Shown piece after piece: positions 1 to 64,000 of a DNA stretch of 64,000 bases. The number at the start of each line of letters is the position of its first letter. Within the stretch, counting starts at the first letter, position 1. The notes under the pieces are model-generated. The model was not told the origin of the DNA, searched no databases, and worked only from the letters and a program-made list of their open reading frames with translations. The stretch comes from Methanobacteriota archaeon (lineage in GTDB: Archaea > Methanobacteriota > Methanobacteria > Methanobacteriales > Methanobacteriaceae): positions 448,001 through 512,000 of the forward strand of contig CAWBCJ010000029.1 in assembly GCA_963787255.1 (NCBI GenBank), written 5' to 3'. Made by a program: the position numbers and the translations under genes.

Positions 1-380
1 ACAATCGTTTTCTCTTTATTGAAAGGCAAAGGTTTTTTGCCGTACTTTTTCCCGAATATGGTGGATACAGAGTCTCCAAAAAGGAGAATAATTATGGCAG
101 CATTGGCAACAGCCATGTTGAACTGGAAGAAATAGATGGTTATTATAATTCCAAGGAAAAAGTACACAAATCCTTTTTCGTCATCTTTTCTTTTACATCT
201 ACTTAAAAAAGCTGAAATAAAGAAAATATTACGATATCTATCTATTCTAAAAAGTATTTCAACAAATATAACGATGGCTATGCAAATAATAATTAAAAGA
301 GTTGGACTAAAGAACCAGCTTAGAAAAACAATAAAAATGCCTGATGCATGAATTAACTGTCTTAAATATTCTCCTTTCAT
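1..380 (-). CDS. SEC59/DGK1/VTE5-family polyprenol/diacylglycerol kinase-like membrane protein (partial, runs off left edge)
   Basis: Read manually on minus strand from ATG at 380: MKGEYLRQLIHASG...AIIILLFGDSVSTIFGKKYGKKPLPFNKEKT. RQLIH and GDxxSxxxGxxYG...KT motifs are typical of the family. Not in ORF track. Confidence 0.8.
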   Translation of the reverse strand, partial: MKGEYLRQLIHASGIFIVFLSWFFSPTLLIIICIAIVIFVEILFRIDRYRNIFFISAFLSRCKRKDDEKGFVYFFLGIIITIYFFQFNMAVANAAIIILLFGDSVSTIFGKKYGKKPLPFNKEKTI

Positions 381-422
381 ATCATCCGGCCATAGTTTGA
401 TTATAAATCATTTCTAAAATTA

Positions 423-2603
423 TCATGCCATGAATTTATCTATTACTCCATAATATGATTCTTTAAGTTCATCAATGCTTAAATCCACAATTTCATCATC
501 AATGATTAGATTTTTGCCTCTAACTTCCCCAATAATTGCTGCAGGTGCATTTATTTTCTCCAAAAATTCTTCTGCAACTTCACTTTTAACTGTAATAACA
601 AATCGTGCATTGGACTCTGAAAACAATATTTCAGAAACACTCATTCCATCATTTTCTTTAAGTACCTTCGAAGTATTTAAAACAGCCCCAATCCTGCCGG
701 AAATGGTCATTTCAGCGACTGCAATGCATAAACCTCCTGATGAACAATCATGCACTGCTGTAACTGCTCCATCTGCATCATTGCGGATTAATTCTAAAAC
801 TGCACTTGCAGATTCGAATTCAACATTCATATTCACTTTTGGAGGTTTACCCTGGACAACGCCGTGAATTGCCTTGTGATATTCAGAGCCGTCTAACTCC
901 GCGCCAGTTTTTCCAATAAGAATTATTTTATCTCCTTCATTTTTGAAATCCATTGTTCTTATATCATTTATGTCCATTAATCCAGCAACACCCACAACAG
1001 GTGAAGGATTAACAGTCACTCCTTCAGTTTCATTGTAAAAACTCACGTTTCCACTTATTACAGGAGTATTAAAGCGTGTTGCAATGTCTGACATTCCCTT
1101 TATACATTCTTTAAACTGCCAGAAAACGTAGGGCTTTTCAGGATTTCCAAAATTAAGACAGTCAACTATGCAAATTGGTTCAGCTCCCATGGAAATAACA
1201 TTCCTGAAGGCCTCAGCAACGGCTCCAGCACCGCCGTGATATGGATCTAGTTTAGTATGTATGCTGTTACAGTCTGATGTGAGTGCAATTGCCTTTTCAT
1301 TATCAATACGCAGTACTGCTGCATCATCACCAGGTTTAACTGCAGTCCTTACCTGTACCTCGTGATCGTACTGCCTGTAAACCCATTTTTTACTGGCAAT
1401 ATTTGGAGATGAGAGTAATTTAAGAACAGCTTCTTGAGGATCAATATCTTCTAATTCATGATATTCAACATTTTCAGATGGCCCGCAACCTTCATTATGT
1501 GGATTACATGAATCTCTTTCAATTAATGGAGGGTCTGCAAGAAGGCAGGTTCGGACTTCTGCTATGACTTCTCCTTCCTGTTTAATGACCAGATTTTGTT
1601 TATCAGTTACTTTCCCAATTGCAGCATGAGGAAGCTCATATTTTTCAAATATCGCCATTAGCAGGTCAACATCTTCGGATTTTACCACGAAAACCATTCT
1701 TTCCTGGGATTCAGAAAGCATTATCTCGTAAGGTGTCATTCCTTCTTCCCTGAGTGGAATATTAGTAAGTTCCACTTCTGCTCCGTTACCTCCTTTAGCA
1801 GCCATTTCTGATACACAACAGGTTAAACCGCCACCACCAAGGTCTTTAAGCCCTACAACGTTAACTTTATCCAGAGCTTCGAGTGTAGCTTCTAAAACCA
1901 TTTTCTTTGTAAAAGGATCGCCTACCTGGACAGCAGGTCTGTCTTCAAGCTCAGATTCAGTTGTAAGTTCTTCCGAAGCAAAAGTAACTCCATGAATACC
2001 ATCTCTACCGGTTCTTCCACCCATTAAGACAAAAATATCCCCCACATTCGGCGCAATACCCCTTACAATGTCTTCTTTTTTAACAAGACCTGCACAGACT
2101 ACATTTACAAGAGGATTAAATGTGAAATTTTCATCAAATTCTACTTCTCCACCTACTGTAGGAATTCCTACCCTGTTTCCATAGTCAGAAATTCCTTTTA
2201 CAACATATTCAAATATGTAGCGTGATCTTTGGTCTTCAAGAGGTCCGAATCTTAATGAATCCAGGAGCGCAATGGGCATAGCTCCCATAGAAATAATATC
2301 GCGTATTATTCCTCCAATACCCGTACCAGCACCACCATAAGGTTCAATTGCTGAGGGATGGTTGTGACTTTCCATCCCAATAACCAGTGCAAGTTCATCA
2401 GTAAGTTCAACAATACCTGCATCGTCTCCAGGGCCTAATATTACTTTCTCACCTTCTGTAGGAAATAATCTTAATATTGGACGACTACTTTTATAGGAAC
2501 AGTGCTCTGAAAACATTATATCCAACATACCGTATTCTAATGAGTTGGGTTCTCTTCCAAGTTCTTTTTTTACATATTCACATTCTGAGTCAGTCAGGGT
2601 CAT
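423..2603 (-). CDS. purL: Phosphoribosylformylglycinamidine synthase subunit PurL
   Basis: [35 protein letters not shown] and SGNVSFYN motifs. Start placed at MTLTDSE (2603); ORF track extends to 2618. Confidence 0.98.
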
Positions 2604-2643
2604 TTTATCACGCCGCACTTTAAATTAATCTTTAATAATTTCT

Positions 2644-5600
2644 TTATGTTATTTGGACGGTTTCATCCAGTTTTTTAATAGCTATTTTGAGGTTTTCATC
2701 TTCAATTTTCCAATCTTTAGTGTAATCTCCTTCCTGGAAACCAAATGACAACTCTTGAGCCCTTACTTCATGGGAAATAAAGCCCATAAATGGTTCAATT
2801 AAATTCTTGAACTCCTCATCACATTCAATAAATACTAATATATTGGCTTCCACGTCAAGATCTAAATCCTTACGCATGTCCTGGATTCTCCTTATAAGTT
2901 CTCTAGACATTGCTTCTGATAATATTTCGTTTGTAAGTTCTGTATTTAAAAATACATTTCCTAAATTGAAATCAGCACTTACGAGATTTTCTGGAAGTTC
3001 TGTTTCAAATAATATATCATTTTCCTCGAGTTCTATGGTTTTATCTTCCAGTTCAACTTTGTAAATCCCTTCATCATCCAAATTCAATTTTATTTCAGCC
3101 CCGTCTGCTTCAGCAAGTTTCCGTATTACTTTAGGAGCGTCACCTCTTAGTTTAGGTCCCAAGTTTTTCATGTTTGGTTTTGCAAGGATTTTGAGGTTTT
3201 CAAATTCATCAGTGACTTCTATTTTCTTTGTATTGGCCTGTTCCATTATAACGGCTTTAAGAGATTCAACAGCACTTAAAACATTCTTATCTTCTGAAAC
3301 CACTATGATTTCTTTTACAGGCCATCTAAGCTTGTATCTTGCAACATCTCTTCCCCTTGCGCACGCTTCTATGATATTTCTGACAATGTCCATGTTTTCT
3401 TCTAAATCTTTGTCAATAAGGTCTTCATTGAATTCCCAATTTTCCATATGCACGCTCTCGGGGGCATCTTCATCCACACCTTTAACAAGATTTTGGTAAA
3501 TTTCTTCTGTTATGTGGGGAGTTATAGGTGCCATTACTTTAATTAGAAGCTTCATAACGTTATACAGAGTATAATAAGCCCCTAATTTGTCAGGATCTTC
3601 TTTTTCAATCCATGTACGTCCTCTGATTAATCTTACGTACCATCTGCTTAAATCTTCTAATATGAAGTTATTTATAGCTCTTGTGGCTTTATGGAGATAT
3701 AATGAATCAAGAGCTTCTGTAACATCTTTTGCAAGTGAATTAGCTCTTGAAGTTATCCATTTATCTTCATCTCGAAGTTTAAGATCGTTTTCAGTGTATA
3801 ATGTTGGGTTGAAGTTGTCTATGGCCATGTAGGTTGTTGAAAATACGTAGACATTCCATAGGATGTTAAACATTTTAGCAACATTTTTCAGTTCATCCCA
3901 TGTAAATTTAAGGTCTTCCCAGGGTTTATTTCCCCAGAGAAGATAAAATCTAAGTATATCAGCTCCATACTGAGCTATCACTTCGTCAGGTTCAACAACA
4001 TTTCCAAGTGATTTGCTCATCTTTCTACCCTCTTCGTCAAGGGTGAAACCATGCATTAAGACTCTCTTATAAGGTGTTTGGTCGAAAGATATTACACCAC
4101 ATCCTAATTGTGAATAGAACCATCCTCGGGTCTGATCGTGTCCTTCTGTAATAAAATCGTAGGGGAACCATTCTTCAAACATTTCCTTTTCCTGTGGATA
4201 GTGTAACGCTGCCCATCCAGCGACTCCTGAGTCTATCCAGACATCTAAAACATCCAGAACACGTTTCATGTCGCCCCCACACGGACATTCAACTGTAATC
4301 TCGTCAACGTAAGGCCTGTGTATAAAGTCTCCTTCCAGCTTTCCTTTAACAGCACGCTCTTTTAATTCGTCAATTGAGCCTATAACAGTTATTTCTTCAC
4401 AAGATTCACATTTCCATATTGGAATCGGAATTCCCCAGTATCTCTGCCTCGAAATAGTCCAATCACGCGCATTTTCAATCCAGTTACGGAAACGGCTTTC
4501 TCCAGCCCATTCAGGAACCCATTCAACCTTATCTAACTCGCTGAGCATCTTATCTTTAATTTCTGTGATTTTAAGGAACCACTGCTGTGTTGCCAGGTAA
4601 ATGATAGGAGTTTTACACCTCCAACAGAACCCATACCTGTGGCGTATTACGTCTTCTTTTAATAAAAGCCCATGAACATCCAGATCGGCTATTATGTAAG
4701 GATCAGCATCTTTTACAAATTCTCCCTTGTATTTCCCTGCTTCTTCATTAAATAATCCTGCTTCATCAACCGGGCAGAATATTGGTAATCCATATTGTTT
4801 ACCTATTTCAAAGTCGTCAGGACCGTGTCCAGGAGCGGTATGAACACAGCCAGTACCTTCTGTTAGTGTTACATGTTCTCCAGGTAATATTTTATGTTCA
4901 AATCCTTTTTGAAAAGGTATTTCATCTAATAGTGGATGCTGATATTCCAAATCCTCAAGATCAGCTCCTTTGACCACTTTAACTATTTCGTAATCCTGAT
5001 CTTCAAATAAAGAATCAACCAGCGCTTCAGCCATTATGTAAATTTCATCATTAACTTTAACATAAGCGTAATCAAAATTAGGGTGTACACAAACTGCCAT
5101 GTTTGCAGGAAGCGTCCATGGTGTCGTTGTCCAGACAAGAACGTATTCATTATTCTCTGAATTCTTTAAAGGGAATTTAACGTAGATGGAAGGATCTTCT
5201 TTTTCTTCATAGTCAATCTCAGCAAGAGCTAGTGCAGTTTCGCATCGGGGACACCAAGTTATCACTCGAAGGTCATTTATAAGAAGATCTTTTTCATGAG
5301 CCTTTTTTAGGGTCCACCAGCATGATTCCATGTATTTGGTCTCAAAAGTAACGTAAGGGTTATCCCAGTCCATCCAGATTCCCAGCATTTTAAACTGTTC
5401 GGTCATAACAGCCTTATTTTCAATTGCAAATTCTTTACATCTTTCCACAAAGTTTGCAATCCCTATTTCGGTTTCAATTTGTTTTTTGCTTTTTAATCCA
5501 AGCAGTTCTTCGACTTTATGCTCGATTGGAAGCCCGTGAGTATCCCACCCAGCCTGCCTGCGAAGGTTAAATCCACTCATACTTTTAAAACGTAAAAATG

Positions 5601-5802
5601 TATCCTTTATTGTCTTATTCCATGCAGTTCCCAGATGTATTCTTCCACTACAGTAAGGGGGGCCGTCTAAAAATGAAAATTTAGGGCTATTTTCCCTTAA
5701 CTTGTTTGTTTTATTGTATATATCCTTATCTTCCCAGAATTTCTGGATACTTTCCTCTGTTATCTTTGTATCATATGATCGTGGGGCCTCTTTTATCGGC
5801 AT
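2644..5802 (-). CDS. ileS: Isoleucine--tRNA ligase
   Basis: DGPPY, HLGT (HIGH), [35 protein letters not shown]. Confidence 0.98.
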
Positions 5803-6015
5803 TTCAATTCTCCCTATTATTTTGATAATTAAGTAAAATGTAAGAATAAGCTGTTTAATAGAATTATTTGTATTTTCTTATATTTTTCATTTATTCTTGA
5901 ACTATATCTGATTTGCAGATATTTAAAAGTTAATGCATAAAAAAAATAATAACGATAATATTACCCCTTTGCACAATAGAAAAGAATATAAATACCTTTA
6001 ATACAATTATTTATT

Positions 6016-6083
6016 GCATCCCCTATAACAACGATACTTGTTTATTTTACTGATAGTATCGCCTCCGGGGGGATGCTACACCT
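6016..6083 (+). ncRNA. Candidate small structured RNA, H/ACA-guide-like hairpin
   Basis: Lower stem GCATCCCC/GGGGATGC, internal loop, upper stem CGATACT/AGTATCG, CTGA in apical loop and ACA at 6078-6080. Upstream TATAAATA (~5988) and downstream T-run. Confidence 0.55.
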
Positions 6084-6497
6084 ACTGATTTTTCAAAATA
6101 AATTTAATCTATTAATTAAATACAAATTTACAGTATCTACTTAGTCCCTCTCTTGTTTGAACTCTAATATGAGAGATGTCACAATTAACTAATTGAAAAT
6201 CCTGATTTTTGATAGTTCTGAAGTTTTTATCCATATTTTTGAAAAAAAGAGCTTATTAATAAGATAAAAAAAAGGATGAATTGCCCTTATTATATAGGAA
6301 GATTAAGAGAGGACTATTGAATAAGTAATTTGCCAATGTCTTTTGGAACATGGGTAATTAAAACTAGAAAATCTTTTTTTAAAGCTAAATTTAAACCCTA
6401 AAATTAATTAACTTATCATCCACACTAGAATTATAGATTTAATTAATGATATAATACTAACTAAACATTAAAAATAGAATTAAAGGACATTATTGAA

Positions 6498-7733
6498 TTA
6501 AAATGTCCTGAGTTTTCCTTTAACTAGCATATCAGTTATACTTGTAATGTCATCGAGCCATAAATCAATTACTTGTTCTACTTGTTGGTTGACTGATTCT
6601 ATTTTGTATCCATCTTCAAGAATCACCTGGGCACTTGCAGCTTTCGGATTATCTATTGGTTTTCCTATCTGACTTAAAAGCATAATTTGTACTTCTTTAA
6701 CCCCTTCAACATTTTCACTTATATCATTAGCTATTTTAGTTGATATTAGATTATATATTTTACCAACGTGGTTAATTGGATTCTTTCCAGATGTAGCTTC
6801 CATTGACATTGGCCGGTTTGGTGTTATCAGGCCGTTAGCACGGTTTCCACGTCCTACAGATCCATCATCTCCCATTTCTGCTGATGTACCAGTTACTGTG
6901 AGGTAATATCCTTCTTCAGTCTTGCAAGTGTGGTTATCTGCGGTGTTAATAAATACTTCAATGTTTCTTTCGGTTTTTTCTCCTGCTAATTTGGTTATTA
7001 TTTCATTAAGTTCTTCTTTTAGATTTATATAAGTATCGCGGTCGTCAATGTATTTAGATACCATTGCAGTGGCTACAGTAAGGGTGATACTATTATCATC
7101 TCTAAGTCCCATAACCTTTATATCTTCTCCAACTGCAGGATATTTCTTTTTAAAGTCTCTTGAGTTTAGCAAGTTCTCTGCAGCAAGTACTATATTTTCG
7201 GTTTCTGAAAATGGAGCAAAACCTACTCCAAATGATGTATCGTTAGAGGATGGTGCCCCTCCTTTTCTTCTAAATACATCTGTTAAATCACCGGAACCAT
7301 GTCCAATCTTACATTCTACAACTGTAGCAGTTTCAACGTCGAGATTTATAATATTTTCTTTTAAATATTCTTTGGCAGCGCTAATTGCTATCCGGTCCAA
7401 TCCCATTTTCTTGATTTCAAGTTTCCCGTCTTTTTCTTCATGAACTTCGGAAATTCCTCTACCGGTCAGGAGGATATCCATGGGCTTCATTATTTCCCCC
7501 CCGCCAAACACAGGATTTGATTCTCCGGCTGTAATTTGAACTTCATCGGTGTTATGGTGCATTATTTCCCCGAATCTTTCCAAATAAGAGTTGCATAAAG
7601 CTCTGCTTACAGATTCTGCTATTCCATCACTTATACTGTCTGGATGGCCTATTCCTTTTCTTTCTACTACTTCTACTTCTTTTTCTTCAATTGGTTTTTG
7701 AATGAGCTTTTCAACAAAAATATTCTTTCTCAT
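6498..7733 (-). CDS. mat: S-adenosylmethionine synthetase (archaeal type)
   Basis: [52 protein letters not shown]. Start MRKNI at 7733 with GGAGG upstream. Confidence 0.97.
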
Positions 7734-7939
7734 AAATAGCCTCCAAATTTTGAATATCCCCATAAGTCATAAAACGTAAATTAATCAAAATATTGATCCA
7801 TTTTTTGTTATTTTTCAAGTTATTTAAATGTATTTGCATATTAATATGGGATAGAGTACAATAAAATTAAGAAAACAAATGAAGAAAGTACTTTTTTATA
7901 AATTAAAAGTTATATCACATAATCTTGTGGGGAGCAATC

Positions 7940-8308
7940 ATGAATGTAATGGTAATAAATATTTCTAAAGGAACAGAAATTGGCGAAAGCGAAATTGCAG
8001 ATACATTTTTTTCCAGATTGAGAGGTACAATGTTTAAAAGCAAGCTAGAAAGAGGCCTTATTTTAAAACTCCCAAATACAAGGAGCAGGAGCGGTTCAGC
8101 TATTCATATGTTCTTTGTAAAATTTCCATTGGACATTATATTTGCAGGTTCAGACAAAAAAGTGGTTGACACAGTTTCCATCAATCCCTGGAAGACATAT
8201 ACTCCTAAAAAACCTGCAATGTATGTTATTGAAATGGAAAAGGGAACAATTCTAGCATCAAAAACCGAAATTGGTGATAATCTGGACTTTACATGTAAAA
8301 AAGCTTAA
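7940..8308 (+). CDS. DUF192 family protein
   Basis: [33 protein letters not shown] motifs; start at ATG 7940 assumed. Confidence 0.85.
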
Positions 8309-8361
8309 AATAAGGTTAAAAATGTAAATATGAAGATATAGTTAGATATTAAGTTTGGTAA

Positions 8362-8757
8362 TTACTGTCGTTCCTTTATTGAGTTTAAAGCCATTTGAGC
8401 AACCTTTCTTACAACCTGATTTTCATCCTTTGATGCTTCTTCTAGTGGGTTTATCGCTCGTTTATCTCCTACTCCTGAAAGACCTATTGCTGCAGCATAT
8501 CTAACGCTTGCCCTATCATCTTTCAGTAATTCAATTAATGGTTCAACAGATTTAGGATCTTCGTAAACAGCTAGTGAAAGAGCAGCAGCTTCTCTAACGT
8601 GACAATCATCATCTTTTAATGCATTAATTAAAGGATCTACAGCTCTTGGATCTGCTAATTCTGCAAGAAGTTCAGCAGCATCTTCTCTTCTATTCCATTC
8701 CCCATTTTCAAGTTCTTTTATTAAATTATCCAAATCTCTTCTTTCTGACTCGACCAT
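8362..8757 (-). CDS. HEAT-repeat (PBS lyase-like) protein
   Basis: Repeated PLIxALKD.D..VR..AA..L units. Confidence 0.9.
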
Positions 8758-8815
8758 ATACTTCCTCCTTGCTATTCTATTTTGTTGTCCAAACTTTAAA
8801 TAACTTATTCATTTT

Positions 8816-9412
8816 TCAGTCATTTTTCATACCCATGACTTTCTCGATGGTGCGCCCGCTTAGTACTGATTCCGGCCTATCAACTAAAATATCATGTTCA
8901 GAATCAGCTTCACTATCTTTTTTCTTTAAAAGTAGCCAGAATTTTCTTTCACCTTTTCCCGTATGTATGAGCGCATATCCGCCCTTAAGTTTTTTTCCTT
9001 CAAGCTGTATATCCACGTGACCATCTTCAATTGTTCTTTCCATAGAAACTATTTCTCCATCTTTAGTTTTAACGTTTTTATAGGTACCTATATCCCAGAC
9101 AATCACAGTACCTGCCCCGTAGTTCCCTTCAGGAATAATTCCTTCAAAATCAATATAATCAATAGGATGGTCTTCTGTTGGGACAGCAAGACGTTTTTGA
9201 CCAGGATCTGTTGATGGACCTTTAGGTATTGCCCATGACTTTAAAACACCATTTACTTCCAGTCTGAAATCATAGTGGAGTCTGCTGGCATCATGTTTTT
9301 GAATCACAAATCTTGGAGCTTTAGGGAAGGCCTTTTTACTTGAAATAGGTTCGAGAGTCTTTTCAAAATCTCTTTTTTCTTTATATTCTTTAAGAGGATC
9401 TTTACCTTGCAT
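8816..9412 (-). CDS. Stand-alone LigD-type 3'-phosphoesterase (PE) domain protein
   Basis: YKEKRDFEKT, FVIQKHDASRLHYDFRLE, SWAIPKGPS, RLAVPTEDHP and YGAGTVIVWD are canonical LigD PE motifs. Confidence 0.93.
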   Translation of the reverse strand: MQGKDPLKEYKEKRDFEKTLEPISSKKAFPKAPRFVIQKHDASRLHYDFRLEVNGVLKSWAIPKGPSTDPGQKRLAVPTEDHPIDYIDFEGIIPEGNYGAGTVIVWDIGTYKNVKTKDGEIVSMERTIEDGHVDIQLEGKKLKGGYALIHTGKGERKFWLLLKKKDSEADSEHDILVDRPESVLSGRTIEKVMGMKND

Positions 9413-9460
9413 TTATTCACCTCTATTATTTAATAAGATCAAATAAGTATTAGAGGTGTT

Positions 9461-10150
9461 TTAAAAATCCTTAAATCCATTTGGATGCCCTAATACTTCC
9501 ACGCCCTCAAATTCATGGAGTTTTTTGGTATTTTTAATGTCAATTTCCCTCATGTGGATGGTAATTATTTTTCCAGCCGAAATTGCAGAAAAAGAGCACA
9601 TTTCAGCACATGCACCGCATCCAACACATTTAAGAAGGTCTATTTCTACTCCCGGAGTTATTGCATCTTCGGGACATGCTGCTGCCGAATCACATATCTC
9701 ACACTTATTACACAAGTCTAATTCAAGCTTTGAAGGTAATACAGTTTCTAAATCCCCTGATTCCAAGTCAACAGGGATTATAATAGTTTTCACATGTCCT
9801 TTACCAGATTGAGCAACTGCATTTGTAATTAGGGTGTCTGCAATGCCACTAACGATTTTCCCAATTGTATTGGATGTTGCAGGAGAAACAATCAGTAAAT
9901 CGTATTTTCCAAGTGAAAAACGTCCGGTTATAGGGTAACTGAATTTTTGATCCTTTTCTTGAACTAATTCATTATAATATCCGCCGGTTATTTTTTCAAC
10001 TCTCTCAAAAAGCCCGTACATTTTAAGAACTTCTTCACCGGCAGCTGAAAGTAAAACAGTTACATCATGCTCAGTCATTAATTTTTCAAGTAGTTCAACG
10101 CTTTCTAAAAGTAAATGGCCCGCTCCTGTAATTCCAAAACCTATTTTCAT
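9461..10150 (-). CDS. dmrX: Dihydromethanopterin reductase (acceptor), archaeal flavoprotein with 2x[4Fe-4S]
   Basis: [31 protein letters not shown] (AfpA flavoprotein family) plus two CxxCxxCxxx(x)C ferredoxin motifs. Confidence 0.85.
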
Positions 10151-10277
10151 TTTATCGCTCCTTAAAGAATAAGAATAATGCAGTAATTAGAAAATATTTA
10201 GGATATTATATGAAACAACTGGTATTTAAAATTAGATTAGCTGAAAAAAAGGAATGAATATAAAAAAAAGAAATGAA

Positions 10278-11546
10278 TTAGAATTCAATGTATTTGTAAG
10301 CTTCATCCTCTTCAAATGCGTAATGAACCTTTGTGTATTGACCCATGAACTCAGCAACGGCTTCTTTAACATTTTTGCCATCCATAGCAACGCTTTTGAT
10401 GAATTCAGCAACTTCCACCATTTGAGCTTCTTTTAATCCTCTTCTGGTGATTTCTTGACTACCTACTCTTATTCCTGATGGATCATCTGTTCGTTTACGG
10501 TCATCCCATGGGAGAAGATTCTTATTTAAAATGATATTGTTTCTTTCCATGTCCTTGGCCATTTTAGCGGCGCTTCCTATTTTTTTAACATCAATTGCCA
10601 CCTGATGGGATTCTGTAAAATCCTGATCTTCGCATAGAACATCAAAACCTAGCTCATAAAGGCTTTGAGCAAGTGCTTTGGCATTTTTAATTATTTGATC
10701 AGCATAATCTGCTCCAAATTCAAGCATTTCTGCTAATGTGATACCTAAACCTGCAACGTGATGGAGGTGATGGTTACTCACAACTCCTGGAAATACTGCT
10801 TCATCAATTGTATCCTTTAATTCTTCAGTACATAGCATTATACCGCCTTGAGGGCCAGGAAAAGTCTTGTGTGTACTTCCAACAAGTAAGTCAGCACCTT
10901 CTTTAAGTGGATCCTGGAATTTACCTCCAGCTATAAGGCCAAGAACATGAGCTCCGTCGTACATGACTTTTGCACCCACTTCATCAGCTGCTTCTCTTGC
11001 TTCTTTCACTGGATGGGGGAATAAAAATAAACTTCCACCAAGGAGAACCACTTTCGGCTTATTTTTTATTATTTCCTTTTTCATTGCATCAGCGTCAATG
11101 TTCATCTTTTCATTATCAAAAGGATGTGATAGAATCCTTAATCCTCTTATTCCAGCCGCACTAACTTCAGCATGGCTTATGTGGCCTCCAACAGGTACAT
11201 TTAAAGCCATTAAAAGATCGTTTGGTTTTGTAAGGGCGAAAAACGATGCTAAATTTGCAACTACTCCTGAGTTTGGCTGTACATTTGCATGAGGGGCATT
11301 AAATAATCTTTTAGAAAGATCTATTGCTAGATTTTCAATGGTATCTATGTATTCACAGCCTTCATAGAGTCTTTCACAAGGAAGACCTTCTGCATACCTG
11401 TGGGATAGGTCAGATGCCAGCGCTTCTCTTACGGCAGTGCTTGTGATATTTTCACTTGCTATAAGATTTATACTGTCTTCCATCCATTTATGATGTTCTT
11501 TAGTCAGTTCTTTGATTTTCAAAGCGTATTTTTCATTTTCGAACAT
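10278..11546 (-). CDS. glyA: Serine hydroxymethyltransferase (archaeal)
   Basis: [37 protein letters not shown] (PLP lysine). Confidence 0.97.
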
Positions 11547-11723
11547 TAATTATCCTCCGAGTAAAAATAAGTTTAGTTAGATTGATGTAGATATGTATAA
11601 AATAAATGAGTATATAATACTTTCAAAAATGATGACTTATTATTATGATATTTTAAATAATCATCTGACTTATTTATATTTAATTGAAAAAAAATTATGA
11701 TATAGAATGAAAACTAAGAGAAT

Positions 11724-12416
11724 TTATTCTTCTTTAAAAAACATTTTAGTCTGCATTTCTTCTAAATTAGATACTATACGGGATAGTTCACTTGCAGGGA
11801 TGCTTATCATGACGTCTTCGGGATTAACATTCATATTTTGCCTTGCCCCTACGTCTCCAAATCCGTAGGTGACTTTTCCAGTTAGATAAGGAATTGCAGC
11901 CATTGAACTGCATATTGGCCCAGAATCAGCGCCTAATCCATGCGCACCTGAATCGTAGGCGTTTGCATGGAGTATTTCCATCCCTTGATTTGCCTTGCAG
12001 ACGATAAATATTACATCTGGCTCGAATTCTGCCTTTTTAAGGGGAGCAAATACCACTGCTTGAAATATTCCCGGTTCTACATTCAGATTCTGTTTCCAAG
12101 AACGCTGAACCGCAGGAATATTCTTGTAAACACCCATTGGAACCAAAAATGCACCACTTTGCATGTTTGCAGGGAATTCGCACTTATCTTTAAGTCCAGA
12201 ATATCTTGCACCGCCCATGCATTCTTCTTCCTCTGCTGTTGCATAAAATATTTCTCCATTCATAGCTTTTTCAAGTTTTGTGCAGAATCTTGATTTCCCT
12301 TTTTCTTTTTCAATATCTCTTGGTTCTTTTACAGACCATTTTATAGCTACAGGTTCATTTTCTAACTTTAAAAGTTCTTTTATTTTCTCCCCTAATTCAT
12401 TGTACATAAATTTCAC
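11724..12416 (-). CDS. DUF169 family protein
   Basis: LKLENEPVAIK, RFC, CMGG, VVFAPLKKAEFEPDVIF, GPICS, GDVGAR pattern. Confidence 0.8.
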   Translation of the reverse strand: MKFMYNELGEKIKELLKLENEPVAIKWSVKEPRDIEKEKGKSRFCTKLEKAMNGEIFYATAEEEECMGGARYSGLKDKCEFPANMQSGAFLVPMGVYKNIPAVQRSWKQNLNVEPGIFQAVVFAPLKKAEFEPDVIFIVCKANQGMEILHANAYDSGAHGLGADSGPICSSMAAIPYLTGKVTYGFGDVGARQNMNVNPEDVMISIPASELSRIVSNLEEMQTKMFFKEE

Positions 12417-12862
12417 CAGTTGAATTTTGTATTCAATGCAAAGAATTCCTTGTTAATATTTAGGTATAATTTAATATACAATTTCTCATATTGAATAATT
12501 TGATAAGGGAATATGCAGAGCTGCAGTAATATAGTATAATTACCGATATTTTTCATTATTAATTCTATTAATCAGGTTTATTCTGCAGTTTTGAGATGTG
12601 CTAAGAATAAGATAAACATTTTAAGACCATTAACGACTTTAATCTTTTTAATAGTGGTTATCATCGATGTTAGGTGCAATTTCATCAGTAAAATAAATCT
12701 TTAGACAAAATAAATTATTTTTACATTTTTTTAAAGCTTAAAGTCTAGATTTAAACAAAATTAGTTGATTATTAATTATTTAATTGATAAAAATAACGCC
12801 ATAAATAAGTAATATTTGAGCATGAAATTGTAAAAATAAAAAAAATAAAGGAGTATAATCCT

Positions 12863-14854
12863 TTATTTGGCCTGGCCTGTTCCGCCAAGTGCCGCTTCGA
12901 TTTGAGCCATGATTTGGGCTGTTTTGAAGTGACTCTGGTCCATTGCTCCAGATGGGCATGCTGCAACACATGTTCCGCATCCGTGACAGAGTGCAATGTT
13001 AACTGCTGCCTGTTCATCTTCTCTGGATAGAGCACCGTATGGACATAGTTCAATACAAACTGCACATCCACCACAGACATCTGTATCGGTAACTGCGACG
13101 ATTGGTTCAATTTCCACTTCACCTTTAACCATTGGGATAGCTGCTCTTGCTGCAGCACCTGATGCTTGTGCTACGGAGTCAGGAATATCTTTTGGTCCTT
13201 GAGCTACACCTGCAAGGTATACACCTTCAGTGAGTGTGTCTACAGGTCTGAGTTTTGGGTGAGCTTCCATTAAGAACCCATCTGCACTTTTGGAGAGTCC
13301 GATGGTCTGTCTTAGTTTCTCTGCACCTGCTGGTGGTACTAAACCGGCTGCAAGTACAACCATGTCGTAGTTGTATTCAGTTACTCTTCCAAGTAAGCTG
13401 TCTTCACTTCTGACGGTTAATGTTTCGTCAGGGTTTCCAAGAACTGCTGCTGGCCGTCCTCTTATGAATTTAATACCGTATTTTTCTTGTGAACGTTTGT
13501 AGAACTCTTCGAATCCTTTACCGAATGCTCTTATATCCATGTAGTAAATTGCAACTTCAGTATCAGGCATTTTGTCCTTTACGAGTTGAGCGTTCTTCAT
13601 AGAGTGCATACAGCAAACTCTTGAACAGTACTCGTTACCCACTTTTTCGTCCCTTGAACCGACACATAAGATGAATGCAACGCTTTTTGGTTTTTGACCG
13701 TCGGATGGTTTTAAGACTTTACCTTCGGTTGGTCCTGATGCGTTGATCTGTCTTTCAATTTCTAGACCGGTAATAACGTTAGCGTTATCAGCGTATCCAT
13801 ATTCGAGTTTTTCGTTAGCATCAAACTGGTCGTAACCTGTTGCAACTATGATTGTACCTACATCGAGTTCAACTTCTTCTGGTTCCTGGCCGTGCTGTAC
13901 TGCTCCTCTTTCACATATTTGATCACAGAGGTTACATTCGATACAGTAATCTTTGTCGATTGTAGCGAGGAGTGGTACCGCTTGTGGGAACGGGATGTAT
14001 GCTGCTTTTACCATTCCAATTCCTTCATCGAAGTAGTTTGGAATTTCTATTGGGCAGACATCTACGCATGATCCGCATCCTACACATAAATCTTCGTCTA
14101 TGTATCTTGGTTTTCTTTCTACGGTTACTTTGAAGTTTCCAATGTATCCTTCTACATCTTTAACTTCTGAGTAAGATAATAGTTCAATATTTTCGTGTTT
14201 TCCACAGTCCACCATTTTAGGTGCGAGAATACACATGGAACAATCGAGAGTTGGGAATGTCTTATCTAACTGGGCCATTCTTCCACCAATGGTAGGTTGT
14301 TTTTCTACCAGGTAGGTTTTGAATCCCATGTCAGCTAAATCGAGTGCGGATTGAATTCCTGCAACTCCACCACCAATAACTAAAGCTTTATTAGTTACAC
14401 TAACTGTTTCAGATACTAGAGGTTCTAATAATCTTGCTTTTGCAACTGCCATTCTTGTTAGGTCTTTTGCCTTTTCAGTTGCAGCTTCAGGTTCGTTCAT
14501 GTGTACCCATGAATCGTGTTCCCTTATGTTTGCAAATTCAAATAAAAATGGGTTTAATCCAGCTTCTCTAACACATCTTCTGAATGTTGGCTCGTGGAGC
14601 CTTGGTGAGCATGCTGCTACAACGACTCTGTTCAATCCTTTTTCTTTAATGTCCTTCTGGATCATTTCTTGACCTGGATCTGAACAGAAGTATTTGTATT
14701 CTTCACTTACAACAACGTTTGGGAGTGTTGCTGCATAATCTTTAATTGCATCAATGTCTACAACACCACCGATGTTGATTCCACAGTGACACACGTATAC
14801 TCCTATTTTAGGTTCTTCAGTAGTTTCTTGCATTTCTTTTTTTTCTTCTGCCAA
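12863..14854 (-). CDS. hdrA: CoB--CoM heterodisulfide reductase subunit A
   Basis: [28 protein letters not shown] motif, [26 protein letters not shown], multiple ferredoxin motifs. Confidence 0.98.
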
Positions 14855-15139
14855 TTAGATCACCTTTTCACTTGTGTGATGAATGATTTTTATGTATATG
14901 ATGTAGGGTCTATCTATACAATATTTATAAAGTTTTCTATTTATTTTTTTATACAAAGTATATATGGGAGAACAGGGATTGGAGATGAAATTATCCAAAT
15001 TTATAAAAACTAAAAAATTCATCCATGTCTACTATTACTTCTATATTCCTCGAATATTATTTTTTTTATTTAATATTGCAAACTTATAGTATTATTAAAA
15101 AAAATTTTATTTTTTTCTTTAATTTTTGAAGTTGATCTT

Positions 15140-16045
15140 TCAACTTAAAATCAATAATATCAATGGAATTGTTGTCAAACTCAATATTGTACTTGCAAAT
15201 ATACAAGCAGAAGCGGTTTTAACGTCAAGATCATAAGTAATTGCCAGAACCAGGCTGAGCATTGCAGATGGCATTGCGGCCTCTATAATTGTTACCTGTC
15301 TTTCAAGGCCATCTATTCCTAATATTAATACAATTATTGATGCAATTACAGGAGCTATAATTAATTTAATGATAGAAACAGAAAATACAGCCTGAATATT
15401 TTCTTTTATTCCTCTAAATTCCAGTGATAATCCTAATGATATCATTATAAGTGGAATGGCAGCATTACCTAAATAATCAAGTGTATTAGTTACTACAAAT
15501 CCAATATCAAAATTTATAAAGTTTAGAATGAGGGCCAAAGCTACTGCCCATAATGGTGGAAAAATTAAGGCCCTCTTAAGGATTGTTGTATATTTTCCCC
15601 CGTAGATTAAAAGGAGCAAAACTCCAAAACTAATGAAGAGTATCATAGATCCGAGATCATAAAAAACAGCTCTTACAAGACCTTCCCCACCAAAAACTCC
15701 TAGGACGACAGGGTATCCAAGAAAGCCAGAATTAAACATCGCAGCAGTTAATACAATGCTCCAACGAGTCTTTTTAGGATACTTCTGAATTGTTGCAAAA
15801 ACATAAGCAATTAAACCGCTTAGAATTCCTACAAGTATGCAGATAAATGGTATAGGGGCTATAACTGGAAGAATGGATAGATCAATGTCGTAAATTGCCA
15901 GAAAGATCAATGAGGGGATTGCAATATTTATCACAATTTTATTTAATGCCATGGCATGATCTGCCTTTAAAATGCCTATTCTTTTAAAGGAATAGCCAAT
16001 TACTATCATTATTATAATGGGAATGATTGTTTCAATTGAATTCAT
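15140..16045 (-). CDS. AEC (auxin efflux carrier) family transporter
   Basis: About 10 hydrophobic segments, NSGFLGYP, AAMPSA motifs; start at MNSIETI assumed (track extends to 16084). Confidence 0.9.
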   Translation of the reverse strand: MNSIETIIPIIIMIVIGYSFKRIGILKADHAMALNKIVINIAIPSLIFLAIYDIDLSILPVIAPIPFICILVGILSGLIAYVFATIQKYPKKTRWSIVLTAAMFNSGFLGYPVVLGVFGGEGLVRAVFYDLGSMILFISFGVLLLLIYGGKYTTILKRALIFPPLWAVALALILNFINFDIGFVVTNTLDYLGNAAIPLIMISLGLSLEFRGIKENIQAVFSVSIIKLIIAPVIASIIVLILGIDGLERQVTIIEAAMPSAMLSLVLAITYDLDVKTASACIFASTILSLTTIPLILLILS

Positions 16046-16118
16046 TTTTAAACCTGAATTAGAAATTAATATATTTATTTTCAAAAGAGATTTTGCTATA
16101 TGATTTTAGCTTTTTAAA

Positions 16119-16320
16119 TTATAATATTTTTGCTAACTTGCCATTTTTGAAGATTCTTAATTCTCCCGGTTTAAAAGAATGCCATTTTTCATTAGTTAAT
16201 GGCATTGTTGCTATTAATATGTCCTTCTTTTTTGATGTTTCCTGTTTTTTAAGGTGAACTTCATAATGTTCGTCTGATATAAGGTGTATGGCTGTAAGGT
16301 GCACTGCGGTGAAGATGAAA
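16119..16320 (-). pseudogene. C-terminal remnant of a class II glutamine amidotransferase (YafJ/EgtC-like)
   Basis: IATMPLTNEKWHSFKPGELRIFKNG resembles the family C-terminus; HRSAPYS lies in an adjacent frame; no plausible start or N-terminal Cys domain. Confidence 0.55.
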
Positions 16321-16374
16321 ATAATATTAATTATAATTTCAAAACAGAACAAATATAAATTTAAAATAAATAGA

Positions 16375-16407
16375 AAAAACAAAAAATAGGCATGATTAAA
16401 TCATGCC
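16375..16407 (-). terminator. Hairpin plus T-runs downstream of radA
   Basis: GGCATGATT-A-AATCATGCC (16389-16407) followed on minus strand by T6-G-T6. Confidence 0.65.
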
Positions 16408-16435
16408 GAGCTATTTTAAACCTTAAAAGTCTTTA

Positions 16436-17371
16436 TTAGTCAGTTACCCCTTCAGTAACTATCTTAAAGACTGCTTCACCCTCCGGTAAATGAGGACTGT
16501 CTACAAGTCTTGCAATTCTCTTTCCAGCAAGTCCCTTTTTAAGCCAGATTCTGTAGGTTGCAGCGTGTGCAAGTACGTGACCACCAATAGCTTTAGTTGG
16601 GCTTCCAAAGAAAGCATCAGGTCTTGCCTGCACCTGATTTGTGACAAATACGGCTACATTGTAGGTATTTGCAATGTTCTGTAGCGTGTGAAGGTGCTGG
16701 TTTAGTTTTTGCTGCCTTGTTGCGAGTGTTTCTCTCCCTACATATTCTGCCCTAAAGTGAGCGGTTAGAGAATCTACTATAACCAGTTTTATGTTTACTC
16801 CACTTTGAATTAATTCATTTATTTTGTCTGCCATTAGAATCTGGTGACTTGAATTGAAAGCCCTTGCAATATGTATTTTTTGTAGGACTTCTTCTGAATC
16901 AAGTTCAAATCCTGCAGCAATTTGCTTTATTCTTTCTGGTCTGAATGTGTTTTCTGTATCTAAAAAGATACATTCTCCATTAAGACCTCCTTTTTCTTCT
17001 GGAAGTTGAACTGTAACTGCAATTTCGTGAGATATTTGACTTTTACCTGAACCGAATTCACCAAAAACTTCGGTTATGGCTTGAGTTTCGAATCCACCAC
17101 CAATAAGTTCGTCAACAGCAGTGCTTCCACAGGTTATTCTCCCCACATCTTTCCTTCGTTCCATGACGTCAAATGCGGTTTCAAAGTCAATTGATTCGGC
17201 TTTTCTTGCAGCTTCAATGACTTTTTCAGCGACTCCTTCACCGATTTCAGCTTTTACACTGAGTTCTTTGGCTGTTGCTGTTGCAAGTCTCATCATGTCT
17301 GCAAAACCGGCATCTCTAAGTTTTTGAGCGGTTTTTTCCCCAACATTGGGTAAATCTTCTAATTCGACCAT
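16436..17371 (-). CDS. radA: DNA repair and recombination protein RadA
   Basis: N-terminal Hh[36 protein letters not shown]; no intein. Confidence 0.98.
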
Positions 17372-17453
17372 TTTGATTCTCCTTGATGTTTATAAAAATT
17401 ATTTCATGGAATTTAAGCTCTAAAAAAAAGCAAACGAATTTATGTTTAAGAAC

Positions 17454-19829
17454 TTATAATTCCTTACCCACTATCTTCTTGGCAATTAGCCTTATCTCCT
17501 CGTTGTATTCATCGAAGCTTGCATCCGCAATTACTGTAATGGTGCTACCTATCAGGTCTTCCACCTTTTCTGCGAGGGATCCTTCATCTGCAGTCTTCAT
17601 AATCACTTCATTTGCCTCATCTGTAGTCATTCCAATGAGCTCTTCAGCAAGTTTTCTGAAGAATGTTGTTCTGACAGTTCCAGTGTCGTCTTCTATTACA
17701 CATGGAAGTATCATTAGATAGTTTGGCTTCTGTATTTCTTCTCCGCAGAAATCACAAATAAATGCATCATCGACATATTCAACTCTTTTATTGCAATTTG
17801 GACACATTTCATAAAGTATCCTATCGCCATAAGCTTCAGCAATCTTTCCACTTACCTTAATATTTTTATCTTCCTCTTCAATTTCCTCAATTTTCCGTGT
17901 TTTGTAAATAGATTCCTCAATTTCTTCAAGTGACGGAATTGACTGCATATCCTCGTCTTTAGGCTTTATAACTATTGTTGCTCTTCCAACACTGAGTTCA
18001 ACGCTGTCATTACGGAATCTTGGACGTGCATTTTTAATCCAGATTGAATCTCCTCTGTTTAATCCCATTTCGGCCTTTTCATCCCAGAACGAAGCTCTTA
18101 CAGAACCAGTATCGTCAGCCAGTTCTACTGATCTTACCATTCCCATGGTCCCGTTTGATCTCTGGAATTCATTTACATCGTAAAGGTTAATCACACGCCC
18201 GATTACTCCCACCTCATCCTTTTCACTGTTAATATTCTCTAAATCCCCTATTTTAACGGGTTTATACATGATATCTTCGAGTTTATCAAGTGAAGGGAGA
18301 CTTTGACCATCATCATTCATTACTATTACTCTAACTGTTTTGCCAATGCTTAGCTCCACTTTGTCGTCTCTGAACCTTGTTTTTGCATTTTCTATCTTTA
18401 CAAGATTTCCTCTGTTTAATCTGAGCTCTGCTTTTTCGTCCCATAATGAAGCCCTCACAGTTCCAGTGTCATCAGCTATTTTAACTGATCTTACAAGCCC
18501 CACACTTCCATCAGCTCTCTGGAACTCGTTGGCATCGTAAAGCTCCATGATTCTTCCAATTATATCTACTTCTTCCCCTTCATCTTCAATTTTATGTAAA
18601 TCTTCAATTTTGATTGGTTCGAGTTCTTTTTTATGTTCCTCAAGAACATCTTTTAAACCAGCATCATCATCAGGGTTTATTGTTAGTTTACTGCTCCACC
18701 CAGTGTTTACCCTGTAATTTGTCTCTGAATACTCGTCAAATTCAATATTCCCGCCTGTAATCTTTAAAATATCGCCCTTGTTAATATTGAGATCTGCATC
18801 GTCATTCCAGAGGGTTACTTTTATTGAACCAGTTCCATCTGAAATTACAATAGACTTTACAGCTCCAGCAGTTCCATCGGAACGTTCAAAGGTTATTTTA
18901 TCCTGTATTTTACTTACAACACCCATTAAAGTAACATTTTTCATTTCATGGGCGTCACCTATTTTCATCACACTTTCTTCGTGTTCTGGAACGTCAAATT
19001 CACCTTTTACTATTCTCCCAATCCATGAATGGGCTAAATTTACTTCCCCGTTCCTCACACGGCTTTGCGCCCCTAATATTTTTACAGAATCTCCTTCTTT
19101 GAGTTCTATCTCGTCAAGGAGTTCAACATCTTTGTTCCATAGGGTAAAAGATATTGAACCTGTTTCATCTTTTAAATCAAGAGTAATAAACTTCCCTTCC
19201 CTGCCATTGCTGTTGTATGTCCGTATTCTTGATATTCGGACAACTCTGGCAATTATATTGACCTGCATTTCGCCTTTAATATCGGAAATTGATGTTATTT
19301 TCTCGTCATAAACAGGATATTTTCCTGCATCTTCACCACCAAGTTTTTCTATGGTTGATCTGCCCTGCATGTGAGCTTCTTGAGCTCTATATCCGTCCTT
19401 TATTTCTACATTGTTTATTTTTACAATATCTCCTTCTGAAATCTTTTTAAGGAGTTTAATGTTATCAGTCCATAAAACGACACGAATTTCACCGCTGGTA
19501 TCTGCAATCATGAGATTTGCTACTTTGCCTTCTTTTCCTTTTTTTGTTGTAAATGCCTTGACGTTAGAAATTCGCATTACCCTTCCAGTTATGCTTATAT
19601 CGTGTAAACCGGTTTCAAGTTCAGATATATCACGTGATTCGTTATCCTTGGCAACAGGAACGTTTTTTTCGTCTATATACTCTCCTACTATCATTCTTGC
19701 AATATCCAGCTCGTCCATGAAGCTTACGTCTTCATAGTCTTTTTTCATTTCTTCTATTTTCTTCAAGAATTCATCATAAGAAATTTTTTCGCTGATTCGC
19801 TGGTATTCACTTTTTATATCATTTTCCAT
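17454..19829 (-). CDS. rpa: Replication protein A, multi-OB-fold with zinc ribbon
   Basis: Repeated OB folds with D.TG.I...LW motif and C-terminal CPNC..CDFC; upstream of radA. Confidence 0.93.
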   Translation of the reverse strand: MENDIKSEYQRISEKISYDEFLKKIEEMKKDYEDVSFMDELDIARMIVGEYIDEKNVPVAKDNESRDISELETGLHDISITGRVMRISNVKAFTTKKGKEGKVANLMIADTSGEIRVVLWTDNIKLLKKISEGDIVKINNVEIKDGYRAQEAHMQGRSTIEKLGGEDAGKYPVYDEKITSISDIKGEMQVNIIARVVRISRIRTYNSNGREGKFITLDLKDETGSISFTLWNKDVELLDEIELKEGDSVKILGAQSRVRNGEVNLAHSWIGRIVKGEFDVPEHEESVMKIGDAHEMKNVTLMGVVSKIQDKITFERSDGTAGAVKSIVISDGTGSIKVTLWNDDADLNINKGDILKITGGNIEFDEYSETNYRVNTGWSSKLTINPDDDAGLKDVLEEHKKELEPIKIEDLHKIEDEGEEVDIIGRIMELYDANEFQRADGSVGLVRSVKIADDTGTVRASLWDEKAELRLNRGNLVKIENAKTRFRDDKVELSIGKTVRVIVMNDDGQSLPSLDKLEDIMYKPVKIGDLENINSEKDEVGVIGRVINLYDVNEFQRSNGTMGMVRSVELADDTGSVRASFWDEKAEMGLNRGDSIWIKNARPRFRNDSVELSVGRATIVIKPKDEDMQSIPSLEEIEESIYKTRKIEEIEEEDKNIKVSGKIAEAYGDRILYEMCPNCNKRVEYVDDAFICDFCGEEIQKPNYLMILPCVIEDDTGTVRTTFFRKLAEELIGMTTDEANEVIMKTADEGSLAEKVEDLIGSTITVIADASFDEYNEEIRLIAKKIVGKEL

Positions 19830-20046
19830 GTTGATGCCCTCACTTTGACCGACACATTTAAATTATTTGAAGAATTAACAAGTGTCATATATTATATGTA
19901 GTAGTATTTACACCACAATATATATGCTTAACTGCTAAAAAATGCAATTTTTTTCAGCCGTTTTAAGCCTATTTTTGCATTTAAACTAATTTAATTACAT
20001 TAATATACATTTGGATTTTAAATTAAAAGTATAAGGAGGATTATAG

Positions 20047-21307
20047 ATGTCAATGACAATGGCAGAGAAAATACTTGCAAAAGCCTCTGGTAAAACGGAA
20101 GTTGAGGCCGGTGAGATAGTTATGGCTAACATAGATGTCGCTATGACTCATGATCTAACTGGTCCACTGTCTGTAGAGTCTTTTGAGAAAATAGGGGTTC
20201 CAAAAGTCTGGGATCCAGAGAAAATTGTAATAGTTTTTGACCATCAGGTGCCTGCAGATTCTCTTGATGCGGCCGAAAATCACAGTATTATGCGTAAATT
20301 TGTTAAACAGCAGGGAATCAACAATTTTTATGATGTTAGAGAAGGAGTATGTCACCAAGTGCTTCCAGAAAAAGGACATATAGTACCCGGGGAAGTTGTA
20401 GTTGGAACAGACTCGCATACGTGCACTCACGGTGCATTAGGGGCATTTTCAACAGGTATAGGTTCAACAGATATGTCTATGGTATTTGCTACAGGAAAAC
20501 TGTGGTTTAAAGTACCTGAAACCATAAAATTCAATATTGAAGGTACACTTCAAGAAAATGTTTATGCAAAAGATGTTATTCTTGATATTATTGGTCAGGT
20601 AGGTGCTGACGGTGCAACATATAAGGCATGTCAATTTGATGGAGAAACTGTAGCGCAGATGTCAGTATCTGACAGAATGGTACTTTGTAACATGGCAATA
20701 GAGATGGGTGGTAAAACAGGACTTGTAGAACCTGACCAGAAAGCTCTTAATTACGTTAATGCAAGATCAAATAAATCATACGAAGTATTTAAAGGAGATA
20801 GCGATGCAGCTTCCCTTGAAATAATGGATATTGATGTAAGCGATCTTGAACCTCAAATTGCGTGTCCTCACAATGTGGACAACGTAAAGGGTATTTCAGA
20901 TGTTGCAGGAACACATATTGACCAGGTATTTCTTGGATCATGTACAAACGGCCGAATTGAAGACCTTAGAGATGCAGCAAAAATTCTTAAAGGAAATGAA
21001 GGTTTCAAACAGTATAAGAATGCTTGTAATACCCGCATCACGTGAAGTTTACACAGAAGCACTTAATGAAGGATTAATGAACATTTTTGTAGATGCAGGA
21101 GCTCTTGTTTGTAACCCATGTTGTGGGCCATGTCTGGGTGGCCATGTAGGTCTCTTAGGGCCTGGAGAAGTCAGTCTTTCAACCTCCAACAGGAACTTTA
21201 AAGGAAGACAGGGAAGTCCAGAAGCAGAAGTTTATTTAAGCTCGGCAGCAGTTGCAGCAGCATCTGCAATCACTGGAAAAATTGAGGATCCAAGAGAAGT
21301 TAAATAA
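20047..21307 (+). CDS. leuC: Isopropylmalate/citramalate isomerase large subunit (one frameshift near 20995-21000)
   Basis: DSHTCTHGA and GSCTNGR in the first ORF; CGPCLG and [12 protein letters not shown] in the overlapping ORF; joined by removing one base ([17 protein letters not shown]). Confidence 0.88.
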
Positions 21308-21318
21308 ATGGTGATATC

Positions 21319-21819
21319 ATGAAAGGAAAAGCATGGAAATTCGGCGATGATATTGATACAGATCTGATAGTTCCTGGAAGATATCTTGTATTAAGGGATG
21401 AAAAAGACCTTGCAGCCTGTGCGATGGAAGGATGCGACCCTGAATTTGCAAAAAATGTAAAACCTGGCGATATAATGGTGGGTGGTAGGAATTTTGGCTG
21501 TGGATCATCAAGGGAACACGCCCCAATTGCAATTAAAGGTGCAGGTATTTCTGCAGTGGTTGCAGAGTCATTTGCAAGAATATTTTACAGAAACTCAATT
21601 AATATAGGTCTTCCACTTATAGAAGTTAAAGGAATATCTAGGCACGTCTCCCAGGGAGATGAACTTGAAATTGATATGGAAAATGGTATTTTAAAAAACA
21701 TAACTACTGGTGAAGAGTTTAAAATTAAAGGATTGCCTGAATTTATGGTTGAAATACTCGACGAAGGCGGATTAATTCCTTATTTAAAGAATCACATTGA
21801 CGAAATAAAACAAAAATAA
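21319..21819 (+). CDS. leuD: Isopropylmalate/citramalate isomerase small subunit
   Basis: DIDTD, NFGCGSSREHA, SFARIFYRN; YLVL loop is of the LeuD type rather than the HacB YLRT type. Confidence 0.88.
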   Translation: MKGKAWKFGDDIDTDLIVPGRYLVLRDEKDLAACAMEGCDPEFAKNVKPGDIMVGGRNFGCGSSREHAPIAIKGAGISAVVAESFARIFYRNSINIGLPLIEVKGISRHVSQGDELEIDMENGILKNITTGEEFKIKGLPEFMVEILDEGGLIPYLKNHIDEIKQK

Positions 21820-21887
21820 GAATAATTAATGTTAAATACTGAACAAAAATACAAATGTTCAAATTTTATTAAAAAATAGGTGTTTTT

Positions 21888-22877
21888 ATGTACAAAATAG
21901 CTGTAATACCGGGTGACGGTATTGGAAAAGAAGTAATGGAAGCAACATTACACATATTAGAAGCTTTAGACGTTGAATTTGATTACACATTCGCAGATGC
22001 TGGAGATGAATATCAGGAAGTTTCAGGCATTGCATTACCGCAAGAAACAATAGATATAGTAAAAAATTCTCAAGCATGTTTGTTTGGAGCTGCAGGTGAA
22101 TCCGCAGCAGATGTTATTGTTAAATTAAGACAGAAATTAGACCTTTACGTTAATTTACGTCCTGTTAAATCGTATCCGGGCACAAAAAGTCTCTTCGACG
22201 ATTTAGATTTTGTGATTGTAAGGGAAAATACCGAAGGGCTTTACATAGGTATCGAAGAAGAAACAGAAGATGGTGCAACAGCTTTAAGAGTTATTACAAG
22301 GAAAGCAAGCGAAAGAATCTGCAGATTTGCATTTGAATATGTTAAAAAGACAGGTAGAAGTAAAGTTACTGCAGTTCACAAAGCTAACGTTCTTAAAAAG
22401 ACAGATGGTTTATTTAAAGAAACTTTCTACAAAGTGGCTGAAGATTTCAGTGACATTGAAACTGACGACCGTTATGTGGACGCTACCGCAATGTTTTTCT
22501 TAACAAACCCGCACATGTTCGACGTTATTGTAACCACAAACTTATTTGGGGATATCCTCTCAGACGAAGGTGCAGGATTAGTTGGAGGATTAGGATTAAT
22601 ACCTTCTGCTAATATAGGAGAAAATCACGGTTTATTCGAACCGGTACACGGCTCAGCACCAAGACATGCAGGTAAAGGAACTGCAAATCCCTCTGCAATG
22701 ATACTATCTGCAGTATTAATGCTTGATTACCTTGAAGAGCATGATGCTGCACGCACTGTTGAAAATGCTTTAATAAAAGTATTAGCAGAAAGTAAAGTGG
22801 TAACACAGGACCTTGGCGGAAGTGCATCCACAATGGAAATGGCCAGAGAAGTTAGAAGTAAAATAGAAGGTAAATAA
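21888..22877 (+). CDS. leuB: 3-isopropylmalate dehydrogenase (isocitrate/isopropylmalate dehydrogenase family)
   Basis: PGDGIGKEV, RENTEGLY, HKANV, NLFGDILSD, EPVHGSAP; operonic with leuCD. Confidence 0.85.
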   Translation: MYKIAVIPGDGIGKEVMEATLHILEALDVEFDYTFADAGDEYQEVSGIALPQETIDIVKNSQACLFGAAGESAADVIVKLRQKLDLYVNLRPVKSYPGTKSLFDDLDFVIVRENTEGLYIGIEEETEDGATALRVITRKASERICRFAFEYVKKTGRSKVTAVHKANVLKKTDGLFKETFYKVAEDFSDIETDDRYVDATAMFFLTNPHMFDVIVTTNLFGDILSDEGAGLVGGLGLIPSANIGENHGLFEPVHGSAPRHAGKGTANPSAMILSAVLMLDYLEEHDAARTVENALIKVLAESKVVTQDLGGSASTMEMAREVRSKIEGK

Positions 22878-22926
22878 TTATATTTTAAGCAGTATTCAGG
22901 TGCAAAAATATTTTGGAGTTTAATCC

Positions 22927-24132
22927 ATGGAAAATTCAAACATCAATATCAGGGCAGATATTCCATTACTTGAGGAACTGATTTATCTGGATGCTGCAAG
23001 CACCACTCCAACCCCTGAACCGGTAGTAAGAGCCATGTGTGATTACTATCACCACTTTAATGCCAACATTGGAAGGGGCGCCTACAAAACAGCAGTTAAA
23101 GCAACAACAAAATTTGAAAATGCCAGAGAAAAAATTGCAAAATTCATTAATTCGGCTAAAAATGAAGTGATATTTACAAAAAATACCACTGAAGCCATAA
23201 ATATTGTAGCAAACGGTCTGAACTTTAAAAATGGAGATTCTATAATTGTTCCCAATATAGAACATCACTCCAATTTCATCCCATGGCTTAACTTAAAGAA
23301 GAAAGGAATTAACTTAAAAGTCATAAAAGCCGATAAATATGGTATTATTGACGCTGCAGATGTTGAAAGGGCTGTTGATGAAACAACAAGGCTCATTACA
23401 ACCACTCATATCTCTAATTCTATTGGATCATGTCAGCCAATATATGAGATGGGTAGCATTGCAGAAGAAAACGATTTGCTATATCTAATTGACGCTGCTC
23501 AATCTGCAGGGCACATTAAGTTTGATGTAAAGGAAACCAAAGCTGATTTTGTTTCTTTTCCTGGCCATAAGGGACTTCTAGGCCCTGTGGGTACGGGATT
23601 TCTATACTGCAAAAATGAAGTTGCTGAAGAGATTAAACCAATGAACTTGGGTGGTGGAACCGTATCCGATGTATCAGAAGGAGACTTCACCCTTGAACCA
23701 CACCCTGCCAAATTTGAGGGAGGTACCCAAAATATAGCTGGTGTAATAGGTCTTGGAGCAGCTGTAACCTATGTGGATGATATAGGAATTGAAAATATTG
23801 AAAAACACAGCATTAAACTCACAAAGTACATGTACAATGAGATAAGCGATGTAGATAACATCATATGCTATGGTAATCCTGATAATATTCATGGGATTCT
23901 TGCTTTTAACGTGAAAGGAATGAATTCTCATGATGTTGCTAAAATACTGGATGAATTAAAGAATATATGTGTTAGGAGTGGTTATCACTGTGCTATTCCT
24001 TCAATAAAACATATAGGTGCAGATTTACTTGATGGAACGGTCAGAGCATCGGTTCATTATTACAATACCAAAGAAGAAATAGATATACTTGCAGAAACGG
24101 TGGAAGAAATATCAAAATTTGCGGGAGGCTAA
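22927..24132 (+). CDS. SufS-like cysteine desulfurase (class V aminotransferase)
   Basis: YLDAAST, EHHSN, DAAQS, GHKGLLGP, RSGYHCA (group II motif). Confidence 0.9.
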   Translation: MENSNINIRADIPLLEELIYLDAASTTPTPEPVVRAMCDYYHHFNANIGRGAYKTAVKATTKFENAREKIAKFINSAKNEVIFTKNTTEAINIVANGLNFKNGDSIIVPNIEHHSNFIPWLNLKKKGINLKVIKADKYGIIDAADVERAVDETTRLITTTHISNSIGSCQPIYEMGSIAEENDLLYLIDAAQSAGHIKFDVKETKADFVSFPGHKGLLGPVGTGFLYCKNEVAEEIKPMNLGGGTVSDVSEGDFTLEPHPAKFEGGTQNIAGVIGLGAAVTYVDDIGIENIEKHSIKLTKYMYNEISDVDNIICYGNPDNIHGILAFNVKGMNSHDVAKILDELKNICVRSGYHCAIPSIKHIGADLLDGTVRASVHYYNTKEEIDILAETVEEISKFAGG

Positions 24133-24135
24133 ATT

Positions 24136-24219
24136 ATGGAAAGACCACAACTTATAGCGCTGTTTTTAATCTTTATAATGATTTTTAGCGCTGTTGCAGC
24201 AGCTTTATTGTATTTATAA
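24136..24219 (+). CDS. 27-aa single-TM microprotein MERPQLIALFLIFIMIFSAVAAALLYL
   Basis: ATG 3 nt after upstream stop, GGGAGG SD within end of upstream gene, fully hydrophobic helix; below ORF-track cutoff. Confidence 0.7.
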   Translation: MERPQLIALFLIFIMIFSAVAAALLYL

Positions 24220-24345
24220 AACAGCAGTAATTAAATACTATATTAATTAAAACCTAAAAGTGTAAATTCAATTTAATCTTTTGTGGAACCGGAATATTAT
24301 TCGCCCGGATTTTTAGAGGTTATTGTAAAGTTTGGAGGAAATAAA

Positions 24346-24756
24346 ATGGTAAAAGTTAGATTAGGTGCAGTAGTAGCTGAATTCAACTATGATATTACTC
24401 AAATGATGTTAGAATTAGCTAAAGAGCATGCTAAATTTTTAGATTCTGAAATAACAAAAGTAATCACCGTACCTGGCGTTTTTGACATGCCTCTTGCCAT
24501 TAAAAAACTACTGAAGGAAGAAGATATAGATGCAGTTATAACCCTTGGAGCTGTTATAGAAGGTGCAACATCCCACGATGAGATAGTTGTTCAACATGCT
24601 TCACGTAAAATAGCAGATTTAGCACTTGAATATGATAAACCAGTTGCTTTAGGAATATCTGGTCCCGGAATGACACGTTTAGAGGCCCATCAGCGTGTAG
24701 ATTATGGTAAACGTGCTGTTGAAGCTGCTGTGAAGATGTGTGATCGTTTAAAATAA
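24346..24756 (+). CDS. ribH: 6,7-dimethyl-8-ribityllumazine synthase
   Basis: [32 protein letters not shown]; GGAGG SD before ATG 24346. Confidence 0.96.
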
Positions 24757-24857
24757 TTTTTATCCTTCTTTTTATTAATTTATAACTGCATAATTTTATT
24801 TTAGATAAAATTAAATCCGCACTAAGATTAATTTATTCAAATGAAATGGGTATAACT

Positions 24858-25790
24858 ATGGAAATACTAACTCCTGACGACCTTAAAGAGAAATTTAAAG
24901 ATCCTTGGATAGCACCGTATAAGAAAGTCATTACCATGGCACAAGATGATATGGTAGAAATTGTTGAATATCATCCATGTGTTGGAGGCTCTGAATGGGT
25001 AGTTTACCAGTACGAAAGATCAAGCGAACTGGTAGAAAAATCAAAAAGAGACGGAAACAAACACACATTCCTTGTAAAGATAGGAAAATCAGATTTCAAC
25101 CTTAAACCAAGCTTTTCTGCAGCAGGAATAGAAGAAGTAAGCGTTGAAGATGATGAAGTAAAAATAGTGCATGCTGGACTTGCAGGTGCAGGAGTAGGCG
25201 CAGCAATGTGCAGGGGAATGGCAGAAGGCGTCAAAAGAGTAGAACTTTACGATATAGGTGGGGGTTCAAAGGTCGGAAGAGCTGCAGTTGTAACACCCAA
25301 GCTCCAGAAGGTTGTAATTGGAATTGATGACACCGATACTAAGGAAAAAGGAGCTACATGGACCCTTGCAAACAATGTAGGTCTTGAACTCAGTAAGATG
25401 GGGTTTGAATATATAGATCATGTTATTGTGCAACTTTATCCTCATAATCCTAACAAAACACAGAACTGCGTTGCAATAGCACTTGTTTTCGCTGTAAAAC
25501 CTGGGGAAAGAGACAAACTTATAGAAGAAGCGCGTAAACTATTTAAAGAACATACATTATCTCAAAAAACTTCCATGGCAGTTTTAGATGGTCTTAAGAT
25601 TCCGGAAGATCTTAGAAAATACGCAGAAGCGGCAAAAAAATCCATGATAACATTGGAAGAGGCTGAAAAGACAGGAAAAGAGTTGGGAATCCAATTTGTA
25701 GAAGTCACAGGTCCTCAAGGTAAGATAGGTGCTCTTGCAGCTTTAGGTCTTTATGATGATCTAAAGGAAGCAGTAAAAGTTTATTATTAG
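24858..25790 (+). CDS. mmp11: Methanogenesis marker protein 11 (DUF1743/TiaS-like domain)
   Basis: AGLAGAGVGA, GIDDTDT, VQLYPHNPNKTQNC, GKIGALAALG; downstream of ribH. Confidence 0.88.
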   Translation: MEILTPDDLKEKFKDPWIAPYKKVITMAQDDMVEIVEYHPCVGGSEWVVYQYERSSELVEKSKRDGNKHTFLVKIGKSDFNLKPSFSAAGIEEVSVEDDEVKIVHAGLAGAGVGAAMCRGMAEGVKRVELYDIGGGSKVGRAAVVTPKLQKVVIGIDDTDTKEKGATWTLANNVGLELSKMGFEYIDHVIVQLYPHNPNKTQNCVAIALVFAVKPGERDKLIEEARKLFKEHTLSQKTSMAVLDGLKIPEDLRKYAEAAKKSMITLEEAEKTGKELGIQFVEVTGPQGKIGALAALGLYDDLKEAVKVYY

Positions 25791-25794
25791 GTCT

Positions 25795-27549
25795 TTAATT
25801 GGTCTGTTTACTGCTTAAAAGAAGATTTAAGAATTTGCCTTTATCTGATGTTGCAAAATGCACATTTGAATCTGCAGGACCATCTATTTCTATTTTGATC
25901 ACACTGTTACCCCAGTAGACGTATGCGACTTTATTGGGGTCATTTTTATTAATATTAATTGTTTTGTACTTAACGTTGTTAACGTAGATACTATAAGTTC
26001 CACTTTCAATTATTCCTGGAGTGTTCATCACTTTTTGACCATCAACATATATATTAACCATTCTACCCTTTTCAGTGCTTGGATTTATAAGTACGCCTTC
26101 TTTTACTTCTAGATTATATAGATTGTTGAAATTAGGGTCTAAAGCCATGGATCTTTCAGCATACATGGTTTTAAATATATTCCTGAGATTTCCATCCAGT
26201 ATAACTGTTCCTATATTTAATCCCATCCTATTTCTTGCATCTAAGGGCATTCTAAGTATATTACTTTCTCCAAGCCGCGTTTCATTCAATATGTATTTTC
26301 TATTATTTATGTAAATAGAATCACCGTAGCTAAACTCCAAAGTGCTCATAGCTTCTGGAGGCATTCTTATTATAGTGTTTTCGTTTTCCAGCGCACTGTC
26401 TATAGTATATGGGCCTCTTATTTCCACTTTTGTAATATCCGGTGAAGTTCCAAGAGGAATTATCAGATTACCTGAAGCAGGCTGTATTGTGAGTTTGCCG
26501 CCGTCAATATGTACAGATCCTACGAGAGTGAAAATCATTGCCAGCAGTATCAATGCAGAGACAAGAATTGGAAAATGCATGTAAAGGAATGATTTAAGTG
26601 CAGGAGACTTTCGATCTGATTTTGAAAGAACTTTAAAGGACCTTCTTATAAGTTTGAAAGTATAGAAAAGTGCAATAATAAGTCCAATAACTAAAAGAAC
26701 GGCCCCAAACCATGCAGGAATTCTGTTAATGAAAAATATAGAAAAGATTCCTAAAGAAATAAGCGAAAGGCCTAAAATACTCATTCTTATGTATTTTCCA
26801 AGAGTATCCATCATTGAAACCCTTCCATATTCCATTGCCCTGTCTACAATGGTTCTTACGACTTCGTTAGCCATTTTATTCAGGCTTTTAATAGGTGAAT
26901 GCGTATGTTCAATTTGGCCAATGTCTACCTCTTTTATCCTCATGCCCCTTACGTCAGCATCCAAGACAATTCCAACATCAACGCCGTAGTCTTCTTCAAA
27001 TTGTATCTTGTTTAAAAAGGTTCTTACGGCTGCAAACTGCCCGCTTAAGGGTTGTTCATATTTTAATTCTGGGAAAAAAAAGTTCAAAAGAGGCTTTGCA
27101 GTTAATTCAGTTACTCTTCCTGCCTTTCTTTTAAATTTTGTCTTTGTAATATCTGCTTTCCCATCCAATATTGGTTTAATGATCTTTTCAACCTGATTAG
27201 GAGTTAAATTGCTAAGGTCAGCGTCAATAAAAGCTACTATATCTCCTTTAGAGTTTTCAAGACCTGTTTTTAAAGCTGCTCCCTTTCCAGAGTTAATTTT
27301 ATGACTTATGACTGTGGCCCCGGCATTTTCGGCTAGTTGGGCAGTTTTATCTGTTGATCCATCATTAACAACTATTATCTCGTCAACAATACTCAAGCGC
27401 TTTACAACTTTAATTACATTTCCAACAGTTGCTGATTCATTATAAGCTGGAATCACAATAGACACTGACATTTTTGTATTGGAACCTCTGTTTTTGATAG
27501 AAGCCACTAGTAAGATAAAAATTAGGATAATCCATGACAAAACGTACAC
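25795..27549 (-). CDS. Family 2 glycosyltransferase (glucosyl-3-phosphoglycerate synthase-like N-domain) with TM helices and C-terminal extension
   Basis: VIPAYNE, NDGSTD, GKG, FIDAD, GRVTELTAKPLL, QPLSGQFA. Confidence 0.88.
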   Translation of the reverse strand: MYVLSWIILIFILLVASIKNRGSNTKMSVSIVIPAYNESATVGNVIKVVKRLSIVDEIIVVNDGSTDKTAQLAENAGATVISHKINSGKGAALKTGLENSKGDIVAFIDADLSNLTPNQVEKIIKPILDGKADITKTKFKRKAGRVTELTAKPLLNFFFPELKYEQPLSGQFAAVRTFLNKIQFEEDYGVDVGIVLDADVRGMRIKEVDIGQIEHTHSPIKSLNKMANEVVRTIVDRAMEYGRVSMMDTLGKYIRMSILGLSLISLGIFSIFFINRIPAWFGAVLLVIGLIIALFYTFKLIRRSFKVLSKSDRKSPALKSFLYMHFPILVSALILLAMIFTLVGSVHIDGGKLTIQPASGNLIIPLGTSPDITKVEIRGPYTIDSALENENTIIRMPPEAMSTLEFSYGDSIYINNRKYILNETRLGESNILRMPLDARNRMGLNIGTVILDGNLRNIFKTMYAERSMALDPNFNNLYNLEVKEGVLINPSTEKGRMVNIYVDGQKVMNTPGIIESGTYSIYVNNVKYKTININKNDPNKVAYVYWGNSVIKIEIDGPADSNVHFATSDKGKFLNLLLSSKQTN

Positions 27550-27659
27550 CTCAAACTTCTGAAATTTTATAAATAATGCGAAATATATTTGAAAATATCT
27601 AACAAGATTATTTACTTTCTACATAATAAATTAATGTATTAAATAATTGAAGGTGTAAA

Positions 27660-28682
27660 ATGAAACCAAGAGTCATGATATTACTGGGAAGTGCTTCCGA
27701 TTTTGGGGTAGCAGAGAAAGCAATAGATATTTTAGAAACTTTAAAGATTCCATACGACGTCAAAGTGGCTTCAGCACATAGAACACACGAAAAAGTGAAA
27801 AAAATAGTAATGAAGGCTACTAATGAAGGTATAGAAGTTTTTATAGGTATTGCTGGGCTTTCAGCGCATTTACCAGGAATGATAGCTGCAAACACTCATA
27901 AACCAGTAGTTGGAGTGCCTGTAGAAGTTAAATTAGGAGGGCTAGATGCATTATATGCTTCGGTACAAATGCCTTTTGGAGCACCTGTGGCAACAGTGGG
28001 TATTGACCGTGGAGAAAACGCAGCATTACTTGCAGCACAGATAATTGGAATTCATGATGAAAATTGCAGAAAAAGAGTTTCATCAATGAGAGCTTCCTTC
28101 TTTGAAAAGGTGAAGGGTGACGAAAAAAATCTTCTTGAAATGATCAAGGGAGATTATTATTCTCCTCAGCTTAATATTCCAGAAAATGAATTAAAAAATG
28201 AAGATTTATCTAAAGAACACGTACCTGATGAAATAGAAGAATTAGACGTGGCTATAATTGCTGGAAGTTACTCTGATATTAAAGTTGCAAAAAAAGCAAC
28301 TAATTTCCTTGATAAAATGGATGTAAATTACGATTTTAGCGTCGTATCTCCATTAAGGTACCCAAAAAGGTTTGAAGAATATTTAAGGAAGGTTAAAAGT
28401 GCTAAACTTTTTATAGCTATAACTGGATTATCTGCCCACGTTACAGGTGCAATTGTGGCATATACAGAAAAACCGGTTATAGGAGTCCCATGCTCGATAC
28501 AACTTGATGGAATGGACGCACTGCTTTCAATGGTTAATATGCCTCCTGGAGTACCTGTTGGAACTTTAGGAATCGATAATGGTGGCAATGCAGCAATTCT
28601 CGCAGGAGAAATGCTCGGCATAACCAATAAAAACATAGAAAAAGATATCAGGAAATTTAAAGGGAATATTGAATGCAGCTAA
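27660..28682 (+). CDS. purE: N5-CAIR mutase PurE, tandem two-domain form
   Basis: GSASD, SAHRT, AGLSAHLPG, PVVGVP, QMP; second degenerate PurE domain (GSYSD, GLSAHVTG, NMPPGVPV). Confidence 0.95.
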   Translation: MKPRVMILLGSASDFGVAEKAIDILETLKIPYDVKVASAHRTHEKVKKIVMKATNEGIEVFIGIAGLSAHLPGMIAANTHKPVVGVPVEVKLGGLDALYASVQMPFGAPVATVGIDRGENAALLAAQIIGIHDENCRKRVSSMRASFFEKVKGDEKNLLEMIKGDYYSPQLNIPENELKNEDLSKEHVPDEIEELDVAIIAGSYSDIKVAKKATNFLDKMDVNYDFSVVSPLRYPKRFEEYLRKVKSAKLFIAITGLSAHVTGAIVAYTEKPVIGVPCSIQLDGMDALLSMVNMPPGVPVGTLGIDNGGNAAILAGEMLGITNKNIEKDIRKFKGNIECS

Positions 28683-28703
28683 TAATTCAATTTTGAGGAA
28701 AAT

Positions 28704-28841
28704 ATGAAAAAAGAAGAAGAAAATCATTATAATAATAAAACATGCCAAACCGGGAGCTGCGGCTGCGCCGCAAATTATATATGGCTAGGGATCGCAGTTA
28801 TATTCTTTGTAATGGCCATTGCAATGATTTTCGGTAAATAA
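28704..28841 (+). CDS. 45-aa Cys-motif tail-anchored microprotein
   Basis: MKKEEENHYNNKTCQTGSCGCAANYIWLGIAVIFFVMAIAMIFGK; GAGG SD; fills the purE-ubiD gap in the operon direction. Confidence 0.72.
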   Translation: MKKEEENHYNNKTCQTGSCGCAANYIWLGIAVIFFVMAIAMIFGK

Positions 28842-28858
28842 GTTAAGTAGGTGAAGGA

Positions 28859-30142
28859 ATGAGAGAATTTTTAGACGTTCTGGAGAATGAATTCAAGGTT
28901 ATAAAGATCGAAAAAGAAATATCCACAAAATATGAGGTTGCAAAGGTCTTAAGAGAACATCCAAAAGATGCAATTATCTTTGAAAACATTAAAGATAGTA
29001 AAATGAGGATTATTTCAGGTATATGTAACACCAGAGATAAAATAGCCAGAGGAATTGGAGTTAATGTACCTGAAATTACAAAAAAGATAATGGAAGCTAC
29101 TGGAAACCCAATCAAAGTTGAAAACATTGAAAGTGTTAAAACGAATTATATTACTCAAAAAGAGCCAAATTTAACCGAAATTCCAATACCTACTTATTAC
29201 CAAAAGGACGGCGGAGCTTACATCACAGCTGGAGTTATAATAGCAAAAGATCCTGAAACCGGAATAAGGAACGCATCAATTCACAGGATGCTTGTTTCAG
29301 GCAAAAATAGACTTGGAGTAAGAATTGTTCCAAGAAACCTTTACACATACTATAAAAAAGCAGAAGAAATGGATAAACCGCTTGAAATAGCAATCGCAAT
29401 AGGAATGCATCCCGCAACTCTTCTTGCAACCACCACATCAGTCCCAATAACAACTGATGAACTTGAAGTGGCTAATAATTTTCATAATGGCAATATGAAA
29501 CTTATAGAATGCGAAAATGTTGATCTCCAAGTGCCTAATGCAGAAATCATTATGGAAGGTAAACTTCTACCCCACATAAGAGAGCCTGAAGGCCCATTCG
29601 TTGACTTAACAGACACTTACGATGTTATAAGGAACGAACCAGTCATAGAAATTGATAAAATACATTACAAGGACAATCCATATTACCATGCAATCATGCC
29701 CGCAGGCTTTGAACACAGACTTCTCCAGGGACTTCCACAAGAACCCAGAATTTATAACGCTGTTTTAAATACCGTTCCAACAGTACAGAATGTTGTTTTA
29801 ACTGAAGGCGGATGCTGCTGGCTCCATGCTGCAGTTTCAATAAAAAAACAAACTCAAGGCGATGGAAAAAACGTTATAATGGCAGCTCTCGCTGCTCACC
29901 CATCATTAAAACATGCCATTGTTGTTGATGAGGATATTGACATATTTAATCCTGAAGACCTGGAATATGCCATTGCAACAAGAGTAAAAGGTGACGAAGA
30001 TATCATGATCGTTCCAGGAGCAAGAGGTTCTTCACTCGATCCATGTGCAACACCTGATGGTACAACTACAAAAGTTGGGGTCGACGCTACAAAACCTTTG
30101 GATAAAAAGGAGAAATTTGAGAGGGTTAGCTTTTCAGAATAG
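28859..30142 (+). CDS. UbiD-family prFMN decarboxylase (probable anhydromevalonate phosphate decarboxylase)
   Basis: [47 protein letters not shown]. Confidence 0.9.
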
Positions 30143-30189
30143 CTGAATAATTAAAAAATTTTAAAAAGTAAAAATGATGAGATTTATTC

Positions 30190-30786
30190 TCATTTTTTGC
30201 TGTAGAACCAGTATCCTGCACCTGCAATGATTATAATAGAGCTGCGGCTAATATAATGTCCGGTGTGTTAGTTGATGTTTGAGGAACTTGAGAGGTTGTG
30301 TTAGTTGTATTGGTTATTTGATTAGATGTTTCATTGTCTGAGATATGTGGATCGTTTAGAATTGCTTTTAGAACTTTACCAGTTTCAGCATCCACGTAGA
30401 TTCTTCCAACATTTTTTCCATTCTTATCATTGACCTGTACAATCCATGCATCATTATAACCTGAAATCTGGTTTGTATTTATTCATATATTCAGTTGAAG
30501 CATTATTTGGAGCATTGCCAAAATATTGGCTGAATTCAGAGACTGGCATCCATTTCACTTCGCCAGTTTTTGTATCTTTGACTTTTATTTTCAAAGCATC
30601 AATGTTTTCTGGAGTGTAACGGCTGTGAAAGGCAAATTATGGGAGTTTAGGTAGCTCTGAGCTACATGTTTTGGCCTGATTGGCACCGATTATTAGGTCC
30701 GGAGTCGGCATAAGACAAAGTTTAAGGATTGCCAACTACAAAAATCGTTATCAAAAATATTTTTAAAGATGTTTTTATTTCAACAT
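30190..30786 (-). pseudogene. Multiply frameshifted exported PepSY-domain protein with C-terminal membrane anchor
   Basis: GGAGG SD plus ATG at 30786; last intact frame reads AWIVQVNDKNGKNVGRIYVDAETGKVL (PepSY-like), a Thr/Asn-rich linker and IILAAALIIIIAGAGYWFYSKK; several indels upstream. Confidence 0.6.
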
Positions 30787-30987
30787 TTAATTGACCTCCT
30801 TTGAATTGTTGATTCTGTTTAAACCAACTATATTAATAAATTATTGCTCACGGTAATTAGACATTTTAAAAGCCTTGATTGGTAACATTAGCTTGATTTA
30901 TGGACTTTACACTTAAATGAAATATGAATAAAGGTAGCATGTATATGCATTTAATAGAAGCGTTCATTTAATCTGGTGAATAGGTTT

Positions 30988-32059
30988 TTAAAGCGTATAT
31001 AATACGGAAATTTTATCTATGTCTATCGTAACAAGGTTTAATACTGTGTACAGCTGCTTTTGAAGCCCTTTTTCGTTTCCGTTATTTTTAACCAAGATTT
31101 TCATAGTTGTCGATCCACGGTTAAGATAGCCCGGTATTTCGCTATCTTTGTGAACCATTGAATTAGTATCTGGATTTTTCATGCAGGTTAAAAATGTGGA
31201 AGAAATATTCGCATAGAGCAAATGGTAAATAGATATGACTGATGGGGGCATCTCTACCGCTAATAGATTATTGAAGGCCATGAAATCACTTTTTTCAGCA
31301 TTGAAACCATTAATTCGTGTATTTGAAACTAAAAAATCAACAAAACGATGGATTATTTTGAACAAAGGAATCCTGACTTACAAAACAGGGATCACCAATC
31401 CCAACTGCCTCCAAACTAATCACTGCAATGGTATTATCTATCGAATCTTGATTTTGAAGAACATAATGGCGTGCGTCCAGCTAAGATAAGGTATGTACAT
31501 TATTTTATCGTATTGGACTGCACTTAGGCTAGATTCGCTGCTTGAGGACGTGGAAAAGTGTATTCATCTTCACCTGCTCCAAATCCTATTAATTTTAGGG
31601 TATAATAAGGTTTGTCCTGCGCTGATAATGTTTTGCAAGCCCTATAAGTATTGCAAGACCGGTTGCATCATCATTAGCACCTTCAGTATAGTTGCTGCTT
31701 ATTTTATCTTTATAAGTGTCTAAATCGGCACATATGATGATCTGTTCTTTAGAAGTTCCATTAATGGTCCCTATAACATTTTGCGACTTTTTAATATCCT
31801 TTGAATCCAGTGAATAGTACTGAAATTCCTGTATTTGGGTTGAAACTCCATAATCATTAAATCTTGATTGAAGATATTCTGCAGTATTTTGTTCTTTTTG
31901 GGATCCGGCAGGTCTTGGTCCTATTTCTTTTGAAATATGCTTAACGTCATTTATTAATGATAAATCAGTGGATTCAACATTAGTTGAATAGCTTAACATT
32001 GCAAAAGCTGCTAAAAATATAAAAAACATTATTAAAATAATTATTTTTTCGAAATTCAT
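30988..32059 (-). pseudogene. Secreted M28-family peptidase-like protein, multiply frameshifted
   Basis: Signal peptide, IGPRPAGS, QNVIG, IIICADLD, GANDDATG in 31595..32059; continuation in other frames to 30988. Confidence 0.7.
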
Positions 32060-32199
32060 CTATATTTGCCTCTGGAGCAGATTTAGCGTGGATGTATATT
32101 ATTGTAGACAGGATTATTATATTTATTTAATGTTTCTTTTACTAGACTAAAAATATAGAATTTATCTTTGAACGGATAAATTATTCAAAAATATTCTTT

Positions 32200-32604
32200 T
32201 TATTCAGGAATTACTGCAATTGCGTCTATTTCAATTAGAAAATCAGGATTAGCAAGTGAAGAAACAAAAACAACAGTTATTGCTGGAGGATTCCTTATTT
32301 TGCCCATCATTTTTTGAGATGCTTCAAAAGCTGGCCGTGGATCATTTCCATGAACGATATAAATATTCAACTTAATCAAATTTTCAAATTTAGTTCCAGC
32401 AGCTTCTAAAGCTATTTTTAAATTCTTTAAAACCTGTTCTGATTGCTTTTTAATATCATCTTTTCCAATAATTTCCCCATGGGCATTAATCGAATCCTGA
32501 CCTCCAATATACGCGGTTTTCATGCCTCCGGGAACAATAATTACATTTGAAAATGCAGGATTTTTATTTAAACCATCAGGATTAATATATTGAACATTTT
32601 TCAT
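32200..32604 (-). CDS. RidA/YjgF family protein
   Basis: FSNVI, YIGGQ, QVLKNLKIALEAAG, PPAIT, LANPDFLIEIDAIA. Confidence 0.9.
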   Translation of the reverse strand: MKNVQYINPDGLNKNPAFSNVIIVPGGMKTAYIGGQDSINAHGEIIGKDDIKKQSEQVLKNLKIALEAAGTKFENLIKLNIYIVHGNDPRPAFEASQKMMGKIRNPPAITVVFVSSLANPDFLIEIDAIAVIPE

Positions 32605-32619
32605 ATTTTTATTTCCTTT

Positions 32620-34330
32620 TTAATCATCTACGGGGAATTTATTTGTTTTTCCATGAAAAAAGGCAGGAAGTGTAAAATAAAATGTAGAACCTTTACCGAA
32701 CTCTGACTCCACCCATATACGCCCACCGTGACGTTCTACTATTCTTTTACTGATGGCTAAACCTATTCCTGCACCTTTATATTCGTCAATGGTGTGGAGC
32801 CTCTTGAAAACTTCAAATATCTTATCGGTATATTTAGATTCCATCCCTATGCCGTTATCTGAAACTTTAAAAACATATTCATTGTTTTTTTCATCTAAAG
32901 ATGCTGAAATGTGAATTTTGGGAGGTTCATCTGGTTTTTTAAATTTAATAGCATTTCCAATTAGGTTCTGGAATAATTGAACCAGAAGTCTTTTATCACC
33001 AAGGACAGTTGGAAGAGAATCATTGATGATTTCTGCATTATTTTCATCTATTGTACTTTTTAAATTGGAAATAGCATCATTGAGGGCTTTATTTACATCT
33101 GTTGGCCTAAATTCGGCACCTTTAGTTCCAATACGGGAATAATTGAGTAAACCCTGTATCATTTCTTTCATTCGCGTTGCAGCATCTACTACAAAGTCAA
33201 TATACTCATCGGCATCTTTATCAAGATTGCCTTTATATCTTTTTTCAAGAAGTTGCGTGAAACTTGCAATAGTACGAAGTGGTTCTTGCAAGTCATGAGA
33301 TGTTATATAAGCAAATTGTTGGAGTTCATAATTTGAACGTCTCAATTCTTCTATTGTTTCATGTAATTCTTCTTCTGCTTTTTTACGATCTGTTATATCT
33401 TCACATACGATGAAAATGACAATTTTTCCATCAGATCCTTTTACAGCACGTGCAGTTTCTCTTACCCACAATAGGCTGCCGTTTTTTCGAACTTTGCGCT
33501 GTTCCCATTGAAAAACTTGGCCCAAATTTTCTACACTGTGCTTCATATTTTGCGCTGCACTTTCCCTATCTTTTTCGTAAAATACATTTAATATAGATTT
33601 TCCAATCAATTCCGAAACACTATAACCAAGTTGTCCGGCTCCAAACCGATTTACAGATAGTATCATGTTTTCAGAATCCAAAGTAAAATACATGGAAGGA
33701 TTATCGTCATATAGAGCACGGTATTGGCGTTCACTTTCCCGCAAAGCTTCTTCAACTTTTTTACGCTCTGTAATGTCTCTTGCGATTACGGATATTCCTG
33801 TAATTTTTCTATCCTGATTTTTTATAGGTGATAAATTTACAGATACATATATTTCTTCACCATCTTTTTGGTGCCTTTTAGCCTCATAATGTACAATATT
33901 TTCCCCTTTTTTAATTTTATCTATGCTTTTGTATATATGTTCATACTGAGAAGGATTCAAGCAAAGAATGAGGTCCCTTTCCAATCATTTCTTCAGCAGA
34001 ATAGCCGTATACTTCTTCTGCACCTTTATTCCAGCTTGTGATAGTTCCATCAAGTGTTAAACTGATTATTCCATCATCTGATGATTCAACAATATTTGCC
34101 AATATATTTGCCTTTTCTTCAGCCTTTTTATGCTCTTCTATTTCTCTTTTCAAGTAATTATTTGACTTTTTAAGTTCATTCGCCCGTTCTTGAGCTTTTA
34201 ATTTTAACTTGGCATGTACTTTTTCTAATTCTTCTTTTTCTTTTAAAGCTTTCACAAGCAAAGATTGTGATGCATCAAATTCTTTGAGGGCTTTTTTAGC
34301 ATTTTTAAGTAATTCGTCCTCTTTTTCCAT
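32620..34330 (-). CDS. PAS-PAS sensor histidine kinase (one frameshift near 33975)
   Basis: IVESSDDGII..WNKGAE PAS split across two ORFs; second PAS; SHDLQEPLR H-box, NLIGNAIKF, DNGIG, GAGIGLAI, GKGSTF. Confidence 0.9.
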
Positions 34331-34521
34331 AATTTACCTTCTAAAGCTTTATTTTAGGGTATGTTTATTAGAATCAAGACAATCACGTAATACATGTTAA
34401 ATTAGGATATTAATTGCAAAAATAATGTTTTTAAGCCCATTAATGCATAAATCTACTAGTAGGCTATTTTGATTGTAATTAGTGTATATTTGAGCTGTAT
34501 TTTAGAAAAATATCAATGCAA

Positions 34522-35529
34522 TCAGGTTATGATGTTAATTGGAGCTTTACAGGTTGGACATTTACGTGTTTCTTTAAGCTTGTCATCCATAACTTCAAAC
34601 CCGTTTCTTTGTATAAGGACTTTTCCACATTCAGGACAAAGTGTACTTTCTTCACCGCCTGTAGAAACGTTTCCAATGTACACGTATTCCATTCCTGCTT
34701 CTTTAGCCATATTGTAGGCCCTTCTAAGAGATTCTACAGGGGTAGGTGGGAGCTGACCTAATTCATAGTATGGAAAAAATCTTGTAAAGTGTAAGGGAAC
34801 TTCTGTTCCTGTTTCTTCAACCATAAAGTCTATTAAAGCTTTAACATCTTCTTCAGAATCATTGTAATCGGGAATTAGTAGATTTGTTATTTCTATATGT
34901 ATTTTATTGTCATAAAATCGTTTAATATTGTCTAAAACCGGCTGAAGATTAGCTTGACATAGATCTCGATAGAATTTATCTGACATGCCCTTTAAATCAA
35001 TATTTGCAGCATCTAAATAAGGTTTAATAAGATTAAATGATTCTTCACTCATGTATCCATTTGTTACATATACTGTGGCTATATCTTCTTTTTTTGCAAG
35101 TTTTGCACAATCATAAGTGTATTCAAACCACATGGTTGGTTCGTTATAGGTCCAAGCAATTGACTTGCATCCATATTGTTTTGTAAGCCTTATTGCTTCT
35201 TCTGGAAGTATTTCTTGTGTTGGAATTTCTTCTAAATCTGCCTGGGAGATATTCCAGTTCTGGCAGTGCTTGCACCTAAAATTGCAGCCTACACTTCCAA
35301 GTGAAAAAACAGTTGAACCAGGGTAAAAATGGAAAAGAGGCTTTTTTTCTATGGGGTCAACAGCCACTGATGAAGCAGCAGCGTAGTTCAGTGCGCAAAT
35401 CTTATCTCCGATATTTTCTCTCATCCTGCAGAAACCAACATTTCCCTTTTTGATAATGCATCTTCTCTCACAAACCTTGCAGTTTAAGTTATCTCCGACT
35501 TTATCATATGTAAGGACTTCTTTTTTCAT
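34522..35529 (-). CDS. amrS: AmmeMemoRadiSam system radical SAM enzyme
   Basis: CxxCxxxC, DPIEKKPLFHF, GCNFRCKHCQNW, TYNEP, LHFTRFFP, YVYIGN. Confidence 0.92.
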   Translation of the reverse strand: MKKEVLTYDKVGDNLNCKVCERRCIIKKGNVGFCRMRENIGDKICALNYAAASSVAVDPIEKKPLFHFYPGSTVFSLGSVGCNFRCKHCQNWNISQADLEEIPTQEILPEEAIRLTKQYGCKSIAWTYNEPTMWFEYTYDCAKLAKKEDIATVYVTNGYMSEESFNLIKPYLDAANIDLKGMSDKFYRDLCQANLQPVLDNIKRFYDNKIHIEITNLLIPDYNDSEEDVKALIDFMVEETGTEVPLHFTRFFPYYELGQLPPTPVESLRRAYNMAKEAGMEYVYIGNVSTGGEESTLCPECGKVLIQRNGFEVMDDKLKETRKCPTCKAPINIIT

Positions 35530-35860
35530 AATAAACCCTCTTTATAATTTAATAATAATATTTAAATATTGGATTTTGGAGTTTAATAGAGAATTAATAA
35601 ATAATATTAATTCTGTAAAATTTATTATGTATTTTTTTTGTTTTACTTGATATAAAAATAATTAGATAGTTAATAAAACAACACATTCATCTTTATTATC
35701 TGGTTCTTATAATATTATATGCTTTGAATTCTGTATTTAGCTATTTTAAGGTCGTTTTTTGATGGAATAAGCGTGATTCGTTAAATTTGCTCCAAATTTA
35801 GATAATTTAGCGCTTCATTTGTCATGAGCGAACAACTATTTATACGCTGAAAATAAATTA

Positions 35861-35925
35861 TTAATGTTGGTATTCGAGTCCATTTCAACCTCAAATTTCG
35901 GATGCCAACGTTAATTCTTATTTTA
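35861..35925 (+). ncRNA. Candidate small hairpin RNA
   Basis: 17-bp stem 35861-35877/35898-35914, fully paired only on the + strand (3 G-U pairs); TTTATA at ~35839 upstream and T-run downstream. Confidence 0.45.
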
Positions 35926-35976
35926 ATTGAATTTAAGTACTGGTGAATTGTTTTAAAATATAACAAAATAATAAAA

Positions 35977-37001
35977 TTATCTAGTCAAATGTTCATAACC
36001 ACGAGGCTTTAATATTTCTTCGGCCCCATTTTTGCAAACTAAAATCATTTTACCTGAAGAAGTAACTTCCCCTATTTTATGGAGCGGAATTTCAGCACTA
36101 ATTTGTTCAAAAGTATCTTTTTTAACAGTTAAAAGAAGTTCAAAATCTTCGCCGTAATATAATGCAAATTCTAAGGGATTTTTAAATACCTTTCGAGCTA
36201 CTTCAAGCACTGCATCATTTATAGGGATACATTCTTCATAAATAGTTATTCCAATATTATTACTGCTTGCATTAATTAATTCTCCAATCTCACTTGCAAG
36301 ACCGTCAGTTATGTCAGTAGCCGATGTTACAAACCCACTTTTTGCAAGTAAAAATCCTTCTTTCGATCTAGCTTCTGGATTCAGAGCATGTTTTAGTATA
36401 AGATTTTCGTAATTTTCATCTAAATCTTTAAATTCAAGTTCAGGGTTAAATAAGGTTTCAAAGCCTGCAGCTGCTAGCCCAAGAGTGCCCGTAACAGCAA
36501 CAATGTCACCAGGGGATGCACCATCTTTCATTAGAACTTCCTCTTTTCCTACAATTCCTAAACAAGTTCCGGATATGGTTAATTCTCGAGATTCGTTTGT
36601 ATCCCCGCCAATTAACATCATTTCATATTTGGAGCATCCCTTTAAAATTCCATCAATTAGCTTGTCAAAATCATCCAAGGGCATTTCTTTAGGTAAACCA
36701 ACGGCAATGATAATTCCTATAGGTTTAGATCCCATTGCAGCTAAATCACTCACATTTACGGTTACAACTTTTTCTCCCATCTGATCAGGGGTCATTTCTG
36801 GGGGAAAATGAGCAGATTTAAATAAAATGTCTGAAGTAGCAACTAGATACTTATCTCCAAAATTAATGAGCGCCGCATCGTCATTTAAGCTTTTAATCCC
36901 TAAATTATCAAAAAAGAAGAATTAATTATCTTTGAACTGCTTTTTTTTAAAATACGCTTTATCAGTTCTTTTTCCCCAATATCTGAAACTTTAGGGACCA
37001 T
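35977..37001 (-). CDS. thiL: Thiamine-monophosphate kinase (frameshift in homopolymer near 36910-36950)
   Basis: N-term IGEKELIKR and DDAA read manually; NVSDLAAMG, GGDT, VTGTLG, DITDGL, GEDFELL. Confidence 0.93.
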
Positions 37002-37042
37002 TTTTATAACCGTTTATTTTATTTAATTAAAAAAAAGGAATG

Positions 37043-37480
37043 TTAGAGGGCGCCTGCCACTCTGTCGCTTATTATCTCCACGAGTCTTGCATCGGCACCA
37101 AGAGGTTCGGTATAGATAATTTCGCCTTCAAATTCAATTTCTTCAGTTTCTTCTTCGTGATGGCTGTGACCGTGTCCATGTTCGTGGCTGTCATCCAAAC
37201 CAAGGATATGTGGAATATCCTGTTTTGTGTGAACACCATGAGCTAAAAAGACAGGTGTTACAATTATCTTTTGGACACCCTGCTTTGCAAGCATGTTTAT
37301 TGCCGCAGGTATTGAAGGTTTGGACATGTTCATAAATCCTACCTCAACAAGATAATCAGAATTTTGTTTATACATTTCACCGAGCTTGCTTACAACATCT
37401 TTCCCGTAAGGGAGCCTGCTTCCATGCCCTACAAGTACTACGCCTATTTTAGCAGTTTTTAAGTCTGAATTTGTATCCAT
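37043..37480 (-). CDS. cfbA: Sirohydrochlorin nickelochelatase (CbiX-S family, F430 biosynthesis)
   Basis: GHGSR, GFM, PVFLAHGVHTKQDIP, His-rich loop, EPLG. Confidence 0.92.
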   Translation of the reverse strand: MDTNSDLKTAKIGVVLVGHGSRLPYGKDVVSKLGEMYKQNSDYLVEVGFMNMSKPSIPAAINMLAKQGVQKIIVTPVFLAHGVHTKQDIPHILGLDDSHEHGHGHSHHEEETEEIEFEGEIIYTEPLGADARLVEIISDRVAGAL

Positions 37481-37849
37481 ATGATATCACTCCATCATCG
37501 CCTTCTTCTTTAATTCTTCTAAAGACCATTTCGACTTCATCGCCTATATTAACGTCTTCTACTTTACAATCAACTATTTGGGTTGTTAGTTTTGCCCCTT
37601 CTTCGAGTTCAACTATTGCCACCACATAAGGTGCAATTGTTTTAAACTCGTCTGTAGGGGTGTTTATAACAGAGTAAGTGTGGATTTTTCCCTCTCCTTT
37701 AAGTTGAATATCTTCTAATTTACCTTTCTTCGGCATTCTGGGCATAATACTCTTTTTGGGAAAAATACAGTTCCGCATTGTGAACATTTTGAGCCGATAA
37801 GACTGTAACGCTGTGGTATATGGCGCCAAGCTCTTACTATATCTTTCAT
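37449..37849 (-). CDS. DUF35 Zn-ribbon/OB-fold protein (frameshift near 37725)
   Basis: True N-term MKDIVRAWRHIPQRYSLIGSKCSQCG...CPECR joins KGKLEDI..PYVVAIVELEEG..YGYKF by adding one A; family is the thiolase/HMG-CoA synthase scaffold. Confidence 0.88.
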
Positions 37850-38120
37850 TTAATTTTCTCCTCCATTCCAACCAACTTTTTGAAACTATTATTAGCCTTT
37901 AAAAGATTGGTAATTTAATTATAAAATTAAACTTATAAATTTTAGATGTTTATTACGATATATTTATAAATATCTATTTTGCATAGTTAGTTTTTCATAT
38001 AATTAAATTCTTTGATTTAAAATCATAAAATCTATTAATTTTTCCAACATATTAAAAAAAATTATGATACTTTTAAAAAAATAAGTAAAATAACCTTAAC
38101 TGCCCGAAATATTTCGAAGA

Positions 38121-40994
38121 TTATTCCATGTAGATAGCGGGTTTATAAGGTATTGCATTTCTGGATTTATTTTGCGGATCATAGATGGGTTCTTCATATA
38201 CAACCACTTCAGCACCCAACTCCCTTGATAAGAAATCCAAAGAATCATTAATTATAGAATATTCATCAATTTTACCTACATATTTGATCCTAGTTATTTC
38301 TCTTGATATTTTCTTTGCAAATTCAGCGATTTCTTTTTTATTATCATGAATGTTCTGCTTTATAGATTCACCCATTATACGACCTATATCTGGCCTTCCT
38401 ATTTCTTTTGCAATTTCAAATACATCCCATTTCCATGGAGAAGCAAGATAAATATGTATTTTATCTGGCTGGGTGTCATTTTCTTTATCTCATTTATGTC
38501 ATTTACAAGGCCCTGCACAATTTCTTCAGCCTTTTGAACCTTTTCATCTATTAATTCCGTATTATATTCTGGCCATGGTGCGTTTGATACAAATCCTTCC
38601 CCATCAATATTGTTCCACATTTCTTCTGAGATATGTGGAATGAATCGGTGCCATCAGACGTATCCATCTACTTAAAATATAGATCAGAGTATTTGAAATT
38701 TCTTCTCTTGCATCATCATCTTCTAATTCATATTCTATTCTGTGGAGATAGTGATCAATATCTTTTTTAAACAGGAATAAAGCTTCCTGAAGTGCCTTTC
38801 TTGTTTGGAATCCTTCAAGTGCTTCTGTTGCATCTTTAATTCGCATGTTGACCTGGCTTAAAATCCATGCATTTATGGATTTTTTAACTTCACCAAGTTC
38901 GAACAATTTTAAAGATACTGGAAATCCTTTAATCTCTGCTATGCGGTCAGTAAATTCCTGGAACCATTCAAGACGTCTCTTAATCCCTTTTACTTCTTTT
39001 TCTCTCCAATCAAAGTCTTGCCATGGTTCGGCTGAGGACATCAAAAAGAGTCTTACAACATCTGCTCCGTGGGTTTCAATGGCATCTTCAAGAAGAATAA
39101 CATTTCCCTTTGAAGAAGACATTTTATGACCTTCCAGCAGACCCATTCCAAATACTACAACACCTTTTGGCCATTTATCTTTAGGAAATATGGCAGAATG
39201 GTGAAAAATGTGGAATGAAAGGTGATTTCCAACAAGGTCCTTGGCTGAAAGCCTCCAGTTTAGAGGGTACCAATAATTAAATTCATTTTTAATATCATGG
39301 AATATTTCATCATCTATATTTCCTGAATACTTCGCTCCGTCTAAATAAACGTCATCAAAGAAAGTATCATCAAGATCATCTGCATTAAGGTCTTTCATAT
39401 ACTTTGCAATTGCATAGTAAGCCATGTAAATTGTTGAATCGCTTAATGGTTCTATTAACCATTGTTTATCCCAGGGAAGCTTTGTTCCAAGACCTATTCT
39501 TCTTGAACATGCCCAATCTTCCAGCCAGCCGATATAATATTCAAAATTTGCCCTTACTTCTTCGGGAATTACTTTTTCCTGTTCAAGACATTCTCTTGCA
39601 AGTTTTTTCCATTCTTCATTAGAATATTTAAGGAACCACTGATCTTCAAGAATCTTTACAACTGCTTTGGTCCCACATCTGCATATTACTGGTCTTTCCG
39701 CAAAATCGTGCATCACATCTCCTTTATGGGAAGCAAGAATATTTTCAATAATCTGATCCCTTGCTTTCTGCACTGATAATCCTTTATATCCTCCGATATG
39801 TTCGGACATAACTCCTTTTGCATGTTCCAGCTTATAAAGTTCATTGGTTGCATCCTTAAGTTTAGGATCCTCCTGGTTCTGCACTCCAAATTTTTCAATA
39901 ATTTCTGCTGCAGGGAATTCTCCAAACCCCTTAAGGGTTACAACATTAATTGGCTGGATTTCAAGTACCTTTTCTTTAACATTGTACTTTTGGAGAAGTT
40001 CTTCATTTTCTTTAAGGTCACAAAGTGCAATGTAATCAGCTGGAGCATGTGCAGGCACTGAATAAACTACACCAGTTGCATATTCTGGATCTACAAATGA
40101 TGCAGGGAGTATTATATGTTTTTCATCTGTTAATGGGTTTTTTACATATTTACCTATCATTTCTGGAGCATCTACTTCTCCAATTACTTTAATATCCTTT
40201 TTTTGATGAACAAGATTATCGTAAGCTTTTTTACTTATTATCCAGTTTTCACCACTCATATCTACCTTTATATACTCTTCATCGGGATTTATCCAGAGAT
40301 TTGTAGCACCAAACAGCGTTTCTGGACGGAATGTGGCTGCTACAAAGTAATCACCATCTATTTCAAATTTAACTACTGTTAATTCGTTAATTCCAACACC
40401 TTCACCTTCTAGAAGGTCGTGATCACCCACAGGATTTTCACATCCTGGACAGTATTTTACTGGATGCTCACCTTTACTTACTAAACCCTTGCTTTTAAGC
40501 TTTCTAAACTGCCATTCGATAAATTTTTGATAATGGGCATCTGTAGTTCTAAATTCACGTCTCCAGTCAATTGAATAACCCATATTTTGCATTACATTAT
40601 GATATTCACTACTGAAATATTTTACAATGTATTCAGGGTCTGTAAATTCGTTAAGCTGATCTTCAGGAACTTTATGGATGTTTTTATAGATATCCAGTGT
40701 CCAGGGATCCTTTCTAGCTATTCTCTTAGCGATTCCGATTACAGGTGCACCTGTCACATGCCATCCCATTGGAAAAAGCACGTTGTATCCCTGCATTCTT
40801 TTAAAACGTGCATATACATCAGGTACTGTGTAAGTTCTACCGTGTCCTATGTGCATGGCACCACTTGGATAAGGGTAAGCTACTGTTAAAAACATTTTTT
40901 CCCTATTATCTGGGTCAGATTCAAATAGTTTTGAATCTTGCCATTTCTTCTGCCATTTCTTCTCTACATTATGATTTGTCAAATTAATCACCAT
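38121..40994 (-). CDS. leuS: Leucine--tRNA ligase (two frameshifts, near 38645 and 38475)
   Basis: [27 protein letters not shown]; C-terminal pieces 38399..38620 and 38121..38375 (PYKPAIYME) complete the archaeal LeuRS. Confidence 0.96.
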
Positions 40995-41020
40995 TAAAAT
41001 CAGTATAACCTTTAAATCTT

Positions 41021-41335
41021 TTATCCGCTCATCTCACTATCTAAATAGTCCAAGTAATCTTTAGATCCCTCTATTATTGGAATTGCCAGAATAGCGGGAG
41101 TTTCGTAACTGTGAATTTCTTTAACCATTTTTATAATTTTATCTATTTTTTCCGCTTTAGTTTTTGCAATAAGAAGTGACTCCTCATCAGCCTCTATTTT
41201 ACCTTTCCAAAGATAAATTGATTCAATGGAAGGTATGATATTTACACACGCAACTAATTTTTCTTCAACAAGTTTTTTCCCTATTTTTTTTGATTCTTCT
41301 TTACTTGATGTTGTTATATAAACAAAAGCGTACAT
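41021..41335 (-). CDS. cutA: Divalent-cation tolerance protein CutA
   Basis: LVACVNI, SIYLWKG, HSYETP. Confidence 0.95.
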
Positions 41336-41356
41336 AAAAATTCTCCTTTTTATAAA

Positions 41357-42157
41357 TTACCTTATTTCTGCAATATAAGGTGAAGATAACTTGTGTTTTG
41401 ATGATTCCATCATTTTCTTAATCCTTAACACTTCTTCATCTGCAATTTCAAGGCATTCTGCAACTTCGTGAGTACTTAATTCCTTGTCCATCAGGAGATA
41501 TAGTATTTTATCTAAAGATTCGTATTTTATACCTAATTCTTCTTCGTCTGTTTGGCCTGCCCATAAACCAGCTGTAGGTGCTTTATCAATAATATTTTTT
41601 GGAACTCCGAGATAAGCCGCTACTTCTCTTACTTCTGTCTTGTAAAGGTCTCCTATTGGTAAAATATCAACCCCACCGTCGCCGTATTTTGTAAAATATC
41701 CTACAAGTAGCTCTGTTCTGTTACCGGTTCCGGCTACTATGTGTTTCATTGCGTTGGAATGATAGTAGAGAATCATCATTCTTATTCTTGCCTTTAAATT
41801 CCCATTTGCTAAATCGCTCTTGCTGCATTCAGGACATATTTGTGGGAATGGTTTTATGAGTTCATCAATATGCAAAATCTTGTATTTTATTTTTAATTCT
41901 TCAGCTACTTTAATTGCATCTTTTATATCTTCAGGAGGGGTGCTTTCACTTGGAAGTATAAGTCCGAGTATTTTATCATTTTGAACTGCTTTTGCACAAA
42001 GATAAGCTACTACTGAAGAATCTATGCCTCCACTTAACCCAATAACAAGTCCTTTTGATTTTGATTCGCTTAATTTATCCTGGATAAAATTGCTTATATT
42101 TTCTACTGTTTTTTGCATATCTAATCTTGAAATAATTCTATTTTGCATTTTAATCAC
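41357..42157 (-). CDS. nadE: NH3-dependent NAD+ synthetase
   Basis: GLSGGIDS, NLKARIRM, GYFTKYGDG, PTAGL, QTDE. Confidence 0.96.
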   Translation of the reverse strand: MIKMQNRIISRLDMQKTVENISNFIQDKLSESKSKGLVIGLSGGIDSSVVAYLCAKAVQNDKILGLILPSESTPPEDIKDAIKVAEELKIKYKILHIDELIKPFPQICPECSKSDLANGNLKARIRMMILYYHSNAMKHIVAGTGNRTELLVGYFTKYGDGGVDILPIGDLYKTEVREVAAYLGVPKNIIDKAPTAGLWAGQTDEEELGIKYESLDKILYLLMDKELSTHEVAECLEIADEEVLRIKKMMESSKHKLSSPYIAEIR

Positions 42158-42564
42158 TGTGATTTCTTCATTAAAAATAATCTACATAGAATTGATCCTT
42201 ATTTTTTTATATTATACATTTAATTAGGGAAAGTTAATGAAATTTTGTATATAAAAATCAATTAATGGCATCATACATGTATTATATTTTATTATATTCA
42301 TTTTAGATTCTAAAATTGAAATAATATAATCCAAATAAATATATTTAATAGTCTACAATTATGCTCATTATTATTTATGTTATGCAACTAATTAATTACA
42401 TAATGTCTAGCACTTGGACAAGTAATATGTTGAAGATTATCTAATGCAATTTTATGCATCTGGAGATATAATGAGCGATATTTTATTTTTGAATATTATG
42501 AAAAGGTTTTTAAAAGTCTTTATAATATAGAATAATAGACTTGTCTAAAAATGGAGGATGAAAG

Positions 42565-43173
42565 GTGTCAAAGAGTATTAAAGACATATTAATTGAAATG
42601 AAAAACATGTCAGAATTAATGGTAGATTTATCCTATTCTGCACTGCTTTTTAACAGTATAGACGCTGCAGAAGAAGTTGAAAAGCTTGAAAACAAAATAA
42701 ACAGACTTAATTATCAAATAAAGCGAGAATCTCTACTTGCAGCAAGAACAGTTGAAGACGCTGAAAAATTAACTGCCCTTCTTGAAGTAGGTGAAGCCAC
42801 AGAAACAATAGCAGATTCAGCAAAAGACATTGCAGATCTAGTTTTAGAAGGTATGAGACCGCATCCTGTATTTAAAATGGTTATAGAAGAATCTGACGAA
42901 ATGATAAAAAGATTTATGATATCTAAAGGATTCGAATTAGCAGGAAAATCATTAGGAGAGCTTCTACTTGCTACAAGGACTGGAATGACTGTAATTGCAA
43001 TAAGGAGAAATGAATCATGGATTTATGGGCCTGATAAAAATACCGTACTTGCAGCAGATGATATTTTAATAGCCAAAGGGAATGAAACTGGCGCGACTCT
43101 ACTTGAAAAGCTCGCTAAAAATGAAATTACTCTTGAAGAATGTCTTGAATATGAAGAATTTGTTGAAGATTAA
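42565..43173 (+). CDS. PhoU-like + TrkA-C domain regulatory protein
   Basis: [18 protein letters not shown] helical domain; C-terminal [18 protein letters not shown]...L.A.D. Confidence 0.85.
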
Positions 43174-43359
43174 ATATTTCAAAGTTTATTTACAATTATG
43201 GGTTTTTTTTGCTTAATTATTTGTTTTTAATAATTTTTAGAAATTACTAAATCAAGTGTAATAACTTAGAAAAATACCCATTTTTTAATAAATTTTTGGT
43301 AATATTCCCAAACTTTTATAAGTAATAGGGGTATATCTTATTTTATATTATCATAAAAG

Positions 43360-43824
<465 letters not shown>

Positions 43825-43927
43825 ATAGAAATGTCAACGAGTAAACTACTTAATTATAATAATCATTTGAATGGCTTATTTGAAAAATATCAGTGTAAAT
43901 TAGCTGATATGATTTTAAGGTGGTTAT

Positions 43928-45277
43928 GTGAAATGGATGGAGAAAGCACTGAGGAAGACTGGAGAATACATACAAATTCTTTTAAACTGGATGGTCCAAA
44001 TCATTATCTTAGTGTCAAAAAGGTCTTTGAAGGCTCTCTCAATACCATTTATTATTACCAGTAAAATTACAAGTTTTTATAGGGATGTTTCAAGGGTTTT
44101 AGGTGAAACATTTACAGCTCTTTTCATATGTGCTATTGGTGACTTAATAGCAGGTATTCTCCTAAGTGGAATGACAGACACACTTGCAATACTTCCAGGT
44201 CTCTTAGTTCTTATTCCTGGAGCAATTGGAATGAGGGGAAACATATTTGGAGCATTAGGGTCACGATTAGGTTCAAGTCTCCATATTGGTACATTATCTC
44301 CCGAACTAAAAAAATCAGCAGTTTTAAATCAGAACATTGTCTCTGCAATGATTTTAACTATTATCATGTCTATTTTCCTTGCATTTGCAGCTAAAGGATT
44401 TTGTATTCTACTTGGATTTGAAAGTATCAGTATTGTGGACTTCACAGTCATATCTGTACTTGGAGGGATATTTTCAGGAGCACTGCTTTTACCAGCAACG
44501 ATTCTAATTTCTATTAAAAGCTATGAAAACGGCTGGGACCCTGACAATGTAACAACACCATTAATAGCAGCTTCTGGAGATCTCTTTACAATTCCATCAA
44601 TCCTTTTAGCAGTACAAATACTTTTATGGATACGAAATGGGTTTAATGAAGTAATCTTATTTATAATATTTATTATAATTGGAATTATTGGCTTTATTAT
44701 TGGAATAAAAGGTGGAAGCCATCTTAAACGAATTATAAAACATAGTACTCCAACACTTTTCCTATCTTCCATCTTTGGTACAACTGCTGGAACAATATTG
44801 AACGGCAACTTTTCAGTTATTTTAAATAATCCCAGTATTCTGGCATTAGTTCCTTTATTTTCAGGAGAAAGTGGAGACCTTGTAAGCATTCTTGGAGCTA
44901 GGTTATCTTCAGGATTACATATTGGTTCAATAGAATCTTCACTAAGGCCTACAGAAGGAGCATTAAGAAACTTTGGGATAATCATAATTCTTGCAATAAT
45001 TATTTATCCACTTATAGGTATTTTAGCCCATTTAGGGGCAGTATCCTTGGGAATACCATCCGTTGGTATTGAAAAAATGGTTTTAATAAGTACAACAGCG
45101 GGACTAATGCTTACACCATTCATGTTGTTAATTGCATTCTATTTAAGCACTATTTCCTACAGAAAAGGTCTTGATCCAGATAATATAGTTATACCATTAT
45201 CTACTAGCTTAACAGATCCCGTGGCAAATACATTTCTTGTAATTATGGTAATCCTGACTATAGGGACTGTAGTATAA
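43928..45277 (+). CDS. MgtE-family (SLC41-like) magnesium transporter, duplicated membrane domain
   Basis: [45 protein letters not shown]. Confidence 0.9.
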
Positions 45278-45361
45278 AATGAATAGCATTTACTTTTGCA
45301 TGACATTAAAATAAGGTTTTATAAATCTATTAAAAATAAAAAAAGAATAAAAAAAATTAAA

Positions 45362-46363
<1,002 letters not shown>

Positions 46364-46425
46364 CTATTGATAAATCAATTAAAAATAGATATCAATTATA
46401 GTTACATTATGTTCTTTTTATATTT

Positions 46426-46459
46426 AACCCCCACCTTTTTCCTATAAGAAAGGTGGGTT
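46426..46459. promoter_or_regulatory. GC-rich inverted repeat between divergent TATA-like boxes
   Basis: CCCACCTTT (46430-46438) / AAAGGTGGG (46449-46457), flanked by TATATTTAA and TATATAAA. Confidence 0.45.
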
Positions 46460-46681
46460 GTATATAAATTAATTGTTATGTTATGGCTAAATAGCACTTA
46501 TAATCATTATTAATTAATTTTTAATATTTATTTTCATAAAAAAGAGATTTATGAGTATCTAAAAGTTTAAGAAGTAATTTAAATACTTTTTAAAGCTATT
46601 ATTCTTCCTTTGAATTCTGCTTTTATCAGTATGATAAAATATAATTATAATCATACAAATAGTAATTAAAGGTGATACATT

Positions 46682-46978
46682 ATGCTGTCAAAAATACCTA
46701 TAGACATGAAAAAAGTTAGAAAAGAAGATATTACTAAAGAAGTTTTAAGGGTTGCCGTAATTGCGGAATTAGACGCTATAAATCTTTATGAAGAACTTGC
46801 ATCAGTTGTAGAAGATGAAGATGTAAGAAAAGTCTTTATGGACGTTGCAAAAGAAGAAAAAACTCATGTAGGTGAATTTAGAACCCTGCTCATGGCCAAG
46901 GATGAGGAACAGTACAGAGAAATAAAAAAAGGTAAAGAAGAAGTTGAGGAACTAACTGGAAAGAAATATCCATTATAA
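46682..46978 (+). CDS. Short ferritin-like protein (encapsulin-cargo EncFtn/Flp type)
   Basis: LRVAVIAELDAINLYE...DVAKEEKTHVGEF two-helix ferroxidase motif, 98 aa. Confidence 0.85.
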   Translation: MLSKIPIDMKKVRKEDITKEVLRVAVIAELDAINLYEELASVVEDEDVRKVFMDVAKEEKTHVGEFRTLLMAKDEEQYREIKKGKEEVEELTGKKYPL

Positions 46979-47073
46979 TGCTGAAATAGTAAAAAACTGA
47001 TGTTTTAAAGTCAAAAATGAATAACACTATATAATGAATCTGATAAAATGAGTATGGCTAATTTAGAGAATAT

Positions 47074-47607
47074 ATGGCAACAATTACACCAGATCAGATT
47101 ACTATTTACGGAACAATAGCTTCTGTATTGTTATTAGCAATTATTGTTTATTTTACACGTGCTACACGCCGTAGGATAGCGGGTGCACTAATAGGAGGTC
47201 TTGCAACAGGCTTAATTGTAATTTTAATCGATGCTATAGCATCTTCACTAGGTTTATGGTATTATCCTGGTTCTACAACTGGTTACGGTCCTTTGGGATA
47301 CTATATTCCCAATGCTCTATTTTATGGGGCAGGAATAGCCCTTATTGGATGGAGAATAAATAGACGCTTTGGTATTAAAGCACTGACCGCATTTATAGTT
47401 CTATTTGGGCTATATGGGGTCAGTCGAGATTTTATTTTTACTGCTGTCACATCTTCAAGCAATATTATAGTATTTGGTGTGGGTATTGCACCTGTAATTG
47501 CAGACATCGTTGCTTGGATGGGGGTTCTCACTGTAGCCCAGATTTTAATGTGGCTTATTGCTGGACCGGCTAGAGCGGATAAATTAGCACGTACCCCCGC
47601 TAAATAA
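47074..47607 (+). CDS. Hypothetical multi-pass membrane protein
   Basis: About 5 hydrophobic helices, GLWYY loop. Confidence 0.75.
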   Translation: MATITPDQITIYGTIASVLLLAIIVYFTRATRRRIAGALIGGLATGLIVILIDAIASSLGLWYYPGSTTGYGPLGYYIPNALFYGAGIALIGWRINRRFGIKALTAFIVLFGLYGVSRDFIFTAVTSSSNIIVFGVGIAPVIADIVAWMGVLTVAQILMWLIAGPARADKLARTPAK

Positions 47608-47766
47608 CCTTATTTTACATGAAAAAATGAAATTTATTAGTTTCTTGAATTTAAGGGATTTATTTTAATTTAAATTGATTGCAGAAACTAATTTATTTTT
47701 ATAAGAATTAACCATAGTTATTTATATCTTTGATTAATAATAAAAAAGGTTTTATGAGGTTAATAC

Positions 47767-48153
47767 ATGGTAATTAGAAAAATAACAGCAATATATTCCA
47801 TTATTATTGGAATAATAATGATAGGGATGTGGACATTCTTTCTTGTAGCGGGATTAGTACCAGAATTCAGCGCAAATTCCATAGCAATATCCCTTCACCT
47901 GGTTGCAGAATTTTTAACAGCCATTTTACTTTTAATTAGCGGAATTGGACTCATAATGAAACAAAAATGGGGTTTCAACGTAAATCTTGTTGCCTTAGGA
48001 ATGCTGCTTTACACGGTAATAGTTAGTCCGGGATATTATGCTAAACCTGGTGGAGAAGTATTTCTGGGAATGTTTGGAGTATTAATAGTTCTAACAGCAA
48101 TTTTTGTAGGGGCATCACTTTTAAAAGAGAATGAATTAAGGTTAAATGAATAA
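47767..48153 (+). CDS. Hypothetical 4-TM membrane protein
   Basis: GAGGT SD; HLVAEFLTA and SPGYY motifs; hydrophobic. Confidence 0.78.
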   Translation: MVIRKITAIYSIIIGIIMIGMWTFFLVAGLVPEFSANSIAISLHLVAEFLTAILLLISGIGLIMKQKWGFNVNLVALGMLLYTVIVSPGYYAKPGGEVFLGMFGVLIVLTAIFVGASLLKENELRLNE

Positions 48154-48165
48154 AATATTCATTTT

Positions 48166-48942
48166 TTATTTTGTAATATAATTTTTAAGCGCCCCAATAC
48201 TCTCTAGTTCAACTTCAACAGTATTTCCAACGTTCATTGGCCCAACACCTGGAGGAGTTCCAGTTGCAATCACATCACCTGGCTTAAGAGTCATTATGTT
48301 TGATATAAATTCTACAAGCTCGTAAACATCAAATATCATGTTTTTAGTGTTTGAATTTTGTTTTATTTCACCATTGAGTTTTAGTGAGATTTTTTGATTC
48401 ATTGGATTCAATTCTGTTTCGATGCAGGGTCCTATGGGTGCAAAAGTGTCAAAACTTTTAGCTCGTGTCCACTGTCCGTCTTTTTGCTGTAAATCCCTTG
48501 CTGTAACGTCGTTAAAAACAGTATAACCACCTATAAATTCATTAGCGTCCTGTTCCTTTACTTTTTTTGCTTCTTTTGAAATAACGATTCCAATTTCTGC
48601 TTCATAATCCAGCTGTTTAGAAGAATTGGGATAAATAATATTATTTAAATGCCCGATCACTGCTGTTGGGGGTTTTAAAAAAATAATTGGCTCTTCTGGA
48701 ATGTCCATATTAAGTTCTTTCGCATGGTCTACATAATTTAATCCAACACAAACTATTTTGGATGGTAAAACTGGAGATTCTATTTTAATATCTTCAATTT
48801 TATAAACTGAATCTTTTTTGTATTTTTTAATAGATAATGAGTTAATTGCTTCTAAAGTTGAACATGAAAGCTCTGTTACTCTATTATTTTCTAATAATCC
48901 TGTTTTTTCTTTTCCATCCTTCCTAAATTGTATAATTTTCAT
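48166..48942 (-). CDS. Fumarylacetoacetate hydrolase family protein
   Basis: CVGLNYVDH, FLKP, DYEAE, NDVTARD, KSFDTFAP, TGTPPGVG. Confidence 0.95.
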   Translation of the reverse strand: MKIIQFRKDGKEKTGLLENNRVTELSCSTLEAINSLSIKKYKKDSVYKIEDIKIESPVLPSKIVCVGLNYVDHAKELNMDIPEEPIIFLKPPTAVIGHLNNIIYPNSSKQLDYEAEIGIVISKEAKKVKEQDANEFIGGYTVFNDVTARDLQQKDGQWTRAKSFDTFAPIGPCIETELNPMNQKISLKLNGEIKQNSNTKNMIFDVYELVEFISNIMTLKPGDVIATGTPPGVGPMNVGNTVEVELESIGALKNYITK

Positions 48943-49071
48943 AAATTCACCTAATTAATGAAATCAAGTTTATATTAGTTGGTATATAGAAAACAAAATT
49001 AATAAAATTTACATCTTTTAATTTCAAAAAGAAGGAGTGGAGAAATTTAACTATAATTAGGCTAAAAAAAT

Positions 49072-49371
49072 TTAGTAATCATAAGTTATTTTTAATAGTA
49101 TGGCAAGCGCTATAAGCTCGATAATTCCACCTATGTAAACGGGCCTACCTATTAAAGCCTCGCTGTCAACGATTAAAAAGCCGATGGTGAAAATACTTTT
49201 AATTAAAAGGAGTAAAGCAAATATTATAAGTCCTACTGTAAATCCAATCTTTATTTGCCTGTAACTTTTAGTATAAAGGTACAGTAGTCCTGTTAAAAGT
49301 CCAATATTTGCAATTTCTATAATTACTGCTGCAACTTTGATTCCAGTGTATCCGAATATTTCTACTGTCAT
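49072..49371 (-). CDS. Small 3-TM membrane protein, paralog 1
   Basis: ANIGLL..LLYLY.KSYRQIK..FTVGL..F..; 85/99 aa identical to 51572..51871. Confidence 0.85.
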   Translation of the reverse strand: MTVEIFGYTGIKVAAVIIEIANIGLLTGLLYLYTKSYRQIKIGFTVGLIIFALLLLIKSIFTIGFLIVDSEALIGRPVYIGGIIELIALAILLKITYDY

Positions 49372-49458
49372 TTTAGACCCTTCATTTTATAATTCCTTAA
49401 AAAGTAAGAAAGGAAATTTTTAGTTCTTTTGAATTATCAATCATGATTGAGTTTCATT

Positions 49459-49515
49459 TTTGAAGATTTCCCGCCTAAAAAAAGATAAATGGAGGATTCC
49501 CGCCCAATCTTCAAA
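49459..49515. other. Structured element 3' of ABC ATPase, sharing a 23-nt motif with 52827-52849
   Basis: Stem TTTGAAGATT/AATCTTCAAA enclosing two TTCCCGCC copies and TAAATGGAGG. Confidence 0.6.
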
Positions 49516-49523
49516 GTATTAAG

Positions 49524-50219
49524 TCAAGATGTGATATTATTCGTTTTTTCTTCTTTAATTTTCCCATCAAGCACGGTTATGATTTTTTCAGCCATGTTAG
49601 CCACGTATGGTTCGTGTGTTACCATTACAAGGGTTACATTCTCTTTTTTGTGGAGGTCTTTAAGAAGATTTAATATTAAATCTCCTGTTTTTGAATCTAA
49701 GGCCCCCGTTGGTTCGTCGGCTAAAATAATAGAGGGATGATTCACTAAAGCTCTCGCAATGGCTACTCGTTGTCTCTGTCCACCAGAAAGCTTGGTTGGT
49801 CTCTGGTTAATTTTATCTTCAAGCCCCACTGATTTTAAAAGTTCCAAAGCTCTTTCTTCCATTTTTTTACCTGAAATAGAAGTTTCAAGCATTGGAATCT
49901 CCACATTTTCAAGCACGCTGAGATTGGGAATCAAATTATGAAGCTGGAAAACAAATCCAATTTCACCGGACCTGAACCCACTCAAATCCTTTTTATACAT
50001 CAGATCAATGCCTGCAACGTTTATAGAACCTTCATCTCCTTTATCCAGTGCTCCAATCATGTTCAGGAGGGTTGATTTCCCAGAACCGGAAGGTCCAATT
50101 ATGGAAACAAATTCCCCTTTTTTAATTTCAAGATCGATGCCGTTTAATGCATTAATTTTGCCATTGTCGTAACTTTTTTTGAGATCCTTTATTTCAATGA
50201 TATTTTCCTTATTATTCAT
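49524..50219 (-). CDS. ABC transporter ATP-binding protein (LolD/MacB type)
   Basis: GPSGSGKST, IGFVFQ, LSGGQRQRVAIARAL, ADEPTGALD, VTH. Confidence 0.95.
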   Translation of the reverse strand: MNNKENIIEIKDLKKSYDNGKINALNGIDLEIKKGEFVSIIGPSGSGKSTLLNMIGALDKGDEGSINVAGIDLMYKKDLSGFRSGEIGFVFQLHNLIPNLSVLENVEIPMLETSISGKKMEERALELLKSVGLEDKINQRPTKLSGGQRQRVAIARALVNHPSIILADEPTGALDSKTGDLILNLLKDLHKKENVTLVMVTHEPYVANMAEKIITVLDGKIKEEKTNNITS

Positions 50220-51354
50220 AGCGCAACGCCTCCGTTGGTGCTAGTCTGCTGGCCCTGTAGGCAGGATAAATTCCACCAATCATTCCAACAAGGAAAGCTA
50301 TTCCCAAAGCCCTGATGAAGAGTTCAAGTGAGTATGCAGGTTCAATTATACCCTCTGTTGATGGTGTAAGGGATAATAGAACTTCAACACCGACTACACC
50401 TACTACAATACCTACTACACCCGCCATTAAGGTGAGTACAATGGATTCACCAAGTATCATTCCAAGTATTCTCCTACTTCTCCAACCGACAGCTTTTAAG
50501 ACCCCAATTTCACGAGTTCTCTCATAAACTGACATTATCATGGTATTTATGACTCCTACTCCTCCAATAACTATCGCCAGGAGTGAAATAGCCCATGTAG
50601 CTGTATCTATGAAGCTCAAGCCCTGATTTATTCTTCCCATTTGATCAGCAGCAGAAGTTGTGGATAATTCATCAGGATATGCATCTTCAATTGCATTACC
50701 TACTTCAGTAGCATTTGCATTATCATTTATCTTTACAGCTATAGTACTGACTTCTTCTTCGCTATCAGTTAAATTCTGAAGTTTATTTAATGAAATGTAA
50801 GCTCCAGCGTCTGTTATGAAGTTTCCTGTTTCAAATGTTCCAGTAATTTTGAAATCCTTATTGAAAATGGTGATTGTATCTCCAACAGTTTTATTAAGGG
50901 TTTGGGCGGCTGTTTTACCTATAATTATTTCATTTGCATCTCCACTCGAGAAAACAGTTCCGTTGATACTGTCTACTCCAACGAGATTAAGCTTACTGCT
51001 ATCTATACCGCTTACGGTAAATCCACCGGGCCCAAAGCTGGAGCTCGAGCCCTCTTCCAGACGAACACTTGTTCTTAAAATACCGGCTGTATCTTTGATA
51101 CCGCTTATGTTTTTGATATCTGTTACGCGAGACTCATCAATACTTCCTGATAAAAAACCGTCTGTACCTTCTTGAATTACAGTAATTTCAGCACCTCCTG
51201 ATTTAAGAGTGCTCTCTGTGGATGCTTTAAGTCCCCCGGTAATGAGACCTAAAGCTACAATGGTAGCAATTCCAATTGCAATTCCAATAATTGCAAGTGA
51301 ACTTCTTGTTTTATTTCTAAATGGATTTTTTACGATTAATCCTAGGTAATTCAT
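50212..51354 (-). CDS. ABC transporter permease (FtsX/MacB-like, 4 TM with large extracellular domain)
   Basis: RNKTRSSL, NTMIMSVYERTREIGVLKAVG, PAYRASRLAPTEALRYE. Confidence 0.95.
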   Translation of the reverse strand: MNYLGLIVKNPFRNKTRSSLAIIGIAIGIATIVALGLITGGLKASTESTLKSGGAEITVIQEGTDGFLSGSIDESRVTDIKNISGIKDTAGILRTSVRLEEGSSSSFGPGGFTVSGIDSSKLNLVGVDSINGTVFSSGDANEIIIGKTAAQTLNKTVGDTITIFNKDFKITGTFETGNFITDAGAYISLNKLQNLTDSEEEVSTIAVKINDNANATEVGNAIEDAYPDELSTTSAADQMGRINQGLSFIDTATWAISLLAIVIGGVGVINTMIMSVYERTREIGVLKAVGWRSRRILGMILGESIVLTLMAGVVGIVVGVVGVEVLLSLTPSTEGIIEPAYSLELFIRALGIAFLVGMIGGIYPAYRASRLAPTEALRYE

Positions 51355-51420
51355 ATTATGATTACTCCTTTTTCAAATGAATTTTAATTAGCATAAGTCT
51401 TACCATTCTTTAATAAAGAA

Positions 51421-51488
51421 TATTTAAGTAATTATTTCAAAATTCATTGCAAATTTGTTACAAATTACATGCAAATTGTATCCAATTA
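51421..51488 (-). promoter_or_regulatory. TATA box with four 11-bp-phased upstream boxes
   Basis: + strand TATTTAAGTAATTATT at 51421 (TTAAATA on minus); CAA(A)TT at 51450, 51461, 51472, 51483. Confidence 0.75.
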
Positions 51489-51571
51489 CGGGAAAAAAGC
51501 ATTGAAAATCAAAAATATATAGATTTAATGGTCCAATTTTAAAAGAAGAATAAAAAAAGATTTAAAAGATT

Positions 51572-51871
51572 TCAGTAATCCCATGTTATCTTTAAAAGTA
51601 TAGTGAGCGCTATAAATTCGATAATTCCACCTATGTAGATGGGCCGGCCTATTAATAAATCACTGTCCACTATTAAAAAAGCGATGGTGGAAATACTTTT
51701 GATTAAAAGCATTAGAGCAAATAAAATTAATCCTACTGTAAATCCAATTTTTATCTGTCTATAACTTTTTGTATAAAGATAGAGTAGTCCAGTTAATAGT
51801 CCTATATTTGCAATTTCTATGATAATAGCTGCAATTTTAATTCCTGTGTATCCAAATAGTTCTAAGGTCAT
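51572..51871 (-). CDS. Small 3-TM membrane protein, paralog 2
   Basis: 12 nt downstream of wHTH gene; near-identical to 49072..49371. Confidence 0.85.
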   Translation of the reverse strand: MTLELFGYTGIKIAAIIIEIANIGLLTGLLYLYTKSYRQIKIGFTVGLILFALMLLIKSISTIAFLIVDSDLLIGRPIYIGGIIEFIALTILLKITWDY

Positions 51872-51883
51872 TTTAATCCCTAT

Positions 51884-52168
51884 TTAATTACTTTTCTTAA
51901 CCTGTTTCCATATAATTTCAAAATCATCGTAGTTTTCTTCCATGCTCTCTGAGAGAAAATACATTTTACCATATTTTTCTCCAGCGGATTTAACCACATC
52001 ACTATCTTCTAGAATCTTAATATGGTGTCTAATAGTCCTGTAATTCACATTTAACTCTTCTGCAAGCTGATGTGCATTGTAAGGCCGTTCATTTAATTTT
52101 TTAATGATTCTGGCACGATTCACGCCACCCCTTGTACCAAGGATCAGCCACCACAGCACTTTTTTCAT
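51884..52168 (-). CDS. Winged helix-turn-helix (ArsR-like) regulator, LWWL..GTRGG.NR subfamily, paralog 1
   Basis: [29 protein letters not shown]; KYGKMYFLS wing; no Cys metal sites. Confidence 0.9.
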   Translation of the reverse strand: MKKVLWWLILGTRGGVNRARIIKKLNERPYNAHQLAEELNVNYRTIRHHIKILEDSDVVKSAGEKYGKMYFLSESMEENYDDFEIIWKQVKKSN

Positions 52169-52298
52169 AGGTTATCACTATCTAAATTAATAACATGATT
52201 TTAAGACTTCAAATAATTCTTTTTAATTATATTCTTAATAAGAATTGTATAATGTTATATTTAGATTTAATTTAAAAAAAATAGAAAAATAACTAAAA

Positions 52299-52679
52299 TT
52301 AATTTTTCATTGATTCAGTTTTTATAAGTGAACCTAAAACTCCTCCAACTACTCCCATGACTATTTCAAGCCCGATATAAAGAACTACGGTACTTATTAT
52401 GCTGCCCATATATTCGCCATATCCCTGGAAGTACATCATAACTACTAATAAGGCCGAAACTATTAATCCACCTATCAATCCTAACAATACTCCATTAATA
52501 GCCCCTTTTTTTATATTACTGCCCACCATGAATCCTAACGCAATCCCTGCGAGTATAAATGATGGTAAAAGTATGCTCTGACCTGAAATAATGTCTGAAA
52601 CAATGTAAAGAGTTACTGCGATGATAATTCCAATTATCAATGGTCTCCATTTAATTAATTCTTTAATCATGCTTTCCAC
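52299..52679 (-). CDS. DUF5518-like 4-TM Gly-rich membrane protein
   Basis: KWRPLIIG, GFMVG..KKGAING...G.IGG, GVVGGVLG pattern. Confidence 0.75.
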   Translation of the reverse strand: MESMIKELIKWRPLIIGIIIAVTLYIVSDIISGQSILLPSFILAGIALGFMVGSNIKKGAINGVLLGLIGGLIVSALLVVMMYFQGYGEYMGSIISTVVLYIGLEIVMGVVGGVLGSLIKTESMKN

Positions 52680-52718
52680 GTCCTGATTTTAAATTTTTTC
52701 ATAATATAGTATAACCTC

Positions 52719-53054
52719 AAAAAAAAGAATAGGGGATTTATAGGAGGCATAAAAATCCCCAATATCATTTCAGAGGTGAAATGAATGTTATTGTATATGT
52801 ATATCTCCAAATAAGCTCAAAAAGACTAAATGGAGGTATCCCACCCAATTTGATAATTTCTCCTATCAAAAAAAGGGGGAAAGAGGATTTTTACCTCAGA
52901 TAGGAGAGAATTAAGCGACATATTAATGAATCTTGTAGAGGCCCACCCACTCTACAATTGAAGATATTTTTTTTAGTTTTTTAAGATATCACTCCAAATA
53001 ACCTCTTGATTTATTTTTAAATAGATTTTAATTTCTAACTACCCTGAATTCCAT
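52719..53054 (-). ncRNA. Candidate ~340-nt multi-hairpin regulatory RNA or structured leader (strand inferred from promoter)
   Basis: Five stem-loops (52732-52760, 52765-52784, 52801-52839, 52855-52912, 52933-52957); last hairpin followed by U8 on minus strand; conserved promoter at 53075. Confidence 0.6.
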
Positions 53055-53074
53055 GTATTAAAGTTAATAAACTG

Positions 53075-53140
53075 TATTTAAGTAATTATTCCAGAGTTTT
53101 TCCCAAATCAATACCAATTATACCCAAATCTATACCAAGT
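53075..53140 (-). promoter_or_regulatory. TATA box with four phased upstream boxes
   Basis: Same 16-mer TATTTAAGTAATTATT as at 51421; CAA boxes at 53104, 53115, 53125, 53136, the first at the identical 29-bp offset. Confidence 0.75.
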
Positions 53141-53378
53141 CCTAACACGGCCATAATTTATTTATAAAAACGAGAATTCTTCCTTAATACAACTATTTTG
53201 ATTGTAATTAAAGATTTTTCATAAACACATCTAAGATGATTATAAGCAATATTCATTATATTTGATCCTAAAAACCACATTTATAACTTTTATAAACTTA
53301 AAAATATATTTTAACCAATTTTAAATATTAAATTACTAAATAAAATAATTATAGATTATTTTAGCTCGAAATAATCCA

Positions 53379-53421
53379 ATTTAGGAATCTTTTGGGTTAA
53401 ATTTGGGAAAAGTTTTATATC
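53379..53421 (+). promoter_or_regulatory. Phased TTT(A/G)GG boxes upstream of TTTTATAT
   Basis: ATTTAGG, TTTTGGG, ATTTGGG at 10-11 bp spacing, then TATA-like 53413-53420, upstream of GT-C-like gene. Confidence 0.65.
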
Positions 53422-53472
53422 TATTCTGGAATTTAGTTTAATACTGTAAATCAACAAAAAAAGGAAATTTCT

Positions 53473-53521
53473 CAAAAATCGGAGATTTTTGGAAGTTAGA
53501 AAAATGCAAAGCATTTTCTAA
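53473..53521. repeat. Two adjacent short palindromes with 3-nt loops (REP-like)
   Basis: CAAAAATC-GGA-GATTTTTG and TTAGAAAA(A)TGC-AAA-GCATTTTCTAA. Confidence 0.55.
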
Positions 53522-53548
53522 AATTTAAAACAATTTCAGGATGGAAAA

Positions 53549-55323
53549 ATGTCAAAAATAAGCACAAAATAAAGGAAAAATCATGGATTATAATCCTGGT
53601 TGCCATATTCATATTCTCATTTATATTGGATATGTACGTTTTAACACGTTACAATCTTTCTTATGGCCGAGACGGGCCATTTTACGACCTTCAGGTTCTA
53701 AGTATAATTCAAACAGGTTTCCCAGCCAGTAATGATCCGCCGCTTGCTTATTATTTACTTTCTCCATTTGTAATGCTTAGTGGAAACTCTTTCCTTGGTA
53801 TAAAAATTGGAATGGCGTTAATAGGATCTTTAATGGCATTTCCTGCTTATTTCCTTACTGAAATGTTTAGCAAGAAAATAGATATTGAATCTAAAGTTCC
53901 CGCGTTATTAAGTGCATTTCTCATAACAGTAAATCCATTTTATTTCAGTATGATTGGTGATTTCATGCAGAATCTTGTAGGGGCCTTCTTTTTATTACTC
54001 TTACTGTATTTTGCAGTTAAATGGTTTGAAAATACAAAGGAATGGAAAAAATATGGAATTTTAACGGTAATATTGCTTATCTGCAGCATATTCACCCACA
54101 TTTACACAGGAATACTGGCAGTAGTGTTATTTATATCATTACTGCTCTTTAACATAATTTTTAGAACCTTTAAAACAGGAAAAATGCCTGCAAGAGATTT
54201 AAAAATAGTGGGAGTAGTTGGGGTTCTAATTATTGGAGGATTGGCTGCTTTATTTGCATTATATCCAGTAATGTTTTCTAAATTCACCACAGTACTGTCC
54301 TTTGTAAATAGTTCATCTTCTGAAACTTCAAATTTAATGGGAGGGCCTAATACAAGTCCACTAATATTTTTAACAGTACCTTTCATATTAGGAATTTTAG
54401 CTACACTAAATGTACTTTATAAAGGATTAAAAGAGAAAATAGACGCTCAAAATGAAAAAATAAACAAAAAAATATTATTAGCACTGGTGTATTTGGTGAT
54501 GACTGTTGTTGTGATCGCTATTTCCACATTACCTTCAATTGATTCCCAGTATCAAGGTAGATTTATAATGCTTGCATTTGTCCCTATAGCCTTGATGGTG
54601 CCTTTAGGGCTTAAATTAATTGAAAAATGGATTTCAAATAGATATCCATCAAAAAAAGGATTGAAATTGGGAATAATCGGCATAATTGCTGTTTTATTTA
54701 TGATATCCAGTTTCTATACTGCGTCTACGACATTTTCAAGTATGGGGCCAAGTATCACCACAGATCAGTACAACGAACTTGTAAAAATTAAAGCTGATTA
54801 TTTAAATGGTAAAATAGATCCAAATGGCATAATAGTTGTAAATGACTACCATACGGGATATTGGGTCCAATATGTAACTGGAATGCATGTTGAAACAGGA
54901 AAGTACCAGTGAAATTCAGGCAAAATATCCTGATCAGACCATATATGCACTTACTTTGACAGAAAATAAACAATCAGGATTAAAAGGTAGTTTTGAATAT
55001 TCATGGAATCCATTGCTTCCCTTATTCATTTCCATTTGGAGGATTCAATATGGGATACTTCGTCAAATGGAAATCAGAATGCCTAGAATAATCCTCCTAA
55101 CCAAATTTCAAGAAATAACATGACTGCTCCGCCATCTGGTGGTTTAGGGAATAATACTCGGTTTAATAGATCAGGTTCTCACCCTCCGAATTTTGCAAAT
55201 ATGACTCAAAATAGAGGTGCTGGATCCTTACAAATGTCTGATCAAGGCTCAAATCAGTTAATAACGAATAGTGGAACACTAATTTTTAGTGCTGACAATT
55301 TAAAGATATATAAAATATCTTAA
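53549..55323 (+). CDS. GT-C fold (ArnT/PMT-like) polytopic membrane glycosyltransferase-like protein, frameshifted (near 53568, 54900, 55020)
   Basis: N-term MSKISTK/IKEKSWIIILV; GRDGPFY and DPPL in first loop; ~12 TM; QYQGRF; DYHTGYW; Gly/Asn/Pro-rich tail ending LKIYKIS. Confidence 0.65.
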
Positions 55324-55345
55324 ATTGCCCTTAATTTCTTTTTGT

Positions 55346-55778
55346 CTATTCCCAGGTAATATAGAGAAGTATGGACAATGCAATCAATTGGATTACATTA
55401 ATGGAAGATAAGGGAAATTCTTGCCGTCCTATTTCAAAGCTATGGCTTCCAGGGCCTAAAATCATGCTTAATGCTAGAAATAGTGTGGATACAGCATTTT
55501 GAAGTAGGAGAAGTGAAACAAAGACTAAAAGACCCATTGTGAATTTGGATTTTAATTGTCTGTAACTTTTCAAATAAACGTAAAGTAATGCAATTAATAG
55601 AGCAAATATTTGCAATTCCAATTATAATGGCTAAAATTGTACTTATGCCTATTATATCCCATCCATTTAGGGCTGGATTCATGCCATGTGGTGGAATTGT
55701 GCTGCCATTAGGGCTTCCTGTACCTCCTGGCCCATTATTAATGATATTTAGTCCTTTTTCCATAAATTTTTGTATCAT
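55346..55778 (-). CDS. Small membrane protein paralog 3 with Gly/Pro-rich N-terminal extension (frameshift near 55608)
   Basis: NNGPGGTGSPNGSTIPPHG..IGIANI joins LLIALLYVYLKSYRQLKSKFTMGL..ITWE, homologous to the other two copies. Confidence 0.8.
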
Positions 55779-55815
55779 TTTTTCCCTCTAATTCTTGAAC
55801 TAATTTAATGGTTAT

Positions 55816-56097
55816 TTACTTTTTCCCAATTTGTTTCCAAATTTCTAGAAATGTATCGTAATTTTCTTCCATGGCCGGCGATAAGAAGTACATTTTACCA
55901 TATTTCTCTCCGCCTGATTTAACTACGTTATTTTGTTCTAAAACTTTAATATGGTGTCTTATAGTCTTATAATCTAAATTCAGCTCTTCTGAAAGTTGAT
56001 GTGCATTATATGGTCTATCATTTAGCATTTTGATTATTTTTGCACGGTTTAATCCGCCCTTCATACCGGCAATTAACCACCACAACAACTTTTTCAT
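55816..56097 (-). CDS. Winged helix-turn-helix (ArsR-like) regulator, paralog 2
   Basis: About 68/93 aa identical to 51884..52168. Confidence 0.9.
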
Positions 56098-56183
56098 TTA
56101 ATCACTAACCGGCTATTTTAAACAAGTTTAAATAATTTTTTAAATAAAAAGACCTATTTTGAAGGTTTTATTTAAAATTAAGT

Positions 56184-57044
56184 TTATATTATTCTTTCAA
56201 TTGGAACAACTAATATATCCCGTGCACCTATTTTTTTAAGTTCATTTACGGTATTAAACACTTCATGCTCATCTACAACGGCGTGAACTGCCACAATATC
56301 ACTATTGGATAAGACTTGAGAAACTGTAGGTCCTGTAAGTCCTGGCATTGCCTTTTTAACGTTTTCAAGAGATTCCTTGTCAACATTCATCATCACCAGT
56401 TTTTTACCCTCAGCATCAAGAACTCCTTTTATACCGGTTCTTACAGCTTCAATTTTTTCATTTTTCTCTTTAAAACTTTCTTTATTTGCAATTAGCTTTA
56501 TTGAACTTTCTAAAATGGTATCTATTATTTTAAGATGGTTCATTTTTAAAGTAGTACCTGTGCTTGTAAGGTCAGTAATTATATCTGCAACACCAATAAA
56601 TGGTGCAATTTCAGTTGATCCGCTTAATTCAACTATTTTAACGTCTAATCCTTTGTTTTTGAAGTATTTATCTGTTAAATGTGGGAATTCAGTAGCTACC
56701 ACAGCTCCGTGGTCTATATCCAAAATATTATATATTCGGGAATCTTCAGGCACTGCTAAAACAAGTTTTGCTGTTCCAAAGTTCAGATCTTCAAGAATTT
56801 CAACTTCAGCATCTTTTTCTTCGATTAAGTCGAGGCCTGTCATTCCCAGGTCTGCTGCGCCGTCTGCAACAAATTCTGGAATATCTGCGGCCCTTGTAAA
56901 CATTACACTTATTTCTTCATCATAAGTCTCTGAAAAGAGCTTTCTATTTGATGTATCTTTAATACCAATTCCTGCTTTTTCTAAGAGCTTTACTGCAGGG
57001 TTGCTTATCCTTCCTTTTGATGGAAGAGCAATTCTAAGTTGCAT
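56184..57044 (-). CDS. hisG: ATP phosphoribosyltransferase (long form)
   Basis: [31 protein letters not shown]-terminal regulatory domain. Confidence 0.97.
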
Positions 57045-57171
57045 TTAAATCCTCCTAAGACTCAAAGGTAAATTTATAAAATATATCATAGTTCTAAAGT
57101 AATCATTAGTTAATTGGAATGGTTAGATATTTATGTCCTTCTGTTGAGTTTTAACTATAAATGGTGGTTCT

Positions 57172-58464
57172 ATGGAAACAAGAAGTATTCTAATTGATAA
57201 CGTTACTATTTTAGGTAATGATATAAAAAAAGGCTCTGTTATAGTAGAAGATGATAAAATTGTAGAAATAACAGATAAAATAGGTATGCATCAGGCAGAT
57301 GAAGTTATAAACGGTGAAAAAAAGGTTTTGATGCCTGGAATCGTAAATACACATACTCATTTATCTATGAATCTTCTTAGGGGGCTTGCAGATGATTTGC
57401 CTCTTGATACATGGCTCAACAATTATATATGGCCAGTAGAAGCCAATTTAACAGGAGAATACTGCTACGCAGGTGCTCTGCTTGCATGTGTTGAAATGAT
57501 AAAGTCTGGAACCACTACATTTAATGACATGTACTTTTTCATGGACCACGTGGCAAAAGCAGTCGACGAAGCTGGTTTAAGGGGAACTTTATGTCATGGA
57601 ATGATCGATTTGGGCGATGAAGAAAAGCGAAAGGCAGAATTTAAAGAAACCATGAGAATAATTGAAAAATGCCACAATACTGCAGATGGTAGAATAAAAG
57701 TTTCATTTGGTCCCCATGCACCTTATACTTGTTCTGAAGAGCTTTTAAAAGGGGTAAGAAAAAAAGCTGATAAAATAGGGCTTAAAATCCACATTCATGT
57801 CAGTGAAACTGAATTTGAGGTTCAGCAGGTCACTGAAGCTCATGGATCAAGGCCATTTGAATATCTTGACGAAATAGGATTTTTAAGCGATGATGTGATA
57901 GCAGCACATGCTGTATGGCTTTCAGATAAAGAGATAGAGATAATTAAAGAAAATGGAGTTAATTTATCCCATAATCCTGCAAGTAATATGAAATTAGCAT
58001 CAGGAATATCTCCAGTTTCTAAATTAATTGACACAGGTGTAAATGTATCATTAGGAACTGATGGTGCCGCCTCAAATAACAATTTAGATATGATTGAAGA
58101 GATGAAACTTGCTGCACTCCTTCAAAAAGTAAATACTATGGATTCAACAGTACTTCCAGCAGAAAAAGTATTTGAAATGGCCACTATTGGAGGTGCAAGG
58201 GCTTTAGGACTTCAAGATGAAATAGGAACTATTGAAATTGGAAAGAAAGCTGATTTAGTACTTTTAGACATGAAAACATCTCATTTAACTCCATTCAGGC
58301 ATCCCATGTCACATATTGTATATGCAGCAACTGGTTTTGATGTTGACACTGTAATTTGCAATGGGGAAATATTAATGCAAAATAAAGAATTAGAAGTGCT
58401 TGATGAAGCAGAAGTAATTAAATTAGCCGAAAATGCAACAGAAGAACTCTTATCAAAAAGTTAA
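57172..58464 (+). CDS. dadD: 5'-deoxyadenosine / MTA-SAH deaminase (amidohydrolase)
   Basis: NTHTH, SGTTTFNDMY, PHAPYTC, HIHVSET, GTDGAASNN. Confidence 0.85.
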   Translation: METRSILIDNVTILGNDIKKGSVIVEDDKIVEITDKIGMHQADEVINGEKKVLMPGIVNTHTHLSMNLLRGLADDLPLDTWLNNYIWPVEANLTGEYCYAGALLACVEMIKSGTTTFNDMYFFMDHVAKAVDEAGLRGTLCHGMIDLGDEEKRKAEFKETMRIIEKCHNTADGRIKVSFGPHAPYTCSEELLKGVRKKADKIGLKIHIHVSETEFEVQQVTEAHGSRPFEYLDEIGFLSDDVIAAHAVWLSDKEIEIIKENGVNLSHNPASNMKLASGISPVSKLIDTGVNVSLGTDGAASNNNLDMIEEMKLAALLQKVNTMDSTVLPAEKVFEMATIGGARALGLQDEIGTIEIGKKADLVLLDMKTSHLTPFRHPMSHIVYAATGFDVDTVICNGEILMQNKELEVLDEAEVIKLAENATEELLSKS

Positions 58465-58472
58465 AACTAAAA

Positions 58473-59162
58473 TTGATTCGTATGGATAGATTAGTCTTAT
58501 TTGACGTGGATAGAACTTTAATAGGCAGATCACAATGCCATCACGATGCATTTTCATATGCATTTAAAAAGATCTATAATGTTGATACAGATATAAGAAT
58601 CATTAATTATGGTGGAATGACCGATCCAGCTATAGCAATTGAAGTTCTAAAAAAAATAGGTTTAAAAGAAGACAAAATACTTACAAAACTTGATCAATGC
58701 ATGAATGAAATTGTGGATTACTTCTTGAAGAATGTGAAGAGAGATAATATTCCTATTTTACCTGGTGTAAATGATTTACTGGAATTATTAGCAAATAATG
58801 GAACTCTTTTGGGTTTGGTAACTGGAAATTTAGAGCCCATCGCATGGGGAAAGCTTGAATCCATCCATATAAGTCACTATTTTAAATTAGGCGGATTTGG
58901 AAGTGATAGCCTAAATAGGACTGAACTCGTGAAAATCGCGATTAAAAAAGCCACTGATGATTTTAATTTTAATGGCACTGCTTTTGTTATTGGAGACACG
59001 CCACGAGATATTAAAGCAGGATTTGAAGCTAATGCTAAAACTATTGGAGTATCAACAGGAACTTATTCATTTGAAGAGCTTGAAGATTACGGTGCAGATT
59101 TTGTTTTTGAAAATTTAGAAAATAAGAAAGAAATAGTAGATATAATACTAAAAGAACGCTAA
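58473..59162 (+). CDS. HAD-family hydrolase
   Basis: FDVDRTL, GMTD, VTGN, FGSD, IGDTPRD. Confidence 0.92.
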   Translation: MIRMDRLVLFDVDRTLIGRSQCHHDAFSYAFKKIYNVDTDIRIINYGGMTDPAIAIEVLKKIGLKEDKILTKLDQCMNEIVDYFLKNVKRDNIPILPGVNDLLELLANNGTLLGLVTGNLEPIAWGKLESIHISHYFKLGGFGSDSLNRTELVKIAIKKATDDFNFNGTAFVIGDTPRDIKAGFEANAKTIGVSTGTYSFEELEDYGADFVFENLENKKEIVDIILKER

Positions 59163-59271
59163 TAAATGATTTTTATATATTTTAACTTTTTTTCAATTTT
59201 TTTTCATTTATATTAATAAATGATTTTTAACATAGTAATATAAACAAGAAAAGACAGGAATATGATTTTTT

Positions 59272-60612
59272 ATGAACCCCTATTTCAACGAACAAATAGA
59301 AACCATGCCTCGAGATGAGCTTGATGCTCTTGTAGACGCGCGTATAAAGCATACAGTTAAATATGCCTTTGAAAACTCTCCTTTTTACAGAAAATGGTTT
59401 AAAGAGAACAATATTAAAATTTCAGATATTAAATCCCACGAAGATTTAAGGGAATTACCAATAATAACGGGTAAAACTGTTCGTGAAAGGCAGCCCCCCG
59501 AAACCGAAAAATTTGAATTTAAATGCAAGGGAAGTGAAATATTCACAATCCATGAAACTAGCGGAACAAGTGGTACTCCTAAAGCATTTTTCCTTACATG
59601 GGATGACTGGAACAGATATGCTGAAAAATACGCGAGATCGTTTACATCTCAAGGATTTAGCCAAGGAGACCGTGTTGTAGTCTGTGCATCATATGGAATG
59701 AACGTTGGTGCAAATACAATGACTCTTGCAGCCCAAAAAATAGGAATGACCATAATTCCTGAAGGTAAATGCACATTTCCAGTACGTATAATTAAAAGCT
59801 ATGAACCCACAGGCATAGTGGGAAGTATTTTCAAACTTTTACGCCTTGCAAAGCGAATGGAATCTGAAGGAATTACTCCGCAAGAATCAAGCATAAAACG
59901 ATTGGTTGCAGGTGGTGAAAGCTTTGCAGAAGAATCAAGAAAGTATTTAGAAGAAATATGGGGAGTACCAGTTTACAATACCTATGGGAGTACAGAAGGA
60001 ACGATGTGTGGGGAATGCTACCAAAAAGTAGGTCTTCATGTACCCGAAGATCTTGTTCACCTTGATGTTTACAATCCACAGCTTAAAGACTTTGTCGATG
60101 AGGGTGAATGTGGTAGAATTGTGCTTACAACTCTTATTCCTGAGGGTGAAAAGACAGGAACACTTCTTTTAAATTACGACACTGAAGACACGACTGTTGT
60201 TGTAAGCAGGGAAAAATGTCCATGTGGCAGAACTCATATGAGAATAATGAACCCGCAGCGTGAAGCCGAAACTGTTTGGGTAGCTGGAAATCCATTTAAC
60301 AGGGTAGATATTGAGCGTGGAGTATTCCAAAGAGATAATATGGATTATTTAATTGGAGAATATGAGGCATTTCTATATGGGGATGAGATGGAAACCACTT
60401 TGAGGGTGAGTATGGAATGTGAAGATCCTGAAAAATGCGATAAAGGCATGATTGAAGATAATTTCACCAAAAGCTTTCTCCAATTTAAGCCTGATCTGCA
60501 GCAAGCTCACGAAGATGGTAATTTTAAGCTACTCTTTAATTTTACTGGTCCGAAGGGTCTTGAATTATATAAGATCAGGGGTCGAGCTAAACGTTTAGTT
60601 GATCGAAGATGA
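59272..60612 (+). CDS. ftsA: Coenzyme F390 synthetase (phenylacetate-CoA ligase-like)
   Basis: YFNEQIETMPRDELDALVD N-terminus, HETSGTSG, YGSTEG, RLVDRR. Confidence 0.85.
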   Translation: MNPYFNEQIETMPRDELDALVDARIKHTVKYAFENSPFYRKWFKENNIKISDIKSHEDLRELPIITGKTVRERQPPETEKFEFKCKGSEIFTIHETSGTSGTPKAFFLTWDDWNRYAEKYARSFTSQGFSQGDRVVVCASYGMNVGANTMTLAAQKIGMTIIPEGKCTFPVRIIKSYEPTGIVGSIFKLLRLAKRMESEGITPQESSIKRLVAGGESFAEESRKYLEEIWGVPVYNTYGSTEGTMCGECYQKVGLHVPEDLVHLDVYNPQLKDFVDEGECGRIVLTTLIPEGEKTGTLLLNYDTEDTTVVVSREKCPCGRTHMRIMNPQREAETVWVAGNPFNRVDIERGVFQRDNMDYLIGEYEAFLYGDEMETTLRVSMECEDPEKCDKGMIEDNFTKSFLQFKPDLQQAHEDGNFKLLFNFTGPKGLELYKIRGRAKRLVDRR

Positions 60613-60740
60613 GATTTAATTGTTTTATATTCATTATCTTATTTTCATATTTTTCATTTTTATAAGGAAGAGTAACAATACTAACTATTATACTATTTTT
60701 ATAATTTCATTCATTTTTAAAAATACTGGAGAAAAAACTC

Positions 60741-62007
60741 ATGCTCAATGCAGAAACTTACATTACAAGCCAAAAAGGAATTGGCGGGCAAATAAGAACA
60801 AAATACGAAGACTTTTACGTTGAAGAGATACCTGAATCAGAGCCAAGTGGGGAAGGCCCAAATACCTGGTTTTTTATAGAAAAAATTGGAAGGGAAACGC
60901 TTGACGTGGTGCTTGACGTTGCACAGGAATTGCACGTGGACAGGAAAAGAATGGGGTTTGCCGGAATGAAGGATAAAAGAGCAGTTACAAGACAGTGGCT
61001 GTGTGTGGCTAACTGTGAGGCTGAACAAATAAGAGAATTGGAGGATAAGCTCTATAAAGTTAAGATTCTTAAAATTATGCAGAATGAAAAGAAATTAAGG
61101 ATTGGACAATTAATTGGGAATAAATTCAGGCTACTTATAAGGGATACCGAAGATCCAGAGGCAGATACAGAAATTGCAAGAGAAGTACTGGAAGAATTAA
61201 TGGAAAGGGGAGTTCCAAATTATTTCGGTTGGCAGAGATTCGGTAAGAAAAGATCGAATACACACGTGGTTGGAAGAATGCTCCTTGAAAACGATTTAAA
61301 AAAAGTAGTTGACGCATATATTGGAAATCCTTACCCTGAAGAGCCGGAACACATTAAAGAAGTAAGGCAAATGTACGACGATGGGTATCTTGAAGAATCG
61401 CTTGAATCTATGCCTCGAGGGATGCGTTATGAGAAGATGATGCTTAAAACGCTCCTTAAGGAAATGAAAAAGAAAGATGTCAGTGATAAATCTTCTTTAG
61501 ATGAAAAGTCTTACAAGCGCGCAATAGAAAGTCTTCCTAAGCCGTTAAAGAGAATGTTCGTGCATGCTTATCAATCTTATTTATTTAATAAAGCTGTAAG
61601 TGAAAGGACAAAGCTTGGAATTGATAAATACGTTGAAGGGGATATAATTATTGATAATGAAGAGCATTTAGTCCACGAATTCGGCGATGAAATCAATGAG
61701 AAAATAAAAAACTTTGAATTCCATCCTACGGCCCCGCTTTTTGGAAGTAAAGTCCCATTAGCTGGCGGAGAATTAGGTGAAATGGAACAGAAGAATTTTA
61801 GACGATGAAGGAGTTACTTTAGAAGAATTTAAAGTTCCTAAAATGCCCAGGCTTGGTAGTCACGGCTTAAGACGTGCAATGAGATTTAAAATATGGGATA
61901 CGTCAGCTAAAGCCACCGAGGAAGGGGTTTTAGTGGAGTTTTCTATTCCTAAAGGTTGCTATGCTACTGCAGTTTTGCGGGAAATAATGAAAAATGAGGT
62001 TGTTTAA
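60741..62007 (+). CDS. truD: tRNA pseudouridine(13) synthase TruD (frameshift near 61791)
   Basis: [42 protein letters not shown]; C-term [15 protein letters not shown] in next frame. Confidence 0.95.
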
Positions 62008-62020
62008 AAAAAATGAAGTT

Positions 62021-62182
62021 TTAAATTTTAAAAATCTTCTTTAATTCTTTTTTGGCCTGTTTTTCAACTGTGCTTTTACCTTTTTTGTTCAGTTCGCTCT
62101 TTGCTTTTTTACCTAAGCCGCTTTTGGATTGTTTTTCAATTTCCTTTTCTGCTTTCTTTTTTAAATCGTTTAATAGTGACAT
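62021..62182 (-). CDS. 53-aa lysine-rich helical microprotein
   Basis: MSLLNDLKKKAEKEIEKQSKSGLGKKAKSELNKKGKSTVEKQAKKELKKIFKI; AGGAG SD upstream; not in ORF track. Confidence 0.72.
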   Translation of the reverse strand: MSLLNDLKKKAEKEIEKQSKSGLGKKAKSELNKKGKSTVEKQAKKELKKIFKI

Positions 62183-62324
62183 AATTTTTTTCTCCTGATA
62201 ATTTTTCTTTTCTTTTGTTACTATTGTTAATATGTTTGGTTTTCTAACATTTAGTAATGAGTTTAAAAAGTTAAATTTAATAATTAATTTTCAAAAAAAA
62301 GATAATTGATATTTTGTTTCTCAA

Positions 62325-62627
62325 TTATCTTATAGCATTGTCTAAAGCAATTTCCATAGATTCTACATAGCTAATTTTGATTTTATTGTAGTGTGCAAAT
62401 CCAATTTCCTTTAAATACCGTTCCACGGCCTTATGTGAAGGTGCTTCCATTAAATAAAATATTTCGTGTTCCAATGGGGGATAAACAGCAGATAATATTT
62501 TAATTTCGTGTTTTTTAGCGACTTCTTCCTTTTTGCTTGAAAGTTCCTTTAAAATTTTCCTGGTTTTATCGTTAAAAAGGTAACAGGATTCTGCAGAGTG
62601 GGTCATGTGTGCCATAAACATTTCCAT
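62325..62627 (-). CDS. Hypothetical protein (possible dimeric alpha/beta barrel, GYD/DUF3303-like)
   Basis: GGAGAGTGA SD; HxxxxC N-terminal motif, EHEIFYLMEA; fold assignment is tentative. Confidence 0.65.
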   Translation of the reverse strand: MEMFMAHMTHSAESCYLFNDKTRKILKELSSKKEEVAKKHEIKILSAVYPPLEHEIFYLMEAPSHKAVERYLKEIGFAHYNKIKISYVESMEIALDNAIR

Positions 62628-62884
62628 ATATTTTCACTCTCCTGAATTTTTATTAATTACTTTTATACTTTTATTAAACTTATTATTTACCATTTAATAA
62701 ATTGTAATTTTAAGGGTTATATCTGAAAATAATGCCTTAAAATAAGTATAAAGAACAAATAAAAGCATTTTATTATTATAAATCCGTATAAATTCTAAAA
62801 AAAAACTTCAACACAGATTCATGCTAAAAAATTATATTGCAGCTATTTAAAATATAAAATAAGATTAAGGAGAATGAAAAAAAA

Positions 62885-63565
62885 ATGCAATACATCACCC
62901 TTTCTCATGCACTTGAAGAAACATCACCGGTGCACATAGGATTAAAAAAACTTGAAATAATTCCGAATAGCCAAGTTTCAAAAGGTGGAGGCTATAACAG
63001 CTATATACTAAGTGTTGAAAACCACTGCGGTACACATATGGATGCTCCTGCCCATTTTTTAGATGAAGGGAAAACAATATCTGATTACAGTCAAGATGAA
63101 CTTGTTTTCAATAATCTATTATTTTTAGATGTGCCTAAAAGACAGGAAGAACTCATAAAACTTGAAGAAATATCTGATTTCAATTTAGAAGGTAAAGATT
63201 GTATTATTTTCCGTACAGGTTTCGAAAAATATAGAAATGAAGATCCTGACACTTATTTAACTCTTAATCCAGGAATAGAACCGGAATTAGTATACTGGAT
63301 TAGGCAAAACTATCCTAAAATCAGATTTATTGGAATTGATTGCATTTCCATATCCAGCTACGGGAAACCAGAACAGGGAAGAAAAGCACATTTAAATGCA
63401 TTTATGGAAAATGAAGAGCTTGGAGAATCGCTAATTTTAGTTGAAGATATGAAACTTGATAAAATCAAAAATATGGAGTCTATTGAAAGTTTAATTGTTG
63501 TCCCCTGGCAGATAAAAGGAATTGACAGTGCACCATGTACCGTAATAGCTAAAATAAAAAAATAA
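62885..63565 (+). CDS. Cyclase family (kynurenine formamidase-like) metal hydrolase
   Basis: HCGTHMDAPAH, FRTG, IGIDCIS, DSAPC. Confidence 0.92.
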   Translation: MQYITLSHALEETSPVHIGLKKLEIIPNSQVSKGGGYNSYILSVENHCGTHMDAPAHFLDEGKTISDYSQDELVFNNLLFLDVPKRQEELIKLEEISDFNLEGKDCIIFRTGFEKYRNEDPDTYLTLNPGIEPELVYWIRQNYPKIRFIGIDCISISSYGKPEQGRKAHLNAFMENEELGESLILVEDMKLDKIKNMESIESLIVVPWQIKGIDSAPCTVIAKIKK

Positions 63566-63576
63566 ATTTTATGAAA

Positions 63577-64000
63577 TTATTTTTTACCTAATGGACTGAT
63601 TTTCCTTAAATTCTCCACCACACTAGCTATAGCATCTGCAACAGCATCAGCATTATCTATGGTATTAAATCGCCCGAAGGTGAACCTTATCGATCCATGA
63701 GCCCTTTCAGAATCTCCACTTGCAGCCATTATAACGTGACTGGCTTCTAAAGTCCTGCTGAAGCAAGAAGATCCGGTACTTACTGCAAATCCTCGCATAT
63801 CAAGATGTAAAGTTATTGATTCGCCCTCCACATATTTAAAAGTTATATTAACATTTTGAGGAGTTCTTTTTTCTCTATCTCCATTTAAAACAGTTTCAGG
63901 TACTTCATTTAAAATTCGGTCAATTAAGTGATCACGAATCTTTTGAAGCTCCTTGTTTTCTTCATCAGTTACTAATTCAACTGCCCTTGCAAATCCAACT
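63577..64000 (-). CDS. IscS/NifS-type cysteine desulfurase (C-terminal part, runs off right edge)
   Basis: EGES, STGSSC, ASHVI, GSIRFTFGR, LRKISP; frame continues to window end. Confidence 0.9.
   Translation of the reverse strand, partial: VGFARAVELVTDEENKELQKIRDHLIDRILNEVPETVLNGDREKRTPQNVNITFKYVEGESITLHLDMRGFAVSTGSSCFSRTLEASHVIMAASGDSERAHGSIRFTFGRFNTIDNADAVADAIASVVENLRKISPLGKK

Follow-up and report, generated by a model that had tools for sequence, protein, structure and literature searches.

A conserved archaeal cassette of two genes is present twice in the region analysed here: a regulator of about 94 amino acids with an ArsR/SmtB fold (wHTH), followed by a membrane protein of about 100 amino acids from the DUF8036 family. 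The cassette is uncharacterised; its two genes occur as a pair across several archaeal phyla, and in this region it adjoins a MacB-type ABC exporter. The window, a 64,000-nucleotide stretch of a Methanobacteriaceae genome (assembly GCA_963787255.1, contig CAWBCJ010000029.1, positions 448,001 to 512,000), had received a preliminary description, and every open reading frame was found where that description had placed it (Table 1).

Table 1. Features of the region, with positions counted from the first base of the window.
Feature	Position	Strand	Remarks
wHTH_B, ArsR/SmtB-type regulator, 93 aa	55816..56097	-	HTH_5 1.2e-10; 74% identical to wHTH_A
TM_B, N-terminally extended DUF8036 paralogue, reading frame broken by one extra base near 55602	55346..55778	-	two frames
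GT-C-like membrane protein (PMT_2)	53626..54912	+	PMT_2 6.4e-7, 30.2 bits vs cut-off 26.1
Box-array promoter, second copy (boxes and 16-nt core), facing hairpin element and DUF5518	53075..53139	-	exact core
Conserved intergenic hairpin element, including terminator-like hairpin and T-run 52827-52848	52780..53000	-	
DUF5518 membrane protein	52299..52679	-	DUF5518 1.6e-16
wHTH_A, ArsR/SmtB-fold regulator, 94 aa	51884..52168	-	HTH_5 9.6e-11; model pLDDT 92.9
TM_A, DUF8036 three-helix membrane protein, 99 aa	51572..51871	-	PF26119; model pLDDT 84.7
FtsX-operon promoter region: five ATT(T)G boxes spaced by 10-11 bp, directly adjoining AATAATTACTTAAATA core	51421..51487	-	
MacB/FtsX-type ABC permease, 380 aa	50212..51354	-	MacB_PCD 1.1e-24, FtsX 9.2e-20
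ABC ATPase, LolD/MacB-like, 231 aa	49524..50219	-	ABC_tran 2.9e-37
Terminator-like hairpin and T-run, directly 3' of ABC stop codon	49486..49507	-	
TM_C, DUF8036 copy without own wHTH, after ABC operon	49072..49371	-	86% identical to TM_A

Linkage between the two families across archaea, which the preliminary description had singled out for checking, proved strong. When the best DUF8036 locus per genome was taken, 30 loci of the same family were obtained, and a same-strand wHTH gene lay directly upstream in 25 of them; four of the five unpaired loci were copies behind an ABC operon and the fifth lay at a contig edge. In a sister family (f3) all eight DUF8036 loci had wHTH directly upstream on the same strand, and the cassette was single-copy and in the same context in 8/8 genomes. 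Across five closed genomes, 25/29 DUF8036 matches and 25/31 wHTH matches were paired (two match tables cross-matched by eye). Pairing extended to Nitrososphaerota (2/2 readable loci) and to haloarchaeal megaplasmids (3/3 loci), where the two downstream proteins compared, out of three, aligned to the DUF8036 profile with hhalign probabilities of 97.6% and 96.4%. Among these megaplasmid pairs, one has a transposase gene in its vicinity and another a MazF pair. At the f3, Nitrososphaerota and haloarchaeal loci the two genes overlap or are separated by no more than some tens of bases. Fused wHTH-DUF8036 proteins were absent among proteins of at least 264 aa, which is weak evidence. The best reading of the linkage is a regulator with a membrane partner.

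The two wHTH paralogs, first put at about 73% identity, are 74% identical over 92 aa, and the recognition helix of wHTH_A reads NYRTIRHHIK. The wHTH proteins match HTH_5 (Pfam) above its cut-off, and the predicted model of wHTH_A has the full ArsR/SmtB fold, with elements in the order of that family (helix-helix-helix-helix-hairpin-helix); in the PDB it comes closest to CzrA and SmtB, and TM-scores against CzrA, SmtB, HlyU and SqrR structures are 0.66-0.71. Characterised ArsR/SmtB members are mostly de-repressible repressors; nothing was found in favour of the activator role previously given to wHTH. Known ArsR/SmtB sensors bind their ligand at helix alpha5, where inspection of the wHTH sequence revealed no paired histidines and no histidine-rich site. 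The protein scores 30 bits against a metalloregulator model (cut-off 55) and 31 bits against the SdpR model (cut-off 100). It also has zero cysteines and no domain besides the ArsR/SmtB fold, which makes a sensing partner plausible.

The candidate partner was assigned to DUF8036 through a precomputed match on a protein identical to TM_A, and its atlas name is likewise DUF8036. The predicted TM_A model consists of three helices; a structure search returned no significant PDB neighbour, and the PADLOC and PHROG families gave no match to the protein. T-runs stand directly 3' of the TM_A gene. The motif ANI..LL..LLY.Y.KSYRQ.K..FT.GL occurs in the small membrane protein behind each wHTH, and both pairs of the preliminary description are present, but the gene behind wHTH_B is frameshifted in this assembly: the first frame, from 55778, gives ...GIANI, and the second, 55621-55346, yields ...LLIALLYVYLKSYRQ. 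Five relatives have an intact open reading frame reading GIANICLL..., and one base at about 55602 is missing from metagenome contigs in three of four runs. The third copy of the protein, TM_C, lies behind the ABC genes as first described. Among 76 DUF8036 sequences, mean Lys+Arg is 3.3 in loop 1, 0.36 at the N-terminus and 0.78 in loop 2; the near-invariant residues (Y33, Y37, K41, F44 and L48) group at loop 1, and the outer parts differ in length. This predicted cytoplasmic loop of about 10 residues is the best-conserved stretch of the family. Linkage and loop conservation agree with the idea of a regulator with a membrane partner, though not the activating circuit in which it was first cast. 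The cassette is multi-copy: this assembly has 10-14 matches and the relatives searched have up to 9-11, with frameshifts in several copies; part of the count in this assembly comes from small contigs, 87-97% identical, that may be co-assembled strains.

The only unit conserved among relatives is wHTH-DUF8036, the MacB/FtsX-type ABC exporter with its own promoter, and a second DUF8036 copy. The order wHTH-TM-FtsX-ABC is kept in 7/7 syntenic relatives and the trailing TM in 6/7 (G115 keeps the operon without it), and G045 has the five-gene core alone. Outside this core, the GT-C-like gene, DUF5518 and the long intergenic stretch vary and amount to filler. A single full-length GT-C-like match was found in 2/7 syntenic relatives, the gene being broken, truncated or absent in 5/7; DUF5518 is full length in 3/7 and missing or decayed in 4/7; the second wHTH-TM pair is decayed or absent in 2/7. 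The region had been called a self-contained module, which does not agree with these losses, although the whole gene order is matched in two relatives (G096 and G057). Elsewhere, contig C26 carries another FtsX-ABC-TM unit and contig C27 an FtsX-ABC-wHTH-TM unit. A close FtsX/ABC homologue lies within 1.5 kb at 11/30 same-family DUF8036 loci and at none of the other 19, and such ABC genes do not adjoin the f3, Nitrososphaerota and haloarchaeal pairs examined. The exporter resembles MacB and other type VII systems (MacB, LolCDE, FtsEX, YknYZ) in its MacB periplasmic core domain, FtsX C-terminal domain and LolD-like ATPase; it differs in falling below every equivalog cut-off (LolC/E, 96 vs 362 bits; LolD, 240 vs 307.75 bits), in its archaeal host and in the DUF8036 genes that flank the operon.

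An exact 16-nt core, AATAATTACTTAAATA, occurs only twice in the window (51421-51436 and 53075-53090, both on the minus strand), and each copy has 4-5 ATT(T)G boxes in front of it, spaced 10-11 bp apart. The FtsX-operon promoter region is conserved in 8 genomes and is the sole site in this genome with three exact phased ATTTG boxes. Three promoters had been thought to share such boxes; two do, and the third was not borne out (the upstream regions of both wHTH genes are similar to each other and have no box array). In G107, a stretch homologous to the second promoter copy sits upstream of a second FtsX-ABC operon. A 22-nt hairpin and T-run element from the intergenic stretch is found again directly 3' of the ABC stop codon (49486-49507 vs 52827-52848, 3 substitutions), and nowhere else in the genome. 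To all appearance, the intergenic stretch is what a second ABC operon, since lost, has left of its promoter and terminator. It had been described as a structured RNA, an assignment we do not retain: Rfam gave no match at E<=1 and the folding z-scores, -2.0 and -2.3, are modest, with one hairpin kept among 4 genomes with one compensatory change.

The arrangement was said to have no characterised example, which is wrong as to its logic. In Bacillus subtilis, the ArsR-type autorepressor SdpR is reported to be retained at the membrane by SdpI, which serves in both immunity and signalling; the half of SdpI that sequesters SdpR comprises three TMSs in an N-out, C-in orientation, the cytoplasmic loop joining the first TMS to the second carries a conserved motif, and SdpI homologues of three TMS only exist (PMC2910880). 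The same report has the toxin also countered by a MacB-type ABC system (yknWXYZ) and an SdpI paralogue (PMC2910880). Here too, a small ArsR-type regulator gene directly precedes a membrane-protein gene, and the predicted topology and loop conservation of DUF8036 are the same as described there for SdpI. However, the proteins are not homologous: a search of this genome with the SdpI Pfam model gave no match, DUF8036 aligns to two Methanobacteriaceae SdpI proteins with an hhalign probability of 0.05%, motif 2 of SdpI is much longer than the DUF8036 loop, wHTH falls far under the SdpR cut-off, and no toxin gene was identified near this locus. True SdpI homologues occur in 4/121 genomes of the phylum, with no wHTH before SdpI in the two loci read. 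A second parallel lies on pHV3 of Haloferax volcanii, where a small HTH_20 wHTH gene is followed, after a 1 nt gap, by a 103-aa DUF7521 membrane protein. This pair is probably HVO_B0193 and HVO_B0192 (the match of old to new locus tags is inferred). According to two reports, these genes share one transcript of about 1,077 nt, which rises on cdrS repression (PMC8406309), and are up-regulated more than any others when qarA is deleted (10.1101/2025.11.10.687552). Between DUF7521 and DUF8036, nevertheless, no relationship is detectable (hhalign probability 0.2%), and this genome has no DUF7521 match.

The adjacency and coupling of the genes fit a plain autoregulated operon equally well. The ArsR-fold protein would sense a ligand or condition itself and repress its own two-gene operon, perhaps with neighbours, while DUF8036 would be an effector (e.g. 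membrane-protective or immunity) that sends no signal to the regulator. ArsR/SmtB-type proteins usually sense directly and adjoin the gene they control, the full fold is like that of CzrA, SmtB, HlyU and SqrR, and the T-runs behind TM_A suggest that the pair is its own transcript. Unlike those repressors, however, wHTH lacks cysteines and paired alpha5 histidines, stays under the metalloregulator cut-off and is partnered with a membrane protein in most of its closed-genome matches; moreover, the best-conserved part of DUF8036 is predicted to face the cytoplasm while its outward parts vary, which would be odd for work in or outside the membrane. We consider this explanation possible but rather unlikely.

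That DUF8036, at least in the TM_A/TM_C subfamily, serves the exporter as an accessory or regulatory subunit, with wHTH merely regulating the operon, would account for the two similar copies flanking FtsX-ABC here and in 6/7 syntenic relatives, for the units on C26 and C27 and for the 11 ABC-associated loci; the 19 loci with no close FtsX/ABC homologue, the more distant pairs with no adjoining ABC genes and the G115 operon make it improbable. The copy numbers, the frameshifted copies and the megaplasmid pairs with their transposase and MazF neighbours would suit a selfish or addiction-type cassette that multiplies and decays and in which a regulator or antitoxin accompanies a small membrane toxin, but the single-copy f3 cassette, the lack of PADLOC or PHROG matches and the possible co-assembled strains leave that origin very doubtful. 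We give equally little credence to one integrated envelope module, in which a wHTH activator, the GT-C-like enzyme, DUF5518 and a structured RNA would be co-regulated from three shared promoters: the second box-array promoter faces DUF5518 and the G096 and G057 gene orders match, but the losses among relatives, the bare core of G045, the lack of an Rfam family and a promoter core present only twice all speak against it.

We tentatively favour, at somewhat short of an even chance and by analogy with SdpR/SdpI, a system in which the conserved cytoplasmic loop of DUF8036 serves to capture or release the regulator. DUF8036 would sit in the membrane N-out and C-in, so placed that its conserved basic loop (Y..xYR/KxxK-SxF) faces the cytoplasm and could bind the regulator there. 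A membrane or extracellular cue would alter this binding and thereby the amount of free regulator available to the cassette's own promoter and to neighbouring operons, here the ABC exporter, and the unpaired DUF8036 copy behind the exporter may provide feedback on that amount.

The region between the fumarylacetoacetate-hydrolase gene and hisG holds two small ArsR-type regulator genes (wHTH_A and wHTH_B, 74% identical), each paired with a gene for a three-helix membrane protein of the family DUF8036 (TM_A and TM_B). A further DUF8036 gene (TM_C, 86% identical to TM_A) has no wHTH of its own and trails an FtsX-ABC exporter operon. These genes and protein motifs are present as the preliminary description gave them, and the nearest public proteins carry the label Methanobacterium. 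It had also placed a three-helix gene behind each wHTH, of which TM_A is intact and TM_B is frameshifted: the TM_B frame that begins at 55778 reads ...GIANI and thereafter unrelated residues, and the remainder of the motif lies in a second frame (55621-55346). In five congeneric relatives TM_B is a single unbroken ORF (GIANICLL...), and contigs from three of four metagenome runs have one base fewer at about 55602. These contigs are only about 97% identical to the window and therefore derive from relatives, not from the same genome. Because the relatives' ORFs are intact and the base is missing from contigs of three of the four runs, the extra base is either a mistake of assembly or a lesion of very recent origin.

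Genes and cis elements of the region (window coordinates)
Feature	Position	Strand	Remark
Fumarylacetoacetate-hydrolase gene	48166-48942		Flank of the region
TM_C	49072-49371	-	
ABC ATPase	49524-50219	-	
FtsX/MacB permease	50212-51354	-	
Core AATAATTACTTAAATA, 16 nt	51421-51436		Abuts the box array, ~65 nt before the FtsX start codon
Five ATT(T)G boxes	51438-51487		10-11 bp apart, upstream of FtsX
TM_A	51572-51871	-	
wHTH_A	51884-52168	-	
DUF5518 gene	52299-52679	-	
Conserved hairpin element	52780-53000		Includes a 22-nt hairpin-plus-T-run
Intergenic stretch			946 nt, between the GT-C-like gene and DUF5518
GT-C-like gene	53626-54912	+	Only plus-strand gene between the flanks
TM_B	55778-55346	-	Three-helix gene in two frames
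wHTH_B	55816-56097	-	ArsR/SmtB-type regulator
hisG	56184-57044		Other flank of the region

Both wHTH proteins match HTH_5 (41.8 and 41.5 bits, 1e-10, vs a Pfam cut-off of 22), and the solved structure closest in sequence to the wHTH is 2p4w, an entry deposited as that of an ArsR-family regulator. In an AlphaFold2 model of wHTH_A (pLDDT 92.9) the ArsR/SmtB topology is complete, running from alpha1 to alpha4 through a beta-hairpin to alpha5; its best Foldseek matches are CzrA, SmtB, HlyU and SqrR (TM-score 0.66-0.71). The metal and persulfide sensors of the ArsR/SmtB family have Cys or His in their ligand sites at alpha3N and alpha5. Neither wHTH protein contains a Cys, and both score below the cut-offs of the metalloregulator model NF033788 (30 bits vs 55) and the SdpR model NF033789 (31.3 and 29.8 bits vs 100). 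As modelled, the regulator shows an ArsR/SmtB fold without known sensor residues.

For the membrane protein, assignment to PF26119 rests on precomputed annotation and on Atlas cluster names: the precomputed Pfam annotation gives PF26119 for P0001, a protein identical to TM_A, and likewise for each of the 120 relatives among the matches listed, and the nearest Atlas clusters (scores 0.90-0.93) are named DUF8036. Our own Pfam/NCBIfam scan, whose library copies lack PF26119, gave no match. A DUF8036 profile search returned 449 clusters at 50% identity (E<=0.001), of 71-166 aa in the 150 of 449 among the matches listed, and members are labelled Methanobacterium, Thermoplasmata and Nitrososphaerota. 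The AlphaFold2 model of TM_A has three long helices (pLDDT 84.7) and no Foldseek match in the PDB at E<=0.001. Over 76 sequences, mean Lys+Arg content is 3.3 in loop 1 (between helices 1 and 2), 0.36 in the N-terminus and 0.78 in loop 2, so the positive-inside rule predicts an N-out, C-in topology. In the same 76 sequences, near-invariant residues (Y33, Y37, K41, F44, L48 and F51) flank the predicted cytoplasmic loop 1, and the outward-facing segments differ in length. A defence or phage origin of the pair was considered and rejected: PADLOC and PHROGs searches gave no family for DUF8036 and match other proteins of the region only as generic wHTH or ABC. The tree of copies at the TM_A and TM_C positions resolves poorly (10 of its 16 inner branches are open). 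In it, TM_A of the window's genome (51572-51871) clusters not with the copies that four relatives carry at the TM_A position but with those located after the ABC genes (support 86/79), a grouping that could reflect gene conversion between the flanking copies 51572-51871 and 49072-49371.

The linkage between this wHTH subfamily and the three-helix family, the check that the preliminary description proposed, was borne out across archaea. In the window's own assembly a DUF8036 match directly follows most wHTH matches. DUF8036 occurs in 68 of 121 genomes of the same family, frequently in several copies, and a wHTH gene lies immediately upstream on the same strand in 25 of the 30 best-per-genome loci; of the five loci that deviate, four hold a copy trailing an ABC operon and the fifth is 182-206 nt away from the end of its contig. 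Matches were found in 138 of 301 genomes sampled from the phylum. A sister family with small genomes (f3, which we take to be Methanothermobacter) has exactly one match in each of nine genomes, preceded by a wHTH in all eight loci with listed coordinates. In five closed genomes, by cross-matching of two result tables by eye, 25 of 29 DUF8036 matches have a wHTH no more than about 190 nt upstream, and a DUF8036 comes after 25 of 31 wHTH matches (E<=1e-10). Beyond the phylum, the pair is present in both readable Nitrososphaerota loci, with overlapping or adjacent genes. Searching plasmids by tblastn with TM_A found nothing, and the haloarchaeal partners were reached through wHTH_A, which matched 19 haloarchaeal plasmid records (39-55% identity). 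In all three records examined a small hypothetical membrane protein overlaps the 3' end of the wHTH gene, and the two of these proteins that were compared with the DUF8036 profile both match it (hhalign probability 97.6% and 96.4%). All these counts include related genomes, which are not independent of one another. Fused wHTH-DUF8036 proteins were sought at 264-2000 aa and none was found, which is weak evidence. Since the genes are paired across at least three phylum-level lineages, gene order offers strong evidence that wHTH and DUF8036 work together.

The pair has several kinds of neighbour. It can follow an FtsX-ABC operon (contig C27 of the window's assembly; loci L030, L033, L037 and L050), adjoin flavodoxin, Fe-S and dehydrogenase genes, or be preceded by genes for a small membrane protein and for a Cys-rich protein, an arrangement common to the window's genome and the f3 loci L053 and L056. 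In that subfamily the upstream proteins are a membrane protein of ~105 aa and a Cys-rich protein of 224-275 aa with the motif CPYGL.NDPYPGQC...D.NGDGICD (L056:1492-2477; L053:1471-2510; G000, the window's assembly, C20:3738-4960 and C21:2122-3251); Pfam gives no match for either. A gene for a membrane-anchored protein with an FHA domain (FHA 7e-13) is convergent to one pair (G000 C20:5926-6492; L008:1987-2553, minus strand), with comparable genes on C10 and at the beginning of C29, the window's contig. In a closed genome from another genus, three wHTH and four DUF8036 genes are clustered within 10 kb (G081:C1:1741000-1751000), spaced, from match positions, as if two ABC operons intervene. The window's genome carries 10-14 matches of the pair, a count that is inflated because contigs C16, C20 and C21 duplicate loci of C29 and C10 as syntenic versions with 87-97% identity. 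The matched loci on the large contigs are C10:1-6300, C29:1-5000 and C29:220800-226200, and C20 joins the start of C10 to that of C29. The small contigs may be either co-assembled strains, as an assembly contamination rating of 4.57% would allow, or recent segmental duplications.

How much of the region belongs with the pair was judged from seven relatives with the same flanking genes. The series wHTH_A-TM-FtsX-ABC is kept in all seven and the trailing DUF8036 copy in six; in G045, which belongs to a different genus, these five genes are all that is present. For the GT-C-like gene, two relatives give one full-length match, one has it split, two retain fragments and two lack it; DUF5518 is full length in three of the seven; and the wHTH_B/TM_B pair is absent from one and decayed in another. 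With these parts so variable, the region is not one self-contained module, and the proposal of such an integrated unit at 49072-56097 finds no support. The exporter itself has the domains of a MacB-type (type VII) ABC transporter by profile match: the permease scores 88.3 bits with MacB_PCD and 71.3 bits with FtsX, and the separate ATPase 128.8 bits, all above Pfam cut-offs; the LolCDE equivalog cut-offs are missed (TIGR02212, 96 bits vs 362.45; TIGR02211, 240 bits vs 307.75). The GT-C-like protein is a candidate GT-C glycosyltransferase by its match to PMT_2 in the Pfam scan (30.2 bits vs a cut-off of 26.1, model positions 2-140 of 160). Its ORF also contains the sole Rfam hit, a single-copy CRISPR-DR7 match (54631-54667, plus strand; 32.1 bits vs a gathering score of 37, E 0.002), which is probably chance. 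Two relatives have about 1.3 kb between the ABC ATPase and the trailing DUF8036 copy (L066:2261-3672; L067:2412-3737).

The preliminary description gave three promoters with shared phased boxes. The core AATAATTACTTAAATA with its array occurs twice only. Upstream of FtsX, array and core are, across eight genomes, the segment of the intergenic region that is conserved best. This is also the single site genome-wide with three exact phased ATTTG boxes; shuffles give an expectation of 0.2 such sites per 1.09 Mb, so that a count of one is unremarkable alone and conservation carries the weight. Four exact phased boxes occur nowhere in the genome. The second copy of core and similar preceding array (53075-53139) lies within the long intergenic stretch. 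In G107, one of the relatives, the stretch homologous to 53075-53139 is directly upstream of a second FtsX-ABC operon and the hairpin element is located after that operon. The 22-nt hairpin-plus-T-run has a sole other match in the genome, with three substitutions, right after the ABC stop codon (49486-49507). Because G107 has a second operon there and the promoter and terminator copies match, the intergenic stretch can be read as the remains of a lost ABC operon, its promoter and terminator, now serving as the DUF5518 leader. The second operon of G107 (L065, G107:C1, 4942-6826) lies between the GT-C-like gene and DUF5518, with a permease 47% and an ATPase 80% identical to the window's; the GT-C-like gene and first ABC ATPase of G107 each appear as two matching pieces. 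As to the multi-hairpin structured RNA described at first, the hairpin element is conserved and has one compensatory pair; folding z-scores are modest and the intergenic regions have no Rfam match. The regions upstream of wHTH_A and wHTH_B are alike and lack the ATT(T)G array, the gap from hisG to wHTH_B is only 36-45 nt in two relatives, and the regions upstream of f3 wHTH genes show no clear operator. T-runs directly 3' of TM_A suggest that the wHTH-TM pair is transcribed separately from the exporter.

Among described systems SdpR/SdpI comes closest in logic, a resemblance of design only. One paper holds the second three-TMS half of SdpI responsible for sequestering the ArsR-type autorepressor SdpR, places the conserved motif of that half in the cytoplasmic loop between its first two TMSs, and mentions homologues with three TMSs only, N-out and C-in; the yknWXYZ ABC system and an SdpI paralogue are there said also to guard against the SdpC toxin (PMC2910880). 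DUF8036 shares with this unit, again in design only, the three TMSs, the predicted N-out/C-in topology and strong conservation at the cytoplasmic loop that follows the first TMS. No homology to SdpI was detectable: the genome has no match to PF13630 at E<=0.01, and hhalign of 76 DUF8036 against two SdpI sequences gave a probability of 0.05%. True SdpI homologues occur in 4 of 121 genomes of the phylum, with no adjoining wHTH in the two loci read. In two Methanobacteriaceae genera, SdpI-family proteins of 222-228 aa are preceded by a membrane protein of 117-125 aa, not by an ArsR-type gene (L076:671-1752; L078:1459-2510). On pHV3 of Haloferax volcanii a DUF7521 gene lies 1 nt after an HTH_20 regulator gene; by tag mapping, regulator and DUF7521 would be HVO_B0193 and HVO_B0192. 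Two reports describe these genes as co-transcribed and increased on cdrS repression (PMC8406309) and as the most strongly up-regulated in a qarA deletion mutant (10.1101/2025.11.10.687552). DUF7521 has no detectable relationship to DUF8036, and PF24365 has no match in the window's genome and none for the region's proteins in the Pfam scan at E<=0.1. The likeness to ECF sigma/anti-sigma pairs, in which a membrane anti-sigma factor binds a sigma-70 family factor, is likewise one of logic: no sigma-factor or anti-sigma family is among the Pfam and NCBIfam matches of its ten proteins. The literature searched (by family names, and for the ArsR family with small membrane proteins and archaea) held no functional study of the pair, and for DUF8036, PF26119, DUF7521 and PF24365 only a passing mention of DUF7521.

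The idea of a regulator with a membrane partner thus survives the linkage test and extends far beyond the window; its mechanism is a proposal. The pairing, its close spacing, the conserved predicted cytoplasmic loop and the MacB-type exporter neighbourhood kept in this lineage are the observations to be explained. Our leading, tentative reading, slightly short of an even chance, is that DUF8036 binds the regulator: by holding it at the membrane the protein would control the pool free to bind DNA, and the trailing copy would shift the balance of bound and free regulator. Prediction of a wHTH_A and TM_A complex scored 0.00 in both runs (alignments of 37 and 76 rows, without controls), a result that speaks neither for nor against binding. 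Much of the same evidence fits a plain autoregulated operon in which DUF8036 is the effector, a possible but less likely account, and also a model in which the exporter includes DUF8036 as accessory subunit, which we consider improbable.

A broader and rather doubtful extension is that the pair is a widespread archaeal form of phosphorylation-free transmembrane signalling, in which a three-helix sensor would hold or release an ArsR-fold regulator through its cytoplasmic loop. Many paralogous pairs per genome would each be wired to a different neighbouring operon (an ABC exporter in one setting, flavodoxin and dehydrogenase genes in another, a Cys-rich protein in a third), a counterpart of bacterial ECF sigma/anti-sigma systems. 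Few archaeal routes from a membrane signal to transcription have been described. Small size, linkage in Methanobacteria, Nitrososphaerota and haloarchaea, and several copies per genome in many Methanobacteriaceae make the pair practical to study. Homologous pairs exist in haloarchaea and f3, and the question may therefore suit organisms with genetic tools. Should DUF8036 prove to control the regulator, the pair would define a signalling device common in archaea and would help to show which cues the neighbouring MacB-type exporters answer to.

Follow-up and report, generated by a model that had tools for sequence, protein, structure and literature searches.

A conserved small structured RNA family in Methanobacteriaceae, predicted from comparative sequence analysis and found beside ArsR-type regulator and membrane protein genes

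The element considered here lies in a 64,000-nt stretch of an archaeal contig of the Methanobacteriaceae (hereafter the window; assembly GCA_963787255.1), next to an operon on the minus strand that encodes a DUF5518 membrane protein, an ArsR-type regulator and a small membrane protein. A span of about 340 nt at positions 52719-53054 had been singled out in an original prediction as a multi-hairpin non-coding RNA, and inspection of the sequence places all of the hairpins, loop motifs, T-runs and the minus-strand U8 that it listed at the positions given for them. The loop of hairpin 1 (GGGGAUUU/AAAUCCCC) contains AGGAGG (minus strand GCCUCCUA). A run of A8 at 52719-52726 borders this hairpin, such that the minus strand reads as a hairpin followed by U8. 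Hairpin 2 (UCAUUUCA-GAGG-UGAAAUGA) reads as UCACCUC on the minus strand. Further along the plus strand are GGAGGUAUC (52832-52840; minus strand GAUACCUCC), two copies of CCCACCCA (52840-52847 and 52942-52949; minus strand UGGGUGGG) and T-runs at 52967-52974 and 52977-52982. The reported absence of a long open reading frame and the local GC enrichment are likewise borne out, with no ORF exceeding 47 aa in the flagged region, and a G+C content across 52700-52950 of 0.29-0.37 versus 0.11-0.25 in the spacers nearby.

Searches with blastn across 23 genomes of the genus divide this span into parts of different history. Other genomes among these share about 160 nt (52831-52992) with the window at 71-80% identity, and the adjoining 110 nt (52991-53100) recur separately and elsewhere. 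The conserved part is a core of about 155 nt (Table 1), narrower than the 340 nt that were flagged; the original claim of a conserved structured non-coding RNA therefore holds for this core, which shows covariation across 29 copies, and fails for the full length. To the right of the core lies the decayed start of an ABC permease gene, followed by a promoter-like box, ATAATTACTTAAATA. This exact sequence occurs twice in the window, and up to two mismatches bring the number of matches to 6, against 1.68 expected. The same type of box precedes intact FtsX genes, and because both the relic and the box match the starts of such genes, we infer that the ABC genes were deleted in the lineage of the window, leaving their promoter to face the RNA gene. 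The promoter does point into the element, as the original prediction had it, but its position there is the outcome of a deletion, and it belonged to the lost permease gene. A minus-strand transcript running from this promoter to hairpin 1 and U8 may exist in this genome as an antisense by-product; it is not the unit that is conserved.

The left end of the flagged span is similarly restricted. Hairpin 1 is present in the window, in genomes G012, G021 and G002 and partly in G011, and hairpin 2 only in the window, G012 and G021; the first alignment showed no covariation in either of them. The proposed check by conservation and covariation thus gave a divided answer: helices P2 and P3 of the core covary among relatives, while hairpins 1 and 2 belong to a single clade and do not. 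These two hairpins may be a 5' extension of a plus-strand RNA, or else a stop for minus-strand transcription just ahead of the DUF5518 promoter.

Table 1. Features of the flagged span and its right flank (positions in the window; a dot marks features given without a strand)
Feature	Positions	Strand	Basis or remark
Clade-specific A8, hairpin 1 (52732-52760) and hairpin 2 (52765-52784)	52719-52784	.	Specific to the clade of the window
Conserved structured RNA core (predicted)	52828-52985	+	Covariance-model match, 135.9 bits with model R2
P1, 5' hairpin UGGAGGUAUCCCACCCA (tentative pairing)	52831-52847	+	Bases invariant in type A copies
P2 domain; stem UUUCUCCUAUC (52857-52867) / GAUAGGAGAGA (52899-52909)	52857-52909	+	Compensatory changes
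Junction AUUAAGCGACAU	52910-52921	+	Invariant in type A copies
P3 hairpin GUAGAG-GCCCACCCA-CUCUAC	52935-52955	+	Second C-rich motif in the loop
Two U-runs (U8, U6), likely plus-strand transcription stop	52967-52982	+	T-run of at least 5 after P3
Conserved box GAUAUCAC directly 3' of the U-runs	52985-52992	.	24 of 29 copies, loose pattern
Remnant of a MacB/FtsX-type ABC permease gene, covering its first ~22 codons and interrupted by in-frame stops	52986-53054	-	Alignment to intact FtsX starts of genome G017 and of the window; translation
Promoter-like box ATAATTACTTAAATA, from the operon of the lost permease	53075-53089	-	Identical to 51421-51435 (minus strand)

Folding energy by itself does not exceed chance, with z scores of -1.74 (plus) and -0.86 (minus) for a 361-nt stretch, and of -1.47 (plus) and -1.08 (minus) for the core of the window. 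That the element is more than a chance structure follows instead from comparative evidence, which applies to the core only. For this purpose a covariance model (R1) was built from 9 sequences with the structure given by hand; RNAalifold on a MAFFT alignment had mis-registered P2 and P3, and the hand-given structure with model-based realignment was used in its place. Matches to R1 were recovered in 17 of the 23 genomes of the genus, at 1-3 copies per genome, and, in a 151-genome sample of the family, in 12 genomes belonging to 2 of 27 genera. With a second model (R2), built from 29 copies, matches came from 4 of the 26 genomes searched in a second genus; among 151 genomes sampled across the class, they fell in 2 of 28 genera. 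Plasmid and phage collections held no match to the family, and a pattern scan of genome contigs returned, among the matches listed, only chance matches in unrelated bacteria. The search for a known family came out empty, Rfam 15 at gathering thresholds giving no match anywhere in the window, and a permissive search of 52650-53150 giving a best score of 23.6 bits against a threshold of 49 (E 2.1). On comparative sequence evidence, the flagged stretch contains a real and evolutionarily conserved gene for a small structured RNA that is absent from Rfam 15.

The organization of this RNA was already apparent in the first alignment, where the invariant blocks UGGAGGU, CCCRCCCA, AUUAAGCGACAU and GCCCRCC alternate with stems that change in a compensatory manner. 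In the 29-copy alignment, which was fitted to the model and whose pair counts are thus biased towards the structure, 90.2% of 592 cells are standard pairs versus 76.7% in shuffles, and 19 of the 21 pairs show the double-sided, compensatory changes expected of a structured RNA. None of 500 shuffles attained any of five structure measures, and sliding the partners by 1-3 columns, as a control, left pairing at 41-55%. On account of the fitting, the strands of P2 were also matched independently of the model, yielding 242 Watson-Crick, 13 G-U, 4 A-C and 6 other cells. P2 exists in at least 8 helix versions and P3 in about ten; in P3, double changes affect 5 of 6 pairs, and 97% of the cells pair across the 29 copies.

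Within the core, P2 encloses an A7-GGGGG internal loop, with its G-run at 52875-52879, and a small hairpin, P2a, formed by GAGG/CCUC (52883-52886 / 52894-52897). The first bases of the junction AUUAAGCGACAU are able to pair with bases 5' of P2, and since the latter can pair with the start of AUUAAG in several clades, with different sequences, P2 is probably longer than modelled. P1 carries the first C-rich motif, CCCACCC, at 52840-52846; its pairing is tentative because the model placed a different hairpin there in one of the two subtypes (type B, below). Beyond P3 the window has AAUUGAAGAUA followed by U8 and U6; a scan for promoters and terminators of the bacterial type called no terminators, these U-runs included, and returned promoters at the level of shuffles. 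The box GAUAUCAC that follows reads as GTGATATC on the minus strand, which is Shine-Dalgarno-like.

Two C-rich motifs of the form CCCRCC are a conserved and largely unpaired feature of the family. The first precedes P2 on its 5' side in 26 of the 29 copies, and the second occupies the loop of P3 in 28 of them. In type A copies, part of the 5' motif is predicted to pair with GGAGGU, and in the G013 clade its A/G position faces a U of the predicted P1. The one copy without a C-rich P3 loop has a P3-like segment just past the end of the match, which we read as a P3 probably displaced by an insertion. Copies fall into two subtypes, of which type A is that of the window. In type B, a U-run and CCCRCCC are followed by an extra hairpin, UUAARUGA replaces UUAAGCGA, and the GGAGGU box is absent from most copies. 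A candidate closing helix between 5' GGAGGU(GA) and the 3' box AUCAC(C/U) gives duplexes of -6 to -13 kcal/mol in type A copies, in differing registers, and no clear duplex in type B copies. A pseudoknot joining the G-run to the C-rich loop was also considered and rejected, as either of these varies without the other.

These patterns bear on whether the element is an RNA gene at all. The core might instead represent the decayed remains of a gene, encode a small protein or serve as a regulatory region at the level of DNA: the segment immediately adjoining it is a gene relic, its G+C content is at the level of coding sequence, and a 53-aa ORF is open on the minus strand in the G013 clade. Against this stand the compensatory double changes and the lack of any frame open across the family: each is interrupted in some of the copies, and stop-free runs shrink to as few as 11-14 codons; nor do the plasmid and phage collections supply a match. 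We consider such a reading highly improbable. A more specific version, in which the minus strand would be a relic of the 5' part of an ArsR gene, was suggested by a 12-mer likeness seen by eye and was discarded, local-alignment z scores for 24 pairs ranging from -1.4 to +1.3 with controls behaving alike, and nhmmer finding no match at the 5' ends of ArsR genes.

The genomic neighbourhood of the 29 loci is drawn from a limited set of genes. Pfam identifies among the neighbours an ArsR-type regulator (HTH_5, E 9.6e-11), a DUF5518 membrane protein, a MacB/FtsX ABC permease and a large PMT_2-like membrane protein, and assigns no family to the small membrane proteins at these loci. With the RNA taken as plus, an ArsR-type gene is present in 24 of the 29 loci, divergent in 15 and convergent in 9, and a divergent operon of membrane protein, ArsR and DUF5518 genes lies upstream in 19. 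A convergent ABC ATPase-FtsX operon follows 100-200 nt downstream in 9 loci. Another 9, which we term class II, are placed after a PMT_2-like gene and face a convergent membrane protein-ArsR operon 310-580 nt away. A PMT_2-like gene occurs 430-1285 nt downstream in 7 loci. Two of the 29 loci are truncated at contig ends, and two come from the second genus, where the element adjoins DUF5518; L031, the only one of these with ORFs listed, has other ORFs convergent downstream. Hairpin modules seen upstream in class II loci proved to be a dispersed repeat rather than a part of the RNA family, found 29-41 times in each of 4 genomes and not at all in that of the window.

For a leader on the plus strand, a gene to be led is found within 400 nt downstream in none of the 29 loci, and for a leader on the minus strand it is lacking for the 9 class II copies. 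The element is therefore best described as a stand-alone gene, there being no consistently cis-regulated gene on either strand. This bears on the alternative that it acts in cis, either as a sensor or terminator whose read-through is antisense to the convergent operon, or as a minus-strand leader or attenuator of the DUF5518-ArsR operon. Riboswitch-controlled antisense RNAs have examples in Listeria, Enterococcus and Clostridium, and the present element resembles riboswitch and attenuator leaders in having a structured domain that is succeeded by a hairpin and a U-run, often with convergent genes beyond. In favour of action in cis, a convergent operon is faced by 18 of the 29 copies at a distance of 100-580 nt, and the conserved box sits past the U-runs. 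Also in favour, the element is 67-150 nt from the opposite-strand DUF5518 start in the clade of the window and in the second genus, and in the former a hairpin with a U-run is interposed between the two. The differences from such leaders are that no gene lies consistently downstream in cis, that no alternative, anti-terminator-like pairing of P3 could be found by eye, and that Rfam contains no matching riboswitch. Moreover, 7 loci are without a convergent gene, and, with regard to the leader version, 9 class II copies are without a minus-strand downstream gene and type B copies are 230-1100 nt from ArsR. Taken as a whole, action in cis appears quite unlikely to us.

The strand on which the conserved RNA is encoded was called uncertain in the original prediction, and rightly so, for the evidence leans without being decisive; it leans, though, towards the plus strand and not towards the minus strand then favoured, and we regard the plus strand as probable on the strength of the sequence comparisons. 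Several observations point this way: 1) In the structure-aware match of P2, G-U cells outnumber A-C cells by 13 to 4. 2) All 6 type B copies scored in P2 have a central U-G, the minus-strand equivalent of which is a C-A mismatch. 3) U-G cells in the P3 of 2 copies would break on the minus strand, where the A/G position of the 5' motif likewise becomes a C-A mismatch. 4) A T-run of at least 5 is found within 40 nt 3' of P3 in 19 of 27 copies, versus 10 of 27 for the minus-strand equivalent. 5) The mean fold z is -1.67 on the plus and -1.33 on the minus strand, the plus strand being the better in 20 of 29 copies. Other observations are neutral or opposed. A raw count in the model-fitted alignment is nearly strand-neutral (534 paired cells on the plus and 530 on the minus strand; 28 G-U versus 24 A-C); the P2 of the G009 copy contains 3 A-C mismatches, each of them a G-U when read from the minus strand; and copies of the G013 clade fold equally well or slightly better as minus-strand RNA. 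In class II loci a run of T5-T8 lies immediately 5' of the core, which counts against the plus strand. Nor did a consensus-based search reveal a clear TATA box at a constant spacing ahead of the core on the plus strand, or one at such a spacing on the minus strand. A look-up of sequencing runs brought up no RNA data set for this sequence.

A functional RNA read from the minus strand would display the G-rich loop UGGGUGGG together with ACCUCC, and could originate as the 3' end of an upstream minus-strand operon (ABC, ArsR-membrane protein, or the relic promoter at 53075) or from a promoter of its own; in the clade of the window it would end at hairpin 1 and U8 (52760-52719), where a hairpin with U7-U8 is indeed present on this strand. 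The arrangement of the loci is compatible with this, the element being always downstream of a minus-strand unit (9 ABC loci, 9 ArsR/membrane loci and the relic promoter of the window), and in class II and type B loci a ATAAAATA box stands on the minus strand 10-20 nt ahead of a conserved GTGATAT box. The near-equal raw pairing of the two strands, the P2 of G009 and the folding of the G013 clade are on the same side. Opposed to it are the P2 and P3 mismatches, the T-runs and the fold scores given above, to which it may be added that hairpins 1 and 2 are confined to one clade and that ACCUCC is missing from most type B copies. These last points also undercut the anti-Shine-Dalgarno repressor originally envisaged, two of whose motifs reside in the clade-specific hairpins, the third being the GGAGGU complement. 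A minus-strand RNA as the conserved product is in our estimation unlikely.

Returning to the plus strand, the interpretation that we put forward, with a confidence falling a little short of even, is that of a stand-alone, structured small RNA that is coupled to a regulator and acts in trans by means of its two CCCRCC motifs. Such an RNA would comprise the core of about 155 nt; were the clade-specific hairpins from about 52732 part of it, its length could reach about 250 nt. It would be transcribed away from the adjoining DUF5518-ArsR-membrane protein operon and stop at the U-runs 3' of P3. By analogy with divergent pairs of regulator and sRNA genes, its expression may be controlled by the adjacent ArsR-type regulator. 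The C-rich motifs might then pair with G-rich sites in mRNAs, GGUGGG-like and Shine-Dalgarno-like, and thereby lower translation; the A/G variation seen in both motifs would preserve pairing to U.

Precedents for the genomic arrangement are provided by OxyS-oxyR, GcvB-gcvA and SgrS-sgrR of enterobacteria, in which sRNA genes are divergent from their own transcription factor. In the 19 of 29 loci with a divergent ArsR/DUF5518/membrane protein operon, the present family resembles these as a small structured RNA gene, ending in a predicted terminator and placed back to back with a regulator, and it lacks a conserved ORF; it differs in its archaeal host, in the ArsR-type regulator with a small membrane protein, and in the 9 copies that are convergent with the regulator operon. 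With respect to the motifs, RsaE/RoxS of Firmicutes are C-rich-motif sRNAs that mask ribosome-binding sites. The present RNA resembles them in having a conserved pair of C-rich motifs, with one placed in a hairpin loop, and in the potential of these motifs to pair with G-rich, Shine-Dalgarno-like sequences. A similar likeness extends to sRNA41 and sRNA162 of Methanosarcina mazei (PMC5867862), C-rich-motif sRNAs of which sRNA41 is described as masking ribosome-binding sites, and which are archaeal intergenic sRNAs, as is predicted here. All of these differ from the new family in that there is no sequence or Rfam relationship, CCCRCC is not an exact complement of GGAGGUGA, and no target emerged from our scans.

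Indeed, mRNA pairing is the weak step of the proposal, because nothing convincing emerged from these scans. A census of GGGTGGG gave 55 sites genome-wide, few of them near starts, with no enrichment at gene starts. Boxes resembling GGGTGG/GGTGGG before starts came to 52 matches among 7826 candidate starts, as a plain list. When 2779 crude ORF starts were scanned with RNAduplex, where the long query permits meaningless loops, the neighbouring genes ranked between 1056 and 2473. Sequences complementary to the junction, to the G-run loop or to UGGAUA were not found at any gene start, and the 16S 3' end was not found in the genome of the window.

The failure to find a base-pairing target would also suit an RNA that binds a protein, whether as a CsrB-like sponge or scaffold or by using its C-rich motifs and U-rich tail to recruit an Sm-like or other partner; the presence of one conserved motif in two copies per RNA, and a U-rich tail of conserved sequence, are in keeping with it. 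The CsrB-like sponge, offered in the original prediction as the plus-strand reading, finds a resemblance to CsrB/RsmZ in the several GGAGG/GAGG motifs on the plus strand of the window. These motifs differ from those of CsrB/RsmZ in being mostly in stems or in clade-specific hairpins: AGGAGG is looped only in hairpin 1, and the GGAGGU found across the family is a strand of a stem. A CsrB-like role is furthermore unlikely because no CsrA gene (PF02599) was found in the 95%-complete genome of the window, the control search having been positive in 3 of 14 reference genomes. As no candidate protein has come forward either, we rate protein binding as quite unlikely.

Starting again from the trans-acting plus-strand RNA, a more ambitious and, we think, fairly unlikely extension may be formulated. 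The family would constitute a new, Methanobacteriaceae-specific class of regulatory RNA with twin CCCRCC motifs, duplicated within an envelope locus (an ArsR-type sensor, a MacB-type ABC exporter and a PMT_2-type glycosyltransferase) and coupling this locus to a wider regulon. Two routes are conceivable: 1) pairing with G-rich ribosome-binding sites; 2) read-through of the terminator in response to a signal, extending into the convergent operons of ABC and regulator genes, in which case the element would be a sensor RNA controlling antisense transcription.

To our knowledge, few archaeal small RNAs combine strong comparative support with a defined genomic partner. The RNA described here brings together covarying helices, a clear pair of motifs and a fixed set of neighbours, namely genes for an ArsR-type regulator, a small membrane protein, a MacB-type ABC transporter and a PMT_2-type membrane enzyme, and we file it as a new family, given that Rfam 15 has no match, of a known kind of molecule, the small structured regulatory RNA. 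For the Methanobacterium group, no such RNA turned up in full-text literature searches or in term searches of two discovery papers (PMC5737381 and the preprint 10.64898/2026.10.21.760802) and a review (PMC5867862); supplements of RNA-discovery papers may list archaeal motifs. With its mechanism standing as a proposal, the family offers a concrete entry point to RNA-based control of envelope genes in methanogens with pseudomurein walls, and its inclusion in RNA libraries could improve annotation.

Within the window, the copy described here is the only strong one; the remaining matches to R2 reach at most 26 bits. The weak model matches in the window and in the rest of its genome, at 16-26 bits, were regarded as noise with the exception of 49487-49561, which, read by eye, appears to be a decayed partial copy of the RNA. 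In the window, then, the intact RNA is retained beside a retained ArsR gene, and the apparently decayed partial copy sits at a place where ArsR is missing.

The 49072–56097 region looks like a series of repeated units, each comprising a small membrane protein, an ArsR-type regulator, in some cases a DUF5518 protein, the structured RNA, an ABC ATPase and an FtsX permease, which appear to have undergone reciprocal decay. The features that bear on this layout are collected in the table.

Features of the 49072–56097 region (blank cells, no entry)
Feature	Position	Strand	Basis or remark
Lone membrane gene	49072-49371	-	Paralogous to the gene for the 99-aa membrane protein
Partial copy of the RNA	49487-49561	+	Covariance-model search of the window; weak 25-bit match
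ArsR/membrane pair, first of two	51572-52168		
RAUAUCAC(C/U) box, immediately 3' of the U-runs	52985-52992		Present at the equivalent position in 24 of the 29 copies
MacB/FtsX permease gene, 5'-end relic with stops	52986-53054	-	Alignment, translation
Promoter-like box kept from the permease gene	53075-53089	-	Same sequence as the box at 51421-51435
PMT_2-like large membrane protein gene, broken	53563-55320	+	Alignment to intact homologue
ArsR/membrane pair, second of two	55346-56097		

A trace of loss lies directly beside the RNA, where the permease relic is accompanied by a promoter-like box identical to the one that precedes the intact FtsX gene; at this site (52986–53089) a deletion has removed the ABC genes. 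Further upstream, the partial copy retains the 5' hairpin of the RNA (AAAUGGAGGAUUCCCGCCCAAU) together with UAUUAAG, and is flanked by the lone membrane gene and an ABC ATPase gene, with no ArsR gene beside it. It has the look of a second, decayed copy of the RNA. On the other side of the RNA, the intact 604-aa homologue of the PMT_2-like protein aligned to the window as four segments that fall in frames 2, 3, 1 and 2, and a search upstream of the TTG at 53626 found no in-frame ATG, GTG or TTG. This gene is either a pseudogene or an artefact of homopolymer errors in the assembly.

The box that follows the U-runs reads on the minus strand as the Shine-Dalgarno-like GGTGATAT, and no start codon lies behind it. 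In type A copies, the RNA subtype of the window, the box could pair with the 5' GGAGGU(GA), in registers that vary from copy to copy.

Four larger genomes of the genus (G017, G013, G022 and G001) also contain a dispersed hairpin repeat of ~55 nt with the layout TTTTTGGAGGTTGAAG-hairpin-CGAAACCYCAAAAA (for example, at 10289–10360 of locus L053), which gave 29–41 matches per genome in these four and 0 in the window's own genome. At class II loci, where the RNA follows a PMT_2-like gene and faces a convergent membrane-ArsR operon, 2–3 copies of this repeat lie immediately upstream of the RNA. Separately, contig C26 of the window's own genome bears several GGGTGGG matches within G+C-rich sequence unlike the remaining genome (33% G+C), which is consistent with the 4.6% contamination stated for the assembly.
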